Sequence record: OL960580
DNA: 64,000 nucleotides
DNA from: Escherichia phage vB_EcoM_SA21RB
Reading direction: 5' to 3' (one strand)
Shown here: positions 1 to 64,000 of the stretch, one piece after another
How positions within the stretch are numbered: the stretch's first letter is position 1
Layout of the letters: each line of letters begins with the position of its first letter
Position numbers and translations under genes: made by a program
The notes under the pieces: model-generated
Database searches by the model: none
Told to the model about the DNA's origin: nothing
Seen by the model: only the letters and a program-made list of their open reading frames with translations

Positions 1-1398
1 CAGGCATTTGGTTCTTTCTTAACAGAAGCTGAAATCGGTGGTGACCACGGTTACAATGCTACTAACATCGCTGCAGGTCAGACTTCTGGCGCAGTAACTC
101 AGATTGGCCCGGCTGTTATGGGTATGGTACGTCGTGCTATTCCTAACCTGATTGCTTTCGATATTTGCGGTGTTCAGCCGATGAGCAGCCCAACCGGTCA
201 GGTATTCGCACTGCGCGCAGTATATGGTAAAGACCCAATCGCTGCCGATGCTAAAGAAGCATTCCACCCAATGTATGGTCCAGATGCAATGTTCTCTGGT
301 CAGGGTGCTGCTAAGAAATTCCCAGCTCTGGCTGCTAGCACACAAACCGTTGTAGGTGATATCTATACTCACTTCTTCCAGGAAACTGGTACTGTGTATC
401 TGCAAGCTTCCGCTGTAGTAACAATCGATGCTAGTGCTACTGATGCAGCTAAATTAGATGCTGAAATTAAGAAACAAATGGAAGCTGGTGCACTGGTAGA
501 AATCGCTGAAGGTATGGCTACTTCTATCGCTGAACTCCAGGAAGGTTTCAACGGTTCTACCGATAACCCATGGAATGAAATGGGCTTCCGTATCGATAAA
601 CAAGTTATCGAAGCTAAATCTCGTCAGCTGAAAGCTGCTTACTCTATCGAATTAGCACAAGACCTCCGCGCTGTTCACGGTATGGATGCTGATGCTGAAC
701 TGTCTGGTATTCTGGCTACCGAAATCATGCTGGAAATCAACCGCGAAGTTGTTGATTGGATTAACTACTCAGCTCAGGTTGGTAAATCTGGTATGACCCT
801 GACTCCGGGTTCTAAAGCTGGTGTATTTGACTTCCAGGATCCGATTGATATTCGTGGTGCTCGCTGGGCGGGTGAATCCTTTAAAGCTCTGTTGTTCCAG
901 ATTGACAAAGAAGCAGTTGAAATTGCTCGTCAGACCGGTCGTGGTGAAGGTAACTTCATTATCGCTTCCCGTAACGTAGTTAACGTACTGGCTTCAGTTG
1001 ATACTGGTATTTCTTATGCTGCACAGGGTCTGGCTACCGGCTTTAACACTGATACTACCAAGTCAGTATTTGCTGGTGTTCTGGGTGGTAAATACCGTGT
1101 ATATATCGATCAGTATGCTAAACAGGATTATTTCACTGTAGGTTATAAAGGTCCGAACGAAATGGATGCTGGTATTTACTATGCTCCATATGTAGCTCTG
1201 ACTCCGCTGCGTGGTTCCGATCCGAAGAACTTCCAACCAGTAATGGGATTCAAAACTCGTTACGGTATCGGTATCAACCCATTTGCAGAATCCGCTGCTC
1301 AGGCTCCGGCTTCTCGCATCCAGAGCGGTATGCCTTCTATTCTGAATAGCCTTGGTAAAAACGCTTACTTCCGCCGTGTATATGTTAAAGGTATCTAA
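1..1398 (+). CDS. 23: major capsid protein gp23, 3' portion (5' end lies upstream of window)
   Basis: Frame 1 is open from base 1 and reads ...AEIGGDHGYNATNIAAGQTSGAVTQIGPAVMGMVRR..., matching T4 gp23; the ORF track starts only at an internal Met (118). Confidence 0.95.
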   Translation, partial: QAFGSFLTEAEIGGDHGYNATNIAAGQTSGAVTQIGPAVMGMVRRAIPNLIAFDICGVQPMSSPTGQVFALRAVYGKDPIAADAKEAFHPMYGPDAMFSGQGAAKKFPALAASTQTVVGDIYTHFFQETGTVYLQASAVVTIDASATDAAKLDAEIKKQMEAGALVEIAEGMATSIAELQEGFNGSTDNPWNEMGFRIDKQVIEAKSRQLKAAYSIELAQDLRAVHGMDADAELSGILATEIMLEINREVVDWINYSAQVGKSGMTLTPGSKAGVFDFQDPIDIRGARWAGESFKALLFQIDKEAVEIARQTGRGEGNFIIASRNVVNVLASVDTGISYAAQGLATGFNTDTTKSVFAGVLGGKYRVYIDQYAKQDYFTVGYKGPNEMDAGIYYAPYVALTPLRGSDPKNFQPVMGFKTRYGIGINPFAESAAQAPASRIQSGMPSILNSLGKNAYFRRVYVKGI

Positions 1399-1411
1399 TC
1401 TTTGACGATTT

Positions 1412-1441
1412 AAGGGACCTTCGGGTCCCTTAGTTGTTTTT
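1412..1441 (+). terminator. intrinsic terminator after gene 23
   Basis: hairpin agggacc-ttcg-ggtccct followed by a T-rich tract. Confidence 0.7.
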
Positions 1442-1445
1442 ATGG

Positions 1446-1453
1446 TATAAATA
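1446..1453 (+). promoter_or_regulatory. T4-type late promoter for gene 24
   Basis: exact TATAAATA about 28 bp upstream of the gene 24 ATG. Confidence 0.6.
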
Positions 1454-1480
1454 AATCATATAAACCAAAAGGAAAGCGCA

Positions 1481-2764
1481 ATGGCTAAAATCAACGAACT
1501 TCTGCGCGAATCAACCACAACGAATAGCAACTCAATCGGTCGCCCAAATCTCGTTGCTTTGACTCGCGCTACCACTAAATTAATATATTCTGACATTGTA
1601 GCAACGCAAAGAACTAATCAACCTGTTGCTGCTTTTTATGGTATCAAATACCTTAACCCAGATAACGAATTTACGTTTAAAACTGGTGCTACTTACGCTG
1701 GCGAAGCTGGATATGTAGACCGAGAACAAATCACAGAATTAACAGAAGAGTCTAAATTAACTCTCAATAAAGGCGATTTATTCAAATATAATAATATCGT
1801 TTATAAAGTATTAGAAGATACACCATTTGCTACCATTGAAGAAAGCGATTTAGAACTAGCTCTTCAGATTGCAATTGTTCTTTTAAAGGTTCGTCTATTT
1901 TCTGACGCAGCGTCAACGAGCAAATTTGAAAGCTCTGATAGCGAAATTGCTGATGCTAGATTCCAGATTAATAAATGGCAAACCGCAGTTAAATCTCGTA
2001 AACTTAAAACTGGCATTACAGTTGAATTAGCACAAGATTTAGAAGCAAATGGATTCGATGCTCCTAATTTCTTGGAAGATTTGCTTGCAACTGAAATGGC
2101 AGATGAAATCAATAAAGATATTCTGCAATCTTTGATTACAGTATCAAAACGCTATAAAGTTACAGGAATTACTGATACTGGATTCATTGATTTGAGTTAT
2201 GCATCTGCACCTGAAGCTGGTCGTTCATTATACCGAATGGTATGTGAAATGGTTTCGCATATCCAAAAAGAATCAACTTATACTGCAACGTTCTGTGTTG
2301 CTTCAGCTCGTGCCGCTGCGATTCTTGCTGCATCAGGTTGGTTAAAACATAAACCAGAAGATGACAAATATCTTTCACAAAATGCCTACGGGTTCTTAGC
2401 TAATGGTTTACCGCTTTATTGCGATACTAACAGCCCATTAGATTATGTAATCGTTGGTGTAGTAGAAAATATCGGTGAAAAAGAAATTGTTGGGTCAATT
2501 TTCTATGCTCCGTATACAGAAGGTCTTGACTTAGATGACCCTGAACATGTAGGTGCATTTAAAGTTGTAGTCGATCCAGAAAGTTTGCAGCCATCTATCG
2601 GTTTATTAGTTAGATATGCTTTATCTGCAAATCCTTACACTGTAGCAAAAGATGAAAAAGAAGCAAGAATAATTGATGGTGGAGACATGGATAAAATGGC
2701 GGGTCGTTCAGATTTGTCTGTTTTATTAGGTGTTAAACTGCCAAAAATTATCGTTGATGAATAA
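1481..2764 (+). CDS. 24: capsid vertex protein gp24
   Basis: 427 aa, MAKINELLRESTT...; gp23 paralog; length and sequence match T4 gp24. Confidence 0.95.
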   Translation: MAKINELLRESTTTNSNSIGRPNLVALTRATTKLIYSDIVATQRTNQPVAAFYGIKYLNPDNEFTFKTGATYAGEAGYVDREQITELTEESKLTLNKGDLFKYNNIVYKVLEDTPFATIEESDLELALQIAIVLLKVRLFSDAASTSKFESSDSEIADARFQINKWQTAVKSRKLKTGITVELAQDLEANGFDAPNFLEDLLATEMADEINKDILQSLITVSKRYKVTGITDTGFIDLSYASAPEAGRSLYRMVCEMVSHIQKESTYTATFCVASARAAAILAASGWLKHKPEDDKYLSQNAYGFLANGLPLYCDTNSPLDYVIVGVVENIGEKEIVGSIFYAPYTEGLDLDDPEHVGAFKVVVDPESLQPSIGLLVRYALSANPYTVAKDEKEARIIDGGDMDKMAGRSDLSVLLGVKLPKIIVDE

Positions 2765-2769
2765 AACAA

Positions 2770-2796
2770 AGGGACCGAAAGGTCCCTTTTTATTTA
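2770..2796. terminator. bidirectional hairpin terminator between gene 24 and rnlB
   Basis: gggacc-gaaa-ggtccc flanked by A-run and T-run. Confidence 0.65.
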
Positions 2797-3798
2797 ACTT
2801 ACCAATTCAATCCAAGCCGGACGAAGTACATCTTGTACCATTTTAACTAATTCCTTTTTAATCAAAGAAGGATTATCCGCTTGAGTTAGAGTAATACCTT
2901 CACGAGAAGTTTCTTCCAAAATATCTTGAACAGTTAGTCCCATCACCTTTCCAAAATCCTTTGGACCAATTTCGCCAATTTTAGAAATAACGTTATTTAC
3001 TCGGTTCAGTGTAACGTAGCAAGCTAAAATTCCCAGCAATTTATTATCAGCTTCTGACAACTCAACTTTAGCTTTAATAGGCTTATCAGACTTTTTCTTT
3101 TCGCTGAATTTAGAGTTCTTGCATTTAATCGCTACGCGATTGCCATTAGGCATCCAAGAAGGATAACAAGGTTTTAATACATAACCTTCAGCGGTAAATA
3201 CTTCGCCTTTTGCTTCGGCATTCCAAACGCATTTATTTGCATCAACTAATCCAGCGTGGTCTACCGTAAAATTATAATCCTGGACGACAGAATCTAAATC
3301 ATTTGGCAATTTAATAAGTTCTTCAAATTTACCACGACCCAAAAGTGGAGCCATTTTAAATTTGAATGTATTACAGAATGATTCCATCATATAATCATCG
3401 ACATAAGTCACATCACCACTTTCTGTAGTAACAATAATGTCAAATACATAAAAATCTTTATCGCCATAATCAACATTCTTCTGAATGCCAGGTCCAGCGA
3501 ATTCGCCGAAAACTTGATAAGATACAACCGCTGAAGTTTCCATAATATCTTGTACTGCTTTAATGGAATCAGCGTAATTCTTTAGAATAATTTCATACCC
3601 AAAGAAATCTTCAGCAGGAAGAATCGGTCCAGTACGTTTAGCACAAGTTGCTTTATCGCGTTCAATAATCAGTGAGAAATTTGTGCCATGAATCTTTTCA
3701 CGAGCTACCCATTCGCCACCAGTCAATCCTAAACTGTAGAGTTTTTCAATGAATTTAGAATTGTAATGATTTTCAAGACTGCTATACTTTTTAAACAT
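2794..3798 (-). CDS. rnlB: RNA ligase 2
   Basis: 334 aa, [20 protein letters not shown]...KIHGTN (adenylyl-lysine motif); matches T4 Rnl2 in length and sequence. Confidence 0.93.
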
Positions 3799-3807
3799 AA
3801 TTAATCC

Positions 3808-4086
3808 TCAAAATGTAATTTCTAACCAATCACCATCACGCTGATCACTATTGACTTTAAAGCTAAATCCTTCTTTTCTCAGCCAATCACCAATTTCTTC
3901 AGTAATCAATTTATCGCGAGCAGCACAATAATAACTAAAATATGTTTTACCTTGTTCAGCTGCTTTATTAGCAAGTTCCGAAAAATCTTTAATAAAACAC
4001 TCTAGTTTAAACTGTTTACTTTTAAGTGCTTTTTCGCGTAATTGATTAGCAAAAGATTCATTTTCATAAAGATCATACTGTTCCAT
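3808..4086 (-). CDS. hypothetical protein (position of T4 24.2)
   Basis: 92 aa ORF, AT-rich phage codon usage, tight spacing to neighbours. Confidence 0.6.
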   Translation of the reverse strand: MEQYDLYENESFANQLREKALKSKQFKLECFIKDFSELANKAAEQGKTYFSYYCAARDKLITEEIGDWLRKEGFSFKVNSDQRDGDWLEITF

Positions 4087-4288
4087 TTTTCACCTTTTTA
4101 TTAATATGTCTTTTTCTATAGACAACTTTTTCTCGAGTCTCAAATTTATTCTTAGCAGTCATAGCTCGAGCCCACAATACAGCCACTTCTTTCGCCTGCA
4201 AGTTCAATTCACGAGCAATTTCAATGAATGACTTTCCAGACTCATGAAGAGTAAACACCACAACCTCAGTTCTCATAATCAATCTCAT
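4073..4288 (-). CDS. hypothetical small protein with possible helix-turn-helix (position of T4 24.3)
   Basis: 71 aa ORF; segment SGKSFIEIARELNLQAKEVAVLWARA resembles a DNA-binding HTH. Confidence 0.5.
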   Translation of the reverse strand: MRLIMRTEVVVFTLHESGKSFIEIARELNLQAKEVAVLWARAMTAKNKFETREKVVYRKRHINKKVKNGTV

Positions 4289-4356
4289 GTTATCGAGTTG
4301 ATGCCATTATATACAACGTTTTCTGATTGTGTCTTGCGTGCTTTCAAAATGAAGAA

Positions 4357-4372
4357 AGGGGCCGAAGCCCCT
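4357..4372 (-). terminator. hairpin downstream of hoc
   Basis: ggggcc-gaag-cccc stem-loop immediately 3' of the hoc stop. Confidence 0.5.
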
Positions 4373-4376
4373 GAGA

Positions 4377-5507
4377 TTATGGATAGGTATAGATGATACC
4401 AGTTTCTAAAGCAGTTTTATGAATGATGTATCCATTGCGCGATTCTTGAACATCAACTTCTGGATAGTCTTTCATCATCTTCTGAAGAGTGTAACGATGC
4501 AAGTAGTACTTACTATCTGGGTCGTCAGTTTTCCAATCTTTACCTTCTTCAGTCATTTTTTGGATTTCATCCATAACCCACCAACCGCACCAGATGTAAG
4601 CTGAAGTACGATGTGGAAGAGGATGAACATAAGGCAATTCACCTTCTGGTTCCGGAGCAACTTTATCAGTTACCTGAACTTGACCTTCTGCTGTGATAGT
4701 TTTGCTATCATAATCAGTAGCGGTAACAGTTGCAGTAACTTCAATAGTTTGACTTCCAATAGATGATGTATCAACGGTGTATACATTAGTTGACCCTTCT
4801 ACTGGAGAAGAATCTTTCTTCCATGAATATTCAATTTGCGCTTCTTCTGGAGCATCAGTGACATTAGCAGTAAATGTAGCCGAAGCATCCTGCTGAACGT
4901 TAATAGAAGGAGGAGTCAATATAACCTGTGGATTCATTGTCTTCTTATTAACTGTCAATGATACTTCATTAGAAGTAACTTCCTTTGCATCATAATCTGC
5001 CGCTGTTACTTGAGCTACGCATTTAATTCTTTTTACTCCACTTGTAGTTGGAGTATAGCTAAATGTAGCGGAAGTTGCTTCACTAACAGGAGAATCATCT
5101 ACATGCCACTGATACGTAGCAGATGCGCCTGATGGTTGAGAAGCTAAAGCAGCAGTAAATTCAACAGGAGTTCCAATCACTCCAGCAGCAGGACTATCAG
5201 GAGTTACAGCTAAGGTAGTTGTCTGTGTCTTATTTTGAACTGTGATAGTTGTAGTAGCTTCTGCTGTTTCAGCATCAGTATCTGGAACTGTGTTTGTTGC
5301 AACTACTTTAATAGTCTTTTGACCAGCAGGTCCTTTTAATACATAATCAAAAGTTGCTGCTGATCCTTCTTGAGGAGCATTATCTACGCTCCAAGCATAG
5401 GTAATAGTTCCACCTCCAGTTTCACCACTGGGTGTAGCAGTAAACTGCTGAGTCTGATCTATAACTCCAGTAGGTGTTTTAGGAGTTATATCAACTGTAA
5501 AAGCCAT
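4377..5507 (-). CDS. hoc: Hoc, highly immunogenic outer capsid protein (Ig-like repeats)
   Basis: 376 aa; MAFTVDITPKTPTGVID... and C-terminal ...YIWCGWWVMDEIQK...TYP match T4 Hoc. Confidence 0.93.
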   Translation of the reverse strand: MAFTVDITPKTPTGVIDQTQQFTATPSGETGGGTITYAWSVDNAPQEGSAATFDYVLKGPAGQKTIKVVATNTVPDTDAETAEATTTITVQNKTQTTTLAVTPDSPAAGVIGTPVEFTAALASQPSGASATYQWHVDDSPVSEATSATFSYTPTTSGVKRIKCVAQVTAADYDAKEVTSNEVSLTVNKKTMNPQVILTPPSINVQQDASATFTANVTDAPEEAQIEYSWKKDSSPVEGSTNVYTVDTSSIGSQTIEVTATVTATDYDSKTITAEGQVQVTDKVAPEPEGELPYVHPLPHRTSAYIWCGWWVMDEIQKMTEEGKDWKTDDPDSKYYLHRYTLQKMMKDYPEVDVQESRNGYIIHKTALETGIIYTYP

Positions 5508-5516
5508 AAGTTATCC

Positions 5517-6197
5517 TTATTTTAATGTCACGAAAGAAGAGTTGCGTGTTTCACGAATTAAAACTGATCCGTCACGGTTAATGTAATAGATTAAGCTAAA
5601 TAAAGTTTGGTGTGCTGACGCGTGTTCAAAACTAGTTGGGTGAGATTTCCAATCCGGAGTTTCAGCAATCCATTGATAAATCCACCAAGGAACAGTACAG
5701 AATCCTGGATTTTTTCCAATCAGCTGAAGATTCGGACTAAAGTTTTCCGGAAGAGTAAATACAGACGGCTTTTCAGATTCAATAATCTCAGCTACGGCCT
5801 GCTCGAATTTTTCTTCAACAAAAGGAGTATCTTCAATCAAAACATCGGTATTTTCAGGAATTTTATCCTTTTCTACTACTTCAATTTTAATGTCAGATTT
5901 AACCGGAGAATCAATCAGAAGTGCTGCTTCTGGATTGACTTCTTCATCGTCATATTTTAATCCTTCTGCAGCATCAGCAGCATTAATTAAGTCTTTAATA
6001 GATAACCCATCAGTCTCTGGCATAGGTTCACTAGCGAGCTTCTGGAGGGCTTCTTCAATATCAACAACGATATTATCAAAAGATTTATTCTTTTTGACCT
6101 TTATACCAAACTGTTCAGCATATTCAGCTAATTTAGCTTTAGCTTCTTTATTATCATCAAGAGCCTTCAGCTCTGCAATATAATCTTTATCTATCAT
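5517..6197 (-). CDS. inh: Inh, inhibitor of prohead protease
   Basis: 226 aa; synteny between hoc and uvsW; length matches T4 Inh. Confidence 0.8.
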   Translation of the reverse strand: MIDKDYIAELKALDDNKEAKAKLAEYAEQFGIKVKKNKSFDNIVVDIEEALQKLASEPMPETDGLSIKDLINAADAAEGLKYDDEEVNPEAALLIDSPVKSDIKIEVVEKDKIPENTDVLIEDTPFVEEKFEQAVAEIIESEKPSVFTLPENFSPNLQLIGKNPGFCTVPWWIYQWIAETPDWKSHPTSFEHASAHQTLFSLIYYINRDGSVLIRETRNSSFVTLK

Positions 6198-6210
6198 AAT
6201 ATTTCCTCAG

Positions 6211-6218
6211 TATAAATA
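6211..6218 (+). promoter_or_regulatory. late promoter for uvsW
   Basis: exact TATAAATA 30 bp upstream of the uvsW ATG. Confidence 0.55.
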
Positions 6219-6247
6219 TAGATATATTTATTACATGGTATTTAGAC

Positions 6248-7759
6248 ATGACTGACATTAAAGTACATTTTTATGATTTTAGTCACGTGAGAATTGATTG
6301 TGAAGAAAGTACATTTCATGAACTCCGTGATTTCTTTAGCTTTGAAGCTGATGGGTATCGTTTTAATCCGAAGTACAAATATGGCCACTGGGATGGACGA
6401 ATCCGTCTTTTAGATTATAATCGCCTTCTTCCATTTGGTTTAGTCGGGCAAATTAAAAAGTTCTGTGATAACTTTGGCTATAAAGCCTGGATTGACCCGC
6501 AGATTAACGAAAAAGAAGAATTATCAAGAAAAGATTTTGATGAATGGCTTTCTAAATTAGAAATCTATTCAGGAAATAAAAGAATTGAACCGCACTGGTA
6601 TCAAAAAGATGCAGTGTTCGAAGGATTAGTTAATCGTCGTAGAATTCTTAATCTTCCAACATCCGCAGGTAAATCCTTAATTCAAGCTTTGCTTGCACGT
6701 TATTATTTGGAAAATTATGAAGGTAAAATTCTTATCATTGTTCCAACAACTGCTCTGACAACTCAGATGGCTGATGACTTTGTTGACTATCGTTTATTCA
6801 GTCATGCAATGATAAAGAAAATCGGTGGTGGAGCATCAAAAGATGATAAATATAAAAATGATGCACCGGTCGTTGTTGGTACATGGCAAACTGTAGTAAA
6901 ACAACCGAAAGAATGGTTCTCACAGTTTGGAATGATGATGAATGATGAATGCCATCTTGCTACAGGAAAAAGTATTTCATCTATCATATCAGGTTTAAAT
7001 AACTGTATGTTTAAATTTGGTTTGTCCGGTTCATTGCGCGATGGCAAAGCTAATATCATGCAGTATGTTGGAATGTTTGGTGAAATATTTAAGCCAGTAA
7101 CGACTTCTAAATTAATGGAAGATGGACAAGTAACTGAGCTAAAAATTAATAGTATTTTTCTTCGCTATCCTGATGAGTTCACTACTAAATTAAAGGGAAA
7201 AACTTACCAAGAAGAAATAAAAATTATTACTGGGCTCAGTAAAAGAAATAAATGGATCGCTAAATTAGCTATTAAACTTGCACAAAAAGATGAAAACGCT
7301 TTTGTCATGTTTAAACACGTATCGCACGGTAAAGCTATTTTCGATTTAATTAAAAATGAATACGATAAAGTTTATTACGTATCAGGGGAAGTTGATACCG
7401 AAACCCGCAATATAATGAAAACCTTAGCTGAAAATGGTAAAGGAATAATTATAGTAGCTAGTTATGGTGTATTTTCTACTGGTATTTCAGTTAAAAATCT
7501 GCATCACGTTGTTTTAGCGCACGGTGTTAAATCTAAAATTATTGTATTGCAAACAATCGGTCGTGTATTACGTAAGCATGGTTCTAAGACAATAGCAACC
7601 GTCTGGGACCTCATAGATGATTGTGGCGTTAAGCCAAAATCTGCTAATACGAAAAAGAAATATGTTCATTTGAACTATCTTTTAAAACACGGCATTGATC
7701 GTATTCAGCGCTACGCAGATGAAAAATTTAATTACGTAATGAAAACAGTTAATTTATAA
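6248..7759 (+). CDS. uvsW: UvsW DNA/RNA helicase
   Basis: 503 aa; Walker A LPTSAGKS; sequence matches T4 UvsW. Confidence 0.95.
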   Translation: MTDIKVHFYDFSHVRIDCEESTFHELRDFFSFEADGYRFNPKYKYGHWDGRIRLLDYNRLLPFGLVGQIKKFCDNFGYKAWIDPQINEKEELSRKDFDEWLSKLEIYSGNKRIEPHWYQKDAVFEGLVNRRRILNLPTSAGKSLIQALLARYYLENYEGKILIIVPTTALTTQMADDFVDYRLFSHAMIKKIGGGASKDDKYKNDAPVVVGTWQTVVKQPKEWFSQFGMMMNDECHLATGKSISSIISGLNNCMFKFGLSGSLRDGKANIMQYVGMFGEIFKPVTTSKLMEDGQVTELKINSIFLRYPDEFTTKLKGKTYQEEIKIITGLSKRNKWIAKLAIKLAQKDENAFVMFKHVSHGKAIFDLIKNEYDKVYYVSGEVDTETRNIMKTLAENGKGIIIVASYGVFSTGISVKNLHHVVLAHGVKSKIIVLQTIGRVLRKHGSKTIATVWDLIDDCGVKPKSANTKKKYVHLNYLLKHGIDRIQRYADEKFNYVMKTVNL

Positions 7760-7772
7760 GGGCTTCGGCCCT

Positions 7773-8015
7773 TTGGAGAAAAAGATGTTACTAGAATTTA
7801 AACAATTTCTTTATGAAGCTTCTATTGATGAATTTATGGGTAAAATTGCCTCTTGCCAAACATTAGAAGGTCTAGAAGAACTTGAAGCTTATTATAAGAA
7901 AAGAGTTAAAGAAACTGAATTAAAAGATACTGATGACATCTCTGTGAGAGATGCTTTGGCAGGAAAAAGAGCTGAATTAGAAGATTCAGACGATGAAGTA
8001 GAAGAAAGCTTTTAA
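7773..8015 (+). CDS. uvsW.1: UvsW.1 small acidic helicase accessory protein
   Basis: 80 aa ORF immediately after uvsW with its own SD (ggag); acidic C terminus. Confidence 0.8.
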   Translation: MEKKMLLEFKQFLYEASIDEFMGKIASCQTLEGLEELEAYYKKRVKETELKDTDDISVRDALAGKRAELEDSDDEVEESF

Positions 8016-8071
8016 ATTAAAAAAGGCCCAACCAAAAAAGGAAGGGCCAAAACTATAGACTAAAGGTCACA

Positions 8072-8239
8072 CTATAGCAAAAGTTGTGTTTCATTTAATT
8101 GTTCTTCCGAACTTTCTGAAACTGGTAGTTCTTTAATGTAATTATAACAAGGCCCAGGATGTACAGGACCTTTGTCTGTTTCAACAACCAATGCAGAATC
8201 GATTGGAGTTTTACAGACAACACAAATCTTATCTGACAT
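8072..8239 (-). CDS. small Cys-containing protein (position of T4 uvsY.-2)
   Basis: 55 aa ORF below the 60 aa track cutoff, translated by hand: MSDKICVVCKTPIDSALVVETDKGPVHPGPCYNYIKELPVSESSEEQLNETQLLL; strong SD GAGGAG 5 nt upstream; late promoter TATAAATA (rc of 8268-8275) upstream. Confidence 0.55.
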   Translation of the reverse strand: MSDKICVVCKTPIDSALVVETDKGPVHPGPCYNYIKELPVSESSEEQLNETQLLL

Positions 8240-8269
8240 GATTGTCTCCTCTAAATTATATATATCTAT

Positions 8270-8494
8270 TTATATAACTCTCATATGCATATCAATGCCC
8301 ATATCTTTAGAATAAAAATATTCATCAAGATATCCGGCAAATTTTCCTTTAACATAAAGTACATCTTCACCGCATGGATGGTCGGCCAGGATACGAATAT
8401 CCTGACGCTTGAGATTATACTTTTTCATTAAGAATTGAATTTCCGTTTCGAATTCTTCTTCATAATTAAAAGCATCATCAATGCTATATCTCAT
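8270..8494 (-). CDS. hypothetical protein (position of T4 uvsY.-1)
   Basis: 74 aa ORF, start overlaps the uvsY stop. Confidence 0.7.
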   Translation of the reverse strand: MRYSIDDAFNYEEEFETEIQFLMKKYNLKRQDIRILADHPCGEDVLYVKGKFAGYLDEYFYSKDMGIDMHMRVI

Positions 8495-8907
8495 TATTTT
8501 CCAGCCTCAAATGCTCGCATGTCTTGAATATGCTTAATAGCAAATCCACGTGATTTTATAGCATCAAGAGCTCCGCTACAGAAATCTAATAAAATTCCCC
8601 AATATTGTAATGAAGTATCAACTTTTAAAACATCCTTATCAGCTGATAAAACTGTCTTCATTTCTGATTTCTCATAACGGTCCATACTAAATTCATCACC
8701 ATCTCCTCGTCCCGAGTAGTAGTCTAATTTAGCTTTAAGAGCAACTTTTTTCTGTGCGTCAATTCTAAGCATTTCCTTTTTAATACTTGAATGCTTATTG
8801 AGCCATTTACTATATAACATCACATTATTAGCTGCTTCATACTGTAATTTAGTCGAATCTATAAACACATCTTTCTTCAATTCTTCTTGAAGATCTTCTA
8901 ATTTCAT
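8494..8907 (-). CDS. uvsY: UvsY recombination mediator
   Basis: 137 aa; MKLEDLQEELKKDVFIDSTKLQYEAANN... matches T4 UvsY. Confidence 0.93.
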   Translation of the reverse strand: MKLEDLQEELKKDVFIDSTKLQYEAANNVMLYSKWLNKHSSIKKEMLRIDAQKKVALKAKLDYYSGRGDGDEFSMDRYEKSEMKTVLSADKDVLKVDTSLQYWGILLDFCSGALDAIKSRGFAIKHIQDMRAFEAGK

Positions 8908-8944
8908 ATTGTTCTCTATTCAATTGTTATTGGATGGACTTAGA

Positions 8945-8975
8945 TTCATTATACCACGTTTATACGTGAAGCATT
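8945..8975 (-). promoter_or_regulatory. MotA-dependent middle promoter upstream of uvsY (candidate ori(uvsY) promoter)
   Basis: minus strand reads TGCTTCA (MotA box) - 13 nt - TATAAT, about 35 bp upstream of the uvsY ATG. Confidence 0.55.
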
Positions 8976-9372
8976 ATACTCTGTTACTGGAAGCCAGTTG
9001 CAATTTTATCTGCTCAATATCATCAGGGTTATCGATGACCGAAAAGCGTATTTCTACTATCAGAGTGTAATCATCATAAACTGGTATTACATTAACTGCT
9101 AATTTATCAATACGTGGCTCGTAGTTTCTTACTGCGCTTTCAATGTTACGCTCAACAGTATCAGCAGTAAGAGGAGTCATATTCTCAAAAAGCTGATCAG
9201 ATAAATCACATCCAAATTCTGGGTCAAATGGTCTCGACCCTTTTCTGGTTGTAATAATTCCCAAAAGGCTATTTTTAATTGACCTTAATCCAAGGGATCT
9301 AGAAACATCTTTGTCCCAATCCATTTTCATTTCTGGGTCAATGTCAGAATAAAGTTTATTGATATTTGCCAT
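8974..9372 (-). CDS. 25: baseplate wedge protein gp25
   Basis: 132 aa; [22 protein letters not shown]... matches T4 gp25. Confidence 0.93.
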   Translation of the reverse strand: MANINKLYSDIDPEMKMDWDKDVSRSLGLRSIKNSLLGIITTRKGSRPFDPEFGCDLSDQLFENMTPLTADTVERNIESAVRNYEPRIDKLAVNVIPVYDDYTLIVEIRFSVIDNPDDIEQIKLQLASSNRV

Positions 9373-9998
9373 TACAATAGCTCAAAGAATTCTTTGAGTC
9401 CTCTTATTACATGAGCGTGAGATTTTCCACACTCTGGACATTTAATTGGAACAGCCAAATAAACAGTAGGCTTTAAAAGCATATCTTTTATAGCTACAAT
9501 ATCTGACTCTGTGATGATAGAATATAAATCTTCCAACTCTTTTTCATTCAAGTCTTCAATTGGAATGCTTTCACCGTTAGCATGAATAGTTTCTATACAT
9601 GATACTATCATGTGGGCTATATTTTTATCATCAAAAATTTTAGGGTAATGGAACTTAATTTTAATGTCACCCAGTGTATACCAGAGGTCTTCTGGCGCAT
9701 CTATTTGCGTATGTAATAGATTTATATGGGTTGGTATTTCAGTTCCACAGGTGCACTTCCAGGAGTTTTCGTGATTAACTTCTCCAAGAGAATGCGCCCA
9801 TAAATGAATCAGCAGTAGTTCTGATTCTTGGCGGTTTAAATCTTTTGCATTTGTGCATTCTTTGATTAGCTTTTTAACGATCTCTTCTACTGAACCGTTC
9901 TTTTTAGCAGTAATAAGTTCTAGATATTCTTTAAGAGTAAATGCGCGACAATTGATTATTTTAGAACCAACTCTCACGTCAAATTTGTATTCATACAT
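9372..9998 (-). CDS. 26: baseplate hub protein gp26
   Basis: 208 aa; Cys/His-rich; synteny and length match T4 gp26. Confidence 0.88.
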
Positions 9999-10019
9999 AT
10001 TTAGCTCCTTTATTTATCA

Positions 10020-10031
10020 TATTTATAAATA
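10020..10031. promoter_or_regulatory. divergent overlapping late promoters for genes 26 and 51
   Basis: palindromic TATTTATAAATA gives TATAAATA on both strands between the divergent 26 and 51 starts. Confidence 0.55.
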
Positions 10032-10048
10032 GAATAAAAGGAGCATCT

Positions 10049-10798
10049 ATGGCAAACATTATTCGTTGTAAATTACCAGATGGTGTTCATCGTTTTAAAC
10101 CATTTACGGTAGAAGATTATCGAGATTTTTTGTTAGTTCGAAACGATATAGAACATCGGTCACCACAAGAACAAAAAGAAATAATTGCTGATTTAATTGC
10201 TGATTATTTTGGAGACTATCCGAAGACTTGGCAACCATTTATATTTTTGCAGGTATTTGTAGGGTCAATAGGTAAAACTAAAGTACCAGTCACATTCGTA
10301 TGTCCAAAATGTAAAAAAGAAAAGACAGTTCCATTTGAAATATATCAAAAAGAATTAAAGGAACCTGTTTTTGATGTAGCTAATGTTAAAATTAAATTAA
10401 AGTTTCCTTCTGAGTTTTATGAAAATAAAGCAAAGATGATTACTGAAAATATTCATTCTGTTCAAGTAGATGAAATTTGGTATGATTGGAAGGAAATTAG
10501 CGAGTCCAGTCAAATAGAACTAGTTGACGCCATCGAGATAGAAACACTAGAAAAAATTCTCGATGCAATGAATCCTATTAATTTAACTCTACATATGTCA
10601 TGCTGTAATAAGTACATTAAAAAATACACTGATATAGTAAATGTGTTTAAGCTATTAGTTAACCCAGATGAAATATTTACTTTTTATCAAATCAATCACA
10701 CGCTCGTAAAAAGTAATTATAGCTTAAATTCAATAATGAAAATGATTCCTGCCGAGCGCGGATTCGTATTAAAACTGATTGAGAAGGATAAACAATAA
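10049..10798 (+). CDS. 51: baseplate hub assembly catalyst gp51
   Basis: 249 aa; synteny and length match T4 gp51. Confidence 0.88.
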
Positions 10799-11973
10799 TG
10801 AGTATGTTGCAACGCCCAGGATATCCAAATCTCAGCGTTAAATTATTTGATAGCTACGACGCTTGGAGTAATAATAGATTTGTTGAATTAGCTGCTACTA
10901 TTACCACATTAACTATGCGGGATTCTCTTTATGGCCGAAATGAAGGAATGCTGCAGTTTTATGATTCTAAAAATATCCATACAAAAATGGATGGAAATGA
11001 AATAATTCAGATTTCTGTAGCTAATGCAAACGATATTAATAATGTTAAAACACGAATTTATGGATGTAAGCATTTTTCCGTGTCAGTAGATTCAAAAGGT
11101 GATAACATCATTGCTATTGAATTGGGAACTATTCATTCAATAGAAAACCTTAAATTCGGTAGACCATTTTTCCCTGATGCAGGTGAATCTATAAAAGAAA
11201 TGCTTGGCGTCATTTATCAAGACCGCACATTATTAACTCCAGCAATAAATGCTATAAATGCTTATGTTCCTGATATTCCATGGACTAGTACATTTGAAAA
11301 TTATTTGTCCTATGTAAGAGAAGTTGGTCTAGCTGTAGGAAGCGACAAATTTGTATTTGTGTGGCAAGACATCATGGGAGTTAACATGATGGACTATGAT
11401 ATGATGATAAATCAAGAACCGTATCCAATGATTGTTGGTGAGCCATCTTTAATAGGTCAATTCATCCAAGAATTAAAATATCCATTAGCATATGATTTCG
11501 TTTGGTTGACTAAATCAAATCCTCACAAACGTGACCCAATGAAAAACGCTACTATCTATGCGCATTCATTTTTAGATTCTTCATTGCCAATGATTACTAC
11601 AGGAAAGGGCGAAAACTCTATTGTAGTGTCAAGGTCAGGTGCTTATTCTGAAATGACTTATAGGAATGGCTATGAAGAAGCTATTCGTCTTCAGACTATG
11701 GCGCAATATGATGGCTATGCTAAATGTTCTACTGTCGGTAATTTTAACTTGACTCCTGGCGTTAAAATTATTTTTAATGATAGTAAAAACCAATTTAAAA
11801 CAGAATTTTACGTTGATGAAGTTATCCATGAATTATCCAATAATAATTCAGTAACTCATCTATATATGTTCACTAATGCAACGAAACTGGAAACAATAGA
11901 CCCAGTTAAGGTTAAAAATGAATTTAAATCTGATACTACCACTGAAGAAAGTAGTTCTTCCAATAAGCAATAA
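10798..11973 (+). CDS. 27: baseplate hub protein gp27
   Basis: 391 aa; ATGA overlap with gene 51 stop; matches T4 gp27. Confidence 0.93.
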
Positions 11974-12451
11974 AGAAGTTTCTATTCCTAAAATGGGTCT
12001 TAAACATTATAACATTTTAAAAGATGTTAAAGGTCCTGATGAAAATTTAAAACTTCTTATTGATTCTATTTGTCCGAATTTATCACCGGCAGAAGTTGAT
12101 TTCGTTTCTATTCATTTATTGGAATTTAATGGAAAGATTAAATCTCGTAAAGAAATAGATGGTTATACTTATGACATTAATGATGTTTATGTATGCCAAA
12201 GATTAGAATTTCAATACCAAGGAAATACATTTTATTTTAGACCTCCTGGAAAATTTGAACAATTTTTAACGGTGAGCGATATGTTATCTAAATGCTTGCT
12301 TAAGGTCAACGATGAAGTTAAAGAAATTAATTTTCTTGAGATGCCAGCATTCGTTTTAAAATGGGCAAATGATATTTTTACAACTTTAGCAATTCCTGGC
12401 CCTAATGGTCCAATAACTGGAATTGGCAATATTATTGGATTATTTGAATGA
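11918..12451 (+). CDS. 28: baseplate hub distal subunit gp28
   Basis: 177 aa, overlaps the 3' end of gene 27 in another frame; length matches T4 gp28. Confidence 0.8.
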
Positions 12452-14220
12452 AAAAGCCACAAGAAATGCAAACGATGCGTAGAAAAGTTATTTCAGATAA
12501 TAAACCGACACAGGAAGCGGCTAAATCCGCTTCCAACACTTTATCTGGACTTAATGATATATCTACGAAATTGGATGATGCTCAAGCTGCTTCTGAATTA
12601 ATTGCTCAAACTGTCGAAGAAAAATCGAATGAAATAATTGGAGCAATTGACAATGTAGAAAGCGCAGTGAGTGATACTACTGCTGGTTCTGAGTTAATTG
12701 CTGAAACTGTCGAAATTGGCAACAATATTAATAAAGAAATCGGTGAATCGCTCGGAAGCAAATTAGATAAATTAACAAGTTTACTAGAGCAAAAAATTCA
12801 GACAGCTGGAATTCAACAGACAGGAACCAGTTTAGCCACAGTTGAAAGCGCTATTCCTGTTAAAGTCGTTGAGGATGATACTGCTGAATCTGTGGGTCCT
12901 TTATTACCGGCTCCTGAAGCAGTTAATAACGATCCTGACGCTGATTTTTTCCCTACCCCTCAGCCAGTTGAACCTAAACAAGAATCGCCAGAAGAAAAAC
13001 AGAAAAAAGACGCATTTAACTTAAAATTATCTCAAGCTTTAGATAAATTAACAAAGACTGTTGATTTCGGATTTAAGAAATCTATTTCAATTAGTGATAA
13101 AATATCAAGCATGTTATTTAAGTACACCGTCAGTGCTGCTATTGAAGCTGCTAAAATGACTGCAATGATATTGGCTGTTGTTGTTGGAATAGACCTGTTG
13201 ATGGTTCATTTTAAATACTGGTCAGATAAATTTTCAAAAGCCTGGGATTTATTTAATACTGACTTTACTAAATTCTCTAGCGAAACCGGAACTTGGGGTC
13301 CTTTATTACAGAGCATCTTTGATTCTATTGATAAAATTAAACAACTTTGGGAAGCGGGAGATTGGGGTGGATTGACAGTAGCTATTGTTGAAGGGCTTGG
13401 AAAGGTTCTTTATAATTTAGGAGAACTTATTCAGCTTGGAATGGCTAAATTATCTGCAGCAATTCTTCGAGTCATTCCTGGTATGAAAGACACTGCAGAT
13501 GAAGTAGAAGGAAGAGCACTAGAAAATTTCCAAAATTCTACTGGAGCATCTCTCAATAAAGAAGACCAAGAAAAAGTAGCAAATTATCAAGATAAACGAA
13601 TGAATGGAGACCTTGGCCCAATAGCAGAAGGACTAGACAAAATCTCTAACTGGAAAACTCGTGCATCTAACTGGATTCGTGGTGTAGATAATAAAGAAGC
13701 ACTGACTACTGACGAAGAACGTGCAGCAGAAGAAGAAAAATTAAAGCAGCTTTCACCTGAAGAAAGAAAAAATGCTTTAATGAAGGCCAATGAAGCTCGT
13801 GCCGCGATGATTCGTTTTGAAAAATATGCTGATTCAGCTGATATGAGTAAAGACTCAACGGTTAAATCAGTTGAAGCTGCCTATGAAGACCTTAAAAAAC
13901 GGATGGATGATCCGGATTTAAATAATTCACCGGCAGTTAAAAAAGAACTTGCTGCTAGATTTTCTAAAATTGATGCTACTTATCAAGAGCTCAAGAAAAA
14001 TCAGCCTAATGCCAAACCTGAAACTTCGGCTAAATCACCGGAAGCGAAACAGGTTCAGGTGATTGAAAAGAACAAAGCACAGCAAGCTCCTGTTCAACAA
14101 GCATCTCCTTCAATCAATAATACTAATAATGTTATTAAGAAAAATACTGTCGTTCATAATATGACACCCGTAACGAGTACGACTGCTCCTGGTGTATTTG
14201 ATGCGACTGGAGTTAATTAA
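12448..14220 (+). CDS. 29: baseplate hub / tail length tape-measure protein gp29
   Basis: 590 aa; ATGA coupling to gene 28; matches T4 gp29. Confidence 0.92.
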   Translation: MKKPQEMQTMRRKVISDNKPTQEAAKSASNTLSGLNDISTKLDDAQAASELIAQTVEEKSNEIIGAIDNVESAVSDTTAGSELIAETVEIGNNINKEIGESLGSKLDKLTSLLEQKIQTAGIQQTGTSLATVESAIPVKVVEDDTAESVGPLLPAPEAVNNDPDADFFPTPQPVEPKQESPEEKQKKDAFNLKLSQALDKLTKTVDFGFKKSISISDKISSMLFKYTVSAAIEAAKMTAMILAVVVGIDLLMVHFKYWSDKFSKAWDLFNTDFTKFSSETGTWGPLLQSIFDSIDKIKQLWEAGDWGGLTVAIVEGLGKVLYNLGELIQLGMAKLSAAILRVIPGMKDTADEVEGRALENFQNSTGASLNKEDQEKVANYQDKRMNGDLGPIAEGLDKISNWKTRASNWIRGVDNKEALTTDEERAAEEEKLKQLSPEERKNALMKANEARAAMIRFEKYADSADMSKDSTVKSVEAAYEDLKKRMDDPDLNNSPAVKKELAARFSKIDATYQELKKNQPNAKPETSAKSPEAKQVQVIEKNKAQQAPVQQASPSINNTNNVIKKNTVVHNMTPVTSTTAPGVFDATGVN

Positions 14221-14228
14221 GGAATAAT

Positions 14229-15323
14229 ATGGCAATTGTTAAAGAAATAACTGCTGATTTAATTAAAAAATCCGGTGAGACAATTTCAGCCGGACAAAGC
14301 ACTAAATCAGAAGTAGGAATTAAAACATACACAGCCCAGTTTCCAACTGGGCGTGCTAGTGGTAATGACACTACAGGGGACTTCCAGGTAACAGATCTAT
14401 ATAAGAATGGATTATTATTTACTGCATACAATATGTCATCTAGGGATTCTGGAAGTCTTAGATCAATGAGATCTAACTACTCTTCTTCATCTTCGAGTAT
14501 TTTACGTACAGCCAGAAACACTATCAGTAATACAGTATCAAAACTGTCAAATGGATTAATATCAGATAATAATTCAGGAACAATAAGTAAAGCCCCTGTT
14601 GCAAATATTCTTTTACCGAGATCTAAATCTGATGTTGATACATCATCACACAGATTTAATGATGTTCAAGAAAGTCTTATCAGCAGAGGCGGAGGTACTG
14701 CTACTGGTGTGTTAAGTAATATTGCTTCAACTGCAGTATTTGGGGCACTGGAAAGTATAACACAGGGTATAATGGCTGATAATAATGAACAGATTTATAC
14801 TACAGCCAGAAGTATGTATGGTGGAGCTGAGAATAGAACTAAAGTGTTTACATGGGATTTGACTCCACGTTCAACAGAAGATTTAATGGCTATTATCAAT
14901 ATCTATCAATATTTTAACTATTTTTCTTATGGTGAAACAGGTAAATCTCAATATGCTGCTGAAATAAAGGGGTATTTAGATGATTGGTATCGTTCTACAT
15001 TAATTGAACCTTTATCTCCGGAAGACGCAGCTAAAAATAAAACACTATTTGAGAAAATGACATCGAGTTTAACTAACGTTCTAGTAGTTTCAAACCCGAC
15101 AATTTGGATGGTGAAAAACTTTGGTGCAACATCTAAGTTTGATGGAAAAACGGAAATATTCGGTCCATGCCAAATACAGAGCATCAGATTTGATAAAACG
15201 CCTAATGGTAACTTTAACGGATTAGCTATTGCTCCAAACCTCCCTAGTACATTTACTCTTGAGATTACTATGAGAGAAATTATCACGTTAAACCGTGCTT
15301 CTTTATATGCGGGGACTTTTTAA
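14229..15323 (+). CDS. 48: baseplate tail-tube junction protein gp48
   Basis: 364 aa; matches T4 gp48. Confidence 0.92.
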   Translation: MAIVKEITADLIKKSGETISAGQSTKSEVGIKTYTAQFPTGRASGNDTTGDFQVTDLYKNGLLFTAYNMSSRDSGSLRSMRSNYSSSSSSILRTARNTISNTVSKLSNGLISDNNSGTISKAPVANILLPRSKSDVDTSSHRFNDVQESLISRGGGTATGVLSNIASTAVFGALESITQGIMADNNEQIYTTARSMYGGAENRTKVFTWDLTPRSTEDLMAIINIYQYFNYFSYGETGKSQYAAEIKGYLDDWYRSTLIEPLSPEDAAKNKTLFEKMTSSLTNVLVVSNPTIWMVKNFGATSKFDGKTEIFGPCQIQSIRFDKTPNGNFNGLAIAPNLPSTFTLEITMREIITLNRASLYAGTF

Positions 15324-16288
15324 TGTATTCTTTAGAGGAATTTAATAATCAAGCAATAAACGCAGATTTCCAGCGTAATAATATGTTTAGCTGCGTTTTT
15401 GCGACAACTCCATCAACTAAAAGCTCTTCGTTGATAAGTTCAATTAGCAACTTTTCTTATAATAACTTGGGCCTAAATTCAGATTGGTTAGGATTGACTC
15501 AAGGCGATATTAATCAGGGAATTACCACGCTAATTACTGCTGGCACACAAAAACTGATAAGAAAATCAGGGGTTAGTAAATATCTTATTGGTGCCATGAG
15601 TCAACGTACAGTTCAAAGTTTATTGGGCTCATTTACAGTTGGTACATATTTAATTGACTTCTTTAATATGGCATATAACTCATCTGGGTTGATGATATAC
15701 TCTGTAAAAATGCCAGAGAATAGATTATCCTATGAAACTGACTGGAACTATAACTCTCCTAATATTCGTATAACTGGGAGAGAATTAGACCCTTTGGTTA
15801 TTTCATTTAGAATGGATTCAGAAGCTTGTAACTATCGTGCAATGCAAGACTGGGTTAACGCTGTTCAAGACCCAGTAACTGGACTGCGTGCTTTGCCACA
15901 AGATGTCGAGGCAGATATTCAGGTTAATCTTCATTCTCGTAATGGATTGCCTCATACTGCGGTGATGTTCACCGGATGCATTCCAATATCAGTGAGCGCT
16001 CCTGAGTTATCATATGATGGAGATAACCAAATAACTACATTTGATGTTACTTTTGCGTACAGAGTGATGCAGGCTGGAGCGGTTGATAGGCAAGCTGCGC
16101 TTGAATGGCTTGAATCTGCTGCTATAAATGGTATTCAAAGCGTTCTCGGAAATAGTGGAGGTGTTACTGGACTATCTAATTCGCTTTCACGACTTAGTAG
16201 ATTAGGAGGGACTGCTGGAAGCATTTCAAACATTAATACTATGACAGGAATTGTTAATTCGCAGAGTAAAATATTAGGAGCAATATAA
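15323..16288 (+). CDS. 54: baseplate tail-tube initiator gp54
   Basis: 321 aa; ATGA overlap with gene 48; matches T4 gp54. Confidence 0.92.
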   Translation: MYSLEEFNNQAINADFQRNNMFSCVFATTPSTKSSSLISSISNFSYNNLGLNSDWLGLTQGDINQGITTLITAGTQKLIRKSGVSKYLIGAMSQRTVQSLLGSFTVGTYLIDFFNMAYNSSGLMIYSVKMPENRLSYETDWNYNSPNIRITGRELDPLVISFRMDSEACNYRAMQDWVNAVQDPVTGLRALPQDVEADIQVNLHSRNGLPHTAVMFTGCIPISVSAPELSYDGDNQITTFDVTFAYRVMQAGAVDRQAALEWLESAAINGIQSVLGNSGGVTGLSNSLSRLSRLGGTAGSISNINTMTGIVNSQSKILGAI

Positions 16289-16292
16289 CAAT

Positions 16293-16310
16293 GGGGACCT
16301 TTCGGTCCCC
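16293..16310. terminator. bidirectional hairpin terminator between gene 54 and the converging minus-strand unit
   Basis: ggggacc-tttc-ggtcccc followed by TTTTTATTT. Confidence 0.65.
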
Positions 16311-16316
16311 ATATTT

Positions 16317-16607
16317 TTATTTACGGAATGAAATGAAAGCAGAAACTGAAGCAACTAAACTGTCTTCAATATAAACTTCAATTTTTACCGGAGCTTCTGA
16401 CTCGAATTTACCTGTTACTACACCTTGGAAAATACTTTCAGTTTGTTCTGGCTTTGAAAAATTTTCAGAAGGAAAAATTCCGAACTTTTTATCTGTTCCA
16501 AAAATTTTGATAAATTCATCATAAACTGCTTCATTAAAAGCATTATCAGCAGGAATAACGCCTTCAACTACAAGTTCTTGACCTAAAAAGCGCAAAGAAG
16601 ATTTCAT
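16317..16607 (-). CDS. hypothetical protein (position of T4 alt.-3)
   Basis: 96 aa ORF with SD AAGGA; early promoter immediately upstream. Confidence 0.6.
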   Translation of the reverse strand: MKSSLRFLGQELVVEGVIPADNAFNEAVYDEFIKIFGTDKKFGIFPSENFSKPEQTESIFQGVVTGKFESEAPVKIEVYIEDSLVASVSAFISFRK

Positions 16608-16627
16608 TTTGTGTTCCTTATGTTATA

Positions 16628-16668
16628 TCAGTAAGATTACTATAACACAACACGAGGGACTTGTAAAC
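16628..16668 (-). promoter_or_regulatory. T4-type early promoter (copy A of a 41-bp perfect repeat)
   Basis: minus strand GTTTAC -35, about 17 bp spacer, TATAGT -10; identical to 31902-31942. Confidence 0.6.
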
Positions 16669-18725
16669 TACATTTTGAACTTTTTAGACATTCCGTTAAT
16701 GTTAACCAAAGAAGCTAAGATTTGAGAAACTTCGTTTTCCTCTTCTTTTGATTCTTCTACAAGGAATTGATTAAATCCAGCCATTGGACGAACTTCACCA
16801 GTTTCCATTAAATGGTCGCCATCATATACTGATTCTTCTAATTGTTCAGAAGGAGGAACGATTGTACCTTCGATTAGATACTTATTATAAGCAGTTTCTT
16901 TCATAAAGTACGTACTTACTTTATTAATCTTCAGTAAAATTCCACGCGGTAGAATAACTTCAGCTTCTGATGGAAATCCTGATAAATGACCTGGAACGAT
17001 AACTTTGATTCGCTCAGCTCCTTTAATTACCATACCCACGCTAGTTTCAGCATCTTCATTAGCATATGTAGAATGACTACCCATATGCATCAAATCTTCT
17101 GCATCAACGGAACCTTCTCCTTCACCAGAAAATACTGCGCCGGAATCATCTAGAGCCATATAGTTTTTACCATGCTCACCGAAGATATTTGGTTTAAGCG
17201 ATGTGGATACGAAGTTCTTGAAATAGAACATTTTATTTTCAATGTTATGACGCAAAGTTTTAAAGGTAACTTCTTGCCCACGATAAAGAGTAGTTCCTGG
17301 AGGAAGAACTGAACCTTTAGCAAATGCAGAATCCAACGTCTCGATGTGTTTAATAGCTCGTTCCATATATTCTTCACGAGTAGAATCTGGTTTACCCAAG
17401 AGGAACGAGTTCATTTCAACATATGAATCTGCACAATAATCTTCAATTACATCAGACTCAGCCTGAGTCAGTCCTTTTGGAGTTACTTCGGTGCTTGCGT
17501 ATTCATATGCCTGAGCAGCAGATTCATTAATCAATTTATAAATGCCATTCATGACAAATTGAATAATAGCTGTCTTTTCATCTGACGTAGCTTTAGAACC
17601 TTTAACTAAATCATTGATAATTTTCTTAATAACATCAAAGCTATTAGAAATATTAATATCAGCAAGATCGCTTAAAATTTTATCAGTTTTATAATCAAAG
17701 AATTCTTTATTCTTTAAATATTCTTGAGAACCTTGATATGTTATATCGCTCTGCAACTTGATGGATGGATCACGTAAACGTGCATGGGCTAATGCAATAT
17801 GATTTCGGAAGTTTTCTAGTTCATAATCGCTAGATTTAAAACGAGAAGCACTTCTCATACCACCGATAGCTCCTTTGCTGAAGTTTGAACCAATCTGAAT
17901 AACGCCAGAGTTCATTGGTCCTTCTGCTTTATATACCGGAACTTTAGATTCAAACTCTTGATATTTCTTGGCAGCGAAGCTATCACCCTGAAGCGAAGCA
18001 TCTACAGTAGAATATTGAGCTTGCGCTGCTAATCGACGACTAATTTTAGTTTTCTGAATAACAGCTTGATCCGTGCGCTTATCATTTTCTAAAGCAATAG
18101 AAGCAGCAACAGCAACAGCTTTAGGAACAGCATTACCTGTTTTAACATCTACATAAACATCACCAACCTTTGATTCAACTTTTGTGAATAACTCAGTTGA
18201 AATAGGAGGTACACCTGGAATGTCTTCTAAATTGGCATTTTTACGGTAAACCATAATATATGCATACTTTTTATCATAATCCCAGATTTCCTTTAAAAGA
18301 ACATATCGACCTGCTCCTTTAGTACGTACTAAACGGTCAGCAATAACTTGCATTTGACGAGCTGCGCCATTTGTTTTACTTTTTAGTACGCGGAATAGGC
18401 ATGCGTCAATTTTATACTGTTTCATTGTTTGAAGAGCAGTATCAAAAACCGCATTAATAACACCAATTGGATTTCCACCCAAGTTTTTAAGTTTAACTAA
18501 TGATAGTTTCTCATTAACACCTATCATTACGATATGCATCATTTTATCGCCTGGCTTAACGTTTTTATTTGTATCACCGCCAGAGGTGTATGTACAAAAT
18601 CTAAATCCAGGAAGCACGCTTTCTTCGCCGGCTTGAATAGCAAAAATTTGAGGTATTTTATGCTTAGGATTTAAGTTAACAACCGGCGCCGAAGCGCCGT
18701 CAAATAATTCTGTAATAAGTTCCAT
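16668..18725 (-). CDS. Alt-like ADP-ribosyltransferase paralog (intact, 685 aa)
   Basis: N-terminal ~230 aa near-colinear with Alt (MELITELFD...); C-terminal ART signature YRGQ / FVSTSL / EAEVILPRG. Confidence 0.85.
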   Translation of the reverse strand: MELITELFDGASAPVVNLNPKHKIPQIFAIQAGEESVLPGFRFCTYTSGGDTNKNVKPGDKMMHIVMIGVNEKLSLVKLKNLGGNPIGVINAVFDTALQTMKQYKIDACLFRVLKSKTNGAARQMQVIADRLVRTKGAGRYVLLKEIWDYDKKYAYIMVYRKNANLEDIPGVPPISTELFTKVESKVGDVYVDVKTGNAVPKAVAVAASIALENDKRTDQAVIQKTKISRRLAAQAQYSTVDASLQGDSFAAKKYQEFESKVPVYKAEGPMNSGVIQIGSNFSKGAIGGMRSASRFKSSDYELENFRNHIALAHARLRDPSIKLQSDITYQGSQEYLKNKEFFDYKTDKILSDLADINISNSFDVIKKIINDLVKGSKATSDEKTAIIQFVMNGIYKLINESAAQAYEYASTEVTPKGLTQAESDVIEDYCADSYVEMNSFLLGKPDSTREEYMERAIKHIETLDSAFAKGSVLPPGTTLYRGQEVTFKTLRHNIENKMFYFKNFVSTSLKPNIFGEHGKNYMALDDSGAVFSGEGEGSVDAEDLMHMGSHSTYANEDAETSVGMVIKGAERIKVIVPGHLSGFPSEAEVILPRGILLKINKVSTYFMKETAYNKYLIEGTIVPPSEQLEESVYDGDHLMETGEVRPMAGFNQFLVEESKEEENEVSQILASLVNINGMSKKFKM

Positions 18726-18728
18726 GAT

Positions 18729-20822
18729 TTATCCTTGAACGAACTTGTAAGGCATGTTTGTAATATCTATGCAAGACGCAATAATTCCAAGAGATGATTC
18801 TACTTTTTGTTTAACATTTGATGAAACAAATGATGCAAAGTCAACTCTGTCTTCTATTTCAATATCACCTGTCATTGCAACTACTTCACCAGTTTCCATT
18901 AGACGGTCACCGTCATAAATTACTGATTCGGTGAGTTCTTCCGTAGTCATAACTTCAGCTTGAATGAGTTTTGTATTATTAGATGTTGTTCCGTCATTAT
19001 TAGAAGCATCAGTTATTTTATTAACTTTGACCATCAATCCGCGTGGTAGAATAACTTCAGCTTCTGTTGCTATTCCGAGACTTCCTGGATATACAACATT
19101 AACTTTATGTGCGCCGTCAATTGCCCATCCTATTTGAACTTTAACGTATTCAGGATTTTCTTTATACGCTCTTATTTCGTTTGGATTAATAGTTATTCCT
19201 TCTTCATTTTTATCAACTGTCAATTCATTACGAGCTTCTGGTTCTAAAAGACCAATACCAGCATGTGTAATTCCAAAACGTCCAAAAATGATAGGAGTTA
19301 AAGAAGTAGATACAAAATTTCTGAAATAGAACACTTTATTTTTAACTAGTGCTTCGTATATAGGAGCAGTCATACTTTGTGCACGATAAACTGTAATGCC
19401 TTCCGGTATACGGTCACCATTTTCAAAAGCTGAATCTAAGTTATTTATAGCAGATTCAATTTCTTTTTCACTCATTACATCATATCGTTCTGGATTGTAG
19501 CGTCCTAAAAGAAGATTATTGATGTCAGTATATCCTGAACCACAATACTCTCTAATGCCGCGCTTTTGTGATGGAGTATATTTAGAACCATCACGGGCAA
19601 TAGTAATATCAATCATTGGACCTGCACCAATTCCAGAAAAGCTATAAATCATTCGTTTGAGGAATTTAGTTTTTGCTGCGTTCCAGGAATTTTTAGTTAT
19701 TTCTTCCCAGACTTCATCTGGCTGTCCTTTACGGGTTTTATTATGTTTATCAAGCCAAGTATCTTTATATTCTTCAAAGAATTTATTAATAGCTGCTGCA
19801 TACTTCTCTAAACATTTTATTGAAGTAGTTGGTTCATTTTTGATCGCGTTAAAAATTACATCTTTAATTTTTTCAGAAACTTCATTAACCTCACTTTTTG
19901 AAAAGAATTTATAATCATAGTGAAGTTCATCTGCAGTTCCTTCAGCAATAATTTTTGCTGCCTTAGTTTTAGAAGCCAATGAATTAATTCCAAGTTTCAT
20001 TTCTTCTGCTTCAGGAATTAAAGGAGCGGTAGCAGGTTTATTGAAATTAGCTGCGGTAGATTCATACTTCTGGAATAATTCACTTTCAAATCTAGAAGAT
20101 TCCAATGACTGACTTTGTGCAATTGCTCTACGGGAAATTTTAACTTTAACGATTACAGCTTGGTCAGAACGTTTATCATTTTCTTGCGCAATAGATGCAG
20201 CAATTGCCTCATTTTTAGTTACTTGAGCTCCAGTATCTTTATTGATATAAACATCACCGACCTTCGATTCAACTTTAGTAAAGAGCTCGGTGCTAATTTC
20301 CGGAATTCCTGGAATGTCTTCTAGTGATACATTTTTGCGATGTATAAGAATATATGCATACTTTTTATCGTAATCCCAGAGTTCCTTAAGAAGGACGTAT
20401 CTGCCACCCGAACGACTACGGATAAGTCTATCAGCAATAACTTGAATTTGTCGAGCTTGACCAGCAGTTTTAGACTTAAGAATACGGAGCATACAGGCAT
20501 CAATTTTATACTGACGCATCGTCTGCATTGCAACAGTAAAAACTGAATTGATGTAATTAATTGGGCTTGGACCGAGACCTTTCAATTTAGCAATTGAACC
20601 TTTAGCAGTTAATGTAAAAGGAACAATATGCATCATTTTATCGCCCATTTTTAAATCGCGATTAGTATCACCTCCAGATGTATAGGTACATAAACGAAAG
20701 CCTGGTTGTTCAATTGCGTCATCAACATGAACTGAAAAAATTTGCGGTATTTTCTTCTTTGGATTTAAGTTTGTAATCGGAAGAGTAGTATCTTCGTCAA
20801 ATAATTCTGTAATAAGTTCCAT
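18729..20822 (-). CDS. alt: Alt ADP-ribosyltransferase (virion-packaged, injected)
   Basis: 697 aa from the second Met (MELITELFDEDTTLPITN...); ART motifs VYRAQ / FVSTSL / EAEVILPRG; near-identical to T4 Alt. Confidence 0.93.
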   Translation of the reverse strand: MELITELFDEDTTLPITNLNPKKKIPQIFSVHVDDAIEQPGFRLCTYTSGGDTNRDLKMGDKMMHIVPFTLTAKGSIAKLKGLGPSPINYINSVFTVAMQTMRQYKIDACMLRILKSKTAGQARQIQVIADRLIRSRSGGRYVLLKELWDYDKKYAYILIHRKNVSLEDIPGIPEISTELFTKVESKVGDVYINKDTGAQVTKNEAIAASIAQENDKRSDQAVIVKVKISRRAIAQSQSLESSRFESELFQKYESTAANFNKPATAPLIPEAEEMKLGINSLASKTKAAKIIAEGTADELHYDYKFFSKSEVNEVSEKIKDVIFNAIKNEPTTSIKCLEKYAAAINKFFEEYKDTWLDKHNKTRKGQPDEVWEEITKNSWNAAKTKFLKRMIYSFSGIGAGPMIDITIARDGSKYTPSQKRGIREYCGSGYTDINNLLLGRYNPERYDVMSEKEIESAINNLDSAFENGDRIPEGITVYRAQSMTAPIYEALVKNKVFYFRNFVSTSLTPIIFGRFGITHAGIGLLEPEARNELTVDKNEEGITINPNEIRAYKENPEYVKVQIGWAIDGAHKVNVVYPGSLGIATEAEVILPRGLMVKVNKITDASNNDGTTSNNTKLIQAEVMTTEELTESVIYDGDRLMETGEVVAMTGDIEIEDRVDFASFVSSNVKQKVESSLGIIASCIDITNMPYKFVQG

Positions 20823-20845
20823 CATAGCCTCTCTAGTGTTTATTC

Positions 20846-20853
20846 TATTTATA
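20846..20853 (-). promoter_or_regulatory. late promoter for alt
   Basis: TATAAATA on the minus strand about 25 bp upstream of the alt ATG; consistent with Alt being a late virion protein. Confidence 0.55.
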
Positions 20854-20858
20854 AAATT

Positions 20859-20876
20859 AAAGGCCCGAAGGCCTTT
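20859..20876 (-). terminator. hairpin terminator downstream of the ligase operon
   Basis: aaaggcc-cgaa-ggccttt stem-loop. Confidence 0.5.
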
Positions 20877-21063
20877 AGTAATCTAGTGGTAAGAGAGTAC
20901 GATATATTTCAAACTTTGGTCCTTTTTCATAGGCATCAAATGTTTCTGTAAATTTATTATAAGCATATGCATCTACAAATTCGAGAATGACTTGTGATAC
21001 AGAAGTAGAAACATCTCCACCTTCTTTTTGAGCAATGACAATTGTTTCTAAGTAAGCTTTCAT
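20875..21063 (-). CDS. hypothetical small protein
   Basis: 62 aa ORF, ATGA-coupled to the DNA ligase stop. Confidence 0.55.
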   Translation of the reverse strand: MKAYLETIVIAQKEGGDVSTSVSQVILEFVDAYAYNKFTETFDAYEKGPKFEIYRTLLPLDY

Positions 21064-22523
21064 AGACCAGTTACCTCATGAAAATCACCAAATACATCCT
21101 CGAATGTATTAGCTTTAGTTTTATCTTCGCGTAAACGAATCGCAATCGGAAGAAATAATTTAACGTAATCAGTGCGGCCATCAGATTTTAACCAACCATT
21201 GCATTCGCACTCTAGAATTTTTCCAATATAATAATTTTGGTTTTCCATAATGCGAGTACGGTCAAGTTCATGTGATTTTACACCGGCTTTATCTTTTAAG
21301 CCTGAACCAGCATTTACTTTAATTTTTCCACATTCTGATTCAAGAATAAATCCACCGGCTTTAGTAGGGTCTTTACGGTGAGGATAAATTCCTACAATTT
21401 TTAAATCAACATCAATTACTTCTTTAAATTTATAGAGATTTTTTGAACGAGCATTTTCCCACAATCCATCGGTATTTTTGAGAATAATACCTTCAAGACC
21501 TTGGTCAATATATTTTTTATAAATTACCTTAGCTTCATCTAGGTTATTTACTACCTGGTTTTCAATTAAAATTACTTTATCATATCCTGATGTCATTTGT
21601 TCTAGTTTAGAAAAACGTACATCATATTTTAAACGAAACGCCGGAAGACCGTATATTTCTACCAACGGGACATAATCCCAGACCTGAAACTTCATACATT
21701 GAGCTTCTTTTTCAGAAATGGTTCCTTTTAAGGATTTATTGGCGATTCCATTAGAAGTAGTACGAGATTCCGCTACTTCGGCGAATTCTTTAGCTTTACT
21801 AATTTCAGGATAAGCATCAAAAAGAAAATCTAGGCCTTCTGGTTCCTTTTTAACTTGCTCATGGTATACCAATTCGCCATCAATTAACACACCTTCTGGA
21901 TGAATCTGGCGGGCTTCAGCAGTCATTTTGATTAACTCTTCCTTAAGAAGATCTAATCCTAGATATTCATTACCAGCTCGTGATAAAAGACGAACATCAT
22001 CTAATTCATCGCCTCGGACTTCAGCAAAACACCGAGCTCCATCTGCTTTTAACTGCGCAAAGGCTGGAAACTTGATATTCTTACTAATGCCTTTTTCATC
22101 ATAAGAACTTGCCAGCATTTGAGGTTGTTCAGGAATTAAACCTGGCCAAACTTTATTTGCAATAGATACTGAAGCACCGCATTCAAGGTCTCGCATCATA
22201 ACTCGACGCAAAACTTCAACATCATCCTTTTTACCATCGGTGATATATCCAATTAATTCCTCAATTGCCGCATTTCCAGTCAATTTCCGAGTAGCTAACG
22301 TGAATTCAATGAAGTCAAGCATATCGGTAATAGTCAGCATTCCAAAACTCTGGGTAGCAATACCAGGTTTAGGCCATTTCTTGATATAATACTGTAACCC
22401 ACGAGAATAAGTTAGACGATATACTCGTTTAAGCAATTCATTATCTTTATTCTTTTCAAGAATTGCTTGCTTCTGCTTAGTTGATCCAATAGATGCTATT
22501 TCATTCAGAATTTTAAGAATCAT
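21060..22523 (-). CDS. 30: ATP-dependent DNA ligase gp30
   Basis: 487 aa; MILKILNEIASIGSTKQKQAILEKN...; KADG adenylation motif; near-identical to T4 DNA ligase. Confidence 0.96.
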   Translation of the reverse strand: MILKILNEIASIGSTKQKQAILEKNKDNELLKRVYRLTYSRGLQYYIKKWPKPGIATQSFGMLTITDMLDFIEFTLATRKLTGNAAIEELIGYITDGKKDDVEVLRRVMMRDLECGASVSIANKVWPGLIPEQPQMLASSYDEKGISKNIKFPAFAQLKADGARCFAEVRGDELDDVRLLSRAGNEYLGLDLLKEELIKMTAEARQIHPEGVLIDGELVYHEQVKKEPEGLDFLFDAYPEISKAKEFAEVAESRTTSNGIANKSLKGTISEKEAQCMKFQVWDYVPLVEIYGLPAFRLKYDVRFSKLEQMTSGYDKVILIENQVVNNLDEAKVIYKKYIDQGLEGIILKNTDGLWENARSKNLYKFKEVIDVDLKIVGIYPHRKDPTKAGGFILESECGKIKVNAGSGLKDKAGVKSHELDRTRIMENQNYYIGKILECECNGWLKSDGRTDYVKLFLPIAIRLREDKTKANTFEDVFGDFHEVTGL

Positions 22524-22789
22524 TGTTCATCCTTCAGAGTTTGATTTACAGCTCTATTATAAATCAATTCATCATTAAGCTCAGTCAAAGACTTATGATA
22601 TGTAGTTCTAACTTTATTTCCTTGCATCCAGTGCTTGATATAAATGAAACCTTGCTCTACGCATTTTTTAAAAATTCGTTCGTCTTTTTGAGCTCGGAAT
22701 TCTGGATTGCATCTAAAAAATTGATTTACGTGACCGTAATCACGCGTAGTATTACCTTCATTTTCATAAATAGTGTGAACGACAAACAT
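22520..22789 (-). CDS. hypothetical protein (position of T4 30.1)
   Basis: 89 aa ORF, ATGA-coupled. Confidence 0.6.
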   Translation of the reverse strand: MFVVHTIYENEGNTTRDYGHVNQFFRCNPEFRAQKDERIFKKCVEQGFIYIKHWMQGNKVRTTYHKSLTELNDELIYNRAVNQTLKDEQ

Positions 22790-23628
22790 TAGAATGCTCC
22801 TTGGAAAATATTATCACCACAAGTAGGTCTATTATACAAATACTCTATTCCACCAGGTTTAATATAGTTCCATGTCTGAAACGGATGTGTCTGATATGGA
22901 TGATATAGATGATTATAAGGATTAACTCCAGGTGTTCTCCAGGTAGTGTTCCAACGAAAAGAATCATTTTTAATCATCTTTTCAATTATATTTTTTATAG
23001 CTTTTTCGCTATCAAAACTTTCTTTATTTTCCTTTGGTGAAAAAAGCTTATTTTCTACATCATTCCATGTATAAACTCGCTGCGCAGTTTTTGGAATATT
23101 GTCACGCTCTCCTCGAGCCATCCAATAAACTGGAACATTTAATATTTCACTCGCGTGGTCGCAGTGGTGAGCGAGATCGTCAATATAACAAATTACGTTA
23201 TATTTCTCTTTTGCCTTTTTGAATAACTCTTCTTTTGAAGAATCATGACCACACATCATTACTTCTGAGAAGGCACCAGGAAAAAGAGCATTCAAATTAA
23301 ATTGACGATTCAGCAGAGCGTCAATAGAATCACCCAATGCTGTAACAGCTACAAAATTATAATCTTCTTTTAATTTGTTAATTACACACAGGGCATCTTT
23401 ATATGGAGACAAGTAACGAATAAAATCTGAACGATTGTATTTTTCAATTAACTTGACGCCAAGTTCTTCATCACAATTAAAGAGTTTACCTGGAGAAATA
23501 AATTTCTCATCTTGGATCATTTTTAAAATATGTTCTAATGGAAGATTATATTTCTGGGCAAAATAAGGAAGGCCTGATTGCCAGCTTAAACATACACCAT
23601 CAATATCAGTCAAAATAGTTGGCTTCAT
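22789..23628 (-). CDS. HAD-like phosphatase-fold protein (position of T4 30.2)
   Basis: 279 aa; N-terminal ILTDIDGV resembles HAD motif I (DxD). Confidence 0.65.
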   Translation of the reverse strand: MKPTILTDIDGVCLSWQSGLPYFAQKYNLPLEHILKMIQDEKFISPGKLFNCDEELGVKLIEKYNRSDFIRYLSPYKDALCVINKLKEDYNFVAVTALGDSIDALLNRQFNLNALFPGAFSEVMMCGHDSSKEELFKKAKEKYNVICYIDDLAHHCDHASEILNVPVYWMARGERDNIPKTAQRVYTWNDVENKLFSPKENKESFDSEKAIKNIIEKMIKNDSFRWNTTWRTPGVNPYNHLYHPYQTHPFQTWNYIKPGGIEYLYNRPTCGDNIFQGAF

Positions 23629-24083
23629 AGAGAGTCTCTTAATAGGTTTAACACATCAATAAATTCAGCTTCGGTTAGTATTGTATCATCTTTTGTTAGA
23701 CCACTAGCCATGCTGTGCTTCAAAACTTTTCCTTTCGAGGCTTGTAATGCATCGCGAAAGCCCTTATTTTGGATCGCTGCTTCAAAATATGCATTTGTGT
23801 ATAATTCTTTCCACGCCGGGGAGTATCTTGAAAACGGAACTCCAAGCCAAAAGAGGGTCCCACGGTCCTGAGCTCTAGCATAAGACCTTCCAGCTTGTTG
23901 GGCGGCAAGCCCGGATAACCCAAATATACGTCTTTGCTGTTCAACATTTTTCACCTTACACCCTTGGAGAAATCCTTCGAGACCTCCAAATTGGATACCA
24001 TCCATAACAAAAGGCCATTGGGCGAAATTACTTAATGCACATGATGGCCATCTAAAATTGCTTCTAATCTCTAATTCAGACAT
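23625..24083 (-). CDS. NADAR-domain protein (position of T4 30.3)
   Basis: 152 aa; LSNFAQWPF...DG...F motif matches the NADAR/YbiA (DUF1768) signature. Confidence 0.78.
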   Translation of the reverse strand: MSELEIRSNFRWPSCALSNFAQWPFVMDGIQFGGLEGFLQGCKVKNVEQQRRIFGLSGLAAQQAGRSYARAQDRGTLFWLGVPFSRYSPAWKELYTNAYFEAAIQNKGFRDALQASKGKVLKHSMASGLTKDDTILTEAEFIDVLNLLRDSL

Positions 24084-24291
24084 CTTTAATACTTATAATT
24101 TCAATATCAGCCCAATGACCATAACTTGGTAAACGGTCTTCAATAGATAATCCGCCATCATATTTAAGCATTTTAATTGTCATAATATATGGCTCTAAAT
24201 GGTCTTCAGTGAGCGGAGAGACATCAGTCACACGATAAGTAACTTCAACCATTTCCGTGCCCAGTAATTTCTGGATTAATTTCTTAAACAT
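24076..24291 (-). CDS. hypothetical protein (30.x cluster)
   Basis: 71 aa ORF, tightly packed. Confidence 0.55.
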   Translation of the reverse strand: MFKKLIQKLLGTEMVEVTYRVTDVSPLTEDHLEPYIMTIKMLKYDGGLSIEDRLPSYGHWADIEIISIKDV

Positions 24292-24295
24292 TTTA

Positions 24296-24583
24296 TTAAA
24301 ATCTCATCTGAAAACCGTGTGATTTAACATTACCGCCGCCGATATCAGAAATGTTAATTTCGCGCGCGATTGAAGGGTCAATGTCAATTTCACGATTGAG
24401 TTTAGTGATAGCTAAAGTATCGCGGCCATTTACAGTACGGAACTCTAAAGGGCAGACTACATTAACATAGTTTTTAATCGATTCACTGGTAGGCTGCAAA
24501 TGAGCAGGAAGGTCTTTAGGTGCCTTTGAGAAAACCACTTCACAGAAATTTTTGCGGGTATCAAAATAAGTAGTCATAAACAT
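24296..24583 (-). CDS. hypothetical protein (30.x cluster)
   Basis: 95 aa ORF. Confidence 0.55.
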   Translation of the reverse strand: MFMTTYFDTRKNFCEVVFSKAPKDLPAHLQPTSESIKNYVNVVCPLEFRTVNGRDTLAITKLNREIDIDPSIAREINISDIGGGNVKSHGFQMRF

Positions 24584-24599
24584 AGTATTTTCCTCAGTA

Positions 24600-24615
24600 A
24601 GGGGCCAAAGCCCCT
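24600..24615. promoter_or_regulatory. intercistronic GC-rich stem-loop
   Basis: ggggcc-aaa-gcccc hairpin between two minus-strand genes, followed by SD gagga on the minus strand. Confidence 0.4.
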
Positions 24616-24624
24616 CATTTTATT

Positions 24625-24990
24625 TTAAATATCAAATTCGTTAAGAACTACATCAAAGATCGCTTCAAGATGCTCAGGTTTAGCTCGGTTGCTCAGGATG
24701 TGACGAATCCAAGTTTTAACCAGAAGCTTACGATTAACGCCATTCCAGCAAGGATGAGTCCCCAAATCGCGTTGACGAAAATCATCATCTAATGCGATTT
24801 TAAAAGAAGAACCTTCTTTCGTGATTGAAACCGTGATGCCATTTTCAAATCGCATATAAACGTAGTTAGGAGTCATATACTGTTCAATTTCGCATACTGA
24901 TCCATTTTGATGTTTCCAAAGGCAGATAGTATCAATAGAACCTGCAATACCGTTAGAAACATATTTACGTTCAAAGTTGATGTAGTTCAT
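24625..24990 (-). CDS. hypothetical protein (30.x cluster)
   Basis: 121 aa ORF. Confidence 0.6.
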   Translation of the reverse strand: MNYINFERKYVSNGIAGSIDTICLWKHQNGSVCEIEQYMTPNYVYMRFENGITVSITKEGSSFKIALDDDFRQRDLGTHPCWNGVNRKLLVKTWIRHILSNRAKPEHLEAIFDVVLNEFDI

Positions 24991-25058
24991 TTTTATTCTC
25001 CGAGATGTTTAATTGCGGTACAGGTATATAATATCATATCCTGTACCAAAGTAAACAA

Positions 25059-25391
25059 TTATTTTACTACTTTCCAGTGCTGCATGTCAAGTTTACCAAC
25101 TTTTTTCATCTTCTCAATTAAGCGTTCGGCACGTTGGCGAGCTGTAACATAATACCATTCACCCAATTCATTTTGTTCAATTTTTCCAACGATTACTGTA
25201 TTCAATTCATAAATCCAACCAGTAAAGAAATTATGAACTTGAATTGTAAAGGTGAAATCTGTTCCCATACCTTCTGTTGTTTCTACTTCAATAATATCAC
25301 CTTCAACTGCCATTAAGAACCACATAGTTTCATCATATTTACCATTGAAGCATTTAGTTTTAACTGTGGCGTTCAGATTAATCGTTTTCAT
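25059..25391 (-). CDS. hypothetical protein (30.x cluster)
   Basis: 110 aa ORF downstream of an early promoter. Confidence 0.6.
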   Translation of the reverse strand: MKTINLNATVKTKCFNGKYDETMWFLMAVEGDIIEVETTEGMGTDFTFTIQVHNFFTGWIYELNTVIVGKIEQNELGEWYYVTARQRAERLIEKMKKVGKLDMQHWKVVK

Positions 25392-25414
25392 TTTATTCTC
25401 CTTTGTTTGTGTAA

Positions 25415-25448
25415 GATAATACTATCACAAAGGAACCATACTGTAAAC
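25415..25448 (-). promoter_or_regulatory. T4-type early promoter
   Basis: minus strand GTTTAC (rc of 25443-25448), about 18 bp spacer, TATTAT. Confidence 0.5.
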
Positions 25449-25477
25449 AACTTTGTGCAATCTTTGGAAAATAAAAA

Positions 25478-25497
25478 AGGACTCCCGAAGGAGTCCT
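25478..25497 (-). terminator. strong intrinsic terminator
   Basis: minus strand aggactcc-ttcg-ggagtcct followed by TTTTTTATTTT, directly after the small basic ORF stop. Confidence 0.7.
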
Positions 25498-25501
25498 CAA
25501 C

Positions 25502-25678
25502 TTATGCTTTCTGCTTACCAAAACGAGAAGCATCATCTCGAAGAACCGCACGTGCTCGACGCATGATCTTCTCAACAGTTTGATTGATACGAGAGTTCGA
25601 CCCACGCTTGTAGCCAGCGCGTTTAGAATCACCAACTTTCTTTTCAACTGCTTTCTTTGCTTTAACTTGTTTTGCCAT
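25502..25678 (-). CDS. small Lys/Arg-rich protein, probable nucleic-acid binder
   Basis: 58 aa from internal Met with SD AAAAGAGAA: MAKQVKAKKAVEKKVGDSKRAGYKRGSNSRINQTVEKIMRRARAVLRDDASRFGKQKA; the longer 72 aa frame has no RBS. Confidence 0.5.
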   Translation of the reverse strand: MAKQVKAKKAVEKKVGDSKRAGYKRGSNSRINQTVEKIMRRARAVLRDDASRFGKQKA

Positions 25679-26074
25679 TATAAATTCTCTTTTAAATGAA
25701 AATGCAGGACTTATTGGCATTGCCTGCGCAAGCCCTCAAGGGGAACATAGGTTTTGGATATTTAACGACAGGATAACCATAAACCCGTCATCATACCTTA
25801 TAGCTCTTATCTGTTGCACACCGTTAGCTTAAAGGTTCCGGGTCCGATTTCTCGAGGATAAGATATATACTGATGGATATATAGGCCTTGAGGCGTACTC
25901 CCGATTGGCCATCACCTCGGGGTAGCATGCACTTGCCGCTATAAGAATAACATTCAAGAGGTACACCGTAAAACTGCCGGGGTCTTAAAACTATAATGAT
26001 TCGCAAATCATTAATCAGACAGTTCGACGGCTCCTCGTTTTAACTTCACACTAAGGCAGTGACTCTCCAATAAA
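25679..26074. other. GC-rich structured non-coding region (candidate ncRNA or structured intercistronic element)
   Basis: about 400 bp with no plausible ORF; by-eye count of three 60-bp blocks (25801-25980) gives about 43-53% GC against a visibly AT-rich background; multiple potential stems, e.g. ccttgagg/cctcgggg and atgatt-cgc-aaatcat. Confidence 0.3.
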
Positions 26075-26323
26075 TTATTTCAGTGTTACCACAAAGTGAC
26101 GAACTGCTTTTCGTGCAGCAGAAGCCAGAGGCTTAGCATACTTAAGTTCATCTTTTTCCTGAAGCTCAGCAGCTAATGCAGTTTGAGCAGGATTCAGATG
26201 TTTGAAATAACGCAGGATTTCAAGAGCTTCGGCTTCAACATCAATAGATGCGCCATAGTTTTCGTGACCATTATTCCATGCGTTTCGTTGCAGTTCAAGA
26301 GCGTGTTGTAATTGTTTAATCAT
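26075..26323 (-). CDS. rIII: rIII lysis-inhibition accessory protein
   Basis: 82 aa; MIKQLQHALELQRNAWNNGHENYG...; position downstream of gene 31 as in T4. Confidence 0.85.
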   Translation of the reverse strand: MIKQLQHALELQRNAWNNGHENYGASIDVEAEALEILRYFKHLNPAQTALAAELQEKDELKYAKPLASAARKAVRHFVVTLK

Positions 26324-26470
26324 TTAAAAATTCTCGTTAGAGATTAAAACTCGGTAGTCACGTTCTTCTGAATTTCATCTTCTTTCGACAGATCTCTCAG
26401 TTGTAGACTACCACGTAGAATTGTTCGGTTAACTTATTATTCCGACACCCAATTCATATTATTATTTATA

Positions 26471-26806
26471 TCACTTATAAAGACACGGAATAGCTTTATA
26501 GTGACAGGTAACGAATTTTTGTTTAATTTCTTTTGGCTGCTTAAGACCCAGAGCTACAAAAGGATGCGGAACGTTTCGAATTTGACCAACTGGAAGAGAA
26601 GTCAAATCACCAACTTCGCAGAAACCTTCAGGAACATCAGGACCAACAGAGTGAATTACACACAGTTCAGGAACTTCACCTTGGACACGTTTACCGATAA
26701 TAAGTCCTGATTCTGTAACTTCTTCATCACCGGCTTGTGCAGGTTCAGAAACTAAAATAACATATTCACCGACAGCACGAATTGGTAGCTGTTGTACTTC
26801 AGACAT
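26471..26806 (-). CDS. 31: gp31 co-chaperonin (GroES analogue)
   Basis: 111 aa; [39 protein letters not shown]... matches T4 gp31. Confidence 0.93.
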
Positions 26807-26862
26807 CGTTTTTCCTTTTTGTTAACAGATGAGTTAATAATAACAAATAATTCTTAAAGCAT

Positions 26863-27171
26863 TTATTTACCAATAAATTGAAGCAAATGCTCAACTTTCA
26901 TACCATTAACGGAAATCAATTTGTCAATAGAAAAACCTCGCCATGCACCAAGCTCAACATCAAATACTGGAATCATATCAATAGATTCTTTCCGAGTAGA
27001 TTCAGTCAATTTACCGGTTTGCATAGTTGGCATAAAGTCAGCATCACGAGTGCCTTTCATAGTACGAATAGTACCATCAGACTTTTCAAAAACCACGTTT
27101 GAAATACCCATGGACAATTTAGTTTTCAAAATTTCACGAATTGCTTGCTTCTGCTTAGTTGTCAGTTTCAT
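26863..27171 (-). CDS. hypothetical protein (position of T4 31.1)
   Basis: 102 aa ORF. Confidence 0.65.
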   Translation of the reverse strand: MKLTTKQKQAIREILKTKLSMGISNVVFEKSDGTIRTMKGTRDADFMPTMQTGKLTESTRKESIDMIPVFDVELGAWRGFSIDKLISVNGMKVEHLLQFIGK

Positions 27172-27408
27172 TTATTTACCTATTACAGTTTTAATATGGG
27201 TTGTTCCACGTTCTTTAAGAGTGGAAAGCAATTTTTGGCATTTTTCTAAATCAGATTTCCAACTATATGGTCTATCAATACAAACCCATTCTGACTTATA
27301 ATACTGCTTCCATTTAGAGAAAAAATATTTCTTATACTCTACAGCAAATGAAATGTTCTCATTAGAATAAGAACTAATTGCTGTGAGTTGTACCAAACGA
27401 AATTTCAT
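27172..27408 (-). CDS. hypothetical protein (position of T4 31.2)
   Basis: 78 aa ORF, ATGA-coupled to cd. Confidence 0.55.
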   Translation of the reverse strand: MKFRLVQLTAISSYSNENISFAVEYKKYFFSKWKQYYKSEWVCIDRPYSWKSDLEKCQKLLSTLKERGTTHIKTVIGK

Positions 27409-27989
27409 TATTCACCACAGAATTCGTTGATATTTTCCCAATTTAACTTATTCAAGTTTTTCTTAGGAACATTAAACACTTCAATACCTGCATTTCGCAG
27501 AATATCATCCCAGCCAGGTTTATTCTTATCGTATGTTTCGCAATAAACCAGCTTTTTAATTCCAGATTGAGCTATCGCTTTTGCACAATCTGGGCAAGGA
27601 GAAAGTGTTACATACATAGTAGCACCTTCAATTGAAGAACCGTTTCGCGCAGCAAACAAAATTGCATTTAGCTCAGCATGAATTTCATTTTTAGACGACC
27701 ATTCAGAGTGAGCACTACGGTGTTCTTTCGCTAAGACAAAACGATCAGTTGAACCAAACGATACACATTCGGGCTTATGACCTTGAATGATAGTATGTTT
27801 AGGTTTATTCAGCAACCAACCTTGCTCAGCAGCATAATCACAACAGTTCACACCACCTGCCGGAGAACCATTATATCCGGTAGAAATAATACGTCCATTC
27901 TTTTCAATTACTGCTCCTACCTTCCAGGAGCAACATTTGGATTCTTGTGATACTAAATATGCAATTTGAAGTACTGTACTCGCTTTCAT
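27408..27989 (-). CDS. cd: dCMP deaminase
   Basis: 193 aa; zinc-binding HAE...PCxxC motif (HAELNAILFAARNG...LSPCPDCAKAI). Confidence 0.93.
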   Translation of the reverse strand: MKASTVLQIAYLVSQESKCCSWKVGAVIEKNGRIISTGYNGSPAGGVNCCDYAAEQGWLLNKPKHTIIQGHKPECVSFGSTDRFVLAKEHRSAHSEWSSKNEIHAELNAILFAARNGSSIEGATMYVTLSPCPDCAKAIAQSGIKKLVYCETYDKNKPGWDDILRNAGIEVFNVPKKNLNKLNWENINEFCGE

Positions 27990-28324
27990 TTCATAATCAC
28001 CAGATAAGCAGATTTAGCAGTTTCAACACGATAAATTTCATGACGAAGTTTAGTTATACTTTTAATAACAGAACTAATTATATTCTGCCCATCTTTAAAG
28101 CGGTTTTTCTTATCAATGAAAATTGCACCAGCCATCTTTTTGTGAAGCTCAACTGGATACTTCGTCACAATAATAGCATCATACACAGAAGGATGAATAC
28201 TATTCACTAGAGTATCGTTCATTAAAGTTATTCTAATGAACTGTGCTGTTTCAGAATCAAGCGCTCTATGATCGCCAGTATCATTTTCAAGACAATTATC
28301 AATTATATCAGTTAAATTCATCAT
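27986..28324 (-). CDS. hypothetical protein (cd.x)
   Basis: 112 aa ORF. Confidence 0.6.
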   Translation of the reverse strand: MMNLTDIIDNCLENDTGDHRALDSETAQFIRITLMNDTLVNSIHPSVYDAIIVTKYPVELHKKMAGAIFIDKKNRFKDGQNIISSVIKSITKLRHEIYRVETAKSAYLVIMK

Positions 28325-28557
28325 AGTACGCCATACACCCTTTGTGCTTCAACTAATCCATCAAAATCCAATTTGAGATGTGTTATTTGGTCACCATCGC
28401 CTGGATTCACAATTACTAATACTGAACGAGGAGTTTCGGTAATAACACGAACCGATGTTTCAGGAAATCGTTCAGAAACCTTATTTACCAATTCCTGAGC
28501 AAATAGTTTAACTTTTTCTTGAAATTCTTTAACAGTAATTGGTTTTTCACTTAGCAT
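28321..28557 (-). CDS. hypothetical protein (cd.x)
   Basis: 78 aa ORF. Confidence 0.55.
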   Translation of the reverse strand: MLSEKPITVKEFQEKVKLFAQELVNKVSERFPETSVRVITETPRSVLVIVNPGDGDQITHLKLDFDGLVEAQRVYGVL

Positions 28558-28569
28558 TTCAATTTCCTC

Positions 28570-28606
28570 ATTTATTTTGGTAGAGCTATAATATCACAAC
28601 TCTACC
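28570..28606 (-). promoter_or_regulatory. T4-type early promoter
   Basis: minus strand GTTTAC -35 (rc of 28601-28606), about 18 bp spacer, TATTAT -10. Confidence 0.45.
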
Positions 28607-28619
28607 GTAAAGTAAACTA

Positions 28620-28895
28620 TTAAATTGCTTTGAATTCTGATGTCTGCGATTCAAAACGAATATCGCCTTTGATGACTAGCTCAGCATCAAGACCGAATAC
28701 GACAATGATATGCGCAGAACCTGGATACAGCGTAATGGCGATAGAATCAACCTGGTCTGGAAGCAAAGTGTTCAATACATGAGTCACTTGAGCATGAATT
28801 CGAAGCTCAGCTGCGTTATCAAGCTTTTCAAACATATTATTAGCTATAATTTGGCTAAACACTACTTCTACGATTTTAGAATAAGTCGGAAACAT
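28620..28895 (-). CDS. hypothetical protein (cd.x)
   Basis: 91 aa ORF. Confidence 0.55.
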   Translation of the reverse strand: MFPTYSKIVEVVFSQIIANNMFEKLDNAAELRIHAQVTHVLNTLLPDQVDSIAITLYPGSAHIIVVFGLDAELVIKGDIRFESQTSEFKAI

Positions 28896-28897
28896 AT

Positions 28898-29090
28898 TTA
28901 CCTCACATAATTTTCTTCAAGCCAATCAATAACATCTAAAGCATTATCAAAAATTGAGCCATCTACTTTGTCTTCTGTTTCATAATCAAGAACATCTAAG
29001 CCTACTCTTCCATCAACAATAGGCCATAAACAAAATAAATATTTCTTTTCTTTTTCAATCTTATCGCAAAGACGATAAATCTTTTCTAAG

Positions 29091-29098
<8 letters not shown>
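28898..29098 (-). CDS. hypothetical protein (cd.x)
   Basis: 66 aa ORF. Confidence 0.5.
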
Positions 29099-30513
<1,415 letters not shown>

Positions 30514-30516
30514 TTA

Positions 30517-30747
30517 TTATTTCTCAACCAATGATTGAATATAATCATGCAAGTCTTTAGATGCTTTACCCCACTTATTTTGGTATTCATTTTTAAGATT
30601 AGCACGTGATTGAGCTAATAAAACATCATTAGTTGGAGGTAAAGATTCTAATCGTTGAATCTGGCGTCCATAAATCATTGCAGCCATCTCGGATTCATAA
30701 ATCAATCCTTTGAGATGTTCAAATTGATGCCATGAAATCATTTGCAT
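30517..30747 (-). CDS. hypothetical protein (pseT.x)
   Basis: 76 aa ORF. Confidence 0.55.
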   Translation of the reverse strand: MQMISWHQFEHLKGLIYESEMAAMIYGRQIQRLESLPPTNDVLLAQSRANLKNEYQNKWGKASKDLHDYIQSLVEK

Positions 30748-31037
30748 TTATCCTCTTTTAACTCTTGGCGATAATAACATATCATAGTTTTCTGATCATG
30801 TACATATCGTTTTACATCATTAAGCCAAATACGAAATTCCTGGGAATCTTCAAATGGCATACCGACCCAAGCTTTACCATCGATAACTTTAACTTGCCAA
30901 GATAGTTTAGCTTCATCATATAACTTTATCTGCACAGGCCAATTAGGATGAACTGTTTCTTTCTTTACTTCTAGAGGCTTTGTCGAACAACCAACTAGAA
31001 GACCAATAGATAATATTACTGCTGATAGTTTAATCAT
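30738..31037 (-). CDS. o-spanin, outer-membrane lipoprotein
   Basis: 99 aa; signal peptide with lipobox LLVGC-S; overlaps the i-spanin gene. Confidence 0.65.
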   Translation of the reverse strand: MIKLSAVILSIGLLVGCSTKPLEVKKETVHPNWPVQIKLYDEAKLSWQVKVIDGKAWVGMPFEDSQEFRIWLNDVKRYVHDQKTMICYYRQELKEDKCK

Positions 31038-31387
31038 TTAGAAAGGTCCTGGATGTCTTCTGCGAACTTATTAAAGGAGTTGTTGATTTGTTTTTCAACC
31101 AATCCTGGCTTATGAGCCACCACATCCGCCTTCTTTGCGTCTTTGCGCAGTTTTTCATTTTCACGCTCAATAGCAGCAATTGCCTCACGATTTTTATTAT
31201 TCATCGCATCAATATAATTATATTGAATTTTTAAATCATTTAATGCTAAAGCGTTTTCATTGGCCGTTTTTGTAATTTCTACAACAGACGTTTCTAATCT
31301 TTCAATTTTACTTTTTAAAATTAAAGAAGTTCCGCCCAATGCAATTACAATTAATAACAAACCTGCTGTCGTATTACTTAATTGCAT
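31034..31387 (-). CDS. i-spanin, inner-membrane anchored coiled-coil protein
   Basis: 117 aa; N-terminal TM helix then coiled-coil periplasmic domain; paired with the lipoprotein. Confidence 0.65.
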   Translation of the reverse strand: MQLSNTTAGLLLIVIALGGTSLILKSKIERLETSVVEITKTANENALALNDLKIQYNYIDAMNNKNREAIAAIERENEKLRKDAKKADVVAHKPGLVEKQINNSFNKFAEDIQDLSK

Positions 31388-31884
31388 AAAGTTTTAATAA
31401 CCTCTACAATATCGTCTTGAGAAAGACCGTTAATTAAAATATGATGTTCAGCCGGAGATTTAGAAATTTTAAAGCATGCCTCAACATCTTCTGCCATATC
31501 TGATGCGCTACGATTTGGATTACTAATTCCAAGACGATGTTTTCCCGTTAAAGGATTAACGATGATATAACATTTACAGTTGTTAATATGAACATTAGGT
31601 TGAGTCTGATTAATGAATACTTCGCAGTCGTATTTCGCAAGCTGATTTTCTAAAAAGACTTTCATCTCCTCAACCGCATCAGGAAGCATATCACGGGCTT
31701 GCTCAAGACGACGATTTCGATATTCTTTAATGGTCGTTTTCCGCTTTGCTTGCTTAGCTAAATCTTTCTTAAGATCGGTGATATATCCAACTCGACGATT
31801 TCCTTTAAATACAGAAATCCCATCCGTGGTATCACCGTATGCTTCAACGACCATTTCAGTAGTAATAAGCTGTAAATCCATCAT
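31378..31884 (-). CDS. alc: Alc, terminator of host transcription on dC-DNA
   Basis: 168 aa (start may be the second Met); MDLQLITTEMVVEAYGD...; synteny next to rnlA. Confidence 0.8.
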   Translation of the reverse strand: MMDLQLITTEMVVEAYGDTTDGISVFKGNRRVGYITDLKKDLAKQAKRKTTIKEYRNRRLEQARDMLPDAVEEMKVFLENQLAKYDCEVFINQTQPNVHINNCKCYIIVNPLTGKHRLGISNPNRSASDMAEDVEACFKISKSPAEHHILINGLSQDDIVEVIKTLCN

Positions 31885-31901
31885 AAAGTCCTCATGTTAT
31901 G

Positions 31902-31942
31902 TCAGTAAGATTACTATAACACAACACGAGGGACTTGTAAAC
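31902..31942 (-). promoter_or_regulatory. T4-type early promoter (copy B of the 41-bp perfect repeat)
   Basis: identical to 16628-16668; GTTTAC -35 and TATAGT -10 on the minus strand; SD GAGGA follows. Confidence 0.6.
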
Positions 31943-31945
31943 AGC

Positions 31946-33533
<1,588 letters not shown>

Positions 33534-33560
33534 AATAAAATGGGCCTTGCGGCCCACTCC

Positions 33561-34730
33561 TTAAAAATATTTTTTAAAACCCATCATAACTTTATCATCA
33601 ACATCATTATCAATCTGTGCTACAAGGTAAGATGACAGTTCTACTTCTTGTGGCGCGGATTGAACATTATCAGAATTAAGATATTCACGAATCCAAGGAT
33701 ACGGGTGTTTAACCGGAGCATCGGTAATTGGGCATGGAAGACCACACTGTTTCATACGAGATACAGTTAAGTAATCAATAAAGCTCCACATGCTATTTGT
33801 ATTTAATCCAGGAACATCGCCATCTTTAAATAAATGAACTGCCCAGTCTTTTTCTTGACGGTTAACTTCCATGAAAATATCAACTGCTTCTTGTTCACAC
33901 TCTTGAGCAATTTTAACCCATTCATCGCCATCAGTGCCAAGTTGAAGTTGACGAATAATATATTGAGTGCCTTTAAGGTGAAGCTGTTCATCACGAGCAA
34001 TGAACTTCATAATCTTGGCATTACCTTCCATGATTTCCATGTTCTTATGGAAGTTAAAGGTACATGCGAAAGATACATAAAAACGAATAGCTTCCAATGC
34101 GTTGATTACATGAAGGCAAAGATAAAGAGATTTCATTAATGCTCGTTTAGTACATTCAACAACTTTGCCTAACTCTTCTTTACGAAATCCTTCTGATAAA
34201 ATTCCTTCATAATCTTCAACCGCATTCTGATATTCACGAGTCTTAACTAGAACGTCATCATAATAACGACCAATAGATTCAGCACGTTTCATGATAGCTT
34301 TATCTAATACAATCTCATCAAATACCTTTGATGGATCAGTATAAAGATTTCGCATGATATGGGTATATGAACGACTGTGAATAGTTTCGCTAAAAGTCCA
34401 TGTAGCAACCCATGTATCAAGGCTTGGATCTGAAATTAATGACATAAGTACAGCAGATGGTGCACGACCCTGAATGCTATCTAGAAGTGATTGATACTTC
34501 AGGTTATTAGTAAAAATATCTTGCTGATACTGAGGAAGCTTGTTAAATTGTGCAGCATCCATCATCAAGTTTACTTCTTCAGGACGCCAGAAAAATGATA
34601 ATTGCTTTTCGGTTAAATCTTCAAAAACTTTATGGCGTTGAATATCATAACGCGCAATACCAAGACCTGAACCGAAGAACATGGGTTCTTTTAAAACATC
34701 AACTGGATTTGTATTAAAAACTGTGCTCAT
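33561..34730 (-). CDS. nrdB: ribonucleotide reductase small subunit (uninterrupted, no intron)
   Basis: 389 aa continuous ORF with the di-iron/tyrosyl radical protein family profile. Confidence 0.95.
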   Translation of the reverse strand: MSTVFNTNPVDVLKEPMFFGSGLGIARYDIQRHKVFEDLTEKQLSFFWRPEEVNLMMDAAQFNKLPQYQQDIFTNNLKYQSLLDSIQGRAPSAVLMSLISDPSLDTWVATWTFSETIHSRSYTHIMRNLYTDPSKVFDEIVLDKAIMKRAESIGRYYDDVLVKTREYQNAVEDYEGILSEGFRKEELGKVVECTKRALMKSLYLCLHVINALEAIRFYVSFACTFNFHKNMEIMEGNAKIMKFIARDEQLHLKGTQYIIRQLQLGTDGDEWVKIAQECEQEAVDIFMEVNRQEKDWAVHLFKDGDVPGLNTNSMWSFIDYLTVSRMKQCGLPCPITDAPVKHPYPWIREYLNSDNVQSAPQEVELSSYLVAQIDNDVDDKVMMGFKKYF

Positions 34731-34781
34731 AAATTTTCCGCTTAGTTAATAGATAGTGACTCGTCCGTGAGTCAAATTATA

Positions 34782-37046
34782 TCATAATTTACAGGATGAA
34801 CAATCTTCAGCTTTTGGAGTTTCTATTTCATAATCATCAGTACCAGAACCATCGCGGGTATTATGATAATAAAGGTTTTTTCCACCAAAATACCAGAAGT
34901 ACATCAAGTCGTCAAGCATAACTGACATCGGAACCTTTCCTTTTGGAAAAATCTGCGGGTCATAATATGTATTCGCTGAAGCTGATTGACATACCCATTT
35001 CAACATAATAGCTACTTGCGTAAGATAAGGTTTATTACCTTTCTTAGCTAATTTCCACGTATAATCATAGAGGTCTATGTTATGCTCAATATTGGGCACG
35101 ACTTGATTAAAGGAACCCTCTTTTGATTCTTTAACAGAGACTGGTCCACGTGGAGGCTCGATACCGTTTGTACTGTTAGAAACTTGGGAAGATGACTCAC
35201 ATGGCATAAGTGCTGATAATGTGCTATTACGGATGCCAAAGAGCTTAAGGTCTTCCCGCAGCGACGACCAGTCACAAACGTATTTTGGAGCTGCGATTTG
35301 GTCAATCTTTTTATTGTACCAGTCGATAGGTAATTCGCCTCGAGCCCAACGAGTGTCTGAATAATATTCGCAAGGTCCTTTTTCTTTGGCGAGCTTAATG
35401 GATGCTTTAATGAGTCCATACTGTAATCTCTCAAATAGTTCATGTGTTAAATCGTTAGCATCTTCATAAGAAGCAAAGTTACTTGCCAGCCAAGCTGCAT
35501 AGTTAGTAACACCTACGCCAAGGTTTCGACGCTTTTTAGCTTTTTCTGCTTCAGGAACTGGATATCCTTGGTAATCCAAAAGATTATCAAGAGCACGAAC
35601 TTGGACTTCTGCTAATTCATTAATTTTATCTTGGTCTTGCCAATCGAAGTTATCTAACACAAATGCAGATAACGTGCACAATCCAATTTCGGCATCAGGA
35701 CTATTCACATCATTTGTTGGAATAGCAATTTCACAGCACAAGTTACTCTGACGAATAGGTGCCTTTTCACGAATAAATGGAGTATAGTTATTCGTATTAT
35801 CAATGAACTGTACATAAATCCTTGCTGTTCCTGATCGTTCAGTCATGAGCAATTCAAACAGTTCACGGGCTTTAATACGCTTTTTGCGAATATTAGGGTC
35901 TTTTTCTGCGGCTTCATACAATTCACGGAAACGGTCTTGGTCTTTAAAATAAGAATAATAAAGCTCGCCACCCATTTCGTGTGGACTGAACAAAGTAATG
36001 TAGTCGTTCTTTCCAAAACGTTCCATCATCAAATCATTCAGTTGAACGCCATAATCCATATGACGGATACGGTTTTCTTCTACGCCTTTGTTATTTTTCA
36101 AAACGAGAAGATTTTCAACTTCCAAATGCCAAATAGGATAATAAGCAGTAGCAGCGCCGCCACGAATTCCGCCTTGTGAACATGATTTAACAGCAGTCTG
36201 AAAATGTTTCCAAAAAGGAATAACGCCAGTATGACGCACTTCACCTGTGCCAATCTTAGAACCTTCAGCACGAATCATACCAACGTTAATGCCAATTCCA
36301 GCTCGTTTAGAAATATACTCAACAATTGAAGCAGAAGCCTTATTGATAGACTTCAGCGAATCACCTGCTTCAATAACAACGCATGAACTAAACTGTCGAG
36401 TTGGAGTACGGCAACCAGCCATAATAGGAGTTGGCAGTGAAATCTGTCGAGTAGATACTGCTTCATAAAAACGAATAACGTGTTTTAGTCTATCAACAGG
36501 TTCATCTTGATGCAGTGCCATTCCAATAGTCATAAATGCAAACTGTGGAGTTTCATAAATTTGACCAGTGGTTTTATCTTTAACAAGATATTTTTCTTTT
36601 AATTGCATCGCCCCGGAATAAGTAAATTCCATATCCCGCTCGTGCTTAATTTTTGATTCTAAAAATGTAATTTCTTCTGCTGAATATTTTGACAACAATT
36701 CAGGGTCGTATTTACCTTCATTTACGCAGTAAGAAATATGGTCAATAAATGAACGTGGTTCATATTGACCGTAAACATGCTTACGAAGAGCAAACATTAA
36801 ACAGCGTGCAGCTACGTATTGATAATCAGGCTCTTCAACTGAAATAGAATTCGCAGCAGCCTTAATGACAATGGTTTGAATGTCATCAGTTGTCATTCCA
36901 TCACGGAGATATGATTTAATATTTTCATATAATTCATAAGGATCTACAGATGTTCCTTCAGCTGCCCAAGATAAAACTTTAATAATTTTTTGCGGGTCAA
37001 AGCTCTGAGAAACACCACTACTTTTGATAACATTAATTAATTGCAT
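34782..37046 (-). CDS. nrdA: ribonucleotide reductase large subunit
   Basis: 754 aa; C-terminal Cys pair and GSGTDD...CSSCKL tail typical of class Ia NrdA. Confidence 0.96.
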   Translation of the reverse strand: MQLINVIKSSGVSQSFDPQKIIKVLSWAAEGTSVDPYELYENIKSYLRDGMTTDDIQTIVIKAAANSISVEEPDYQYVAARCLMFALRKHVYGQYEPRSFIDHISYCVNEGKYDPELLSKYSAEEITFLESKIKHERDMEFTYSGAMQLKEKYLVKDKTTGQIYETPQFAFMTIGMALHQDEPVDRLKHVIRFYEAVSTRQISLPTPIMAGCRTPTRQFSSCVVIEAGDSLKSINKASASIVEYISKRAGIGINVGMIRAEGSKIGTGEVRHTGVIPFWKHFQTAVKSCSQGGIRGGAATAYYPIWHLEVENLLVLKNNKGVEENRIRHMDYGVQLNDLMMERFGKNDYITLFSPHEMGGELYYSYFKDQDRFRELYEAAEKDPNIRKKRIKARELFELLMTERSGTARIYVQFIDNTNNYTPFIREKAPIRQSNLCCEIAIPTNDVNSPDAEIGLCTLSAFVLDNFDWQDQDKINELAEVQVRALDNLLDYQGYPVPEAEKAKKRRNLGVGVTNYAAWLASNFASYEDANDLTHELFERLQYGLIKASIKLAKEKGPCEYYSDTRWARGELPIDWYNKKIDQIAAPKYVCDWSSLREDLKLFGIRNSTLSALMPCESSSQVSNSTNGIEPPRGPVSVKESKEGSFNQVVPNIEHNIDLYDYTWKLAKKGNKPYLTQVAIMLKWVCQSASANTYYDPQIFPKGKVPMSVMLDDLMYFWYFGGKNLYYHNTRDGSGTDDYEIETPKAEDCSSCKL

Positions 37047-37363
37047 AAGTCCTCAACTTGAAAATCGTCTTTAAACAATCGGTTAACTATATGAGCTATT
37101 ATATCACCATGACACGGCTTTGGTTTACATGTGCATCCTAGCCTCATTCCACGTAAAGGCTCTAAATGTGCTTTAGTTATTTCTCCGGATTTAATTCGAC
37201 GTATAAAATCTTTTTTGAATAATTCAATGGCAGCCTCCCGGCTGCCAGCATCTTTACCGACGTAATTTCCCCAAAATGTACCACGGTGAATATTAACATC
37301 AAAGTCGGATTTATATTTATTCACTACCCGGCATAGACGGTCCGCGCGGTAATAATTCTTCAT
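37037..37363 (-). CDS. hypothetical protein (position of T4 nrdA.1)
   Basis: 108 aa ORF overlapping the nrdA start. Confidence 0.65.
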
Positions 37364-37592
37364 ATTGTTGTTCCGTTAAAACAGTAATATCATAGTAGCA
37401 ATCAGAAGAAGTTTTAACTGTAGAAATTTTATTATCAAAATACTCACGGGTCATTTTATGAGTATAATATTTTTTGCCATAAATGATAATAGGCTGTTCT
37501 GGTCCTGGAACTTCTAACTCGCTTGGATTAGGAAGTGTAAAAAGAACGACACCAGAAGTATCCTTAAATCGTAAAATCATATATCCTCTCAA
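37317..37592 (-). CDS. hypothetical protein (position of T4 nrdA.2)
   Basis: 91 aa ORF. Confidence 0.55.
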
Positions 37593-37603
37593 TTAAATTA
37601 AAA

Positions 37604-38463
37604 TTATACCGCCATTTTACCTTTAATTGGCGGATGAGATACATAGTTGTTAAGAACAAAATTATGCGGCTTTGCGAATTGACTCAACCAAAATACCTGC
37701 GATTCTGTGTCCCATTCATCAAATTCATCTGGAAATTTTAATTGTAATTCGCATAAATCCATAGGTTCACGACGTAAAATTTCTTTACATTGTTCTACGT
37801 GATTCATATAGATATGAGTATTACCACCAGAAAATATCAAATCTCCTGGAATAAGATTACACATCTTAGCTACAATATGAACTAACGTAGCATATGATGC
37901 AATATTAAATGGAAGACCGAGGAAAACATCTACCGAACGTTGATACCACTGCAAATCCAAATAGCCATTACGCACATTAAACTGATAGAACATATGACAA
38001 GGTGGCAATGCCATCTGCTTGAGTTCTGCCGGATTCCATGCTGAAACAATTTGACGTCTATCATTTGGCAGTTTTTTAATACGATCAACAACTTCTATAA
38101 TTTGGTCTACACCACCAAAATCGCGCCATTGTTTTCCATAAATTGGACCAAGTTCACCACTATGATATCCTAAATCTTTTGCTTGATTTTCATAATTTTC
38201 ATCCCAGACTGTTTTGCCTTGAATTAATGAATCATGTTGAATTAATCGCAAATCATTGACATTTGTGCTTCCCGATAAAAACCATATTAGCTCAGCAATG
38301 CAAGCTTTCCAGGCGAGCTTCTTAGTCGTTACTGCAGGAAAACCTTTAGTTAAATCCCATCGTAATTTAGTGCCGAACAAAGCAATTGTTCCTGTGCCTG
38401 TTCGGTCATCGGTTTCATAACCGTTTTCCAGGATATCTTTAATTAAAAATTGGTATTGTTTCA

Positions 38464-38464
<1 letters not shown>
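37604..38464 (-). CDS. td: thymidylate synthase (uninterrupted, no intron)
   Basis: 286 aa from MKQYQFLIKDILENGYETDDRTGTGT...; catalytic LPPCHMFYQF; continuous reading frame. Confidence 0.93.
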
Positions 38465-39496
<1,032 letters not shown>

Positions 39497-39507
39497 ATTA
39501 TCTCCTA

Positions 39508-39840
39508 TTAAAAAGGATCAGGAACATATCCACTAGCTTTAATCATTTTAACTAATGTTACCATTCCTTTGTTAACTGCTTGTGAGATTTCATCAAAAAC
39601 TTCATCATTAAAAAGTTCTAGCACACCCTTCTGAACTTTTAATTTACAGCCAACAATTTCGTCATCGCCTATAGTAAATTCATTACCGCCAATTCCACCG
39701 AAAAACTTAATTACCCCAGTTAACTGTCTTCCACGAGAATATGGGTCATGTGATAAAGTAATATGAGTCACCCCAGGTACAGTTTTAAATTGGCAGCGAA
39801 TGTTTACTTGGGAAATTCCAGTTACATGAACGTCAGACAT
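39508..39840 (-). CDS. hypothetical protein (frd.x)
   Basis: 110 aa ORF. Confidence 0.6.
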   Translation of the reverse strand: MSDVHVTGISQVNIRCQFKTVPGVTHITLSHDPYSRGRQLTGVIKFFGGIGGNEFTIGDDEIVGCKLKVQKGVLELFNDEVFDEISQAVNKGMVTLVKMIKASGYVPDPF

Positions 39841-39850
39841 AATGTTTTCC

Positions 39851-40093
39851 TCAGACAGACTTTTTCACAATTTTCCAATCAGCTTTAAACTGATCAACGT
39901 CAGAATGATAAATCCAGAATCCTGCGCTTTCTCCATCCTCATAAAGAGGGCATCCATCGCATTCATCTTCCCATCCCATATCACGCAAAAGACGTTCAGC
40001 TTTTTCAACAAGTTCAGAATCTTTACCGATGATATTAAAATACCATTTACCCCTAACTTCTGAATCTTTAATGCTCTGACGTTGTAATCTCAT
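39851..40093 (-). CDS. hypothetical protein (frd.x)
   Basis: 80 aa ORF. Confidence 0.55.
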   Translation of the reverse strand: MRLQRQSIKDSEVRGKWYFNIIGKDSELVEKAERLLRDMGWEDECDGCPLYEDGESAGFWIYHSDVDQFKADWKIVKKSV

Positions 40094-40195
40094 TTTATTC
40101 TCCTTAGCAAGCTTTAATCAAAAGGTATAAGCAAACTAACATAACTGCTGCCATAATATAAGGTGCGAACATTTTCTTTTCTCCATTAGTTTTGA

Positions 40196-40236
40196 TAGGG
40201 TAATAGTATCACACTACTACCCTTCTGTAAACTACT
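40196..40236 (-). promoter_or_regulatory. T4-type early promoter
   Basis: minus strand GTTTAC (rc of 40229-40234) with downstream TA-rich -10. Confidence 0.45.
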
Positions 40237-40612
40237 TTTTGAAAGTTTTTCGCAAAAGTTCAATGATTTCGTCTACATTGTTTTCGTCAACAATGCAGTG
40301 AATTTTTGTTACGCCAGAAACCTTGTCTTCGACTTCATCTTCTTCAAAAGTCGGTTCTTTATACTCACGAAAACAATGAAATTCGTCTTCGCAAATTTCT
40401 GAAAGTCTATCACAAAGGTAAAAATGCTTTCCATTAGCGCATTCAATGTGTTTTACAGCTTTAAATCCATTAGCAAAGAAAACTTCTTTAACTTCAAACC
40501 ATCCGCCATTTTCTCGAATAATTTTAACTATTGACGCATTAGATCGTGGGCTATAATTAATAAATGTATCAATAAGTCTTGGAACAAGTTCATACTTTTT
40601 GCCAATATACAT
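40232..40612 (-). CDS. hypothetical Cys-rich protein
   Basis: 126 aa ORF. Confidence 0.55.
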   Translation of the reverse strand: MYIGKKYELVPRLIDTFINYSPRSNASIVKIIRENGGWFEVKEVFFANGFKAVKHIECANGKHFYLCDRLSEICEDEFHCFREYKEPTFEEDEVEDKVSGVTKIHCIVDENNVDEIIELLRKTFKK

Positions 40613-40656
40613 TGTGTTTTCCTCATTTTAATAGGGGCTTGATAGCCCCTTGATAA

Positions 40657-40887
40657 TTATTGTTCAATCAGTCCCATGTAAAATTCTGCGTCTTCAGAAT
40701 CCATGCCGTCACAATACTCATTAGCCATAAAGCGGGTGAGGTCTTCAAGAGGACCTTCAATGACAATAGAAAAATTGCAATAATTGGGATCATCGTGAAT
40801 ACTTGTGATACTAAGCTCAGGATAACGATTACGAATAATTTCTTCAATATATTCAAAATCAACGATGTCAATATCAACTTTAGCCAT
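40657..40887 (-). CDS. hypothetical acidic protein
   Basis: 76 aa from MAKVDIDIV... with SD AAAGAGGAAAAT; the first ATG 7 codons upstream lacks an RBS. Confidence 0.55.
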
Positions 40888-40920
40888 ATTATTTTCCTCT
40901 TTAATCATCAGCAGTATTGC

Positions 40921-40961
40921 CGATAGTTGTATAGTACCATAAAGCTTTATGCTTGTAAACT
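40921..40961 (-). promoter_or_regulatory. T4-type early promoter with conserved upstream AT-rich module
   Basis: GTTTAC (rc of 40955-40960) preceded by a ttttgtgaaaaaatttttgaaataaaaaa module shared with 58146-58168 and 62175-62200. Confidence 0.5.
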
Positions 40962-40991
40962 GTTTTGTGAAAAAATTTTTGAAATAAAAAA

Positions 40992-41010
40992 GGGGACCTC
41001 TAGGGTCCCC
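40992..41010 (-). terminator. gene 32 intrinsic terminator
   Basis: minus strand ggggaccc-taga-ggtcccc followed by TTTTTTATTTC just after the gene 32 stop. Confidence 0.7.
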
Positions 41011-41032
41011 AATTAATTAGTAATATAATCTA

Positions 41033-41941
41033 TTAAAGGTCATTCAAAAGGTCATCCAGGTCCGTGTCATCAGCACTAGATGAACTGCCAGAGCTTGAGC
41101 TCATAAAATCATCTTCAGTTTTTGTTTTGAAGTCATCAACATTAAATGCATCCAAATCATCAGCAACTTTATCAGCTTTCTTAGCGGCAGTCGCTGCGGC
41201 ACCACCCATAGCAGCAGTTCCCATAACTTGACTGAACTTAGTGCTCAGTTCTTCAAACGATTTGAATTTATCTTTAGAAGTCATTTCAGAAAGGTCAACC
41301 ATTTGCTCGAACAGTTCTTTCTGGAAAGATTCATCATCAATGTTTGGAATCGCAGATTGATTCAGGAATTTAGATTCGTCGTAGTTACTAAAACCAGAAA
41401 CTTGTTTAACTTTTAGTACAAAGTTAGCACCTTCCCACGGACAAGTTACATCAACCGGAGTTTCACCCATTTCAACATCAACTGCAATCATTGCATTGAT
41501 TTTATCCCAGATTTTCTTACCGAAACGGTATTTAAATACTTTACCTTCATTTTCTGGAGCAGCTGGGTCTTTTACTACAAGAATGTTAGCCCAGTAAGAA
41601 GTTTTACGTTTAACAAGACCGTACTCTTTATTGTCAGTGTTATACAAATCATTTTTACTGATGTACTGACATACTGGGCAAGAATCGTAATCACCGTGGG
41701 TAGATGAACAGTTTTCAATATACCATTTACCGTTTTTCTTGAAACCGTGATTTACAAGAATTGCGAATGGTGCTTGTTCATCATTTTTAGACGGAAGAAA
41801 ACGAATTACTGCTTGACCGTTACCCGCATTGTCGAGTTTCAGTTTCCACTCGCCTTTATCTTCAGAAGAAAAACCACCTTTATTTCCAGCCAGTTTAGCC
41901 ATTTGCGCAGCGAGTTCAGCAGTAGATTTACGTTTAAACAT
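41033..41941 (-). CDS. 32: gp32 single-stranded DNA-binding protein
   Basis: 302 aa; zinc-binding Cys/His cluster and acidic Ser/Asp-rich C terminus; near-identical to T4 gp32. Confidence 0.96.
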
Positions 41942-41975
41942 TTTTATTTCCTTTTTAATTTAATTAACAGTTGGT

Positions 41976-42007
41976 GCTATGACGATGTATGACCTCATAG
42001 CTGGTCA
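41976..42007 (-). promoter_or_regulatory. gene 32 mRNA autoregulatory pseudoknot (translational operator)
   Basis: mRNA reads UGACC-A-GCUAUGA-GGUCA-UACAUCG-UCAUAGC: two interleaved stems (UGACC/GGUCA and GCUAUGA/UCAUAGC) upstream of an AU-rich leader. Confidence 0.65.
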
Positions 42008-42024
42008 GTGAGATAATTATAATC

Positions 42025-42032
42025 TATTTATA
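42025..42032 (-). promoter_or_regulatory. late promoter upstream of gene 32
   Basis: TATAAATA on the minus strand. Confidence 0.45.
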
Positions 42033-42040
42033 ATAAGCAA

Positions 42041-42694
42041 TTAGTACTTGCAAGATTTCACAGTTTCAATAAAAACACTTTTAGCTTTCTGTGAATCAAT
42101 ATTTAAAATTTTTCTATAAGCCTTTAACTTTATAGAATAATTATTCCAGACTAAATTATCAGTCTGTTCATCATGTTTATCGATTATATTTAAAAACGAA
42201 TCAAGCAAGATAAACGTCTCAAACGAAATTATATTCGATTGAAGTAGTTTAAAAATATAACTTGATTGAACTTTTGGATTATATTCAAAAATTTCTTTAA
42301 AAGCAGAAACTTCAACTTTTTTACTAAAATAATAAATGTTGCGAATATCTTCTTCAAACTTAAATTTAATTTGCTTTAAGCGTCCGATATATTCACGATA
42401 AAACACAAGTGCATCAGCGTCAGAGATGTCACCAATCCAAGCATCTTGGTTAGCAACAAGATTGCTTATAAAGATTAAAGCAAGTTCCTTTAATTTATAT
42501 TTTTCTGATAACTTCTGGAAAAAATACTTATCCCTTCGCTTTTGATAAGCGGCATCAGACACCCGCATGCACCAATTATACTTAATTACATCATACTTTC
42601 CATTCATATGTTGTTTTATCATTAAGTATAATTTATAAACTGATTTACCATCAATGTATCTTTCACCACCAGCAGGCATGCGGAGTTTAATCAT
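42041..42694 (-). CDS. 59: gp59 helicase loader
   Basis: 217 aa; MIKLRMPAGGERYIDGKSVYKLYLMIKQHMNGKYD... matches T4 gp59. Confidence 0.93.
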   Translation of the reverse strand: MIKLRMPAGGERYIDGKSVYKLYLMIKQHMNGKYDVIKYNWCMRVSDAAYQKRRDKYFFQKLSEKYKLKELALIFISNLVANQDAWIGDISDADALVFYREYIGRLKQIKFKFEEDIRNIYYFSKKVEVSAFKEIFEYNPKVQSSYIFKLLQSNIISFETFILLDSFLNIIDKHDEQTDNLVWNNYSIKLKAYRKILNIDSQKAKSVFIETVKSCKY

Positions 42695-43029
42695 AATAGA
42701 AAATCTAATGTATTAGTTTTTTCACAACGAACAACAGAAGGACGTAAAAGATTTTCGTCAATAGCTTCTGACTGAATTTTTTCAATTATACCCGAAGGAA
42801 TAAATTTAGCAAATTGAGTTTCAGGAATAGAATTTTCTTCTAAGAATGCTGTTGTAGCTTCAAGATAACTCATTCCAAACTCTTCTACCATTTTTTCAAT
42901 AATAAATCCATTTTCTTGGCGGTCAAGAAGCTTTGCAATTTCATCCTTTTCTTTCTTAATTGAAAGTTCTTTTTCTGAAAGACCGGTCTCATCGACCGGA
43001 CGAATATCATTTAGAGAAAACTGTGTCAT
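42691..43029 (-). CDS. 33: gp33 late transcription co-activator
   Basis: 112 aa from MTQFSLNDIRPV... (or 115 aa from the upstream Met at 43038); synteny 59-33-dsbA. Confidence 0.85.
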   Translation of the reverse strand: MTQFSLNDIRPVDETGLSEKELSIKKEKDEIAKLLDRQENGFIIEKMVEEFGMSYLEATTAFLEENSIPETQFAKFIPSGIIEKIQSEAIDENLLRPSVVRCEKTNTLDFLL

Positions 43030-43276
43030 AAAGTTCAACTACCTCTTCAGTTTCAGCTTCAAACACATCACGGTTATCTTTATGATACAAAGCTAAAAGA
43101 CGATTAAACATCTTACCATCAACGCCAAGTTCATCTTTGGCACGAATTCGAATGTCTTTAATCAATTCATTATAACCGGAAATTTTCAGTTTATGATCAG
43201 ATGCTTCTTTGATAAATTTAGCTAAGTCTTCGCCATGGATAGCTTCATCAAATTCAACCATTTCTTTTTTAGCCAT
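43007..43276 (-). CDS. dsbA: DsbA double-stranded DNA-binding protein
   Basis: 89 aa; overlaps the gene 33 start as in T4. Confidence 0.85.
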   Translation of the reverse strand: MAKKEMVEFDEAIHGEDLAKFIKEASDHKLKISGYNELIKDIRIRAKDELGVDGKMFNRLLALYHKDNRDVFEAETEEVVELYDTVFSK

Positions 43277-43284
43277 TATTCACC

Positions 43285-44202
43285 TCAAAATTCATTAATG
43301 CTATTAGTTAATTTAGAAAGACCCGCTTTTACAAAATATGAATAAATTTTGCCACGCGGTGGTAATTTATATGAATTATAGTAATTCACAATGTTTGAAG
43401 CAATATTATCAGGAATATAATCAAAATCAATTAGAACTAAATTTTCTTTATAACGATTATATTCAGATTCAGTGAGAAGCACCTTAGCTTGCTCACGATC
43501 ATTAGCAATAGCTTCAACAATAGAGGTTTTCATTGAAGGAGTTCGTTCACCTTCAACTCTAGTAAACCAAAAGTCAGATCGTACTTTAACTGAAGCAACG
43601 TTATCCTTTTTGTCACCTTTAAGGATTTTAGTCATACAGTCAATTTCAGCAGAACCGCTTTTAATTTTAACCCATTTCTTGTGCATCGGTGACCATTGCT
43701 TAACATTTGGGTATTTGTGAAGTTGAGTAAAGTCACCATCCGATGAAATGATTAAAATCTTATGTCCTTCTAAAGAGAACTTTTTAACAAGAACAGCAAT
43801 ATGGTCATCTGCTTCATACTTATCAATATCCATAACAATGTATGGCATATAAGCTTTCAATTCATCTATAACTTTATGACTGGATTCAAAATAACCTTCC
43901 CAGTCCCAAGTAGATTCTTCTCGTGCTTTTCCACGGTTTTTCTTATAATAATAAGCGAAATCACGACGCCAGTATCCAGATTTCGCGTTATCAATACACA
44001 ATACAATTTTAGTGTATCCAAGAGTTTTTGCTTTTTTGACATTAAACTTAATTGAGTTCAATATCAAATGACGAACCATTGATAAATTAATTTTTTCTTT
44101 ATCTGGAAAGTTTACTAAAGCAGTTGAAAGTGCAATTTGACTAAAGTCAATTAAGCAGATTCCTTCTTTGTAATCTTCATCCAGCATCATTTCTAAATCC
44201 AT
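43285..44202 (-). CDS. rnh: RNase H (5'-3' exonuclease / flap endonuclease)
   Basis: 305 aa from MDLEMMLDEDYKEGICLIDFSQ...; matches T4 RNase H. Confidence 0.93.
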   Translation of the reverse strand: MDLEMMLDEDYKEGICLIDFSQIALSTALVNFPDKEKINLSMVRHLILNSIKFNVKKAKTLGYTKIVLCIDNAKSGYWRRDFAYYYKKNRGKAREESTWDWEGYFESSHKVIDELKAYMPYIVMDIDKYEADDHIAVLVKKFSLEGHKILIISSDGDFTQLHKYPNVKQWSPMHKKWVKIKSGSAEIDCMTKILKGDKKDNVASVKVRSDFWFTRVEGERTPSMKTSIVEAIANDREQAKVLLTESEYNRYKENLVLIDFDYIPDNIASNIVNYYNSYKLPPRGKIYSYFVKAGLSKLTNSINEF

Positions 44203-44264
44203 ATGAACCTCGTTCAATTAGTGAGATTTCTATTATATACCATCCGAATCTTAAAGTAAACAAG

Positions 44265-44272
44265 TATAAATA
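44265..44272 (+). promoter_or_regulatory. late promoter for gene 34
   Basis: exact TATAAATA 35 bp upstream of the gene 34 ATG. Confidence 0.6.
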
Positions 44273-44306
44273 CTTATTATTGAAAACACAATAGGAGCCC
44301 GGGAGA

Positions 44307-47300
44307 ATGGCCGAGATTAAAAGAAAGTTCAGAGCAGAAGATGGTCTGGACGCAGGTGGCGATAAAATAATCAACGTAGCTTTAGCTGATCGTGCCGTAG
44401 GAACTGACGGTGTTAACGTTGATTACCTAATTCAAGAAAACACAGTTCAACAATACGATCCAACTCGTGGATATTTAAAAGATTTTGTAATCATTTATGA
44501 TAACCGCTTTTGGGCTGCTATAAATGATATTCCAAAACCGGCAGGAGCTTTTAATAGCGGACGCTGGAGAGCATTACGTACTGATGCTAACTGGATTACT
44601 GTCTCATCTGGTTCATATCAATTAAAATCTGGTGAAGCTATTTCGGTTAACACTGCAGCTGGTAATGATATTACATTTACTTTACCATCTACTCCAATTG
44701 ATGGTGATACTATCATTCTCCAAGATATTGGAGGAAAACCTGGAGTTAACCAAGTTTTAATTGTAGCTCCAGTGCAAAGTATTGTAAACTTCAGAGGCGA
44801 GCAAGTACGTTCAGTACTAATGACTCATCCAAAGTCACAGTTAGTTTTAATTTTTAGTAATCGTCTGTGGCAAATGTATGTAGCTGATTATAGTAGAGAA
44901 GCTGTAGTTGTAACACCAGCGAATACTTATCAAGCGCAATCTAATGATTTTATCGTACGTAGATTTACTTCTGCTGCACCGATAAATATTAAACTTCCGA
45001 GATTTGCTAATCACGGCGATATTATTAATTTCGTCGATTTGGATAAATTAAATCCACTTTATCATACAATTGTTACTACATACGATGAAACGACATCAGT
45101 ACAAGAAGATGGAACTCATTCCATTGAAGGCCGTACATCTATTGATGGCTTCTTGATGTATGATGATAATGAAAAATTATGGAGACTGTTTGACGGGGAC
45201 AGTAAAGCACGTTTACGTATCATAACAACTAATTCAAACATTCGTCCAAATGAAGAAGTTATGGTATTTGGTGCGAATAATGGAACAACTCAAACGATTG
45301 AGCTTCAGCTTCCAACTAATATTTCTGTTGGTGATACTGTTAAAATTTCCATGAATTACATGAGAAAAGGACAAACAGTTAAAATCAAAGCTGCCGGTGA
45401 AGATAAAATTGCTTCTTCAGTTCAATTGCTGCAATTCCCAAAACGTTCAGAATATCCACCTGAAGCTGAATGGGTGACTGTTCAAGAATTAGTTTTTAAC
45501 GGTGAAACTAATTATGTTCCAGTTTTACAACTTGCTTATATAGAAGATTCTGACGGAAAATACTGGGTTGTACAACAAAACGTTCCAACTGTAGAAAGAG
45601 TTGATTCTTTAAATGATTCTACTAGAGCAAGATTAGGCGTGATTGCTTTAGCTACACAAGCGCAAGCTAATGTCGATTTAGAAAATTCTCCACAAAAAGA
45701 ATTAGCAATTACTCCAGAAACATTAGCTAACCGTACTGCTACAGAAACTCGTAGAGGTATCGCAAGAATAGCAACTACTGCTCAAGTAAATCAGAACACC
45801 ACATTCTCTTTTGCTGATGATATTATCATTACTCCTAAAAAGCTGAATGAAAGAACTGCTACAGAAACTCGTAGAGGTGTCGCTGAAATTGCTACACAAC
45901 AGGAAACTAATGCAGGTACTGATGATACTACAATCATTACTCCTAAAAAGCTTCAAGCTCGTCAGGGTTCTGAATCATTATCTGGTATTGTAACCTTTGT
46001 ATCTACCGCAGGAGCTACTCCAGCTTCTAGTCGTGAATTAAATGGTACAAACGTTTATAATAAAAACACTAATAATTTAGTTGTTTCGCCTAAAGCTCTG
46101 GATCAGTATAAAGCTACTCCAACACAACAAGGTGCAGTAATTTTAGCAGTTGAAAGCGAAGTAATTGCTGGACAGAGTCAAGAAGGATGGGCAAATGCTG
46201 TTGTAACGCCAGAAACGTTACATAAAAAGACATCAACTGATGCAAGAATTGGTTTAATTGAAATTGCTACACAAAGTGAAGTTAATACAGGAACTGATTA
46301 TACTCGTGCAGTCACTCCTAAAACTTTAAATGACCGTATAGCAACTGAAAGTTTAAGTGGTATAGCTGAAATTGCTACGCAAGTTGAATTCGACGCAGGC
46401 GTCGACGATACTCGTATCTCTACACCATTAAAAATTAAAACTAGATTTAATAGTACTGATCGTACTTCTGTTGTTGCTCTATCTGGATTAGTTGAATCAG
46501 GAACTCTCTGGGACCATTATACCCTTAATATTCTTGAAGCAAATGAGACACAGCGTGGTACACTTCGTGTGGCTACACAAGTTGAAGCTGCTGCAGGAAC
46601 ATTAGATAATGTTTTAATAACTCCTAAAAAGCTTTTAGGTACTAAATCTACCGAATCGCAGGAAGGTGTTATTAAAGTTGCAACTCAGTCTGAAACTGTA
46701 ACTGGAACGTCAGCAAATACTGCTGTATCTCCAAAAAATTTAAAATGGATTGTACAGAGTGAACCTACTTGGGCAGCTACTACTGCGATAAGAGGCTTTG
46801 TTAAAACTTCATCTGGATCAATTACATTCGTTGGTAATGATACAGCTGGTTCTACGCAGGACTTAGAGCTATACGAGAAAAATAGCTATGCAGTATCACC
46901 ATATGAATTAAACCGTGTATTAGCAAATTATTTGCCATTAAAAGCAAAAGCTGCTGATACAAATTTATTGGATGGTCTAGATTCATCTCAATTCATTCGT
47001 AGGGATATTGCACAGACGGTTAATGGTTCACTAACCTTAACCCAACAAACGAATCTGAGTGCCCCTCTTGTATCATCTAGTACTGCTACGTTTGGCGGAT
47101 CAGTTTCGGCAAACAGCACATTAACTATTTCTAATACTGGAACGGCAACTCGTCTGATTTTTGAGAAAGGACCTCAAACTGGAACTAACCCAGTACAGAC
47201 GATGACTATCAGAGTTTGGGGAAATCAGTTTGGTGGCGGTTCAGATACAACACGTTCTACTGTATTTGAAGTTGGTGATGAAACGTCTAATCACTTTTAT

Positions 47301-48176
47301 TCTCAACGCAATAAAGCTGGGAATATAACGTTTAGTATCAATGGTACTGTAATGCCAATAAATGTTAATGCTTCGGGTTCTTTGAATGCGAACGGCGTTG
47401 CAACATTTGGTAGTTCAGTTACAGCCAATGGCGAATTCATCAGCAAGTCTGCAAATGCTTTCAGAGCAATAAATGGCGACTATGGATTCTTTATTCGCAA
47501 TGATGCTGCTAACACCTATTTTATGCTTACTGCATCGGGTGATCAGACTGGCGGATTTAATGGATTACGTCCTTTAGCTATTAATAATGCATCTGGTCAA
47601 GTAACGATTGGTGAAAGCTTAATCATTGCCAAAGGTGCTACTATAAATTCAGGTGGTTTAACTGTTAACTCGAGAATTCGTTCTCAGGGCACTAAAACTG
47701 CTGACCTATACACCCGTGCACCGACATCTGATACTGTAGGATTCTGGTCAATCGATATTAATGATTCAGCTACTTATAACCAGTTCCCGGGTTATTTTAA
47801 AATGGTTGAAAAAACTAATGAAGTGACTGGACTTCCATACTTAGAACGTGGAGAAGAGGTTAAATCTCCTGGTACATTGACTCAATTTGGTAACACACTT
47901 GATTCGCTTTACCAAGATTGGATTACTTATCCAACGACTCCAGAAGCACGTACCACTCGCTGGACCCGTACATGGCAGAAAACCAAAAACTCTTGGTCAA
48001 GTTTTGTTCAGGTATTTGATGGAGGTAACCCTCCTCAGCCGTCTGATATCGGTGCTTTACCATCTGATAATGCTACAATGGGGAATCTTACTATTCGTGA
48101 TTTCTTACGAATAGGTAATGTTCGTATTATTCCTGACCCAGTGAATAAAACGGTTAAATTTGAATGGGTTGAATAA
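44307..48176 (+). CDS. 34: long tail fibre proximal subunit gp34
   Basis: 1289 aa; internal 40-aa periodic repeats (TATETRRG..IITPKKL); matches T4 gp34. Confidence 0.96.
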   Translation: MAEIKRKFRAEDGLDAGGDKIINVALADRAVGTDGVNVDYLIQENTVQQYDPTRGYLKDFVIIYDNRFWAAINDIPKPAGAFNSGRWRALRTDANWITVSSGSYQLKSGEAISVNTAAGNDITFTLPSTPIDGDTIILQDIGGKPGVNQVLIVAPVQSIVNFRGEQVRSVLMTHPKSQLVLIFSNRLWQMYVADYSREAVVVTPANTYQAQSNDFIVRRFTSAAPINIKLPRFANHGDIINFVDLDKLNPLYHTIVTTYDETTSVQEDGTHSIEGRTSIDGFLMYDDNEKLWRLFDGDSKARLRIITTNSNIRPNEEVMVFGANNGTTQTIELQLPTNISVGDTVKISMNYMRKGQTVKIKAAGEDKIASSVQLLQFPKRSEYPPEAEWVTVQELVFNGETNYVPVLQLAYIEDSDGKYWVVQQNVPTVERVDSLNDSTRARLGVIALATQAQANVDLENSPQKELAITPETLANRTATETRRGIARIATTAQVNQNTTFSFADDIIITPKKLNERTATETRRGVAEIATQQETNAGTDDTTIITPKKLQARQGSESLSGIVTFVSTAGATPASSRELNGTNVYNKNTNNLVVSPKALDQYKATPTQQGAVILAVESEVIAGQSQEGWANAVVTPETLHKKTSTDARIGLIEIATQSEVNTGTDYTRAVTPKTLNDRIATESLSGIAEIATQVEFDAGVDDTRISTPLKIKTRFNSTDRTSVVALSGLVESGTLWDHYTLNILEANETQRGTLRVATQVEAAAGTLDNVLITPKKLLGTKSTESQEGVIKVATQSETVTGTSANTAVSPKNLKWIVQSEPTWAATTAIRGFVKTSSGSITFVGNDTAGSTQDLELYEKNSYAVSPYELNRVLANYLPLKAKAADTNLLDGLDSSQFIRRDIAQTVNGSLTLTQQTNLSAPLVSSSTATFGGSVSANSTLTISNTGTATRLIFEKGPQTGTNPVQTMTIRVWGNQFGGGSDTTRSTVFEVGDETSNHFYSQRNKAGNITFSINGTVMPINVNASGSLNANGVATFGSSVTANGEFISKSANAFRAINGDYGFFIRNDAANTYFMLTASGDQTGGFNGLRPLAINNASGQVTIGESLIIAKGATINSGGLTVNSRIRSQGTKTADLYTRAPTSDTVGFWSIDINDSATYNQFPGYFKMVEKTNEVTGLPYLERGEEVKSPGTLTQFGNTLDSLYQDWITYPTTPEARTTRWTRTWQKTKNSWSSFVQVFDGGNPPQPSDIGALPSDNATMGNLTIRDFLRIGNVRIIPDPVNKTVKFEWVE

Positions 48177-48184
48177 GAGGTATT

Positions 48185-49300
48185 ATGGAAAAATTTATGG
48201 CAGAGTTTGGACAAGGATATGTCCAAACGCCATTTTTATCGGAAAGTAATTCAGTAAGATACAAAATAAGTATAGCGGGTTCTTGCCCGCTTTCTACTGC
48301 AGGACCACACGTTAAATTTCAGGATAATCCTGTCGGAAATCAAACATTTAATGCAGGTCTTCATCTAAGAGTTTTTGACCCTTCCACAGGAGCATTAGTT
48401 GATAGTAAGTCATATGCTTTTTCTACTTCAAACGATACTACATCGGCTGCTTTTGTTAGTTTCATGAATTCTTTGACGAATAACAGACTTGTTGCTATAT
48501 TAACTAGCGGAAAGGTTAATTTTCCTCCTGAAGTAGTATCTTGGTTAAGAACCGCAGGAACGTCTGCTTTTCCATCTGATTCTATATTGTCAAGATTTGA
48601 CGTATCATATGCTGCCTTTTATACTTCTTCTAAAAGAGCTATTGCATTAGAGCATGTTAAACTGAGTAACAGAAAAAGCACAGATGACTATCAAACTATT
48701 TTAGATGTTGTATTTGACAGTTTAGAAGACGTTGGAGCTACGGGATTTCCTAAAAGAACATACGAAAGCGTTGAGCAATTTATGTCAGCAGTCGGTGGAA
48801 CTAATAACGAAATTGCACGTCTACCAACTTCAGCTGCCATAAGTAAATTATCTGACTATAATTTAATTCCTGGCGATGTTCTTTATCTCAAAGCACAGTT
48901 ATATGCTGATGCCGATTTACTTGCGCTTGGAACTACAAATATATCTATCCGTTTTTATAACGCATCGAATGGATATATTTCCTCGACACAAGCTGAGTTT
49001 ACCGGACAAGCTGGGTCTTGGGAATTAAAGGAAGATTATGTAGTTGTTCCAGAAAACGCTGTCGGATTTACGATATACGCACAGAGAACTGCGCAAGCTG
49101 GTCAAGGTGGCATGAGAAATTTAAGCTTTTCTGAGGTGTCAAGAAATGGAGGTATTTCGAAACCTGCTGAATTTGGCGTCAATGGCATTCGTGTTAATTA
49201 TATCTGTGAATCTGCTTCACCTCCGGATATAATGGTACTTCCTACGCAAGCATCGTCTAAAACTGGTAAAGTGTTTGGGCAAGAATTTAGAGAAGTTTAA
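48185..49300 (+). CDS. 35: long tail fibre hinge protein gp35
   Basis: 371 aa; synteny and length. Confidence 0.93.
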   Translation: MEKFMAEFGQGYVQTPFLSESNSVRYKISIAGSCPLSTAGPHVKFQDNPVGNQTFNAGLHLRVFDPSTGALVDSKSYAFSTSNDTTSAAFVSFMNSLTNNRLVAILTSGKVNFPPEVVSWLRTAGTSAFPSDSILSRFDVSYAAFYTSSKRAIALEHVKLSNRKSTDDYQTILDVVFDSLEDVGATGFPKRTYESVEQFMSAVGGTNNEIARLPTSAAISKLSDYNLIPGDVLYLKAQLYADADLLALGTTNISIRFYNASNGYISSTQAEFTGQAGSWELKEDYVVVPENAVGFTIYAQRTAQAGQGGMRNLSFSEVSRNGGISKPAEFGVNGIRVNYICESASPPDIMVLPTQASSKTGKVFGQEFREV

Positions 49301-49305
49301 ATTGA

Positions 49306-49330
49306 GGGAGCCTTCGGGTTCCCTTTTTCT
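49306..49330 (+). terminator. intrinsic terminator after gene 35
   Basis: gggagcc-ttcg-ggttccc followed by TTTTTCTTT. Confidence 0.65.
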
Positions 49331-49331
49331 T

Positions 49332-49339
49332 TATAAATA
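49332..49339 (+). promoter_or_regulatory. late promoter for gene 36
   Basis: exact TATAAATA 24 bp upstream of the gene 36 ATG. Confidence 0.6.
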
Positions 49340-49362
49340 CTATTAAAATAAAGGGGCATACA

Positions 49363-50028
49363 ATGGCTGATTTAAAAGTAGGTTCAACAACCGGAGGCTC
49401 TGTCATTTGGCATCAAGGAAATTTTCCATTGAATCCAGCCGGTGACGATGTACTCTATAAATCATTTAAAATATATTCAGAATACAATAAACCACAAGCT
49501 GTTGATAACGATTTCGTTTCTAAAGCTAATGGTGGTACTTATGCATCAAAGGTAACATTTAATGCTGGTGTTCAAGTACCATATGCTGTAAACAATACAA
49601 ACCCGTGCGGTATTTATCCAGGTAACGGTGATAATGCTACTTTTGCTGTAGCAAATATCGATATTGTTTCGTGGAATGGTATTGGTTTTAAATCATCACA
49701 GGGTTCAGCAGCCCGAACTGTTGTAATTAATGCACGTAATGGTGATATTAGCACAAAAGGTGTTGTATCAGCTGCGGGTCAAGTAAGAAGTGATGCAGCT
49801 GCTCCTATAGCAGCGAATGACCTTACTAGAAAGGACTATGTTGACGGAGCAATAAATACTGTTACGGCAAATGCGAACTCTAGAGTGTTACGATCTGGTG
49901 ATACTATGATTGGAAACTTAACCGCACCAAACTTTTTCTCACAGAATCCTGCATCTCAACCTTCACATGTTCCACGATTTGACCAAATCGTAATTAAGGA
50001 TTCTGTTCAAGATTTCGGCTATTATTAA
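49363..50028 (+). CDS. 36: long tail fibre distal connector gp36
   Basis: 221 aa; MADLKVGSTTGGSVIWHQGNFPLNPAGDD... Confidence 0.93.
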   Translation: MADLKVGSTTGGSVIWHQGNFPLNPAGDDVLYKSFKIYSEYNKPQAVDNDFVSKANGGTYASKVTFNAGVQVPYAVNNTNPCGIYPGNGDNATFAVANIDIVSWNGIGFKSSQGSAARTVVINARNGDISTKGVVSAAGQVRSDAAAPIAANDLTRKDYVDGAINTVTANANSRVLRSGDTMIGNLTAPNFFSQNPASQPSHVPRFDQIVIKDSVQDFGYY

Positions 50029-50036
50029 GAGGACTT

Positions 50037-53000
50037 ATGGCTACTTTAAAACAAATACAATTTAAAAGAAGCAAAACCGCAGGTGCACGTCCTGCTGCTT
50101 CAGTATTAGCCGAAGGTGAATTGGCTATAAACTTAAAAGATAGAACAATTTTTACTAAAGATGATTCAGGAAATATCATTGACTTAAGCATTTCCGCTGG
50201 CGGTAATATCAGTGGAAATATCACTCAAACTGGTGATTATACACAGACTGGAAAATTTAATTTAATTGGCCCGCAGATTATAGCAAGTGGTGGATATATT
50301 GAGTTTAATTATCGTACTACTGGAAGTGGGGCTTGGTCCGGTCAACACACTGCAAAAGCTCCAATTTTTGTAGATTTAAGCTCAGCTACTTCCACATCTG
50401 AATATAATCCTATAATTAAACAGCGCTTTAAAGATGGAACTTTTTCATTAGGTACTTTAGTTTCTGAAGGTTCGTTAAAGATTCATTATATTGATGAAAC
50501 TGGTCAATCTAAATATTGGACATTTGCGCGCTCAGGTAATTTTCAAGTTGATTCTGGTAATTTATTAGTATCTGGTGGATATTTAGTCGCTCAGAGTAAT
50601 ATTGAAACAAGAACAGGTTCTTTGATTGGTCCATCTGTTGTAACTAAAAATATTTCATTTGATACGAAAGCGTTTGGACAATACGATTCGCAGTCATTAG
50701 TTCAATATGTTTATCCTGGAACTGGTGAAACAAACGGAATTAATTACCTTCGTAAATTCCGTGCAAAATCTGGTGGTACGATTTATCATGAATTAGCTTC
50801 TGCACAAACCGGAAAAAGTGATGAACTGTCTTGGTGGACCGGTAATACAGCCGTTAATAAACAAATGGGCCTTCGCAATGATGGGTCTTTAGTATTGCGA
50901 CGCTCACTCGCAATTGGTACAATTACAACAGATGAAAACATTAATAATTACGGCTCCACTGGAGCAATGGGTGAATGCTATATAGTCATTGGAGATGCCG
51001 CAACTGGTATATCATATAAAAGATCTGGTGTATATGATTTAGTTGCTAATGGTCTTTCTATCGCGTCTATTACTCCTGACAGTTTCCGTAGTACTCGTAA
51101 AGCATTATTTGGACGTTCAGAAGACCAAGGTGCAACTTGGATTATGCCAGGTACGAATGCTGCATTTTTATCAGTTCAAACACAGGCTGATGAAAACTCT
51201 GCTGGAGATGGTCAAACCCACATTGGATATAACTCTGGCGGTAAAATGAACCACTATTTCCGTGGTAAAGGAAAAACTAATATTAATACTCAAGAAGGCA
51301 TGGAAGTTAACCCGGGTATTCTTAAACTAGTAACCGGTGCAAATAATGTAATGTTTTATGCTGATGGCGGTATTACATCTGTTAAGCAGCTTTCAATATA
51401 TAACGGCATATATTTAGCAGCTAATAATTCTACTGCTGGGCTGACATTCGCTCCAACTACTACAATTGATGGTACTAAGCAAATCATGTGGGAAGGCGGT
51501 AAGCGTGCTGGTCAAAATAAAAGCTATGTAACCGTTAAAGCGTGGGGTAATTCATTTAACGCATCTGGCGATCGTAATCGTGAAACAGTTTTTGAAGTAG
51601 CTGACGGACAAGGTTATTATTTTTATTCCCAGCGTGTAGCCCCAAGCGGCTCAGAAACTACTGGTCCTGTTGTAACCCAGTTTGCTGGAGCTGTTAATGC
51701 TAGAGGAAGTATTATTACTGACGGAAGTTTTAAAGTTAATGGATTAAGCACTTTAGTCGGTAATGTTACCATGTCTAATGGTTTGTTTGTCCAAGGTGGT
51801 TCTTCTATTACTGGACAAGTTAAAATCGGCGGAACTGCTGATGCATTAAGAATTTGGAATGCCGAATATGGTGCTATTTTCCGTCGCTCAGAAAGTAATC
51901 TTTATATTATCCCGACTCTTAAAGATGCTGGAGAATCTGGCGGTATAAGTAATCTTAGACCATTGATAATAGAACTGAACACCGGCACAGTTAAAATGTC
52001 GCATGATGTTCATTTAGGAGATTCTGGATCTGGTACAGGATTATTACAAGTAAGTAATAGTCTTAAAACTATTAAAATGATATGTCCAGTAACTATTAAT
52101 GAACGTAATGCAGCGCTTACTCTAGATTCTCCTTCATCTTCTTCTGCTAATTATTTGCAGGGTTCTAAAGCTGGAACTAGATCGTGGTATGTTGGTCTTG
52201 GTGGTGCTGGAAATGATTTATCACTTTATAGCCAATCTTATGGACATGGTCTTGTTATAAGTGATAATTTCGTGTCAATCACTAAACCCTTTAAAGTCGG
52301 AAATGCCCAACTAGGAACTGACGGTAATATTACTAGCGGTTCAGGAAACTTTGCTAACTTAAACACCACGCTAAATCGTAAAGTTAATTCTGGATTTATT
52401 ACTTATGGAGCAACTGCTGGATGGTATAAGTTTGCAACAGTAACAATGCCACAATCCACTTCTACGGTCTTCTTTAAAATAGCCGGTGGTTCTGGATTTA
52501 ATAGTGGATTATTCACACAATGCAATATTGCTGAAATTGTTTTACGTACTAGTAATGAAAGACCTGCTGACTTAAATGCTGTATTATACACAAGAACAAT
52601 TGCAGCTGCATTTAAAAATATTGCAGTTAATAACGTCTCTGGAGATACATATGACATTTATGTTTATGCCGGAACATATTGCAATCAATTAACTTGTGAA
52701 TGGTCATGTACCGAAAATGCTACTGTTAGCGTTATTGGTATTAACTCATCTACCCAATCACCTGTGGATGCTCTTCCAGATACAGCAGTTGATGGGCAAG
52801 TTGCTAATGTTCTTAATAACTTGGTTGATCGCGGCAAAGTTAAGCGTTATGAAGCCGATTCTGAAATAGCTATTAATAACCAAACTGGTATTCGTATTAG
52901 AAGCAACAGCGATAAAACTGGTTCTGTTGCTACAATGCTACGAAATGATGGCAGTAGTTTTTATATTCTGTTTACAGATAAAAATGCCACCGATGGCGAA

Positions 53001-53819
53001 GCAACTGTTAACGGTGATTGGAATAGTAAGCGTCCTTTCGCAATTAACTTAACAACAGGCGAAGTATTAATGAATAACGGCATAGCTGTTCGCAGTGCTG
53101 CTTTATTCTATAATAGCATAAATGTCAAAGATAATGGTTCTATTAACTTTGATAAGTCTGGTGCTAACCCAAGAAATATGAGAATATTTCATGCTGGCGA
53201 TGCTTCTCGTGGTAACCGTATTGAAATTGCCGATGAAACTAACTATATTGCTTACTTTGAAAAAGCTCCAGGTGGAGCTAACCGTTTTGTAGTAAATAAT
53301 GCTACTGTAGCTGGTGTTAACCAAATGAATTCATTTGGTATTAATATCAATAACGCACTTGGTGGAAATAGTATAGCATTTGGCGATAGCGATACTGGTA
53401 TTAAGCAAAATGGCGATGGATTATTAGACATATATGCGAACAGTGTACAAGTATTCCGTTTCCAAAACGGTGATTTGTACTCATATAAAAATATAAATGC
53501 TCCAAACGTTTATATTCGTTCTGATATTCGTTTAAAATCCAACTTTAAACCTATCGAAAATGCACTTGATAAAGTTGAAAAACTTAACGGTGTCATTTAC
53601 GATAAAGCTGAATACATCGGTGGAGAGGCAATTGAAACTGAAGCAGGTATTGTGGCTCAAACGTTGAAAGACGTTTTACCAGAAGCCGTCCGTGAAACAG
53701 AAGATAGCAAGGGTAATAAAATACTCACTGTTTCTTCTCAAGCCCAGATTGCTCTTCTGGTTGAAGCTGTGAAAACACTTTCTTCTCGTGTAAAAGAACT
53801 TGAATCTAAACTTATGTAA
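50037..53819 (+). CDS. 37: long tail fibre distal subunit gp37 (long, T2-type) with C-terminal intramolecular chaperone-like domain
   Basis: 1260 aa; N terminus MATLKQIQFKRSKTAGARPAASVLAEGELAINLKDRTIF...; C-terminal SDIRLKSNFKPIE... resembles the S74 auto-cleaving chaperone domain. Confidence 0.92.
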   Translation: MATLKQIQFKRSKTAGARPAASVLAEGELAINLKDRTIFTKDDSGNIIDLSISAGGNISGNITQTGDYTQTGKFNLIGPQIIASGGYIEFNYRTTGSGAWSGQHTAKAPIFVDLSSATSTSEYNPIIKQRFKDGTFSLGTLVSEGSLKIHYIDETGQSKYWTFARSGNFQVDSGNLLVSGGYLVAQSNIETRTGSLIGPSVVTKNISFDTKAFGQYDSQSLVQYVYPGTGETNGINYLRKFRAKSGGTIYHELASAQTGKSDELSWWTGNTAVNKQMGLRNDGSLVLRRSLAIGTITTDENINNYGSTGAMGECYIVIGDAATGISYKRSGVYDLVANGLSIASITPDSFRSTRKALFGRSEDQGATWIMPGTNAAFLSVQTQADENSAGDGQTHIGYNSGGKMNHYFRGKGKTNINTQEGMEVNPGILKLVTGANNVMFYADGGITSVKQLSIYNGIYLAANNSTAGLTFAPTTTIDGTKQIMWEGGKRAGQNKSYVTVKAWGNSFNASGDRNRETVFEVADGQGYYFYSQRVAPSGSETTGPVVTQFAGAVNARGSIITDGSFKVNGLSTLVGNVTMSNGLFVQGGSSITGQVKIGGTADALRIWNAEYGAIFRRSESNLYIIPTLKDAGESGGISNLRPLIIELNTGTVKMSHDVHLGDSGSGTGLLQVSNSLKTIKMICPVTINERNAALTLDSPSSSSANYLQGSKAGTRSWYVGLGGAGNDLSLYSQSYGHGLVISDNFVSITKPFKVGNAQLGTDGNITSGSGNFANLNTTLNRKVNSGFITYGATAGWYKFATVTMPQSTSTVFFKIAGGSGFNSGLFTQCNIAEIVLRTSNERPADLNAVLYTRTIAAAFKNIAVNNVSGDTYDIYVYAGTYCNQLTCEWSCTENATVSVIGINSSTQSPVDALPDTAVDGQVANVLNNLVDRGKVKRYEADSEIAINNQTGIRIRSNSDKTGSVATMLRNDGSSFYILFTDKNATDGEATVNGDWNSKRPFAINLTTGEVLMNNGIAVRSAALFYNSINVKDNGSINFDKSGANPRNMRIFHAGDASRGNRIEIADETNYIAYFEKAPGGANRFVVNNATVAGVNQMNSFGININNALGGNSIAFGDSDTGIKQNGDGLLDIYANSVQVFRFQNGDLYSYKNINAPNVYIRSDIRLKSNFKPIENALDKVEKLNGVIYDKAEYIGGEAIETEAGIVAQTLKDVLPEAVRETEDSKGNKILTVSSQAQIALLVEAVKTLSSRVKELESKLM

Positions 53820-53821
53820 AA

Positions 53822-53838
53822 GAGGGCTTCGGCCCTCT
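53822..53838 (+). promoter_or_regulatory. stem-loop between genes 37 and 38
   Basis: agagggc-ttcg-gccctct hairpin; no strong T-run, so probably an attenuator or stability element. Confidence 0.4.
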
Positions 53839-53849
53839 AAGGATTTTTA

Positions 53850-54644
53850 ATGGCAATTGTAGGTGTTCCTGGCTGGATTGGCGAATCTGCCGTGAATGAA
53901 ACTGGACAACGCTGGATGGATGCTGCAATGAAAGCAGTTCGTGTTTCAGTTCCTGGTTGGATGAGCTCAATGGCTGGGCAATCTAAAGAAGTATATTACA
54001 GTATTGGCGCTAGTAATTCATATAATAAAGACACGCTAATAAATTATCTCAAATCTCAAGGTAGTACTCCTGTTGTTGTTACTATTACAGGAAATATTGT
54101 TTCTTCATCAGCTGGGCAACCTTGCTTAGATTTTCCTAGTTCATTAACTAATGCTTATGTAACGCTTATTATAAATGGTGGCGTAACAGTATATGGTCGT
54201 GGTGGTCGTGGCGCGCAAGCGGGAAACCAGGCAGGCCAAGCTGGCGGTACTGCAATTAACAATGGTATAGGTACTCGTCTACGAATCACTAACAATGGAG
54301 CGATTGCTGGCGGTGGTGGCGGTGGTGGCGCCCAATCAACTGATAATGGATGGGGAGGTAAATATGTTTCTGGCGGTGGCGGTGGACGTCCTTTCGGAGC
54401 TGGTGGCAATAATGGCGCAGCAGCCCCGGGCGCATCGGCATCTTTAACATCTCCAGGTGCAGGCGGAAAAATGTATTCCGGCGTTGGATACTACGGCGGC
54501 GATGGCGGTAACGTTGGTGAACGAGGTAAGGATGCGGTTAGATTGAGCGGCTATTCGAACTCCCCCGGCGCGGCTGGTAAAGCTGTTACTGGTAACGCTC
54601 CAACTTGGACTAAAGTTGGTACAATATATGGTGCAAGAGTATAA
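53850..54644 (+). CDS. 38: T2-type receptor-recognising adhesin gp38
   Basis: 264 aa; conserved N terminus MAIVGVPGWIGESAVNETGQRWM... then glycine-rich motifs (GGGGGGG, GGGGGRPFG) separating variable segments. Confidence 0.85.
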   Translation: MAIVGVPGWIGESAVNETGQRWMDAAMKAVRVSVPGWMSSMAGQSKEVYYSIGASNSYNKDTLINYLKSQGSTPVVVTITGNIVSSSAGQPCLDFPSSLTNAYVTLIINGGVTVYGRGGRGAQAGNQAGQAGGTAINNGIGTRLRITNNGAIAGGGGGGGAQSTDNGWGGKYVSGGGGGRPFGAGGNNGAAAPGASASLTSPGAGGKMYSGVGYYGGDGGNVGERGKDAVRLSGYSNSPGAAGKAVTGNAPTWTKVGTIYGARV

Positions 54645-54674
54645 TTTGAATAAATATCCTTAAAAGGAGGGTCT

Positions 54675-55331
54675 ATGGCAGCACCTAGAATATCATTTTC
54701 GCCCTCTGATATTCTGTTGGGTGTTCTAGATCGCTTGTTCAAAGATAACGCTACCGGGAAAGTTCTTGCTTCCCGGGTAGCTGTCGTAATTCTTTTGTTT
54801 ATAATGGCGATTGTTTGGTATAGGGGAGATAGTTTCTTTGAGTACTATAAGCAATCAAAGTATGAAACATACAGTGAAATTATTGAAAAGGAAAGAACTG
54901 CACGCTTTGAATCTGTCGCCCTGGAACAACTCCAGATAGTTCATATATCATCTGAGGCAGACTTTAGTGCGGTGTATTCTTTCCGCCCTAAAAACTTAAA
55001 CTATTTTGTTGATATTATAGCATACGAAGGAAGATTACCTTCAACAATAACCGAAAAATCACTTGGAGGATATCCTGTTGATAAAACTATGGATGAATAT
55101 ATAGTTCATTTAAATGGACGTCATTATTATTCCGACTCAAAATTTGCTTTTTTACCAACTAAAAAGCCTACTCCCGAAATAAACTACATGTACAGTTGTC
55201 CATATTTCAATTTGGATAATATCTATGCTGGAACAATAACCATGTACTGGTATAGAAATGATCATATAAGTAATGACCGCCTTGAATCAATATGTTCTCA
55301 GGCGGCCAGAATATTAGGAAGGGCTAAATAA
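54675..55331 (+). CDS. t: holin T
   Basis: 218 aa; single N-terminal TM segment with large periplasmic domain; matches T4 T. Confidence 0.93.
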   Translation: MAAPRISFSPSDILLGVLDRLFKDNATGKVLASRVAVVILLFIMAIVWYRGDSFFEYYKQSKYETYSEIIEKERTARFESVALEQLQIVHISSEADFSAVYSFRPKNLNYFVDIIAYEGRLPSTITEKSLGGYPVDKTMDEYIVHLNGRHYYSDSKFAFLPTKKPTPEINYMYSCPYFNLDNIYAGTITMYWYRNDHISNDRLESICSQAARILGRAK

Positions 55332-55604
55332 TTATTTGTTTGTATACATCTCTAGATATCGATATACACCCTCAAAACCCTCGTTGAATTCGTCGATGAG
55401 GGTTTTCTTATCTTCTTGAGTTAATTCAGAAACAATTTTACGGAATGAATTCTGATTCAACTTTCTACCTTCATGCGTTACTCCAATCTCATTCAGAAAT
55501 GCAATAAAATTAGCGCGATTCTCAACAATATCTTCTCTGGAAAATTTAATCAAAATAGACGCAACAGTAATAATTTCACGAACTGTATCAATATTTTTAT
55601 TCAT
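55332..55604 (-). CDS. asiA: AsiA anti-sigma70 factor
   Basis: 90 aa; MNKNIDTVREIITVASILIKFSREDIVENRANFIAFLNEIG... matches T4 AsiA. Confidence 0.93.
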   Translation of the reverse strand: MNKNIDTVREIITVASILIKFSREDIVENRANFIAFLNEIGVTHEGRKLNQNSFRKIVSELTQEDKKTLIDEFNEGFEGVYRYLEMYTNK

Positions 55605-55616
55605 TAACTATACCAC

Positions 55617-55769
55617 TCAATTAGTTGACTTTGTTATAATATCATCAGACGCTTGATTTGTAAACTGGTCTGTGTTATTTTCTTCAAAAATTTTTTCTAC
55701 GAATTCCTTGAACGACACGCGTTCCTGAGCTACATTATGCTCGATTACCTTTTCAAGATTATGACTCAT
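55617..55769 (-). CDS. possible small acidic protein
   Basis: 50 aa ORF translated by hand (MSHNLEKVIEHNVAQERVSFKEFVEKIFEENNTDQFTNQASDDIITKSTN); ATGA-coupled to the arn stop; contains the asiA early promoter. Confidence 0.35.
   Translation of the reverse strand: MSHNLEKVIEHNVAQERVSFKEFVEKIFEENNTDQFTNQASDDIITKSTN
55630..55665 (-). promoter_or_regulatory. early promoter for asiA
   Basis: minus strand GTTTAC (rc of 55660-55665), 17 bp spacer, TATTAT. Confidence 0.5.
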
Positions 55770-56044
55770 TCGAAATAATCTTCAATTTCATAATCAAGAA
55801 CATAAATCATTATAGTTTTTAATACATCATCAATACTTTTTCCTGGAGCTGGAATTACGTAAAAATATCCTGCTTTTGAGAGGTCTTTATAAGTTCCAAC
55901 CAAGAAATCATTATTCTCAAGATGCAGTTCTTCAACTAATTCATTAACAATTGAGTGGTATAAATTTGGTAGAAACTTATATAGCTTTTCTAGAATATCA
56001 ATTTTGATTGTGTATTGAACCACAGACTGAGAATCAATAATCAT
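55766..56044 (-). CDS. arn: Arn anti-restriction protein (McrBC inhibitor, DNA mimic)
   Basis: 92 aa acidic protein in the T4 arn position next to asiA. Confidence 0.7.
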   Translation of the reverse strand: MIIDSQSVVQYTIKIDILEKLYKFLPNLYHSIVNELVEELHLENNDFLVGTYKDLSKAGYFYVIPAPGKSIDDVLKTIMIYVLDYEIEDYFE

Positions 56045-56127
56045 AGACCTTCCCCTTATGTTTCTGTTTGCGATTAGATTCTTTAAACGCTTTCTTCTTA
56101 TCCTTATGGACAGAAGCTTTATTAAAA

Positions 56128-56346
56128 TTATGTTTTGCGACTAAATTGTTCATAGTGCTGAATTACCTCTCTCAAACATTTGCATGTGAATGAAAACTTT
56201 TTAGCTACACCACATTCAAATATATGTTCTCTTAAATCACGTGTGTCAGTATATCCCATCTCAACAATAAAATGCCGTATTAGATTTTTATCTTTATCAT
56301 TGAGAGAATTAAAATAATCGGATTTTGAATTAATTTCCCTGGCCAA
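56128..56346 (-). CDS. hypothetical protein (arn.x)
   Basis: 72 aa ORF. Confidence 0.5.
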   Translation of the reverse strand: MAREINSKSDYFNSLNDKDKNLIRHFIVEMGYTDTRDLREHIFECGVAKKFSFTCKCLREVIQHYEQFSRKT

Positions 56347-56626
56347 ATTGAATCACCTTCAGTTGACGTTTTAGTTCTTTTATCATTTCTTCGTTCATCG
56401 CAATATAAAGATCACGTAAAGCAGGTTTTAACATTCCATTTACTGGAGAACTAAATGGGCATACATAATCTTTTCCTACGAGCTTTTTGGCGAATTCCAT
56501 ATTACAGAATTGAAATGCCGGTTCATTAGCATAAATTCCCCAATTAGTTGACATCATTTTATTGGCATATTCCAGTGCCTGGATTTGATTCATAATTCCA
56601 TCAATTTGAAACTTTTTAATATTCAT
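56330..56626 (-). CDS. hypothetical protein (arn.x)
   Basis: 98 aa ORF. Confidence 0.5.
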   Translation of the reverse strand: MNIKKFQIDGIMNQIQALEYANKMMSTNWGIYANEPAFQFCNMEFAKKLVGKDYVCPFSSPVNGMLKPALRDLYIAMNEEMIKELKRQLKVIQFGQGN

Positions 56627-57087
56627 TAGTAAAGGTCCTCAGAGTAAAGTTCTTTTTCACTACCACCGCGTTCAATACGTACTTGTCCAGCATAAGTTGC
56701 AATAATCATTGCTTCTTCGCGGGTCCAATAATTACTATATTGGTCAATAAACCCTTGGTCATCATCACAAACTTGTTGAGTAACTAATTGAGGTTTAACT
56801 ACATCTAAAACTTCTGCCATATCTTTAGAATAATGACGAGCACCTGGAATAACAAGATTTCGACCATCTTTTAATTTAAAACGGTTGGCGGCGCAAACAA
56901 TTCGTCGTTGATACTTTTGGTTTTCATCCCAGTATGCAGACTGCCAACAGATTTCAGGAACTTCTGCAAGAATATCTTCTTCTGTGCATTTATAACCATG
57001 CGCTTTAAATTTTTCAACAAGACTTTCTGGAGTTTCACGAGATAAAGGAACATTCAGCATTTTTAAACGATTAATAAACGGGTTCAT
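56626..57087 (-). CDS. hypothetical protein (arn.x)
   Basis: 153 aa ORF, ATGA-coupled. Confidence 0.55.
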
Positions 57088-57428
57088 TTAAACCATCCTT
57101 TAATACGCTGCCACAAAGTTTTCTGTTGAGCTTTGTTAACACCAATTGAGCGAATAACTGGTTGAGATTCCTGGAATTCTTTATAATCAGCAAGGTAAAT
57201 TTCGTAAGCCGATTGAACAAAGGTACTAATCGCTGCCATGAAGTTTTTACGTACACCGCCTGGAGCTACTCCGTTAGGCAATTCAGAATTTTCACGAATA
57301 ATTAAATATAACCCAGTTCTAACCTTAACAATAGTTCCAAGATAAGCTCCGTGGTACCAGATGTCCCATCCCTCTTGAGTGGGTTCTGCGCAACGACGAA
57401 GTTCATTGATAATTTCTAACTTGTTCAT
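57084..57428 (-). CDS. hypothetical protein (arn.x)
   Basis: 114 aa ORF. Confidence 0.55.
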
Positions 57429-57438
57429 TATTTATTCC

Positions 57439-58074
57439 TCACAGTTCAGATGCTACGGTGATTACTGCTTCAATGTTTTCTGCCGAGCGTTTAATGTCAA
57501 GATACACATTACCGTTTTTAGCGATTTTACATGACATTCCGATATCAGTAAATTTCTGAATATGGTGTTCCATCATTTTGTATCCAAAAATTCGCATATT
57601 TCCATTGTTGTTAATTTCAAAATTACGAATTCCGTGAGTGCGTTTTTCTAAAATAGCGAGATAGTTACTGCGGTAAGTTTCAACCTTTTTAAGAACAAAT
57701 CCATTTTCATCTAAAAGTTTTAACATGTAGTCTTTATCTTCTTCCATATCGGAAGTAATCTCACGAGCTTTACGAGTTGCTCGTTTTTTCAGCAGTTCAG
57801 GAGCATTTTCCTGCGCATATAAAGTTGCTGCATTTGAAATAATATCCTGAGCTTCACCTGTAATGATCAATCCATCACCAGATTTCTCCACCAGGCCTTT
57901 TTTAATCAATACCCCAATATTACTATTAACTACTGCGTTACCTAAATCTGGATGCACCTCACGAACTTCTGCAGCTGTAATGAAATCTTTCTTAGCAATG
58001 GTAATTAAAATCGCAGCAGTTTTTTCATTCAGAACATCGTTAGAAGCTTTGATGATGTAAGTTACTTTAGACAT
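57439..58074 (-). CDS. motA: MotA middle-transcription activator
   Basis: 211 aa; MSKVTYIIKASNDVLNEKTAAILITIAKKDFITAAEVREVHPDLG... matches T4 MotA. Confidence 0.93.
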   Translation of the reverse strand: MSKVTYIIKASNDVLNEKTAAILITIAKKDFITAAEVREVHPDLGNAVVNSNIGVLIKKGLVEKSGDGLIITGEAQDIISNAATLYAQENAPELLKKRATRKAREITSDMEEDKDYMLKLLDENGFVLKKVETYRSNYLAILEKRTHGIRNFEINNNGNMRIFGYKMMEHHIQKFTDIGMSCKIAKNGNVYLDIKRSAENIEAVITVASEL

Positions 58075-58104
58075 TTTCTAATCTCCGTAATTCTGTATCA
58101 GTAG

Positions 58105-58145
58105 TTGATAGTTGTATAGTACCACAGTATGCTTTGGTTGTAAAC
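58105..58145 (-). promoter_or_regulatory. early promoter for motA
   Basis: minus strand GTTTAC (rc of 58140-58145) with TACTATAC -10 region and shared upstream AT-rich module. Confidence 0.55.
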
Positions 58146-58160
58146 CGTTTTGTGAAAAAA

Positions 58161-58187
58161 TTTTTGAAATAAAAAAAGGGAGAGCCA
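58161..58187 (-). terminator. intrinsic terminator downstream of the gene 52 unit
   Basis: minus strand gggagagcc-tt-ggctctccc followed by TTTTTTTATTTC. Confidence 0.65.
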
Positions 58188-58202
58188 AGGCTCTCCCTAA
58201 AA

Positions 58203-58352
58203 TTACTGCATGACTGTGATAACTGTCATGATAACACGTTGAATTCCGAATGCAAGAAGACCTCCTGCTACGGCTGGAACAACACCTAAACCCGCCAGTA
58301 AAATGCTACCAGATACTAATGCAGCGCTTGTAATACCTATAAATGGACTCAT
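58203..58352 (-). CDS. small hydrophobic membrane protein
   Basis: 49 aa ORF translated by hand (MSPFIGITSAALVSGSILLAGLGVVPAVAGGLLAFGIQRVIMTVITVMQ); ATGA-coupled to the gene 52 stop. Confidence 0.45.
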   Translation of the reverse strand: MSPFIGITSAALVSGSILLAGLGVVPAVAGGLLAFGIQRVIMTVITVMQ

Positions 58353-59677
58353 TTGATTTCCTCTAAATCTTTGGTGTATTCTGTAACTACATCAGTAGTT
58401 TTCCAATATTCGTTTTCTTCTTTTTTAGCTTTAGCTTCTTCAGCAAGTTTCTTTGCTTCGTCAGAAGTCATATGAAAAATGTTCATTCCAACTAGTTTAT
58501 CAACATAAGAAGAATACATATCAATTTTAGAAAGTTCTTCGGTCAGTTCTTTGCGAGTTTTACCTTGTACAACAATTTCACCTGAAATTACTTTCTTAAT
58601 GAAATGTGCCTTGGCAAAGGCTAAACGAAATGCTGATTCAGTTTCTTTGATTTTGTTATCAATTCGTTTTTGGACATAAGTTTTACGAACTTCAACGAAG
58701 TCTTTGATTAAATCAACTACGTTATCGTAAACTTGCAGCTTTCCTTTCTCATTAATAACAGTAATATTCTGGGAACGACGCTCAATCAACCCGAAGTCTT
58801 TCATAATTTTTGCGTGTCGTTCTTCTTCATTATCGCTCAAAGAGTATTCTTTACGGAATTTAACTTTGAAGCCAAAACCGTGCTCACCGCAAGCATCATC
58901 CCACGTAATGAAGCCTTTATCTTCAAGCGGGTCTAAGATTTTACTCACGTAAGTTTCACGATCATACTTATATGGAATCTCAGTGATATGCATTTGAGTT
59001 CGTGAAGTAAACTTGTACGTTCCACGAATTTCATATTGACCGTCAATTTCAACGACTTCACCACGAAATTCTGGGAATTCTACCTTCGGTTTAGTTACTT
59101 TCTTTCCTTGAAGAGCTTGCAGTACAGCTTTCTTGACAGAAGAAACACTATGAGGAAGAATGTAAGTTGCATAACCAGTTGCAATACCGGAAACACCATT
59201 AAGAAGAACAGTAGGAATAATAGGCAAATAGAAAGCAGGCGGAATGTGTTCTTTATCTTGATGTACCGGAGCATATTCAGTATCTTTATATACGTTATAG
59301 AAATTTTTACTTACACGAGCAAAAATATAACGACTCGCCGCTGCTTTTTGAACGGTACGAGAACCAAAGTTTCCTTGACCATCTAACAGGGGAAAGTTAT
59401 TATTCCAAGTATTAGCCATCAAAGCGCCTGCGTCTTGTGCAGAGTTTTCACCATGATGATATCCAAGATCCGCTACACCACCTGCAATAGAAGCGAGTTT
59501 GTGAAACTTATCTTTATTTCCTCGTGCCAAATCAAGAGCTCGAGCAATAACAAATCGTTGAACTGGCTTAAATCCATCAATCATATTTGGGATAGCACGA
59601 TTTTCAACCGTGTACATAGCATAAGCCAATGCTTCATTATCAATGATACTTTTTAAATCGCGATTATTCAGTTGCAT
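58349..59677 (-). CDS. 52: DNA topoisomerase II medium subunit gp52
   Basis: 442 aa; active-site region RYIFARVS; matches T4 gp52. Confidence 0.95.
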   Translation of the reverse strand: MQLNNRDLKSIIDNEALAYAMYTVENRAIPNMIDGFKPVQRFVIARALDLARGNKDKFHKLASIAGGVADLGYHHGENSAQDAGALMANTWNNNFPLLDGQGNFGSRTVQKAAASRYIFARVSKNFYNVYKDTEYAPVHQDKEHIPPAFYLPIIPTVLLNGVSGIATGYATYILPHSVSSVKKAVLQALQGKKVTKPKVEFPEFRGEVVEIDGQYEIRGTYKFTSRTQMHITEIPYKYDRETYVSKILDPLEDKGFITWDDACGEHGFGFKVKFRKEYSLSDNEEERHAKIMKDFGLIERRSQNITVINEKGKLQVYDNVVDLIKDFVEVRKTYVQKRIDNKIKETESAFRLAFAKAHFIKKVISGEIVVQGKTRKELTEELSKIDMYSSYVDKLVGMNIFHMTSDEAKKLAEEAKAKKEENEYWKTTDVVTEYTKDLEEIK

Positions 59678-59681
59678 AAAT

Positions 59682-59822
59682 TTACCATACTAGTGAATGT
59701 AGTGCCATAATAACATCAGAAATGAAAAGCACGACTTGAATTAATCCGAACATTACTCCATAATATAGTGCTACCAATAAAGTAGCAAGGGCTAATGAAT
59801 AGCCCAAGATTTTCTTAATCAT
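59682..59822 (-). CDS. small hydrophobic peptide
   Basis: 46 aa ORF translated by hand (MIKKILGYSLALATLLVALYYGVMFGLIQVVLFISDVIMALHSLVW). Confidence 0.4.
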   Translation of the reverse strand: MIKKILGYSLALATLLVALYYGVMFGLIQVVLFISDVIMALHSLVW

Positions 59823-59973
59823 TAGTAGATAACAACACAAATGTTAAATATGCACACATACCCTGGGCTAAAGCTTGCGAAAACACACTGCTAGCATCGA
59901 TACAGATAGTTAAAACACATGCTACTATCCAACAAACAAATGAAATAACTCCTAATAATTTTGCAATATTCAT
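59815..59973 (-). CDS. small hydrophobic peptide (possibly ac-like)
   Basis: 52 aa ORF translated by hand (MNIAKLLGVISFVCWIVACVLTICIDASSVFSQALAQGMCAYLTFVLLSTND). Confidence 0.4.
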   Translation of the reverse strand: MNIAKLLGVISFVCWIVACVLTICIDASSVFSQALAQGMCAYLTFVLLSTND

Positions 59974-59980
59974 ATTTTCC

Positions 59981-60061
59981 TCACTGGCGTCCGAAGACGC
60001 CTTTAGTTTTAAGATTATTACGATAAAACTGCATCACATGTTCGTTATGGAAATTACTCAT
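59981..60061 (-). CDS. stp: Stp peptide (26 aa; activator of the host PrrC anticodon nuclease / inhibitor of EcoprrI restriction)
   Basis: hand translation of the minus strand gives [26 protein letters not shown], which matches the T4 Stp peptide as I recall it. Confidence 0.8.
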
Positions 60062-60227
60062 ACACACCACACATTTTGCATAAACGTTCAAAACAGATAA
60101 ATCCGCCACCTACACACATCACGACAGCCACATTATCATTAAGAGGTAGACCTAAAGCCGTAAAGATTCCAGTCAATGTGAATAAGGCTAAAACTAATAG
60201 GTAACCCATTACAAATAGAGCTTTCAT
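60054..60227 (-). CDS. small hydrophobic peptide
   Basis: 57 aa ORF translated by hand ([57 protein letters not shown]); 1-nt overlap with the ndd stop. Confidence 0.4.
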
Positions 60228-60682
60228 TAGTATGCCTGCAAAACAAATTTAAAGTTATCAGCCAACATACGGTTCATTTCTTCAAGCGTTTGATACTCAG
60301 AATGATGATTACGAGTAAACGCTAAAGCTAACTGACCTTTTCCAAATCCTGTCGTCAAAGGTTTCATCTTAGAAGCAGGAAGATAAAATACCGTGTATGG
60401 AACATTGTTATTTGCAATAGTACGCGCAAGCTGAGACCGACGCTGACGAATATGACTTAGAACTGCACTGAATCCTTGCTTAGAACGCTGATTACCTACA
60501 TAAAATCGCGCAGATACACATGGACTATCAAATGGACCACCAAATTTGCTTACTAAAAAGTAAAATCCAGGGTTAGATAAAATATCTTTATGCGGAGTTC
60601 CAAAAACCCATTCACCGCCCTTGATTGTACCAATAACAGTAGCACCTGCATTATTCAGATCAGTAACAGTCATGTATTTCAT
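60227..60682 (-). CDS. ndd: Ndd nucleoid disruption protein
   Basis: 151 aa; [33 protein letters not shown]... matches T4 Ndd. Confidence 0.9.
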
Positions 60683-60741
60683 ATTAATTTCCTCTAATTA
60701 TTTTCTACTCCAAGGCCGCATGAATACACACGGCCAATAAA

Positions 60742-60957
60742 TTAATCGTCGCAGTCGACGCTCAATTCCCAAAACTCTTCTACGGTATAAGTTTCAGTAT
60801 CATTTTCAATACAGAAACGTTCATTACTGTTATTTACTAAAGTAGCGTTAACTGTCATTTTCTCACTAGTGCTCTTAAGAGGTGAAATACGAATTAACTG
60901 ATCACCATTATCCAAGCAAAAAATTTCGCCAACTTTTACATCTTTAAAAATTTTCAT
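60742..60957 (-). CDS. hypothetical protein (ndd.x)
   Basis: 71 aa ORF. Confidence 0.55.
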   Translation of the reverse strand: MKIFKDVKVGEIFCLDNGDQLIRISPLKSTSEKMTVNATLVNNSNERFCIENDTETYTVEEFWELSVDCDD

Positions 60958-61072
60958 AATTCACCTCAGGGAGTATAAAATCCAAATGCAGTTGTTGACC
61001 ATCCCATCCAATACGGAAAATTTGCACCGACGTAAAACATGAGAATATAAAACCAAATGCTTAGTAAATTCA

Positions 61073-61270
61073 TTATTTTACACCATTCCAAATTGTTTCA
61101 ACCACAGATTTTAAGCCATTTTGATGAATGTCCATTCCGACAACCGCCATCAAATAAATTCCAACTACAACTGAACCTAAGGCAAAAATCAGCATGAAAA
61201 TGAATAAAGCCGGAAAAATATTATCAAAAAACCATTCCATAAATGTAAAAGCACTGCGTTTACGCTTCAT
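61073..61270 (-). CDS. small membrane protein (ndd.x)
   Basis: 65 aa from MKRKRSAFTF... with SD GAGGA; hydrophobic core; the first ATG lacks an RBS. Confidence 0.5.
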   Translation of the reverse strand: MKRKRSAFTFMEWFFDNIFPALFIFMLIFALGSVVVGIYLMAVVGMDIHQNGLKSVVETIWNGVK

Positions 61271-61277
61271 ATTTTCC

Positions 61278-61391
61278 TCACATAAATCCAAAGTAAGCGT
61301 TTAATACATCAATCATTAAAACGATTGGGAATATACTCAAAACTACTAGTATTATAACTACATTCCATATAGCTTTAATAATCTTTTTCAT
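61278..61391 (-). CDS. small membrane peptide (ndd.x)
   Basis: 37 aa from MKKIIKAIWNVVIILVVLSIFPIVLMIDVLNAYFGFM with SD GGAGG; the upstream part of the 82 aa frame overlaps an early promoter and is rejected. Confidence 0.5.
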   Translation of the reverse strand: MKKIIKAIWNVVIILVVLSIFPIVLMIDVLNAYFGFM

Positions 61392-61409
61392 TTTCTGTTC
61401 CTCCGTAGT

Positions 61410-61449
61410 TGATAGGGTAATAATACCACAGAGGAACAGTCTTGTAAAC
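61410..61449 (-). promoter_or_regulatory. T4-type early promoter
   Basis: minus strand GTTTAC (rc of 61444-61449), -10 TATTATTAC region. Confidence 0.5.
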
Positions 61450-61634
61450 AACTTTTTTAAAAATATTCGTAATAAATGTGAATACCAACTACTACCGCTG
61501 AAACTTGCGCAACCCACCACGCACAAGCAATAAGCACAGAATTCAAAATTTTCATAATAACCTCATCACAAAAGTAAATGCTAAACAAATCAATGGAATA
61601 CTAATTAACCAAACAAAACACCACCACAATGAAC

Positions 61635-61907
61635 TCATAGTTCAATCTCAGCGATTTTCATTTCATTACTATTAATAGCCGCTTTAAGACTATCTGAAAG
61701 AATTACATTCCAGTGGTCATTCATATGACCATTAACTAAGCGTGTAATTTCTTCAGGAGTTGAAAAATAAGGCGTATCAGACTCCCAATGCGATAATCCC
61801 AAGCGAGTATAAATCATACCTTCATCATCGCTAGAATATTCAACTGACACAAACTCATCAGTTATTTTATGTTTAGCGTAATAAAATTTAAATTTCATTT
61901 TACTCAA
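61635..61907 (-). CDS. hypothetical protein (ndd.x)
   Basis: 90 aa ORF. Confidence 0.6.
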   Translation of the reverse strand: MSKMKFKFYYAKHKITDEFVSVEYSSDDEGMIYTRLGLSHWESDTPYFSTPEEITRLVNGHMNDHWNVILSDSLKAAINSNEMKIAEIEL

Positions 61908-62110
61908 TAATCCGCTAAAAGATCGACGATTGTATCACGAAGACACTTATTCGCAATACGTTTAAGAGCAATTTCAGTTTCTGGAGCATTTTGAATAATC
62001 ATTGAATTCAATTCAGCCTCAGCAAACTGAAGTTCTTTAACTAATTCAGCTTTATATTTTCCTTGCCCTTTCTTAGCTTTTGCTCGTTTTAATTCAGCTG
62101 TAGTAAACAT
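61904..62110 (-). CDS. hypothetical Lys-rich coiled-coil protein (ndd.x)
   Basis: 68 aa from MFTTAELKRAKAKKGQ... with SD GGAG; the longer 102 aa frame would contain the early promoter. Confidence 0.55.
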   Translation of the reverse strand: MFTTAELKRAKAKKGQGKYKAELVKELQFAEAELNSMIIQNAPETEIALKRIANKCLRDTIVDLLADY

Positions 62111-62134
62111 TTTATTCTCCAAATCCGTATCAGT

Positions 62135-62174
62135 TGATAGTTGTATAGTACCACAGTCCTTGTGGTATGTAAAC
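62135..62174 (-). promoter_or_regulatory. T4-type early promoter
   Basis: minus strand GTTTAC (rc of 62169-62174), -10 region TACTATAC, upstream AT-rich module. Confidence 0.55.
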
Positions 62175-62193
62175 CGTTTTGTGAAAAATTTTT

Positions 62194-62751
62194 TTAAATG
62201 GAAAGATACCATCCGTTGTAGTTGCTTTTTCTTACAACCTTACGAAGGTCTTCTCTATCACCGATGAACTTCGGAGTGTACTGGATGACACCTGGATGAA
62301 TTTCTTTAGTGTTGAATATAATTATACAGTCAGCGACCTGATGATTCAGAATGGGCCCTAGATTTATTCCAGAACCGTATGGATACTCTCCGCTGCATCC
62401 GGTTGTTACCGAAATCCAACGTGAGTCAGTTTGATGGGTTTTGACTTCTACGCGAAGTCCGCAGTATCTTGGGTGCGCCAATACATCCCATGCATATGTA
62501 TACGGGTCATTAACATCCTCTTGACCTTTGTTAACATACCCGCTCAACCAATCTGCTACAAAAAATTCTGCGTACACAGCGATACGACATCTTTCAATAA
62601 CTTCTGCTTTATCCTGATTTGGATTTTGTTTTAAAGAGTATCTTGCTGTATCAGCAATTTTGACCTTCATTTCACTAGTCAAGTCACTGTTCGATAGGGT
62701 AAATGTCGGAATCTGAAATAGTCTCTGTAAACCTGGATTCGTTTTCTGCAT
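62194..62751 (-). CDS. denB: endonuclease IV
   Basis: 185 aa; MQKTNPGLQRLFQIPTFTLSNSDLTSEMKVKIADTARYS... matches T4 DenB. Confidence 0.9.
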   Translation of the reverse strand: MQKTNPGLQRLFQIPTFTLSNSDLTSEMKVKIADTARYSLKQNPNQDKAEVIERCRIAVYAEFFVADWLSGYVNKGQEDVNDPYTYAWDVLAHPRYCGLRVEVKTHQTDSRWISVTTGCSGEYPYGSGINLGPILNHQVADCIIIFNTKEIHPGVIQYTPKFIGDREDLRKVVRKSNYNGWYLSI

Positions 62752-62838
62752 TAAACTTTCCTTTTACGTCGGAATCACCGATATTCATACAGTAAATCAT
62801 AATTTTTCCTTAAAACAAAAGGGCCGAAGCCCCTTATT

Positions 62839-63033
62839 TTATTTGAATTGTGCAATTCTTTTTTCTAAACAATCTGCGTAAGATTTCATTGAGATGAACT
62901 GTGAAAGCAGTAATTCTTGCTCAACTTCATTAATCGTTAGAAACTTTGTGCTTTCTAAAAATTTGCTCAGTGCATTAATTTTGAGCATTAATTGATCGTA
63001 TTCTTCTTTTACTCGTGCTTGATAACCTAACAT
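62839..63033 (-). CDS. hypothetical protein (position of T4 denB.1)
   Basis: 64 aa ORF flanked by GC hairpins. Confidence 0.55.
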   Translation of the reverse strand: MLGYQARVKEEYDQLMLKINALSKFLESTKFLTINEVEQELLLSQFISMKSYADCLEKRIAQFK

Positions 63034-63061
63034 AATTTTCCTTAGTTAAGGGCCGAAGCCC

Positions 63062-64000
63062 TTATTTAAATTGTTCAGTAACGTCTTCAACTACTTCGTA
63101 TTGGCAGGTACGCATTTTAGCATCGTTGTAATCAATCGGAATTGATACTACATCACGCGGATGCACTTTAACTTTTACAACTCGGCTGGTTGAACTACCA
63201 AAGTGACGAATATAAGATTTAGAACACACATGCAAACCACGAGAACAAGTTTGTGTATCATCGTCATTCACACGAGTACGTGGCATTTTAACTACTTTAC
63301 CAGGACTGTTATCAAAAGTATTTGAATGACAGTCAAAGTAATTACTGCGAACTACTTTCCAAGCATAGAAGTAACCATCTTCTGTAATTTCAATATCGTT
63401 TGCTACCAAGAAATCAAAGAGTCGAGATACCGCTTTTTGGCTCGGGTTTTCCAACAGATTTTCCAAGAACGGAAAATAAAATTCAAAGTTTTCGCCTTTT
63501 TCCATCGAATCGAGAATACGATCAACTAAACCAGATCGCAATTCAATATTTTGATAGAACAAGCTTCCACCTTCAATTCGAACATCACCGGAAATATATT
63601 TTTCAACAGCGCGACGAACATTAATTTTTTGTGCCGCTTCTTCCAATTTATCTGCAACAAGCAGATTAAGAATTTCTTGGAAGTTTGAATGAGTATTAGG
63701 AGTTGCGTTATAAGTTACACCGTCAACAGTAATTGAAATGAATTTTTTAGATGCATTCCAAATAATGTCAGATTTAGCAACTGGAGCAATAACTGCATCG
63801 CTATTAACTTTAACTGTAATATCACCGCTAATAGTAACTTTAGAGCGTTTAGCTTCTTCAGCATTTTTCAAAACACGACGGATTGTGTCAACCGATACAC
63901 CTTGCCAATCAGCCAATTCCTGTTGGGTGTAATTACCACTTGAATACAATTTAACAATTTCAGATTGTTCGTTTTTGGTCAGGCATTTAATATTGTACAT
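63062..64000 (-). CDS. rIIB: rIIB protein
   Basis: 312 aa; MYNIKCLTKNEQSEIVKLYSSGNYTQQELADWQGV...; start codon is the last three bases of the window. Confidence 0.93.
   Translation of the reverse strand: MYNIKCLTKNEQSEIVKLYSSGNYTQQELADWQGVSVDTIRRVLKNAEEAKRSKVTISGDITVKVNSDAVIAPVAKSDIIWNASKKFISITVDGVTYNATPNTHSNFQEILNLLVADKLEEAAQKINVRRAVEKYISGDVRIEGGSLFYQNIELRSGLVDRILDSMEKGENFEFYFPFLENLLENPSQKAVSRLFDFLVANDIEITEDGYFYAWKVVRSNYFDCHSNTFDNSPGKVVKMPRTRVNDDDTQTCSRGLHVCSKSYIRHFGSSTSRVVKVKVHPRDVVSIPIDYNDAKMRTCQYEVVEDVTEQFK

Follow-up and report, generated by a model that had tools for sequence, protein, structure and literature searches.

Two large genes of the Alt family lie in tandem in the genome of Escherichia phage vB_EcoM_SA21RB, and they raise the question of whether both encode working ADP-ribosyltransferases (ARTs) and, if so, what a second one would be for. 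Their better-known relative, T4 Alt (gpAlt, NP_049811), is a packaged and injected NAD:arginine ADP-ribosyltransferase. Our overall reading of the locus, within a window of 64,000 nucleotides, is that both genes are intact Alt-family ART genes, transcribed late, and that both products are packaged, injected and directed at different host targets; we give this reading a probability of roughly 70%.

The two open reading frames, 16668..18725 and 18729..20825, are present as an earlier sequence-only reading had described them, and both run on the minus strand, which it had left unstated; the gene order is alt.1, alt, alt.-2, alt.-3. Along the direction of transcription, the copy resembling T4 alt, which had been called downstream, is the upstream, promoter-proximal gene. 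Its longer frame opens with ATGATG, and the second ATG (20822) has a GAGG ribosome-binding site 5 nt ahead of it. Starting from this codon, as annotated in RB32, T6 and T4, alt spans 18729..20822 and encodes 697 aa from MELITELFD. The same nine residues open the 685-aa product of alt.-2 (16668..18725), as had been claimed.

By its flanking genes, regulatory elements and colinear sequence, the position-1 gene is the ortholog of T4 alt, sharing with it the alt.1 and alt.-2 flanks, the terminator, the late promoter, the start region and the ITE-6 and LTE motifs. The description "essentially T4 Alt" fits the two ends of the protein, where identity reaches 99% (N-terminal domain) and 90-94% (C-terminal part). 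It does not fit the central part (31-33%) or the ART domain (63-67%), and overall identity is 72%. At the nucleotide level, the initial ~700 nt and the final ~150 nt are 97-100% identical to T4 alt, and the breakpoints, located near nt 700 and nt 1900, are sharp. The gene is a different allele from that of T4, namely the one found in T2, T6 and RB32 (about 97-99% amino acid identity to T2, T6, RB32 and PP01). On the minus strand, its N-terminal domain is encoded at 20109-20822, the central helical region at 19572-20108, the ART domain at 18927-19571 and the C-terminal propeptide at 18732-18926.

The layout of transcription signals offers a first indication that the two genes are expressed together. 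A hairpin terminator after alt.1 (20858..20877, minus strand; AAAGGCC-TTCG-GGCCTTT, then a T-rich tail), kept in T4 and T6, is the end of the transcription unit upstream of alt. A T4-type late promoter, TATAAATA (20846..20853, minus strand), lies 23 nt upstream of the alt start, in agreement with the late promoter previously assigned to this copy, and T4 and T6 have the same element. It is predicted from its match to the consensus; because the motif shows no enrichment across the window (11 occurrences, 8.5 expected), the case for it rests on position and conservation. Only 3 nt (ATC; 18726..18728, minus strand) separate the TAA stop of alt from the ATG of alt.-2, whose AGGA ribosome-binding site is located within the 3' end of alt. 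No promoter match was found inside this gap, and the end of alt contains only weak sigma-70-like matches (9/12), no more than chance would give. Given the 3-nt spacing, and as no intervening terminator was detected, the two genes would be transcribed late as a single unit from the TATAAATA promoter, which probably drives alt and alt.-2 and possibly alt.-3. The latter (16317..16607, minus strand; 96 aa, DUF5498), whose function is discussed in PMC11618068, is the final gene of the cluster. Upstream of it, directly 3' of the alt.-2 stop, is a sigma-70-like promoter, TTTACA-17 nt-TATAGT (16639..16667, minus strand; 10/12, with TG ahead of the second hexamer), the top-scoring such site in 16200-21200, where these sites are not enriched. 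Downstream of the late promoter, the search for terminators gave its first hit at a bidirectional hairpin (16291..16312) between alt.-3 and the plus-strand gene 54.

Whether T4 itself carries the second gene intact, or only as its alt.-1 and alt.-2 ORFs, was left as a question by the sequence-only reading, and alignment to these ORFs answers it: T4 has only a stump. Codons 1-57 and 62-117 of the 685-aa gene correspond to the two T4 ORFs, which are 61 and 67 aa long. Over 423 nt, the stump is about 96-97% identical to this gene as compared with about 70% to alt, and alt.-2 receives about twice the score of alt from the PHROG families of the two ORFs. Judged from these matches, the T4 ORFs are the remnant of exactly this 685-aa gene, and reference T4 is without an intact second gene. 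Two lesions account for the stump: a 1-nt deletion in an A-run, causing a frameshift, and a 1,699-nt deletion between 9-nt CTAAAAAGT repeats. Both copies of the repeat are found here on the minus strand, the 5' copy at 18378..18386 (alt.-2 codons ~114-116; left end of the T4 deletion) and the 3' copy at 16679..16687 (9 nt ahead of the alt.-2 stop; right end of the deletion). In the RB32 and T6 records the gene is called an "apparent insertion in alt.-2". The T4 record takes the stump for a duplication limited to the initial portion of alt. We rejected the insertion in RB32 and T6, as the repeat-flanked junction shows a deletion in T4.

The disrupted version in T4, and the lack of an intact alt.-2 in about 90 other records, could be taken to mean that the second gene is a functionless duplicate decaying toward a pseudogene. 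Several observations make this highly improbable. T2, T6 and about 380-400 further phage records have an intact tandem pair in their annotation, and the T4 stump and two IMG/VR contigs, the disrupted copies compared, share the same two lesions in three of three cases, a pattern that points to a single loss, not to decay on several occasions. Selection analysis already contradicts decay: pN/pS is 0.052 for alt.-2 (45 pairs, 10 phages) and 0.053 for alt, indicating that purifying selection on the two genes is equally strong, and the value for alt.-2 drops to 0.02 in the N-terminal domain and the C-terminal propeptide. The RB32, T6 and T2 orthologs (YP_803136, AXN58232, BBF63359) show no substantial difference from alt.-2; they occupy the same position, encode 685 aa and carry the product name "Alt-like RNA polymerase ADP-ribosyltransferase", with 97.2-99.9% amino acid identity among the orthologs listed. 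Any role of alt.-2 is nevertheless conditional, because T4 and about 90 other records lack it, and its absence from T4 suggests that the gene would be dispensable in laboratory hosts.

Both proteins can be placed in the Alt family of phage ADP-ribosyltransferases, defined by PHROG 802 and by Pfam PF03496 plus PF26846. PF03496 scores 72 bits on alt.-2 (E = 5e-20) and 129 bits on alt (E = 1.7e-37) against a cut-off of 23.4; the PHROG 802 matches reach E = 9e-257 and 3e-272, respectively, and PF26846 is present as a precomputed annotation on alt.-2 orthologs such as P0001. The R-S-E signature that had been recognized in both proteins is borne out by the motifs LYRGQ / VYRAQ, NFVSTSL and EAEVILPRG. 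In alt.-2, the minus strand encodes the N-terminal domain at 18012-18725, the central helical region at 17478-18011, the ART domain at 16833-17477 and the C-terminal propeptide at 16671-16832; the catalytic residues are R482 (17280-17282), STS 507-509 (17199-17207) and E587-A-E589 (16959-16967). Their counterparts in alt are R480 (19383-19385), STS 505-507 (19302-19310) and E587-A-E589 (19056-19064). Across a 39-sequence family alignment, R482, S507, E587 and E589 (alt.-2 numbering) are invariant, and the rest of the STS motif, T508 and S509, reaches at least 90% conservation. None of the invariant residues is lost in alt.-2, and the R, S-T-S and E-x-E residues are kept in 11 of its orthologs, T2 and T6 included. 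These residues, together with the low pN/pS, support the earlier proposal that the other copy is an intact gene for a second Alt-family enzyme.

The family profile places the YRG and E-x-E motifs onto those of solved ARTs, and the structure predicted for alt.-2 adopts a C3/Vis-like ART fold of the R-S-E clade. In T4 Alt, the mutation "E577A" abolishes activity (PMC11404850); once the numbering is reconciled, the mutated residue is most likely the second Glu of E-x-E. The E-x-E motif suggests that both enzymes are arginine-specific. Relative to the C3-like, Vis and binary-toxin R-S-E ADP-ribosyltransferases (PF03496), to which sequence identity is 14-26%, the Alt family has in addition a 238-aa N-terminal domain, the helical central region, a cleavable C-terminal propeptide and, separating the STS motif from the ARTT loop, an insert of ~50 aa. 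The N-terminal Alt domain occurs in only 69 clusters among 1.84 billion representatives, nearly all of 600-712 aa; seven of the ten outliers scanned have an ART domain. The topology of this domain is predicted to be GNAT-like.

How far the two enzymes have diverged bears directly on whether the second merely adds to the first. The proteins are 41% identical (BLASTP, E = 1e-162), and the divergence is strongly uneven: in a three-sequence alignment, identity is 68% in the N-terminal residues 1-238, 17% in the central part, 36% in the ART domain and 36% at the C-terminus, and the same regions give 68/12/36/43% in a five-sequence alignment. The N-terminal ~230 aa are thus near-colinear, as had been noted, with a single 1-aa indel over residues 1-238. 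The strong central divergence also holds, although the most diverged stretch covers ~180 aa (residues 239-416), not about 250 aa. Compared with T4 Alt, alt.-2 has the same architecture, first nine residues, catalytic residues and both cleavage motifs. Identity to T4 Alt is 42% overall, falling to 12-17% centrally and 36% across the ART domain; the ARTT loop reads SGFPSEAE in alt.-2 and LAPSNEME in T4 Alt.

A tandem pair, altA and altB, is also found in JS98 (Dhakavirus), where the order alt.1, altA, altB, alt.-3, 54 is that observed here. The alt.-2 protein is 51% identical overall to JS98 AltB, with 44/59/60% in the central, ART and C-terminal parts, as opposed to 17/35/42% with AltA; alt is nearest to AltA (48%) in the same pattern. 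In this comparison of two genera, the match of alt.-2 to AltB implies that the duplication is older than the genus split. N-terminal domains behave differently, with 65-68% identity within a genome versus 42-47% between genera (orthologs 46-47%). The alt.-2 lineage carries YRGQ and, three positions ahead of E-x-E, an aromatic residue (F/Y); in the alt lineage the corresponding residues are [YW]R[AS]Q and I/P/H/Q. By these sequence criteria, alt is AltA-like and alt.-2 AltB-like, two old lineages differing in the substrate-recognition (ARTT) loop, and the different loops suggest different substrates.

An alternative is that alt.-2 has no specificity of its own and simply increases the dosage of Alt activity on RNA polymerase alpha and other Alt targets. 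The shared domain architecture, catalytic residues and arginine-type E-x-E motif would fit this explanation, as would the fact that T4 manages without alt.-2; the target specificity of T4 Alt is, moreover, already broad according to PMC5512222, which cites Depping 2005. We consider it unlikely, given the low identity of the central regions and ART domains, the lineage-specific differences in the ARTT loop and in the residues after the catalytic Arg, and the persistence of distinct lineages across two genera, with only the N-terminal domains staying alike within a genome. For a pure dosage duplicate, homogenisation or loss would be the expected outcome, and not a diverged sequence held at a pN/pS of 0.05. 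Distinct host targets for the two enzymes remain our preferred reading.

In the same reading, both proteins would travel in the virion. In T4 Alt, the gp21 cleavage sites have been mapped by mass spectrometry to ITE-6 and LTE-619 (PMC5694885). Removal of six residues at ITE-6 is in line with the processing role that the sequence-only reading gave to the N-terminal ~230 aa, but capsid targeting by the whole domain is undocumented. At aligned positions, alt.-2 has ITE 4-6 (18708-18716) and LEE 629-631 (16833-16841), and alt has ITE-6 and LTE 630-632 (18927-18935); E6 and E631 are invariant across the 39-sequence alignment. L/I-x-E tripeptides occur often in both proteins, with 7 in alt.-2 and 11 in alt, and the proposed sites stand out from the others only by their position and invariance. 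Retention of both motifs is expected of a packaged protein, but conserved motifs alone do not prove packaging, and our literature search found no virion proteomics, activity assay or target list for the Alt.-2 protein.

The Alt.-2 protein could instead be made late and not injected, acting in the producing cell or serving as a structural or scaffolding core component with secondary ART activity. Beyond its catalytic role, Alt has been described as important for being a protein of the core (PMC11404850), and the large conserved N-terminal domain with its predicted GNAT-like topology might be seen in the same light. We judge this quite improbable: the N-terminal propeptide is identical to that of Alt, both gp21 motifs stand at the positions used in T4 Alt, the gene appears to share its late transcription unit with a known packaged protein, and the catalytic residues are invariant. 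According to the reading we favor, Alt and Alt.-2 would both enter the prohead core, where the gp21 protease would trim them after ITE-6 and after the L-x-E at about 630, leaving mature proteins of roughly 70 and 69 kDa. Both would then be injected along with the DNA and, though both arginine-specific, would modify different sets of host proteins.

As a genome-scan finding the pair is ordinary, since the genes are correctly annotated in public records, the second as the RB32/T6 "alt.-2", and the pair is already in print, having been stated for phages 6phi13 and SHFML-11 as two virion-delivered ARTs with distinct targets (PMC13600099, 2026). The details added here are the T4 lesions, the strength of selection, the kept gp21 motifs, the operon layout, the JS98 AltB match and the T2/T6 alt allele.

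Taken together, these details allow a broader and more tentative proposal, which we hold at slightly less than even odds. T-even phages may normally inject two Alts, AltA and AltB being ancient paralogs kept apart across genera by different host targets, and one of the two enzymes may counter a host defence. The N-terminal domains would stay alike within a phage to fit the same prohead core, and this shared domain, instead of being a passive tag for packaging, may act as a GNAT-like module that binds a ligand or has enzymatic activity. T4 would be a natural AltB null, from which it follows that the textbook count of three T4 ADP-ribosyltransferases would understate the usual T-even set. T4 is the source of nearly all knowledge on injected phage ADP-ribosyltransferases, yet it is atypical here in having lost the second enzyme, which T2, T6 and about four fifths of the sequenced relatives retain under strong selection. 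Should Alt.-2 be injected and act on targets of its own, the typical T-even takeover would include a modification step invisible to experiments with T4, and the enzyme would be a candidate source of differences in host range or anti-defence that separate T4 from T2/T6.

The window is a segment of a Tequatrovirus (T4-like) genome, in which genes 29, 48 and 54 on the plus strand are followed by the alt cluster. This cluster is encoded on the minus strand and comprises alt.-3 (16317..16607, DUF5498), a 685-aa ORF (16668..18725) corresponding to alt.-2 of the RB32 and T6 annotations, a 697/698-aa ORF (18729..20825, or up to 20822 if started from the second ATG) and alt.1 (20875..21063), with DNA ligase next in order. 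Judged by its position and by the sequence of its ends, the 697-aa ORF (18729..20822) is alt. The same gene order is found in RB32, T6 and T2, and the region 16250-21100 shares 97-98% nucleotide identity with many Escherichia, Shigella and Yersinia phages, with at least 80% of it covered in 343 records. The two tandem Alt-type ORFs that the sequence-only reading had placed at 16668-18725 and 18729-20825 are present and correctly located. The alt gene starts with ATGATG (20820-20825) in the window as well as in T6 and in T4 (around 6503-6506 of the T4 locus). A GAGG ribosome-binding site favors the second ATG (20822), giving a 697-aa product that begins MELITELFD, and this start is also the one annotated in T4, T6 and RB32. 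The 62-aa product of alt.1 has a Pfam match to the family PF24647 (E = 2e-29), whose name, "Phage blade protein", is absent from most phage annotations.

As both genes lie on the minus strand, the ortholog of T4 alt, previously described as the downstream copy, is actually the promoter-proximal gene, while the late promoter element reported before it is indeed there. This TATAAATA motif (20853..20846, minus strand) and the hairpin terminator after alt.1 (20877..20858, minus strand) are both kept in T4 and T6. The alt.-2 ATG lies 3 nt from the alt stop codon, with an AGGA ribosome-binding site within the end of alt, and the next terminator found (16312..16291) follows alt.-3. In the simplest reading, one late transcript would run over both alt and alt.-2. 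Within the window, TATAAATA is not significantly enriched (11 found versus 8.5 expected), nor are sigma-70-like sites enriched in the region. A second exact TATAAATA at 19442-19449 (minus strand) falls inside the ART (ADP-ribosyltransferase) domain of alt, 717 nt ahead of where alt.-2 starts; it may serve as an internal late promoter or have arisen by chance. Directly upstream of alt.-3 there is a good sigma-70-like promoter, TTTACA-17-TATAGT (16639-16667), which may allow early expression of this gene as well, apart from the late alt transcript. Mutants of alt.-3 (DUF5498) with C-terminal extensions allow T4 to escape the CmdTAC defence system (PMC11618068).

Alt and Alt.-2 share 41% identity (E = 1e-162), and this identity is unevenly distributed. 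A three-sequence alignment gives 68% for residues 1-238, in agreement with the shared N-terminal part of ~230 aa proposed earlier, 17% for residues 239-416, 36% for the ART domain and 36% for the C-terminal part; the corresponding values in a five-sequence alignment are 68, 12, 36 and 43%. The center is thus as strongly diverged as had been claimed (12-17% identity), but extends over ~180 aa rather than ~250 aa. The ART motifs noted from the sequence are present in both proteins, which match both PF03496, the Pfam ART domain, far above threshold and PHROG 802, "Alt-like RNA polymerase ADP-ribosyltransferase". Loss of catalytic residues in Alt.-2 was looked for by alignment, and R482, S507, E587 and E589 (alt.-2 numbering) are all kept; they are among the invariant residues of a 39-sequence family alignment, in which T508 and S509 are kept in at least 90% of the sequences. 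At the other end of the genes, the paralogs do not differ at all in their first 27 nt, which encode MELITELFD (18699-18725 and 20796-20822), whereas synonymous sites elsewhere are saturated. Such identity suggests a nucleotide-level constraint on the start region or the propeptide, or local conversion.

The alt.-2 gene occurs with at least 95% amino acid identity in 396 records and is intact in T2 and T6. In the window it is full-length, with its 685 codons and catalytic residues kept, which bears out at the sequence level the view of an intact second copy. In T4, which the sequence-only reading had left open, two short ORFs are all that is found, alt.-1 (61 aa) and alt.-2 (67 aa). Their counterparts in the 685-aa gene are codons 1-57 and 62-117, and the DNA of this stump is ~96-97% identical to the 685-aa gene versus ~70% to alt. 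Two lesions account for its structure: the loss of 1 nt from an A-run, separating alt.-1 from alt.-2, and a 1,699-nt deletion whose ends fall within two copies of CTAAAAAGT (18386..18378 and 16687..16679 in the window). Since the lesion ends in these repeats, the full-length gene is ancestral and the T4 state a microhomology-flanked deletion, opposite in direction to the "apparent insertion" stated in the RB32 and T6 records.

The stump allele was located at 4060-4458 in the T4 locus (L002), 5523-6372 in L006 and 5478-6328 in L007. Exactly both T4 lesions also occur in two IMG/VR contigs, one of which carries a T2/T6-type alt, pointing at a single null allele moved between backgrounds by recombination. 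Recurrent independent deletion of alt.-2 is ruled out for the three loci examined, which have both lesions in common. The identity of the allele in three loci, paired with both alt alleles, indicates instead one origin followed by spread through recombination. With an 81-nt junction probe, the deletion was detected in 90 of 472 records, while the other ~380 match like the intact gene; each of the four possible pairings of an alt allele with an alt.-2 state is seen.

The gene at the first position is less close to T4 than assumed. Described earlier as essentially T4 Alt, the window protein shows only 72% identity to it overall; the value is 99% for the N-terminal part, 31-33% for the center, 63-67% for the ART domain and 90-94% for the C-terminus. 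In the DNA comparison, ~700 nt at the start of the gene and ~150 nt at its end are 97-100% identical, and the stretch between them 40-75%. Among 14 phages compared, alt falls into two sharply separate alleles: a T4 type, found in T4, OE5505, pSs-1 and two IMG/VR contigs, and a T2/T6/RB32 type, found in the window, T2, T6, RB32, PP01, WL-3, BMB16 and two IMG/VR contigs. Across the phage collection, identity to the window allele reaches at least 95% in 292 records and lies between 60 and 80% in 212, the range that includes T4 and the other alleles of its type. Thus alt is dimorphic in Tequatrovirus, its central and ART module (18927-20108, residues 239-632) apparently being swapped as a cassette.

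The Dhakavirus JS98 carries altA and altB in the same tandem arrangement. Outside the N-terminal domain, alt.-2 is nearest to AltB (44, 59 and 60% in the central, ART and C-terminal parts) and alt is nearest to AltA (33, 60 and 52%), while the crossed comparisons give 10-17%, 35-36% and 42-43%, respectively. This pairing implies a duplication older than the divergence of the two genera. For the N-terminal domains the pattern is reversed, with 68% and 65% identity within a genome versus 42-47% between genera. Recent gene conversion in the window phage is ruled out as the source of this likeness, as synonymous sites are saturated (pS 0.64, dS about 1.4). Older homogenisation, or co-evolution with a shared prohead partner, would explain the pattern.

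The idea of a polymorphic toxin, with one delivery domain serving many warheads, is unsupported: no more than 69 clusters out of 1.84 billion representatives contain the N-terminal domain, and of ten atypical members scanned, seven carry PF03496 and three have no Pfam match. Three metagenome proteins, each a single-member cluster from Logan assemblies, are 99% alt.-2 beyond their first 238 aa; this N-terminal part is 93% and 97.5% like Alt in P0005 and P0006, and intermediate in P0004 (85% to Alt, 83% to alt.-2). These chimeras may be natural paralog recombinants or assembly artefacts.

The two lineages also differ in the ART domain. The alt.-2/AltB lineage is marked by YRGQ, and the third residue ahead of its E-x-E is aromatic, as in C3 and iota toxins; the alt/AltA lineage shows [YW]R[AS]Q, and its third residue ahead of E-x-E is I, P, H or Q. 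The ARTT loop helps set substrate choice in C3-like toxins, and the lineage difference in this loop is consistent with distinct targets of Alt and Alt.-2.

Selection was analyzed on GenBank phage records; a scan of IMG/VR for relatives gave only 5 loci. The pN/pS of alt.-2 is 0.052 (10 phages, 45 pairs), with 0.020 in the N-terminal, 0.098 in the central, 0.049 in the ART and 0.020 in the C-terminal propeptide region, next to 0.053 for alt (36 pairs). None of the 11 alt.-2 orthologs checked has lost a catalytic or cleavage motif. A direct PDB sequence search with alt.-2 gave no match, so there is no solved structure for the Alt family; solved ARTs were reached only through a family profile, which aligns YRG and E-x-E to them. 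The AlphaFold2 model of alt.-2 has a pLDDT of 80 and a pTM of 0.69. Activity of T4 Alt is abolished by "E577A" (PMC11404850). In 682-aa numbering, its E-x-E is E574/E576, and the published E577 fits the second Glu only when counted from the upstream ATG of ATGATG; this residue is E589 in both window proteins.

The prohead protease gp21 cuts T4 Alt at ITE-6 and LTE-619, with loss of 6 and 63 residues (PMC5694885). Alt.-2 has a MELITE start identical to that of Alt and, at the aligned second position, L629-E-E631 followed by SVYDGD; E6 and E631 are invariant in the Alt family. Trimming of both proteins by gp21 at both motifs would yield mature Alt of 626 aa (70.2 kDa) and Alt.-2 of 625 aa (69.1 kDa), predicted to nearly co-migrate on a gel. 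The literature searched yielded neither virion proteomics nor biochemical work on the second Alt, and its packaging and injection are proposed only by analogy with T4 Alt.

The alt/alt.-2 pair is a real feature, and its genes are ordinary members of a known, annotated family. [quoted passage not shown] The SHFML-11 copy is 99.6% identical to the window alt.-2. Our contribution lies in the precise origin of the T4 stump, selection figures for alt.-2 and alt, the conserved second cleavage motif in alt.-2, the AltA/AltB orthology together with the maintained likeness of the N-terminal domains inside each genome, and the alt dimorphism. T4 is an atypical null for a conserved and, by analogy, probably injected enzyme.

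Follow-up and report, generated by a model that had tools for sequence, protein, structure and literature searches.

The locus examined here very likely comprises two separate early genes, adfN, which acts against DarTG1, and gene 30.2, which encodes a phosphatase of the HAD superfamily, with AdfN working independently of gp30.2, DNA ligase and Pnk. Both lie on the minus strand of the window, by which we mean the whole stretch of 64,000 nucleotides of Escherichia phage vB_EcoM_SA21RB (record OL960580) that was analysed. Judged by its sequence, the 152-residue product of the first gene is T4 AdfN (gp30.3), a protein already characterised; the 279-residue product of the second is, by its motifs and predicted fold, a real HAD-type phosphatase, which is uncharacterised. 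An earlier sequence-only reading of this DNA had joined the two proteins with the ligase and with Pnk/Rnl enzymes into a single damage-reversal module.

The window phage is of the T4 type and belongs to Tequatrovirus. A search with the 2-kb region gave 697 matching phage records, almost all of them Escherichia or Shigella Tequatrovirus, with 97% nucleotide identity for the best. As transcribed from the minus strand, the gene order is 30.4, 30.3 (NADAR), 30.2 (HAD), 30.1, 30 (ligase), alt.1 and alt. In a gene-by-gene comparison, most genes from 30 to pseT showed 96–100% identity to their T4 counterparts: 100% for rIII, 99% for gp30.3, cd and 31, 98.6% for the ligase (gp30), 97% for gp30.2 and 96% for pseT, with alt.1 at 90%. 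Just upstream of adfN, however, the window phage departs from T4: 30.4 is divergent (49% identity) and 30.5, present in T4, is absent.

The gene adfN (gene 30.3, 152 aa) occupies positions 23625..24083 on the minus strand and was assigned as a phage-type NADAR gene from the ORF and its T4 match, and gene 30.2 (279 aa) follows at 22789..23628 on the same strand, its product having a C1 cap and a disordered tail in addition to the HAD core. Both frames had been placed correctly before (24083..23625 and 23628..22789, minus strand), and the ATGA coupling described for them is indeed read from the sequence at 23625..23628, where the TGA of 30.3 (23627-23625) overlaps the ATG of 30.2 (23628-23626). 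The start of gene 30.1 (22520..22789, minus strand; DUF3045, 89 aa), which lies between gp30.2 and the ligase, shares 1 nt with the stop of 30.2 (TAATG). Gene 30 itself (21060..22523, minus strand) encodes an ATP-dependent DNA ligase of 487 aa (PF01068; 98.6% to T4 gp30) that overlaps 30.1 by 4 nt and alt.1 by 4 nt. Directly upstream of adfN, with an overlap of 8 nt, lies gene 30.4 (24076..24291, minus strand; 71 aa), for which no family match was found. The two ORFs had been described as lying directly downstream of DNA ligase, which is wrong: transcription reaches the ligase gene (22523..21060) only after 30.3, 30.2 and 30.1, which places both ORFs upstream of it, with 30.1 between 30.2 and the ligase. 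Within adfN, and out of frame with it, an ORF of 75 aa named 30.3' (23720..23947, minus strand) is annotated in T4; when checked, it showed no independent conservation or selective constraint.

The claim that these genes share an operon with the ligase fares better than the order given for them. Neighbouring genes from 30.4 through alt.1 overlap by 1–8 nt, and the scan for terminator-like hairpins gave none on the minus strand from 24083 down to 21060; it is therefore plausible that adfN, 30.2 and the ligase gene belong to one transcription unit. The first minus-strand terminator-like site downstream of adfN is a hairpin just past alt.1 (20858..20877, read 20877-20858), identified by consensus match only. 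The best promoter-like match upstream of the gene string is a sigma-70-like sequence, TTGACA-18-TAAAAT (25061..25090, minus strand), which agrees with the consensus at 11 of 12 positions and is likewise a consensus match only; since promoter-like sites in the region are not more numerous than expected from shuffled sequence, such promoter calls are merely suggestive. The only ADP-ribosyltransferase nearby is Alt (PF03496), encoded 2.8 kb downstream of the NADAR gene.

The identity of the 152-residue protein rests on a nearly complete match to T4 gp30.3. The two proteins have the same length and are identical at 151 of 152 residues, the sole change being I125M; residue 125, two residues past the catalytic H123, is isoleucine in T4 and methionine in the window protein, and methionine is also the family consensus. 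PF08010 (Phage_30_3) matches the protein over model positions 1–138 of 138 with 235.3 bits (cutoff 36). The NADAR/YbiA signature noted in the sequence-only reading is present as well: the protein contains ALSNFAQWPFVMDGIQFGGLEGF, whose counterpart in the alignment is FSNFAAWPIKVDG...EHYFQ in E. coli YbiA. In the profile alignment, LSNFA..PF..DG....EGFLQ..K of the AdfN family corresponds to FSNFAAWPIKVDG....EHYFQAQK of YbiA, and the family profile finds YbiA (2b3w) with an E-value of 0.006. The general NADAR model PF08719 does not match the window protein even at E-values up to 10, and 18 of the 44 family members match it (best E 1.5e-7). PADLOC returned no match for AdfN, single-sequence searches of AdfN and gp30.2 against PDB sequences gave chance-level matches only, and in PHROGs the two families carry the label ‘unknown function’.

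The AlphaFold2 model of AdfN (pLDDT 93.6) predicts a NADAR fold, that is, a helical core flanked by small β-hairpins. The three top Foldseek matches in the PDB are all NADARs, namely 2b3w (E 2e-5), 8bau and 8bat, at probabilities of 0.99–1.00, and all other PDB matches have E-values above 1; the structural comparison to characterised NADARs proposed earlier thus points to these three structures and to no others. The catalytic residues, whose loss on alignment would have spoken against the assignment, are E36, K43 and H123, and all three are present. Their codons lie on the minus strand at 23976-23978, 23955-23957 and 23715-23717, respectively. Neither E36 nor H123 varies across 44–45 AdfN homologues with identities down to 35%, and K43 is conserved in at least 90% of them. 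The C-terminal helix is also intact, spanning residues 138–151 in the model, and the sequence ends in ...EFIDVLNLLRDSL as in T4.

T4 AdfN is thus the closest characterised counterpart, sharing the position between 30.4 and 30.2, the E36/K43/H123 set and the C-terminal helix. E. coli YbiA (2b3w) and the Phytophthora NADAR (8bau), both PF08719 proteins, are the best structural matches (E 2e-5, TM 0.66); they have the motif SNFA..P...DG....E.F.Q.K in common with AdfN at about 15–18% identity, and YbiA-type enzymes carry a glutamate where AdfN has H123. With DarG1, the NADAR antitoxin of DarTG1 (Geobacter lovleyi, 8bat; E. coli C7), AdfN shares the fold and the removal of ADP-ribose from guanine. 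In contrast to DarG1, AdfN consists of the core domain only, has a histidine instead of an aspartate at the catalytic position of the last strand, and stands as an orphan without a DarT gene beside it: no DarT1 toxin was found beside the gene in the window, where the neighbours are 30.4 and the HAD protein gp30.2 and PADLOC gave 0 matches. A catalytic histidine in the last strand is the hallmark of phage NADARs according to published biochemistry.

What such a protein does is well established for T4. DarTG1 resistance of T-even phages was mapped to gene 30.3, which was renamed adfN, for anti-DarT factor NADAR (Johannesman et al., bioRxiv 2024 PMC11257639; Nat Commun 2025;16:1598 PMC11825919). 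In the same work, deletion of adfN rendered T4 and T2 about 10^4-fold (about 4 logs) sensitive to DarTG1, AdfN expressed alone from a plasmid in trans fully restored plating of RB69 on DarTG1 cells, the E36A and K43A substitutions in T4 AdfN abolished the rescue, and purified AdfN stripped ADP-ribose from DarT1-modified DNA (PMC11257639 / PMC11825919). The RB69 allele, which is 15 residues shorter, was inactive (PMC11257639 / PMC11825919). Independent biochemistry on T4 gp30.3 found that guanine-ADPr is hydrolysed and thymine-ADPr and cytosine-ADPr are not. Published work shows T4 AdfN to be a guanine-specific DNA ADP-ribosylglycohydrolase (Nat Commun 2025;16:1598; Toxins 2024;16:208; Mol Cell 2023;83:2303). 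That a NADAR protein reverses ADP-ribosylation of DNA bases and so counters a host defence, as had been suggested for the window protein, is therefore the published function of a T4 protein that differs from it at one residue. The proposed rescue of cells from a DarT-type toxin, on the other hand, has a published answer that is negative for T4 AdfN: it did not neutralise DarT1 in uninfected cells, and it did not counter the thymine-specific DarTG2 (PMC11257639 / PMC11825919).

The mechanism has been demonstrated experimentally for T4 AdfN, and we infer it for the window copy because of the 99% identity and the intact catalytic residues and C-terminal helix. AdfN of the window phage would use E36, K43 and H123 to hydrolyse the N-glycosidic bond that joins ADP-ribose to guanine in the phage DNA, and would in this way undo the modification set by the host DarT1 toxin and allow the phage to replicate in DarTG1-carrying cells. 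A different role has been proposed for phage NADARs, in which they mainly degrade soluble ADP-ribose-derived immune signals or by-products of RNA repair rather than DNA adducts (PMC9503650). That proposal draws on a comparative-genomic argument (PMC9503650), and the early expression of the NADAR gene in the same gene string as Alt, 2.8 kb downstream, would fit it. The genetics and biochemistry of the 99%-identical T4 protein, with removal of ADP-ribose from guanine in DNA and counter-defence against DarTG1, contradict it as the primary role of this NADAR; in that form the proposal is already largely refuted, and we regard it as extremely unlikely. With DNA-guanine ADP-ribosylglycohydrolase activity as the preferred reading, the window gene adds merely another intact allele of a gene whose anti-DarT function is already proven in T4.

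The product of the second gene begins with MKPTILTDIDGV, a HAD motif I, and the HAD-type assignment made earlier from this N-terminal motif is borne out by the full motif set and the fold model. Motif I is D8-I-D10-G-V (codons for D8 at 23605-23607 and for D10 at 23599-23601, minus strand), motif II is T96, motif III is K132 and motif IV is D150-D151. An alignment of 31 homologues shows no variation at D8, D10, K132, D150 or D151 and at least 90% conservation of T96, and the motifs are mostly kept in 50 more distant sequences. The conserved part of the protein in the 31-homologue alignment runs from residue 1 to about 195. The AlphaFold2 model has a pLDDT above 90 over residues 1–190 and below 50 over residues 223–279, which are disordered. 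It consists of a Rossmannoid core with four helices (residues 16–65) inserted after strand 1, an arrangement that constitutes a C1 cap; the HAD part with its cap would extend to residue ~197 and be followed by a disordered tail of about 80 aa. Homologues of gp30.2 are widespread among the T4-like phages: one search gave 100 cluster representatives, and another gave 1,439 phage records.

No model in Pfam, NCBIfam or PADLOC was matched by the window protein, and PHROG family 420, to which it belongs, has no assigned function; our literature search found no published function for gp30.2/gene 30.2 or for T4-like deoxyribonucleotidases. The nearest family is that of the NT5C 5'(3')-deoxyribonucleotidases (cdN/mdN, 2jao, 6g2n; S. 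epidermidis 3bwv; PF06941), with an identity to gp30.2 of 17–21%. The gp30.2 family profile finds mouse dNT-1 (2jao) with an E-value of 0.022. PF06941 (NT5C) does not match window gp30.2 itself, is weakly matched by 6 of 31 close relatives, and is matched by 24 of 49 sampled distant relatives, with a best E-value of 4e-10 and several matches above the gathering threshold. The link to NT5C thus appears weak but consistent, and transitive. An exhaustive profile search recovered 1,423 representatives, the majority of which stand alone and are about 195 aa long; where distant relatives carry domain fusions (P0255, P0314, P0206 and P0243), no recognisable partner domain was found. Unlike NT5C enzymes, gp30.2 adds the disordered tail of ~80 aa, which contains a conserved motif.

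The same phage encodes a second HAD phosphatase domain, that of T4 PseT (Pnk), and both proteins share the nucleophile motif D-x-D-G-[TV]. We considered a Pnk-like polynucleotide 3'-phosphatase as an identity for gp30.2 and rejected it: the likeness is limited to motif I (hhalign probability 14%), and gp30.2 has a C1 cap. Four-helix C1 caps are typical of HADs that act on small molecules. Taken from its motifs and its model, gp30.2 is predicted to be a C1-capped HAD phosphatase that is competent for catalysis and sits on a divergent branch related to NT5C. It is probably an active small-molecule phosphatase with a nucleotide as its predicted substrate; most likely it would dephosphorylate a small phosphorylated metabolite, probably a nucleotide, where the assignment of the substrate is a guess.

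Do the two genes nevertheless act together? The module suggested by the sequence-only reading would be one nucleic-acid damage-reversal pathway made up of NADAR, HAD, ligase and Pnk/Rnl enzymes. In such a pathway, NADAR would remove ADP-ribose, the HAD protein would process the released ADP-ribose-derived phosphate ester or a damaged DNA end, and the ligase would seal the strand. The translational coupling of the genes, which form one string uninterrupted by any terminator-like site, would suit this idea. Its other attractions come from the comparison of loci. We sampled 78 viral loci that encode gp30.2 relatives, in windows of ±6 kb; given the phylogenetic redundancy of these loci, the counts describe the sample and carry no statistical weight. 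Wherever the NADAR gene is near gp30.2 it is on the same strand and no more than about 1.5 kb upstream, including in distant Aeromonas and Acinetobacter phages, a placement that thus holds across distant T4-like phages. The two families are also distributed over nearly the same host genera (1,439 phage records for gp30.2 and 1,510 for gp30.3). Set against this, only 37–38 of the 78 loci have a gp30.3-family gene within 6 kb, so that about half of them are without one, whereas 70 of the 78, or 90%, encode an ATP-dependent ligase directly after gp30.2 on the same strand, often with an overlap. The conserved partner of gp30.2 is DNA ligase rather than NADAR. In KVP40, gene 30.3 stands beside a-gt.4, at 41 kb. 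Distant gp30.2 loci without ligase have PhoH, a PD-(D/E)XK nuclease, gp59 and UvsX as neighbours; these are general T4-type DNA-metabolism genes and are uninformative on the substrate.

Further points weigh against the module. AdfN alone is necessary and sufficient for counter-defence against DarTG1, which in the proposed mechanism would need neither gp30.2 nor ligase nor Pnk. Hydrolysis by NADAR restores an intact base, and therefore no strand break arises that would have to be healed or sealed, and no nick is left for the other enzymes of the module. Pnk, which had been called nearby, is encoded by pseT at 30193..29291, 5.2 kb upstream of adfN, behind rIII, 31 and cd; genes 30.4-30.9, rIII, 31, 31.1, 31.2, cd and cd.1-cd.5 lie in between. 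No role has been assigned to gp30.2 in the literature found. Because AdfN suffices alone, the base is left intact and pseT is 5.2 kb off, the NADAR–HAD–ligase–Pnk/Rnl repair module is not supported, and we consider it very unlikely. The tight packing of adfN and 30.2 reflects the usual layout of T4 early genes. The same-strand upstream placement and the matching distribution over genera make it conceivable that gp30.2 and AdfN are linked functionally in some looser way, but nothing found here supports such a link. Two separate early genes thus remain the reading that we prefer.

The tail of gp30.2 raises another idea about its place of action. Within the disordered region, residues 259–269 form the motif GGIEYLYNRPT (22822..22854, minus strand), a conserved element and candidate gp45-binding site. 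In the gp30.2 alignment the rest of the tail is variable, and the motif recurs in variants such as GTGIEYLNRQPT, GIEYWYNQPT and similar ones. Of 57 long-tailed representatives, 17 have the pattern [IVLT]EY[LWYM] in their tails, whereas shuffling the tails yields 0.5 such cases on average and at most 3. The gp45 clamp-binding motif LDFLF is known from T4 ligase (EPEGLDFLFD) and from the C-terminus of gp43 (EKASLDFLFG) (PMC6212786), and IEYLY of gp30.2 is a conservative variant of it. A search for [LIVM][DE][FYW][LM][FYW] in every window ORF with 60 aa or more matched only the ligase (residue 231) and gp30.2 (residue 261).

Could gp30.2 then be tethered to gp45 through GGIEYLYNRPT and be a partner of ligase at the replication fork, where it might, for instance, take off a ligation-blocking phosphate or sanitise nucleotides locally? 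The resemblance to the gp45-binding motif of ligase and gp43, the conservation of the motif far beyond shuffled expectation in a tail that is yet disordered, and the gp30.2–ligase synteny at 70 of the 78 loci, with genes often overlapping, would all agree with this prediction. However, the fifth position of the motif is often N or M instead of an aromatic residue, many homologues have no tail or no motif, and both its C1 cap and the structures that match it best indicate small-molecule substrates. We consider such a tether unlikely. It is equally unlikely, in our judgement, that gp30.2 is a clamp-tethered phosphatase and not a free nucleotidase, working with the ligase or clearing phosphorylated products that arise as AdfN removes ADP-ribose from replicating DNA. 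A small-molecule phosphatase, probably acting on a nucleotide, stays our preferred assignment for gp30.2.

In summary, the core NADAR finding of the earlier reading was right, yet it had already been published for T4 AdfN. The part of the locus with more to add to T4 biology is gp30.2, a motif-intact HAD phosphatase that is present in more than 1,400 sequenced T4-like phages and is encoded almost always just upstream of the ligase. If the tail did bind the clamp, gp30.2 would be a fourth enzyme of the T4 clamp ‘tool-belt’. To know its substrate, and whether its tail binds the clamp, would close a gap in the set of T4 genes for replication and nucleotide metabolism, which is otherwise well mapped.

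The genes from 30.8 to alt.1 form a string that is flanked by two GC-rich terminator-like hairpins on the minus strand, at 25477-25498 at one end and at 20858-20877 at the other, both identified as consensus matches. A strong sigma-70-like match (11/12; 25090-25061, minus strand), likewise a consensus match, lies within the end of 30.8. The Alt ADP-ribosyltransferase homologue (18729-20825, minus strand) belongs to the gene string that includes adfN and is encoded 2.8 kb downstream of that gene; at 698 aa it is longer than the annotated T4 Alt CDS of 682 aa (T4 record 123454-125502).

Immediately 5′ of adfN, the minus-strand stretch 24076-24583 displays local mosaicism. The 30.4 product of the window is only 49% identical to that of T4, compared to 72-90% identity to those of other phages. 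Moreover, gene 30.5 of T4 is missing in the window, and therefore 30.4 is directly adjacent to 30.6.

In gp30.2, the HAD phosphatase, the disordered tail contains a conserved short motif, GGIEYLYNRPT (residues 259-269; 22822-22854, minus strand), which is similar to LDFLF, the gp45 clamp-binding motif of T4 ligase and gp43. The motif is enriched among homologue tails, occurring in 17 of 57 where about 0.5 would be expected.

Within adfN, the out-of-frame ORF 30.3′ (23720-23947, minus strand), which is annotated in T4, shows no sign of purifying selection of its own in two comparisons: its identity to T4 is 92% while that of the AdfN frame there is 99%, and in the Mosigvirus-like loci L006-L014 its start codon is gone or a stop is present.

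In the methods of the Toxins 2024 paper (PMC11125620), the T4 NADAR construct is given as “gp30.3; residues 1-208”, a range exceeding the 152 aa that gp30.3 of T4 and the ORF in the window each have.

In many T4-like phages, among the viral loci L002-L079 and the homologue matches, gp30.3 ORFs are truncated or fused, with lengths of 83-126 aa (for example homologues P0104-P0107 and P0113-P0118, and locus L012). The frequency of such ORFs suggests that adfN is often inactivated in nature, and the presumed inactivation in these phages would resemble the published gp30.3 frameshift of RB69.

Follow-up and report, generated by a model that had tools for sequence, protein, structure and literature searches.

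About half of the genes of bacteriophage T4 are still without a function, and gene 30.9 is among them. RIII, the product of the neighbouring gene rIII, modulates RegB. The E. coli ribosomal proteins S15, S4 and L20 and T4 gp32 are small, basic RNA-binding proteins that regulate their own synthesis through structured or pseudoknotted leaders; in T4, autogenous control through leader structures is exemplified by the gp32 pseudoknot and the gp43 operator. The N protein of phage lambda is an arginine-rich-motif peptide.

Here we describe a locus of Escherichia phage vB_EcoM_SA21RB, located in a stretch of 64,000 nucleotides (sequence record OL960580; referred to as the window). The locus shares with T4 gene 30.9 the position between rIII and 30.8, the length of 58 residues, the terminator and the downstream early promoter. 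It differs in the spacer between rIII and 30.9, which is 396 nt in the window and 244 nt in T4, the latter being without a 153-nt unit that holds a 135-nt RNA element. Like S15, S4, L20 and gp32, a small and very basic protein is encoded behind a conserved pseudoknot leader, with the Shine-Dalgarno (SD) sequence predicted to be partly masked; unlike these systems, gp30.9 has no sequence or profile relation to the four proteins, the distance from pseudoknot to AUG is variable, the family extends to phages that do not have this leader, and binding of RNA is only putative. With N-type peptides gp30.9 has in common that a basic, largely disordered chain includes a short helical stretch rich in Arg (RRARAVLR); a hairpin with a GNRA-type tetraloop is found in the adjacent 135-nt element. 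However, conservation is highest in the SKRAGYKR-SN arm and not in the Arg-rich helix, the tetraloop is not kept as GNRA, and an antitermination context was not seen. The homologues of bS21 encoded by phages are similar in size, charge and disordered tail, but gp30.9 did not match the Pfam or NCBIfam models of ribosomal proteins (bS21, bL34, bL35 and others) or PDB sequences.

Identity and genomic setting of gene 30.9

The ORF (25678..25502) is read from the minus strand, as is every gene in this stretch, with its ATG at 25678-25676 and its TAA at 25504-25502. The original prediction was correct in its coordinates and in its translation, which matched exactly (MAKQVKAKK...FGKQKA, 58 codons plus TAA), but it did not state the strand and missed that the gene is the known T4 30.9. 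The ORF is the inner portion of a mechanically derived 72-aa ORF that starts at 25720. The 1.1 kb around it is 99% identical to Tequatroviruses, e.g. vB_EcoM-PM136 and JB75, and the window itself is from a Tequatrovirus, a T4-like phage. The order of genes and signals on the minus strand is cd, 31.2, 31.1, 31, rIII, spacer, 30.9, terminator, early promoter, 30.8 and 30.7; coordinates are collected in Table 1.

Residues 16-58 are 100% identical to those of T4 gp30.9 (NP_049823, locus T4p212, "gp30.9 conserved hypothetical protein"), and over the whole gene one amino-acid change (V5A) and one synonymous change separate the two. The protein matched phrog_1427 over residues 1-58 (E = 3.5e-31), a family whose function is listed as unknown. 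The signature of this family is present (an M-A/S-K start, a basic Ala/Lys arm, SKRAGYKR-x-SN-x-R-I/V and a basic helix), and so is its position, with rIII upstream and the terminator and the 30.8/30.7 cluster downstream. By sequence, the ORF is the orthologue of T4 gene 30.9, which is already annotated and is uncharacterised; the gene is not novel.

Table 1. Features of the rIII-30.9 region, in positions of the window.
Feature	Position	Strand	Remarks
Gene 31	26806-26471	minus	
rIII	26323-26075	minus	upstream cistron; transcription unit shared with 30.9
Distal spacer module A	25950..26074	minus	just 3' of the rIII stop; hairpin AAUGAUU-UGCG-AAUCAUU at 26012-25995
Non-coding structured RNA element	25797..25945	minus	135-nt conserved core at 25938-25804
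H-type pseudoknot, ~46 nt	25747..25792	minus	GAUGACGGGUUUAUGGUUAUCCUGUCGUUAAAUAUCCAAAACCUAU
Proximal leader hairpins	25704..25743	minus	CCCUUGAGGG at 25743-25733; GCAGG...CCUGC at 25727-25704
Translation initiation region	25685..25702	minus	pyrimidine tract UUUUC opposite SD-like GAGAA; weak SD-sequestering hairpin (predicted)
30.9 orthologue	25502..25678	minus	match to T4 NP_049823
Intrinsic terminator	25468..25498	minus	GAGGACUCC-UUCG-GGAGUCCUU plus U-run (U6)
T4-type early promoter of 30.8	25416..25448	minus	TTTACA-17-TAGTAT; begins next unit
30.8	25391-25059	minus	Pfam Phage_30_8
30.7	24990-24625	minus	Pfam Phage_T4_Gp30_7

Longer starts, giving the 72-, 97- and 102-aa forms that are found in some GenBank records, were rejected, as they are not conserved. 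The old 97-aa '11.1 kDa' form of T4 (NC_000866; L002, 1860-2132) starts at an AUGAUG at the 5' edge of the pseudoknot, and an additional G in T4 is all that keeps it in frame. In several records 30.9 is mislabelled as 'glycogen branching enzyme' or 'baseplate wedge/tail pin', and in several records hypothetical CDSs are annotated over the non-coding 135-nt element. The overlapping 84-aa frame (+1; 25647..25393) spans the terminator and the early promoter of 30.8. It is open only in the closest relatives of T4, is broken even in two of those and contains stops in nearly all other genera; it was rejected as a gene for lack of conservation, which agrees with the original opinion that it is unlikely to be real. 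A 75-aa protein (P0039), from an assembly that bears the label Shigella flexneri, joins a frameshifted 30.9 to this alternative frame; its source is probably phage DNA within that assembly, with a 1-nt indel that arose either in sequencing or naturally.

Coding evidence and expression of gene 30.9

Because the genome is AT-rich, an ORF of 58 codons alone is little evidence for a gene; several other lines support this one. The comparison was made over 40 related loci with 50–100% identity. All 66 homologues, which came from T4-like phages or metagenomic contigs, have a common start (MAKQ/MSK). The median dN/dS was 0.30 (534 usable pairs), and the alignment columns that vary at codon positions 1, 2 and 3 numbered 34, 31 and 50 of 53, respectively. 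The +2 frame is closed by 5–12 stops in each homologue. The placement between rIII and the terminator was kept in 40 of the 42 loci compared, and the order rIII-spacer-30.9-terminator is found across T-even-type phages. The conserved start, the dN/dS of 0.30, the variation at position 3, the closed other frames and the conserved terminator together therefore identify 30.9, at the level of sequence comparison, as a genuine protein-coding gene under purifying selection. The original prediction had also taken the ORF for a real gene, to be doubted if the frame were not conserved in related phages; frame, start and synteny are all conserved.

The terminator that closes the rIII-30.9 unit follows 3 nt past the TAA. 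Its stem has 9 bp, with a ΔG of −14.9 kcal/mol, and the terminator was kept with covarying, compensatory stems in ∼34 of 35 distinct downstream regions (31 counted by script and 3 by eye), so that the strong intrinsic terminator of the original prediction is borne out. Scanning of the spacer for a promoter of 30.9 (sigma-70, MotA-box and late motifs) found none. In the interval 26420-25679, which runs from within rIII to the start of 30.9, a single weak sigma-70-like match was present at the 3' end of rIII (26102-26074), and MotA-box and late-promoter motifs were not seen. As the spacer holds no promoter motif, 30.9 is read from transcripts that pass through rIII; in the window phage it is the final cistron of the rIII transcription unit, without a promoter motif of its own.

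In T4, rIII has early, middle and late promoters, and RIII binds the ribosomal protein S1 (PMC9409239). A 2003 paper in Biologija (Driukas & Nivinskas), in the form in which it is cited by PMC9409239, concerns the expression of rIII and 30.9 in vivo; a literature search by identifiers returned unrelated papers only. The T4 30.9 transcript is classed as early, and gp30.9 was not detected in the T4 proteome by mass spectrometry (PMC9697503, Table S2). Such non-detection is expected, because the longest tryptic peptide of the product has 7 residues. In a CRISPRi-ART screen T4 30.9 was scored 'Not Fit' (score 0.04, p = 0.26), with its function listed as unknown (PMC11879866). Overall, T4 30.9 is an early-transcribed gene that the phage can do without in laboratory E. 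coli.

The SD sequence (AAGAG/GAGA) is located 8 nt 5' of the AUG. It is usable, as had been claimed, but weak and predicted to be partly paired. The weak SD, the absence of gp30.9 from the T4 proteome and the knockdown without phenotype would each be compatible with an ORF that is not translated at all, the interval being no more than the 3' portion of an extended UTR or non-coding region with an incidental open frame. We consider this extremely improbable in view of the median dN/dS and the excess of third-position variation, and of a start and a motif that are unchanged over 50–100% identity and also in distant relatives, whose flanks are unrelated. Moreover, SD motifs are stronger in Klebsiella-type phages (GGAAG-type) and in the Erwinia-type copy L042 (GAGGA), and the short tryptic peptides account for the missing protein.

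Properties of gp30.9

The product of 30.9 is a protein of 6.5 kDa with 11 Lys, 8 Arg and 5 Asp/Glu residues, a pI of 11.4 and a net charge of about +13.5, strongly basic as originally described. AlphaFold2, run with the family alignment, predicted a helix for residues 29-53 (pLDDT ∼90), preceded by a low-confidence tail (residues 1-28). Residues S18, K19, R20, A21, Y23, K24, S27, N28, R41, R43, A44, V45, R47, G54 and K55 are invariant. A hydrophobic stripe along the helix can be read from the sequence (I31, V35, I38/M39, A42, V45/L46, A50 and F53). The distant matches have the same layout, a Lys/Ala-rich N-terminus followed by SKRAGYKR-x-SN-x-R-I/V and a basic amphipathic helix, with variable C-termini.

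Searches of Pfam (no family at E≤1) and NCBIfam (no match at E≤10) were negative for gp30.9. The sole match in the PDB profile search was a 25-residue helix of SlmA (E = 0.28), which was taken as chance, and Foldseek gave no match of the AlphaFold model in the PDB, as expected because the model is a single helix and has no globular fold. When 1.84 billion representative proteins were searched with a profile, only 15 matched, and one of these (P0070, a 617-aa low-complexity repeat protein) was rejected as spurious. Thus homology to an RNA-binding or ribosomal family was not found in the Pfam, NCBIfam, PDB-profile, 1.84-billion-protein or Foldseek searches, and the family is limited to T4-like phages. 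The profile and structure-prediction searches that the original prediction had proposed have thereby been run, with no profile or fold match, and its likening of the protein to 'ribosomal-type' proteins found no support in them.

The target of such a protein need not be RNA. It could be a miniature dimeric DNA binder with a bZIP-like layout, or an inhibitor that blocks an acidic protein of the host, e.g. an enzyme of defence or nucleic-acid processing; many small, non-essential early proteins of T4 act as such inhibitors of host proteins. The hydrophobic stripe with its 3-4 repeat along the helix, the restriction of the family to T4-like phages and the accessory nature of the 30.x neighbours would suit a target of this kind, as would early expression and dispensability in the laboratory host, which are typical of accessory genes for host takeover and counter-defence (PMC9697503). 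Likeness to a known DNA binder or anti-defence protein was, however, not found in Pfam, PHROG, NCBIfam, the PDB profiles or Foldseek, the gene context indicates no partner other than rIII, and dimerisation of the modelled helix is hypothetical. Overall, a non-RNA target appears unlikely.

Structured RNA in the rIII-30.9 spacer

The spacer was found in 40 of the 42 loci compared, with lengths of 120–416 nt, and it is a mosaic of modules. The folding energy of the whole spacer is by itself unremarkable (z = −1.16). With Rfam 15 the best scores of the spacer RNA were 14–31 bits, against gathering thresholds of 41–100, so that no family was reached; a partial match to Atu_C8 (31 bits, gathering 50) covered only the terminator hairpin and the end of the CDS and was rejected, and the spacer alone gave microRNA-type noise only. 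A scan for tRNA and tmRNA was negative. The original claim that the interval upstream of the ORF is structured is backed by covariation, in a 135-nt element with a kissing loop and in a universal pseudoknot.

The core of the 135-nt element is enclosed by an AU-rich closing helix (25945-25939 with 25803-25797). Its model comprises seven helices, including a kissing loop of 6 bp between two hairpin loops. In the alignment 98.6% of the cells are paired in this model, and 29–42% if the 3' partners are slid. Twenty pairs are changed on both sides, a number reached by none of 500 shuffles, and the G-U pairs favour the gene-sense strand. The boundaries of the element are sharp, and the flanks are unrelated between genera. 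One hairpin has a GNRA-type tetraloop, which is replaced by UAAA or UAAU in variants. The element was rejected as a coding sequence, since each of the six frames is interrupted by stops and a 3-nt periodicity was not detected.

The 135-nt element occurs as a single copy in each of ∼402 records of T4-like phages, and all genuine copies found lie in the rIII-30.9 spacer. Matches were not found in E. coli genomes or in 185,579 prokaryotic species genomes. One hit of a pattern scan with the RNA core (L057) was a chance 20-mer in an unrelated GC-rich contig and was discarded. The unit that is missing in T4 corresponds exactly to the element with its AU-rich closing helix, and a covariance-model search did not find the element in T4 or in 14 further 30.9 loci. 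Between genera the element is 92–97% identical, while the neighbouring proteins are 50–75% identical, which suggests either very strong constraint or horizontal exchange.

The second module is an H-type pseudoknot, present in 40 of 40 unique rIII-30.9 spacers of the T-even group, that of T4 included. Its first stem (S1) pairs GAC-G-GG with CC-U-GUC, and the loop GGUU pairs with AACC past a conserved CGUUAAAU linker (S2). S1 occurs as 5 complementary combinations and S2 as several compensated variants; in the window, S2 is limited to the GGUU/AACC core. The placement of the pseudoknot relative to the 135-nt element and to the AUG of 30.9 varies between genera, the distance to the AUG being 77–130 nt in some phages and 250–350 nt in others. 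This variable distance makes a simple model of ribosome-binding-site occlusion a poor fit. The literature searched did not contain the 135-nt element or the pseudoknot.

Closer to the gene, pairing of the SD core (P>0.5) was predicted for 27 of the 30 unique leaders, in hairpins that are weak (mean z ∼−0.5). For the proximal leader hairpins, covariation was assessed visually in the alignment. One of them, small and covarying (CCCUUGAGGG, GCCUUCGAGGC), is conserved between genera. In T4-type phages a short hairpin comes next; Klebsiella-type loci (e.g. L008:2390-2500) have instead a larger domain of ∼75 nt, closed by GGGAGC/GCUCCC and with GAAA loops. Module A, at the distal end, is predicted to form a multi-stem domain. 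It is found only in T4- and Mosigvirus-type phages, whose sequences here are too alike to be informative about covariation.

Relation between gp30.9 and the spacer RNA

The original prediction proposed a functional pairing of the basic protein with the adjacent structured RNA. In that case gp30.9 would bind the spacer RNA, either to repress its own translation, in the manner of ribosomal-protein leaders or gp32, or to serve in a small RNP as its protein subunit or chaperone. The spacers lend this some weight: in the enterobacterial T-even group a structured spacer always lies directly 5' of 30.9, the conserved element in the gene's own leader (the pseudoknot, with covarying stems) is universal in that group, the genuine copies of the 135-nt element are confined to this spacer, and the SD is predicted to be partly sequestered. 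In addition, Arg/Lys-rich peptides are of a type known to bind RNA hairpins, and T4 offers the precedents for autogenous control through leader structures named above.

The distributions of protein and element, however, do not coincide. Gene 30.9 is present in ∼998 records and the 135-nt element in ∼402. The element is missing from T4 and most Tequatroviruses, in which gp30.9 is unchanged (a single residue differs in T4), and its presence or absence is scattered over all sequence types of gp30.9. The distant homologues (L039, L070, L071 and L072) keep the SKRAGYKR motif, and their genes have a promoter-like site of their own, a short leader and neither RNA module. In L071 the 30.9-like gene is located directly 3' of the DNA ligase gene and not of rIII. 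The distance from pseudoknot to AUG, as given above, is not conserved either. Because T4 and most relatives are without the element and the distant homologues are without either RNA, an obligatory pairing is unsupported, and we regard the functional pair as quite unlikely. A functional pairing of protein and RNA would be facultative at most, or in cis. The leader may control translation of 30.9 in cis, whether or not gp30.9 is the effector, which would fit the pseudoknot and the predicted partial sequestration of the SD.

A bolder version would be a dedicated regulatory module of the T-even phages, in which the pseudoknot or the 135-nt element (present in ∼40% of the phages) would be recognised by the basic arm and the helix of gp30.9, for autoregulation or as a small RNP that acts on the translation apparatus, from the same operon as RIII. 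We give this, too, only a small chance of being correct.

Discussion

The reading that we prefer, and hold to be probable, is that the ORF is the orthologue of T4 30.9 and an accessory early gene, that its product is a polyanion binder, and that the spacer acts in cis. According to this model gp30.9 would be a binder of a polyanionic partner and not an enzyme. The invariant SKRAGYKR-SN-R-I would sit in a disordered arm rich in Lys and Ala. The single amphipathic helix C-terminal to this arm, rich in Arg and with a hydrophobic stripe, may dock on the partner or dimerise, and the arm would fold upon binding, as occurs with the tails of ribosomal proteins and with arginine-rich-motif peptides. 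RNA, either mRNA or the ribosome, would be the most likely partner; we infer this from composition and modelled architecture alone, with which DNA or an acidic protein would be equally compatible. The structured spacer would work in cis on the rIII-30.9 mRNA rather than as an obligatory RNA partner of gp30.9, and the universal pseudoknot together with the predicted partial masking of the weak SD may hold translation of 30.9 low or conditional.

The analysis adds no function to 30.9. It settles the gene model, which is that of a 58-aa protein and not of the 72-, 97- or 102-aa forms or the mislabelled products of many GenBank records, and it defines a family signature and places 30.9 in a conserved unit of rIII, structured spacer, 30.9 and terminator. 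The spacer is more surprising than the gene, as it contains two RNA modules that are supported by covariation and belong to no Rfam family. Should the dedicated regulatory module be real, it would represent an RNA-protein system of a new class in phages, with an RNA family that has no match in Rfam. Since RIII binds S1 and modulates RegB, a co-transcribed basic peptide encoded behind a conserved pseudoknot is a reasonable candidate for an accessory factor directed at translation or mRNA.

Follow-up and report, generated by a model that had tools for sequence, protein, structure and literature searches.

What does the DNA at positions 25679–26074 of the window (the whole 64,000-nt stretch of phage DNA that was analysed) contribute, lying as it does between two genes? 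The interval was found to be the exact rIII–30.9 spacer of a T4-like phage of the genus Tequatrovirus, with 99% identity to JB75. Its originally proposed limits proved accurate to the base, with the rIII stop codon located at 26075–26077 and the ATG of 30.9 at 25678. This position between rIII and 30.9 was constant throughout the relatives examined. The T4 reference record carries no annotation at all for the spacer, although few genomes in biology are annotated as well as that of T4. A literature search yielded nothing on the rIII–30.9 spacer, and a T4 omics paper mentioned neither rIII nor 30.9.

The rIII–30.9 transcription unit and its coding potential

The spacer is located between two minus-strand genes and the following features delimit it:

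26075–26323, minus strand: rIII gene, 82 aa, the upstream neighbour (from the ORF list; named rIII in the JB75 and T4 records)
25502–25678, minus strand: gene 30.9, 58 aa, Lys/Arg-rich, the downstream neighbour (from the ORF list and start-codon alignment)
25477–25498, minus strand: intrinsic terminator at the end of the rIII–spacer–30.9 transcription unit, a 9-bp stem followed by a T run (a terminator is annotated in the JB75 record)

The Lys/Arg-rich 58-aa ORF and the strong terminator predicted downstream of the interval correspond to gp30.9 and the site at 25477–25498, respectively. The gp30.9 protein matched PHROG 1427 (unknown function), no Pfam family match and no credible PDB sequence match were obtained for it, and its homologues were found almost exclusively in T4-like phages and metagenome contigs. 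No sigma-70-like promoter was detected inside the spacer, the sole promoter-like match overlapping the rIII stop codon, and promoter-like matches in the spacer were no more numerous than in shuffled sequence. A sequence scan revealed no terminator-like site inside the spacer. As far as consensus scans show, the spacer would be transcribed from the minus strand together with rIII and 30.9.

The spacer had been described as lacking a convincing ORF, and the comparison of variants agreed with this, as no ORF was conserved across them. In the core module (described below), each of the six frames was interrupted by stop codons in all, or at least most, of the 17 variants, and the variable columns were distributed over the codon phases as 13/14/15, which showed no codon periodicity. 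The 60-aa ORF at 25824–26006 had no PHROG family match.

The GC content of the spacer was indeed elevated relative to the window (42.4% versus a mean of 36.1%, within the top 4% of 396-bp windows), with the core reaching 49.6%, but the spacer was not richer than its immediate flanks, since the values for rIII (41.0%) and 30.9 (43.5%) were similar. The predicted folding energy of the spacer was no better than that of shuffled sequence (z = -1.16 for the minus and -0.57 for the plus strand); among the modules, the core had a z-score of -0.25, M2 one of -1.78 and B one of -1.96. Due to these unremarkable values, stability alone would have led to the dismissal of the region; the evidence for structure came from covariation across relatives, not from folding energy.

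Structured modules of the spacer

The original prediction treated the region as one RNA. The alignments of relatives instead resolved at least five independent modules with differing evolutionary histories, and the spacer of the window is, by sequence comparison, a mosaic of five self-contained ones (M1, M2, core, B and C), listed here in the direction of transcription:

26038–26070, minus strand: M1, a single diverged ToxI-like repeat (pseudo-ToxI), UUGGAGAGUCACUGCCUUAGUGUGAAGUUAAAA, with the hairpin UCAC/GUGA
25950–26037, minus strand: M2, an 88-nt irregular hairpin (RNAalifold: 25 pairs, 6 with compensatory changes)
25939–25946, minus strand: 5' arm, UCUUAUAG, of the A/U-rich helix closing the core (flank pairing in most lineages)
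25804–25938, minus strand: core, a 135-nt multi-helix RNA (39 predicted pairs, 17 with compensatory changes; 11/39 in another analysis)
25796–25803, minus strand: 3' arm of the core-closing helix, CUAUAAGG, whose last base overlaps the start of B
25748–25796, minus strand: B, an H-type pseudoknot (covariation)
25704–25747, minus strand: first part of C, with the hairpin CCCC-UUGA-GGG (25733–25743), CUUGCG (25727–25732) and stem 2 (conserved motif)
25679–25703, minus strand: second part of C, a weak hairpin of UUUUC (25698–25702) and GAGAA (25685–25689) sequestering the 30.9 Shine-Dalgarno sequence

The domains are set apart by A/U-rich linkers and each is closed by its own helix. The modules other than B were present, absent or reordered among relatives, in which further small modules (M3 and X, found in relatives only) were also identified:

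Window: M1-M2-core-B-C
T4: M1-M2-B-C
T2: M1-M2-M3-B-C
RB32: B-C
Klebsiella phages: X-B-M1-core-C
PG7: core-B-C
EcS1: C-like-core-B

Horizontal transfer of modules into Phapecoctavirus and Vibrio phages was also detected.

The stem ccttgagg/cctcgggg, proposed for the plus strand, found no support; in the minus-strand RNA, CCCCGA instead forms a stem with UCGGG that shows compensatory changes. The alternation of G-U and G-C pairs fits only the minus strand, indicating that the RNA is read from that strand and not, as had been inferred, from the plus strand. The palindrome at 25997–26012 is real and forms the covarying apical hairpin of M2. The check for compensatory changes across relatives, suggested with the original prediction, revealed strong covariation in three modules (core, B and M2). 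Together with the nucleotide conservation of the core, which is much higher than in neighbouring genes, this supports the general reading of the region as non-coding, structured, functional RNA that is new for T-even phages and may be a stable ncRNA or an intercistronic regulatory structure; what did not stand is its treatment as a single RNA. At the level of sequence, the comparisons established the non-coding status of the spacer, its minus-strand sense, its secondary structures and the shuffling of modules between phages.

In agreement with the claim that the region is not a known RNA, the covariance-model check against Rfam 15 yielded no family. No matches were obtained in the window at gathering thresholds, the only spacer match at E <= 10 was a chance-level one to mir-1275 (E = 2.3), and nine relatives with divergent modules gave no spacer matches at E <= 5. 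A sub-threshold match to Atu_C8 turned out to be merely the 30.9 terminator. ARAGORN found neither tRNA nor tmRNA, and the reported absence of a tRNA and a group I intron was confirmed by ARAGORN and Rfam. Nothing was found in support of a ribozyme.

The core is composed of a long bulged hairpin P1, a hairpin P2 and a long-range stem P3 around a GNRA-capped hairpin and P4, and its single-stranded segments CGGCAAGUGCAUG, GCUAACGG and GCAACAGAU were invariant. The flanks forming the closing helix pair in most lineages with different sequences (a mean of 5.7 bp versus 3.1 bp for shuffled flanks). The identity of the core to that of the window was 96.3% in Klebsiella, 94.1% in Edwardsiella and 93.3% in Enterobacter phages, in which the rIII DNA was only 75, 71 and 72% identical, respectively. 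Conservation of the core far exceeds that of the surrounding genes, yet closely related phages manage without it, as it is absent from T4, T2 and RB32. Such high conservation combined with dispensability in close relatives makes the core a good candidate for a new phage–host RNA–protein interaction. No Rfam match was obtained for the core. For the core, M2, B and C, no sequence counterpart was found in 72,556 plasmids or 5,426 E. coli genomes and an exact-pattern search of GTDB species genomes gave no match; a host origin of these modules was rejected due to the lack of bacterial or plasmid matches.

The base of M2 is conserved (GAGG-A-GCCGU-CGAA ... UUUU-ACGGU-GUA-CCUC) and its apical hairpin is capped by UGCG; phage teqdroes carries a natural mini-M2 without the apex. 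An M2 homologue was identified in the tRNA cluster of phiWec188, as part of an M1-M2-M3 block with no 30.9 gene nearby. Judged from this placement, the block behaves like small RNA genes.

Pseudoknot B consists of helix S1, in which AUGACGGG (25784–25791) pairs with CCUGUCGU (25765–25772), helix S2, in which GGUU (25775–25778) pairs with AACC (25750–25753), and an A-rich third loop (GUUAAAUAUCCAAAA); each helix contains 4 pairs with compensatory changes. The covariation score of B was 0.311 versus 0.145 in shuffles (0/500 reached the observed value), and the slid controls scored <= 0.119. An HMM search located B a single time in 45 of the 46 complete spacers, and the window contained no other match. 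The covariation and this placement upstream of 30.9 together support a pseudoknot in the leader of that gene. A degenerate B pattern, used in the search for a host origin, gave 9 scattered matches, a chance level. As B is located 3 to >300 nt from the rIII stop codon, its role as a recoding signal after this codon was rejected. B is universal rather than accessory, so a role in cis fits it better than a role in an arms race.

In module C, the CUUGCG motif was kept in all five genera aligned. Read by eye, hairpin 1 is formed by GCC/GGC in IT22 and by GCU/AGC in phiR1-RT, and stem 2 (GCAGG/CCUGC, 25723–25727 with 25704–25708) is replaced elsewhere by GGGAGC/GCUCCC, GGCGA/UCGCC or GGUACC/GGUACC and seems able to carry inserted modules. 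An equivalent of the Shine-Dalgarno-sequestering pairing, built from other sequences (UCUCC/GGAAGA, CCUC/GAGG), recurs in the majority of the other lineages examined, the hairpin energies being small (about -1 to -6 kcal/mol). The suggested riboswitch received mixed support: the sequestering hairpin and the conserved structured domains upstream are in line with it, but the spacing and order of the domains vary widely, with a distance between pseudoknot B and the ribosome-binding site of about 60 to >300 nt. The possibility that C mimics a CRISPR repeat was rejected by eye against the E. coli type I-E repeat: other genera have GUACCC in place of the shared GUUCCCC, and only 3–4 bp make up the hairpin.

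Relationship of M1 to ToxI

The window copy of M1 was identical to the 36-nt ToxI repeat (sequence taken from PMC4010927) at 21/36 positions, with shuffled versions reaching up to 26. The orthologous M1 copies of VR7, JS98-like, Klebsiella and phiR1-RT phages were identical to ToxI at 30–32/36 positions, and the best window match of a ToxI/M1 HMM, built without window or T4 sequences, was M1 (E = 0.085). M1 homologues also occur on plasmids (from E. coli, Salmonella, Klebsiella, Yersinia and Pectobacterium), where they are arranged as tandem 36-nt repeats immediately preceding genes annotated as ToxN/AbiQ toxins. The high identity in relatives and the matches to ToxI arrays beside ToxN make the homology, and with it the probable descent of M1 from the RNA antitoxin (ToxI) of abortive-infection systems of the ToxIN type, well supported, the window copy alone being marginal. 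No second M1 copy was found in the window with the HMM; each spacer contained one copy and each phage record one place. About 200 phage records, from several families, contained ToxI-like repeats, frequently within tRNA clusters, and single repeats lie in tRNA clusters of unrelated phages.

ToxN cleaves at the motif AA^AU. This AAAU processing site is absent from the 3' side of the window M1, where the downstream sequence is UUAAAACG, and AAAU occurs only upstream of the module, at the rIII stop (CUGAAAUAA). The M1 copies of Klebsiella, VR7 and JS98-like phages carry GAAAAU on the 3' side. An annotated pseudo-ToxI of the Pectobacterium phage phiTE was experimentally shown to counter ToxN (PMC3475682). 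It comprises 1.5 repeats in the wild-type phage and more in escape mutants, in comparison with 5.5 repeats in ToxI, and wild-type phiTE with its 1.5 repeats is still aborted by ToxIN. Because the window M1 is a single diverged copy without a 3' AAAU, and even a phage with 1.5 repeats is aborted, this copy may have no effect on classical ToxN.

Explanations and comparison with known systems

The explanation that we favour, tentatively and at somewhat less than an even chance, combines an ancestral B+C leader with optional RNA cassettes (M1, M2 and the core) acting in trans against host defence. The two promoter-distal domains, B and C, would represent the ancestral 30.9 leader, ending in the helix that occludes the Shine-Dalgarno sequence, and would probably set the translation of 30.9 or the stability of its mRNA. 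The optional cassettes would be inserted, deleted and reordered by recombination among T4-like phages. We infer that they are excised from the transcript and then work in trans, as decoy or mimic RNAs directed at host defence or at factors that target RNA, the window M1 being a diverged ToxN decoy. Since the searches found no bacterial or plasmid counterpart for M2, B, C or the core, nothing points to what they would mimic. The unexceptional folding energies count against this explanation.

A bolder form of the same idea, rather doubtful as it stands, takes the rIII–30.9 spacer as an RNA counter-defence island, that is, a recombination hotspot collecting self-folding decoys for different RNA-binding or RNA-guided immune effectors. 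The ToxI-like M1 would be the one recognisable example of such a decoy, and the core would represent a novel RNA class with a role in anti-defence or host takeover. If the cassette reading is right, conserved structured RNAs absent from Rfam form a family in T-even-like phages, and the spacer is a site swapping such RNAs like the protein anti-defence genes of accessory regions. The M1 comparison would also extend RNA antitoxin mimicry beyond phiTE, the sole phage with an experimental demonstration, and the modules provide a concrete set of RNAs of about 35–150 nt for trial against ToxIN and other defence systems.

It is equally doubtful that the whole spacer acts purely in cis, with all modules tuning 30.9 translation, rIII–30.9 coupling or mRNA decay (protection from RNase E/RegB), perhaps via the binding of gp30.9 to its own leader. 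The invariable location between rIII and 30.9, the occurrence of B in 45/46 spacers and the recurrence of the Shine-Dalgarno-sequestering hairpin with different sequences in most lineages agree with such a leader, as do the small size and Lys/Arg-rich composition of gp30.9. M1 and M2 contain GGAG motifs similar to RegB sites, and the RIII protein was reported to modulate RegB (PMC9409239). However, B can lie as little as about 60 nt or as much as >300 nt away from the start codon, the module order is permuted, and M1-M2-M3 at least persists in a tRNA cluster with no 30.9 nearby. Moreover, M1 is derived from a trans-acting antitoxin, and the core is conserved far beyond the need of a tuning element, yet missing from close relatives.

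Less probable still are stable small RNAs with a non-defence role (in host translation, RNA decay or transcription), processed in the manner of T4 rnaC/rnaD from the tRNA cluster. Self-closed domains separated by A/U-rich linkers, invariant single-stranded core segments, as expected for contact with a conserved partner, and the homologous block among tRNA genes are consistent with such RNAs. However, no sequence similarity to rnaC or rnaD was found: a blastn-short comparison of the spacer with the T4 tRNA/rnaC/rnaD region gave only chance 9–14-nt words, none within rnaC/rnaD. The presence/absence polymorphism among near-identical phages also argues against essential housekeeping.

Promoter/stem-loop cassettes are known from T4-type hyperplastic regions, and the modules might by analogy be selfish or neutral recombination cassettes, that is, mobile structured sequences without benefit for the phage. 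Module shuffling and the transfer into Phapecoctavirus and Vibrio phages would suit this explanation, which was nevertheless considered very unlikely. The helices are kept by compensatory substitutions on one strand only, which indicates selection at the RNA level, the single-stranded segments are extremely conserved, and the spacer, unlike promoter/stem-loop cassettes, contains no sigma-70 promoter. Finally, it is hardly credible that the spacer encodes small protein(s), such as the 60-aa ORF at 25824–26006 or the ORFs of some GenBank records: gene callers placed ORFs over the spacer in several records, but these vary between records, every frame is destroyed by indels and module swaps, and no frame open across core variants, codon periodicity or PHROG match was found.

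Among known systems, the phiTE pseudo-ToxI resembles M1 in being homologous to the ToxI repeat, phage-encoded, non-coding, located on the transcribed strand and low in copy number. In contrast to it, M1 is single-copy, strongly diverged in the window and devoid of a 3' AAAU, and it sits in an mRNA between two genes, accompanied by four unrelated structured modules.

The TenpI and CptI type III antitoxin pseudoknots are composed of stem 1, an A-rich loop and a covarying stem 2 within about 45–50 nt (PMC12283969, PMC5086642). B shares this general pseudoknot architecture, a resemblance of architecture only; unlike these antitoxins, it is never tandemly repeated, and the searches returned no sequence match for it to any bacterial locus.

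The T4 rnaC/rnaD RNAs (species 1 and 2) differ from the modules in sequence, in genomic location and in that the modules lie within an mRNA. Like them, the modules are compact structured RNAs encoded by T-even phages, and the M1-M2-M3 homologue of phiWec188 is situated in a tRNA cluster.

In the leader of T4 gene 32, a pseudoknot is bound by gp32 and serves as an autogenous translational operator. The region between the pseudoknot and the ribosome-binding site is unstructured in gene 32, whereas downstream of B it is structured and variable in length, with no sequence similarity established between the two leaders. What they have in common is an H-type pseudoknot placed in the 5' leader of a gene for a small nucleic-acid-binding-like protein of a T-even phage.

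Position, coding potential and annotation of the rIII–30.9 spacer

The phage is a Tequatrovirus (T4-like), with 99% identity to JB75 and ECP2301 across the region, and its local genes all lie on the minus strand in the order cd, 31.2, 31.1, 31, rIII, a 396-bp gap, 30.9, a terminator and 30.8. Since the gene coordinates flank the flagged interval exactly, it corresponds to the rIII–30.9 spacer.

26471–26806, minus strand, gene 31
26075–26323, minus strand, rIII, the 5′ neighbor of the spacer
25679–26074, rIII–30.9 gap, 396 bp
25502–25678, minus strand, gene 30.9, 58 aa
25477–25498, strong terminator between 30.9 and 30.8

The original prediction had placed a gap between rIII and a small ORF of 58 aa on the minus strand followed by a strong terminator, and these proved to be the spacer, gene 30.9 and the terminator. 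In the T4 reference record, the spacer is shorter (244 bp) and carries no annotation. No promoter- or terminator-like site was detected within the spacer, the sole promoter-like match overlapping the rIII stop codon. Homologues of gp30.9 were found almost exclusively in T4-like phages, and no recognizable domain was found in the protein. An old UniProt entry lengthens gp30.9 to 97 aa ("11.1 kDa protein in Gp30-rIII intergenic region").

The spacer is non-coding. In agreement with the predicted lack of a convincing ORF, no conserved reading frame survived across relatives, variable columns were spread over the codon phases without periodicity (13/14/15) and the 60-aa ORF matched no PHROG family. 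Spurious small ORFs are drawn over the spacer in OL362041, PP496997 and NC_055831, some labelled "glycogen branching enzyme". The absence of tRNA was confirmed with ARAGORN, which also detected no tmRNA. The Rfam covariance search gave no spacer match at gathering thresholds and, at E ≤ 10, only mir-1275 at chance level (E = 2.3). A sub-threshold match to Atu_C8, a Rhizobiales sRNA, at 25463–25546 on the minus strand (31 bits, E = 4e-4, gathering score 50) spans the 30.9 3′ end and the terminator hairpin, and looks like a generic terminator resemblance.

Modular architecture and covariation of the spacer RNA

A blastn search of 50,697 phage records revealed the spacer, piecewise, in about 1,000 T4-like phages. 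When 46 spacers taken from GenBank phages, IMG/VR and metagenomes were aligned, five modules could be distinguished in that of the window.

26038–26070, minus strand, M1, diverged ToxI-like repeat
25950–26037, minus strand, M2, irregular hairpin of 88 nt
25804–25938, minus strand, core, multi-helix RNA of 135 nt
25748–25796, minus strand, B, H-type pseudoknot
25679–25747, minus strand, C, hairpins, the last one at the 30.9 ribosome-binding site

The spacer GC content (42.4%, with 49.6% in the core) exceeded that of the window (36.1%) and ranked in the top 4% of 396-bp windows, as predicted; the supposed AT-rich flanks were not found, as rIII (41.0%) and 30.9 (43.5%) are close to the spacer and the contrast with them is weak. 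The folding energy, named in the original prediction as evidence that could speak against a structured RNA, was not unusual relative to shuffled controls (z-scores of -1.16 for the minus and -0.57 for the plus strand; core -0.25, M2 -1.78, B stem 1 -1.96). Compensatory changes across relatives, also named beforehand, were abundant.

For the core, RNAalifold with 13 variants gave a fold of 39 pairs, and compensatory double changes were seen at 17 of these (11/39 in a closer sequence set). The long-range stem UCUUA/UAAGA is swapped to UCUCA/UGAGA or UUCUA/UAGAA, and the GNRA-capped hairpin CGA-GAAA-UCG also occurs as UGA-GUAA-UCA. The alternation of G-C and G-U at several pairs fits only a minus-strand RNA, so the functional strand is minus and not plus as read originally; the proposed plus-strand stem ccttgagg/cctcgggg belongs to no supported helix. 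An additional A/U-rich closing helix of lineage-specific sequence flanks the core (8 bp in the window; on average 5.7 bp vs. 3.1 bp with shuffled flanks). Core copies from Klebsiella, Edwardsiella and Enterobacter phages were 96.3%, 94.1% and 93.3% identical to that of the window, whereas DNA identity was 75.0, 70.6 and 71.5% for rIII and 67–73% for gene 31. Such conservation, far above that of neighboring genes in a module yet absent from T4, T2 and RB32, points to strong nucleotide-level selection, recent exchange, or both.

The predicted M2 fold comprises 25 pairs, 6 of them compensatory, with the palindrome noticed originally at its apex; the natural mini-M2 of teqdroes keeps the M2 base. 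Module B was modelled as a pseudoknot of two 8-pair helices, and its covariation score of 0.311 was not reached in any of 500 column shuffles (0.145) or by slid partners (≤0.119). Compensatory changes affect four pairs in each helix; helix S2 (loop-to-3′) reads GGUU/AACC in the window, UGUGAG/CUCACA in PG7 and UUAGUAGUU/AACUACUAA in the relative L019. With the B HMM, 45 of 46 complete spacers gave a single match each, and the remainder of the 64-kb window gave none; the version in phiR1-RT is divergent. In C, hairpin 1 and stem 2 show helix-for-helix swaps between lineages, read off the sequences rather than formally scored. In most lineages, a pyrimidine tract pairs with the Shine-Dalgarno sequence in a weak hairpin before the 30.9 start codon (UUUUC/GAGAA, UCUCC/GGAAGA or CCUC/GAGG).

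The spacer is thus built from RNA domains that fold independently and are under selection. These are shuffled among phages, with the order varying even inside a single genus. Relatives carry two further small modules, M3 (T2, VR7 and PhAPEC2) and X (a hairpin with the loop UGUACG).

Module order in the spacers (L-numbers denote relatives' sequences)
Window and JB75: M1-M2-core-B-C
T4: M1-M2-B-C
T2: M1-M2-M3-B-C
teqdroes: M1-miniM2-B-C
RB32: B-C, 121 nt
Klebsiella Jiaodavirus: X-B-M1-core-C
Edwardsiella PEi20: B-M1-core-C
Enterobacter PG7: hairpin-core-B-C
EcS1 and L011: C-like hairpin-core-B
L051: B and a GNRA hairpin, 105 nt

X or M3 may also be housed within C, at the apex of its stem 2 (phiR1-RT, MHG19). 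Stem 2 is enlarged in Jiaodavirus and Karamvirus by an insertion of about 45 nt, in which GAAAGAA/GGAAGAA motifs recur and GAAA loops are present (CAACCGAAAGAACUGUCGAAAGAAGUUGAACCUCGGAAGAAC); it was seen in L004 (Klebsiella phage, about 1390–1470, minus strand), PG7, PS2 and L013 and is absent in Tequatrovirus. In L037 (metagenome contig QZLZ01027750.1), the N-terminus upstream of 30.9 differs from residue 22 back in a frame-blind translation and the spacer length is inconsistent between boundary estimates (about 260 vs. 137 nt); rearrangement of the contig and an artefact of scripting or assembly are both conceivable explanations.

ToxI-like repeats in phages and plasmids

The 36-nt ToxI repeat of the type III toxin–antitoxin system ToxIN is AGGTGATTTGCTACCTTTAAGTGCAGCTAGAAATTC (PMC4010927). 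Identity of M1 to it was 32/36 positions in VR7, 31/36 in JS98-like phages, 30/36 in both the Klebsiella phage and phiR1-RT, 26/36 in phiWec188, 25/36 in T4 and 21/36 in the window. When two full spacers were compared with 72,556 plasmids (blastn), only M1 was matched, by 36-nt tandem arrays in E. coli, Salmonella, Klebsiella, Yersinia and Pectobacterium lying immediately upstream of annotated toxin genes of the ToxN/AbiQ family. A ToxI/M1 HMM trained without the window and T4 copies placed its top window match precisely at M1, only with E = 0.085. These low scores mark the window M1 as a diverged copy which, judging from sequence comparison, appears to descend from the RNA antitoxin. Its hairpin is preserved through compensatory change (ToxI UUGC/GCAG to UCAC/GUGA).

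About 200 phage records, spread over several families, matched the ToxI query. In JSF10, Kenya-K36, phiTE and phiWec188, the element is located within tRNA gene clusters and shares the strand of the tRNAs, as one would expect for small RNAs freed by tRNA-processing enzymes.

L065 701–739, Vibrio phage JSF10, single repeat filling the gap between two tRNAs
L066 701–739, Salmonella phage Kenya-K36, single repeat filling the gap between two tRNAs
L063 700–758, phiTE, element in or beside tRNA genes
L064 701–740, Kuravirus XT32, single repeat between terminase and portal genes
L022 1940–2140, phiWec188, M1-M2-M3 block of about 190 nt between tRNA-Gln and tRNA-Pro

The phiWec188 (Phapecoctavirus) block is entire, carries compensatory changes and is 79% identical to T2-/VR7-type spacers. 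The block is missing from other Phapecoctaviruses and so seems to have reached phiWec188 recently, from a T4-like phage.

Possible roles and relation to known elements

The best, still tentative, account is a 30.9 leader (B and C) accompanied by optional trans-acting cassettes, most plausibly defence decoys. In this account, the ancestral 30.9 leader would comprise B and C together with the Shine-Dalgarno hairpin. The other three modules, M1, M2 and the core, would work in trans, their most plausible role being that of defence decoys; M1 would be a weakened or retargeted decoy for ToxN. A composite leader acting purely in cis, the main rival, is unlikely: it accommodates the constant genomic position and universal B, but fits poorly with a module order that is permuted, spacing that varies, an M1-M2-M3 block that persists in a tRNA cluster and a near-invariant core present in some phages and absent from others. 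Trans-acting RNAs without a defence role are less probable again, selfish cassettes quite improbable and small ORFs barely credible.

Searches for counterparts of M2, core, B and C, with divergent copies included for Rfam, matched no Rfam family and nothing in 5,426 E. coli genomes, 72,556 plasmids or, by exact pattern, GTDB species genomes; a degenerate B pattern gave only chance-level matches. Neither resemblance to T4 rnaC or rnaD nor a second copy within the window was found for these modules. No description of core, M2 or B was found in Rfam 15 or the literature searched, nor did that literature yield a report of a single locus where a phage subfamily shuffles several structured RNA modules. 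That the spacer is a dedicated RNA anti-defence island including a new RNA class is conceivable but unlikely. M1 appears to be a further instance of a known element, pseudo-ToxI, which is annotated in the phiTE record and, once expanded in phiTE, neutralises ToxN (PMC3475682).

Follow-up and report, generated by a model that had tools for sequence, protein, structure and literature searches.

Positions 50,037 to 54,644 of the 64,000-nucleotide stretch analyzed here (the window) very probably make up the distal long-tail-fiber host-range module of a T2-like Tequatrovirus, with a self-cleaving gp37, a docked gp38 adhesin for which OmpC is the most likely receptor, and a mosaic composition. A first-pass annotation had placed a T2-type host-range module, consisting of a long gp37 and a glycine-rich gp38, in this interval, and both ORFs were found at exactly the coordinates it gave. 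Its observation is confirmed. The combination of an S74 match, gp38 family matches, and variable-segment architecture cannot be due to chance. The features of the module and its surroundings are listed in Table 1.

Table 1. Features of the distal tail-fiber region, in positions of the window.
Feature	Position	Strand	Basis
T4-type late-promoter consensus TATAAATA, upstream of gene 36	49332..49339	+	exact match
gp36, small distal half-fiber subunit, 221 aa; connects gp35 to gp37	49363..50028	+	Pfam Phage_T4_gp36, E=1.8e-43
5,060-bp block covering genes 36 (3' part), 37 (whole), and 38 (most)	49503..54562	+	comparison with SP21535
gp37 ORF, 1260 aa	50037..53819	+	ORF list
Predicted mature gp37 (aa 1-1161), trimeric distal fiber shaft	50037..53519	+	ORF and Pfam
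Gp34_trimer-like segment of gp37, aa 508-645	51558..51971	+	Pfam
gp37_trimer segment of gp37, aa 694-766	52116..52334	+	Pfam
Predicted autocleavage site NVYIR|SDIRLK, gp37 aa 1157-1167	53505..53537	+	alignment with S16 and other gp37 C-termini
Peptidase_S74 intramolecular chaperone, gp37 aa 1162-1260 (99 aa and stop codon)	53520..53819	+	Pfam PF13884
Intergenic hairpin between genes 37 and 38, 7-bp stem, UUCG loop	53821..53838	+	folding
gp38 adhesin, T2 type, 264 aa	53850..54644	+	PF05268, PDB matches, AF2 model
gp38 N-terminal gp37-attachment domain, aa 1-42	53850..53975	+	Pfam Gp38_N; conserved W9, W22, W37
Approximate recombination junction within gene 38	53936..53939	+	informative-site table, sliding identity
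gp38 specificity region, glycine-rich motifs 1-4 and HVS1-4	54195..54566	+	alignment
HVS1, gp38 aa 122-131	54213..54242	+	alignment
HVS2, gp38 aa 161-174	54330..54371	+	alignment
HVS3, gp38 aa 187-216	54408..54497	+	alignment
HVS4, gp38 aa 224-239	54519..54566	+	alignment
Holin t, downstream neighbor completing the conserved order	54675..55331	+	Pfam Phage_holin_T, E=4.7e-117

The gene order gp34-35-36-37-38-t (holin) is canonical for Tequatrovirus. The late-promoter match lies 24 nucleotides upstream of the gp36 start, and a second copy is present at 44265, ahead of gp34; the number of matches across the whole window is not above chance. Judging from what is known of T4 late promoters, the copy at 49332 is the probable start of a 36-37-38 late transcript. 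The hairpin between genes 37 and 38 has a ∆G of −13.4 kcal/mol (z=−2.6) and overlaps a possible Shine-Dalgarno sequence of gene 38. In the K3 record X04747 this same element carries annotations for a stem-loop, a possible terminator, and an rRNA binding site.

The shaft of gp37 resembles solved gp34 C-terminal structures by sequence similarity, and the gene is 97.5% identical at the nucleotide level to gp37 of FriedrichMiescher/teqhal. T4 gp37 is 1026 amino acids in length, and T2-type gp37 proteins range from 994 (T6) to 1341 (T2). The first-pass comparison of 1260 residues with about 1026 in T4 gave the lengths correctly, but the 99-residue chaperone domain alone does not account for the extra length.

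The C-terminal end of gp37 reads ...NVYIRSDIRLKSNFKPIE...VKELESKLM. A resemblance of this end to an intramolecular chaperone, or auto-cleaving S74 domain, had been suggested, and it is borne out by a significant Peptidase_S74 match at the extreme C-terminus (PF13884, aa 1162-1219, E=9.3e-15; score 55.1 bits, cutoff 22). The domain is also present in gp37 of T2, T6, S16, and Sf22, and was not found by Pfam search in T4 gp37. A profile search with the domain matched the homologous MYRF domain 7dc3 (E=6e-10), 8jov_1, and S16 gp37, the last of which arises by construction, as S16 gp37 is a row of the query alignment. A single-sequence AF2 model of the domain is of low confidence (pLDDT 55).

The predicted scissile bond is R1161-S1162, with S1162 and K1167 forming a Ser/Lys(i+5) pair. 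Absence of the cleavage motif would have counted against the first-pass reading; in the alignment it is retained, with S1162, D1163, R1165, and K1167 invariant in 12 T2-type gp37 C-termini, including those of S16, T2, T6, K3, and PP01. The boundary aligns with VSSDRRIKK of S16 (PDB 6f45_A). Published cleavage sites are DLNVS^SDRRIKK for S16 and DVYIR^SDGRLKI for the fPS phages (PMC7917993), and the Ser/Lys(i+5) mechanism is described for phage T5 pb1 (Ser1264/Lys1269; PMC4690869). According to Trojet 2011 (PMC3157838), whose references include Drexler 1986 on T2 gp37 processing, T2 and T6 gp37 undergo proteolytic cleavage at the C-terminus.

The gp38 ORF lies directly downstream of this S74-bearing gp37 and matches PF05268 over its full length (E=2.6e-72, 243.6 bits, cutoff 25) and Gp38_N (PF21721; E=7.3e-18, 64.7 bits, cutoff 25). 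Alignments show a conserved N-terminus followed by glycine-rich motifs between four variable segments. All 13 aligned adhesins, that of S16 among them, have tryptophan at the positions of W9, W22, and W37; such tryptophan residues are described as acting as "prongs" (PMC7917993, citing Dunne 2018). Among solved structures, the sequence finds the adhesins of PP01 (9v85, E=4e-55) and S16 (6f45_D, E=1e-45). The AF2 model (pLDDT 90.6) superimposes on 9v85 with a TM score of 0.95 and rmsd of 1.0 Å, and on 6f45_D with TM scores of 0.81-0.86; no PDB fold other than these two was matched. Family matches, alignments, and fold thus agree with the T2 adhesin architecture first proposed, and the predicted role of gp38 is receptor binding at the virion fiber tip.

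Two other accounts of these proteins were weighed. One holds that gp38 is an assembly chaperone only, as in T4, and that gp37 itself binds the receptor. Some database records do call homologues "distal long tail fiber assembly catalyst", and T2-like gp38 is said to help in assembly as well, before staying at the fiber tip (PMC7917993). However, BLASTP of gp38 against the T4 gp38 chaperone, an alignment with which would have overturned the first-pass assignment, gave no similarity (best E=0.8 over 6 residues), and the two proteins have no Pfam family in common. In the window gp37, moreover, S74 takes the place of the Collar and Phage_fiber tip domains seen in T4, and the gp38 fold is that of solved receptor-binding adhesins. 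This account is almost certainly wrong. The other, that the S74-like domain stays uncleaved as a structural part of the fiber tip, is very unlikely. It draws on the predicted status of cleavage and on the low-confidence fold model, but is opposed by the invariant Ser/Lys pair and flanking motif and by the 96% identity of the last 160 residues to T2 gp37, a protein described as proteolytically cleaved. In S16, moreover, a 113-residue chaperone is removed before gp38 docks, and cleavage is what exposes the docking surface (PMC7917993). Autoproteolytic release of the S74 domain after trimerization is accordingly predicted on the model of S16 and T2.

By analogy with these homologues, gp37 would be made as a precursor whose Peptidase_S74 domain helps the trimeric tip to fold and then removes itself through Ser1162/Lys1167 autoproteolysis, leaving a tip that ends ...NVYIR. 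The gp38 adhesin, which published work describes as a monomer, would dock on the exposed tip by its Trp-bearing N-terminal domain, and its polyglycine-II sandwich would present the variable loops for binding to an outer-membrane protein. All of these features are already described in the literature. They are textbook for T2-like phages and represent the ordinary, well-studied host-recognition end of the fiber, a point on which the first-pass annotation did not remark; it had also left the receptor open.

As judged from sequence comparison, the module is a mosaic of a FriedrichMiescher/teqhal-type shaft, from the lineage of a Tsx-using phage, and a Sf22/KRT47-type specificity domain. The lineage switch occurs about 90 nucleotides into gene 38, which is FriedrichMiescher-like upstream and Sf22/KRT47-like downstream, with a small FriedrichMiescher-like patch beyond the junction at 54089-54113. 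The 5,060-bp block shared with Shigella phage SP21535 has only two mismatches (50212 and 53667), whereas overall identity to this phage is 96.2% over 24.5 kb, the flanks and backbone being about 4% divergent.

Receptor specificity was first ascribed to the variable loops of gp38, consistent with published swap and mutagenesis work that locates it there (PMC3157838; bioRxiv 10.64898/2026.04.02.716166; PMC12892980). With segment boundaries placed by eye on the alignment, the combined HVSs are 96% identical to those of Sf22/KRT47, 50% to those of OmpC-binding PP01, and 17-26% to those of Tsx, OmpA, OmpF, and FadL adhesins and S16. Whole gp38 is 97-98.5% identical to Sf22 and KRT47. Both phages are cited as requiring OmpC (Tinney 2022, as cited in PMC12892980 and PMC11654681), and closely similar gp38 sequences share one receptor (PMC12032242, PMC3157838). 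The alignment of variable segments that the first-pass annotation had proposed thus points to OmpC by way of Sf22, KRT47, and PP01, none of which was among its listed references. Since the loops are nearly identical to those of Sf22 and KRT47, OmpC of Shigella/E. coli is predicted as the most likely receptor.

Seven PP01 gp38 positions were mapped onto the window protein, and six are the same (K171, Y172, G213, Y214, Y235) or hold a small residue (S233 for A228). The seventh, Y159, is needed for infectivity in PP01 and is Q162 in the window. Mutation of PP01 Y209, A228, or Y230 abolishes infectivity, G208 is dispensable, and loop-B K168/Y169 are tied only to a possible LPS sugar contact (PMC12892980). 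Three substitutions in the loop region (Q130E, A191K, and S233N) distinguish this gp38 from that of KRT47. The last of them affects S233, the counterpart of PP01 A228; this position is at the tip of loop E, and changes there can leave the phage non-infectious (PMC12892980). In RB68 gp38, a single HVS change, Q206L, switches the receptor from OmpF to OmpW (bioRxiv 10.64898/2026.04.02.716166). As one substitution can switch the receptor, 96% loop identity is not proof of OmpC.

It is possible, though unlikely, that a second receptor, for example a sugar of the LPS core, either works alongside OmpC or can take its place, or that the loop substitutions shift the OmpC allele or porin recognized. 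Pointing this way are the single-substitution porin switch, the position of S233, the retention of the suggested LPS-contact residues as K171/Y172, the concentration of variation within this adhesin clade in the loops, and the need of several gp38 phages for two receptors (PMC3157838). Against it, the host used to isolate SP21535, whose HVSs are the same, was Shigella sonnei, and Shigella is likewise infected by Sf22/KRT47. Recognition of Tsx is highly improbable. The shaft and first 90 nucleotides of gene 38 do come from the lineage of FriedrichMiescher (Bas39), for which the BASEL supplementary table records a dependence on Tsx, but specificity maps to the gp38 HVSs and not to the shaft (PMC3157838; bioRxiv 10.64898/2026.04.02.716166), and the lineage switch near 53936 is upstream of every HVS. 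HVS identity is 24% to FriedrichMiescher and JK38, 21% to T6, and 26% to TadeuszReichstein. OmpC is thus retained as the predicted receptor.

Among known systems, T4 encodes its gp37 and gp38 at the corresponding locus and shares the gp34-36 partners, but its gp37 carries a Collar/Phage_fiber-type receptor-binding tip without S74, and its gp38 is an unrelated chaperone. T2 (FadL/OmpF) belongs to the same "lock and key" subtype of attachment, with gp38 residues 1-45, like the gp37 C-terminus, 96% identical. Its gp37 is longer, however, and its HVSs are only 24% identical to those of the window, so a receptor different from that of T2 is predicted. The tip complex of Salmonella phage S16 (6f45) shares the S74 chaperone, SDxRxK boundary, Trp-bearing N-domain, β-helix, and polyglycine-II sandwich. 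S16 belongs to a different genus, Gelderlandvirus, and its gp38 is 44-47% identical, with 17% identity in the HVSs; its mature tip ends ...DLNVS before a 113-residue chaperone, compared with ...NVYIR and 99 residues here.

PP01 gp38, which binds OmpC of E. coli O157, has the same fold and 54% identity, with HVS2 and HVS3 clearly related and K168, Y169, Y209, and Y230 conserved. It differs in HVS1 (20% identity), HVS4 (38%), and Y159, and the gp37 C-terminus is just 26% identical. The gp38 of Sf22/KRT47 has the same length and T2/K3-type N-terminal domain and differs at the three substitutions in or near the loops, but the gp37 shafts (1229 and about 1276 amino acids) largely differ, nucleotide identity being 30-60% in many segments. 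The closest match is SP21535 (PQ615101), whose genes 37 and 38, both labeled only "hypothetical protein" in the record, are 99.8% identical over 50037-54644, with gp38 one residue apart (A262S). The rest of its genome is about 96% identical, so the window represents a different phage with the same cassette.

The distal tail fiber genes 37 and 38 lie on the plus strand downstream of gp34, gp35, and gp36 and are followed by the holin gene. The first-pass annotation placed a T2-type host-range module here, and its coordinates, lengths, and quoted peptide agree exactly with the ORF list. The T4 gp37 is 1026 aa in length, as it had stated. The 4.6-kb region is matched by more than 700 Tequatrovirus-like records and is 99.8% identical to that of the Shigella phage SP21535 (PQ615101). 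The gp37 is 97.5% identical to that of Escherichia phages FriedrichMiescher (Bas39, Tsx-dependent) and teqhal. Over 24.5 kb, the best matches have only about 96% identity to the window, and the phage is therefore a distinct T-even phage.

Features of the tail fiber region, with positions in the window
Feature	Position	Strand	Description
Late-promoter consensus	44265		ahead of gp34
gp34	44307-48176	+	1289 aa; Gp34 domains (Pfam)
Gp34_trimer match in gp34	47247-47582		aa 981-1092
gp35	48185-49300	+	371 aa
UUCG hairpin	49304-49325		gp35/gp36 intergenic; -15.1 kcal/mol
Late-promoter consensus	49332		ahead of gp36
gp36	49363-50028	+	221 aa; Phage_T4_gp36 (Pfam)
Block shared with SP21535	49503-54562		5,060 bp; mismatches at 50212 and 53667
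gp37	50037-53819	+	1260 aa; Peptidase_S74 aa 1162-1219, E=9.3e-15; also Gp34_trimer, gp37_trimer (Pfam)
Gp34_trimer match in gp37	51558-51971		aa 508-645
UUCG hairpin	53821-53838		gp37/gp38 intergenic; -13.4 kcal/mol
gp38	53850-54644	+	264 aa; GP38 E=2.6e-72, Gp38_N E=7.3e-18 (Pfam)
Lineage switch	about 53936-53939		about 90 nt into gene 38
Reverting patch	54089-54113		within gene 38
Antisense ORF	54155-54409	-	84 aa; rejected
S233 codon	54546-54548		predicted tip of loop E of gp38
holin	54675-55331	+	218 aa; Phage_holin_T E=5e-117 (Pfam)

Residues 58-126 of gp35 match the Pfam family ILEI (PF15711, "Interleukin-like EMT inducer"). This match exceeds the curated cutoff (E=3.4e-8), and the family name is unexpected for a phage fiber hinge protein. 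The Gp34_trimer segment is a paralogous stretch common to the proximal (gp34) and distal (gp37) half-fibers.

The late-promoter consensus TATAAATA is present ahead of gp34 and gp36. Both intergenic UUCG hairpins are stable. The one between gp37 and gp38 partly coincides with what may be the ribosome-binding site of gene 38; its counterpart in the K3 record is annotated as a stem-loop and ribosome-binding element. A sigma-70 promoter scan was not used, as its 28 hits were not above the 24 expected from shuffling.

The gp38 is of the adhesin type. Compared with the T4 gp38 chaperone, it shows no similarity (best E=0.8); such a relationship would have spoken against the first-pass annotation. Among proteins of solved structure, it matches the adhesins of PP01 (9v85, E=4e-55) and S16 (6f45_D, E=1.2e-45). 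An AlphaFold2 model built with 80 homologues has a pLDDT of 90.6 and superposes on 9v85 with a TM of 0.95 and an rmsd of 1.0 Å, and on 6f45_D with a TM of 0.81-0.86; no other structure scored in the PDB fold comparison of this model. In the gp38 alignment, every glycine-rich motif is invariant, as are three tryptophans of the attachment domain (W9, W22, and W37). The GC content climbs to 0.48 within gene 38 because of the glycine codons there. The antisense ORF is not a gene but a proline-rich mirror image of the same codons.

An alignment of the last 160 residues of gp37 took in FriedrichMiescher, Sf22, KRT47, T2, T6, K3, PaulHMueller, PP01, RB32, RB51, and S16. It shows S1162, D1163, R1165, and K1167 to be invariant and the VY(I/V)R preceding them to be nearly so; the cleavage motif on which the first-pass annotation had staked its reading is thus present. 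A phmmer search of PDB sequences paired IRSDIRLKSNFKPIENALD of this gp37 with VSSDRRIKKDIKAFENPVD in the gp37 construct of S16 (6f45). The site DVYIR^SDGRLKI is the predicted cleavage site in related Yersinia phages (PMC7917993). The boundary here reads NVYIR^SDIRLKS, so that cleavage is predicted between R1161 and S1162, which would release a chaperone of 99 residues. For T5 pb1, the same Ser/Lys(i+5) geometry has been described (Ser1264/Lys1269; PMC4690869). The T2 gp37 is 96% identical over the last 160 aa, and the gp37 C-termini of T2 and T6 are proteolytically cleaved (Trojet 2011, PMC3157838, which cites Drexler 1986, a paper on T2 gp37 processing). The intramolecular chaperone domain S74 (PF13884) was found in gp37 of T2, T6, S16, and Sf22, whereas T4 gp37 lacks it and has Collar and Phage_fiber domains in its place. 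Other matches of the C-terminal alignment profile are the phage tail fiber 8jov_1 and the homologous domain of MYRF (7dc3, E=6e-10). A single-sequence model was poor (pLDDT 55) and was discarded. At the level of sequence, the assignment to S74 is settled by the Pfam match, the motif, and the PDB sequence matches.

The receptor was predicted from the four hypervariable segments (HVS) of gp38, which lie between the glycine-rich motifs and carry the predicted receptor-binding loops. The gp38 was aligned with adhesins of reported receptor. K3 entered the comparison by gene 37 only, the gp38 set did not include Ox2, and M1, whose receptor is OmpA, stands for the classical OmpA adhesins. The other references are listed below.

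Reported receptors of the reference phages
Phage	Receptor	Source
T2	FadL/OmpF	PMC3157838
T6	Tsx	PMC3157838
RB32	OmpA	PMC3157838
RB51	OmpF	PMC3157838
FriedrichMiescher, TadeuszReichstein	Tsx	BASEL supplementary table
PaulHMueller	OmpA	BASEL supplementary table
JK38	Tsx	bioRxiv 10.64898/2026.04.02.716166
PP01	OmpC of O157	PMC12892980
S16	Salmonella OmpC	PMC12892980
Sf22, KRT47	OmpC	Tinney 2022, as cited in PMC12892980 and PMC11654681

Identity across the four HVS is 96% to the Shigella phages Sf22 and KRT47, 50% to PP01, and 17-26% to all other references, M1 included (23%). The variable-segment alignment proposed in the first-pass annotation did point to a receptor, but T2 and T6, which it had named for this purpose, were uninformative (21-24%); the informative references are Sf22, KRT47, and PP01. 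Closely related gp38 specificity domains have a common receptor (PMC12032242; PMC3157838), and exchange of the HVS region switches the receptor (bioRxiv 10.64898/2026.04.02.716166; PMC3157838). Because of the 96% HVS identity and this published rule, OmpC is predicted, with good confidence, as the receptor.

Four residues probed by mutagenesis in PP01 (K168, Y169, Y209, and Y230) are kept as K171, Y172, Y214, and Y235, while PP01 Y159 is replaced by Q162 and A228 by S233. Polar substitution or deletion of A228 abolished PP01 infection (PMC12892980). This gp38 and that of KRT47 differ at three positions in the loop region (Q130E, A191K, and S233N). The last is at the predicted loop-E tip, where the window and SP21535 have Ser and Sf22 and KRT47 have Asn. 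A single substitution can switch porins (bioRxiv 10.64898/2026.04.02.716166); this and the three differences from KRT47 are caveats to the OmpC prediction. Metagenomic gp38 homologues (P0001-P0006, 77-99% identity) form a small clade with differences concentrated in the same loops.

The module is a mosaic. By sliding identity, the gp37 shaft tracks FriedrichMiescher almost throughout, Sf22 matches in the distal third only, and KRT47 and T2 match in patches only. Informative sites place a switch from a FriedrichMiescher-like lineage upstream to a Sf22/KRT47-like lineage downstream shortly after the start of gene 38. A short patch further into the gene is again FriedrichMiescher-like and suggests that recombination or gene conversion took place more than once. 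The C-terminus of gp37 and the N-terminus of gp38 share the T2/K3 subtype, which fits the "lock-and-key" pairing of Trojet 2011 (PMC3157838).

Besides gene 37, the block shared with SP21535 takes in the 3' part of gene 36 and most of gene 38. It has two mismatches, compared with about 4% divergence in its flanks, which suggests that the whole distal-fiber cassette was exchanged horizontally in the recent past. Shuffling at the tail fiber locus is well documented (PMC3157838); a literature search found no paper mentioning SP21535. A more tentative possibility is that the cassette was acquired very recently and was itself a chimera of a Tsx-lineage shaft and an OmpC-type specificity region, in which S233, Q130, and A191 could retune recognition of OmpC alleles or of Shigella/E. 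coli strains. If true, this would be a natural example of diversification in OmpC-type gp38 adhesins. Further downstream, identity to SP21535 dips locally to 88% (about 57237-57636 and 58037-58436) and collapses past about 60037. Past motA, the early region may hold variable or inserted genes at these places.

The T2-type module of the first-pass annotation was observed correctly, and its interpretation is supported by the Pfam families, the cleavage motif, and the gp38 sequence and fold. The OmpC prediction and the description of the mosaic are added here, and the reading of the SP21535 cassette is the only mildly new point. That the receptor and the likely host group (Shigella/E. coli) can be predicted from sequence alone is of practical value only, in phage cocktail design and in foreseeing resistance through ompC mutations. 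No new mechanism is involved; the literature already covers T2-type gp37 processing, the S74 chaperone, the polyglycine gp38 adhesin, and the prediction of receptors from HVS. A near-identical cassette is already deposited, and nothing in the window departs from the known T2/S16/PP01 model.
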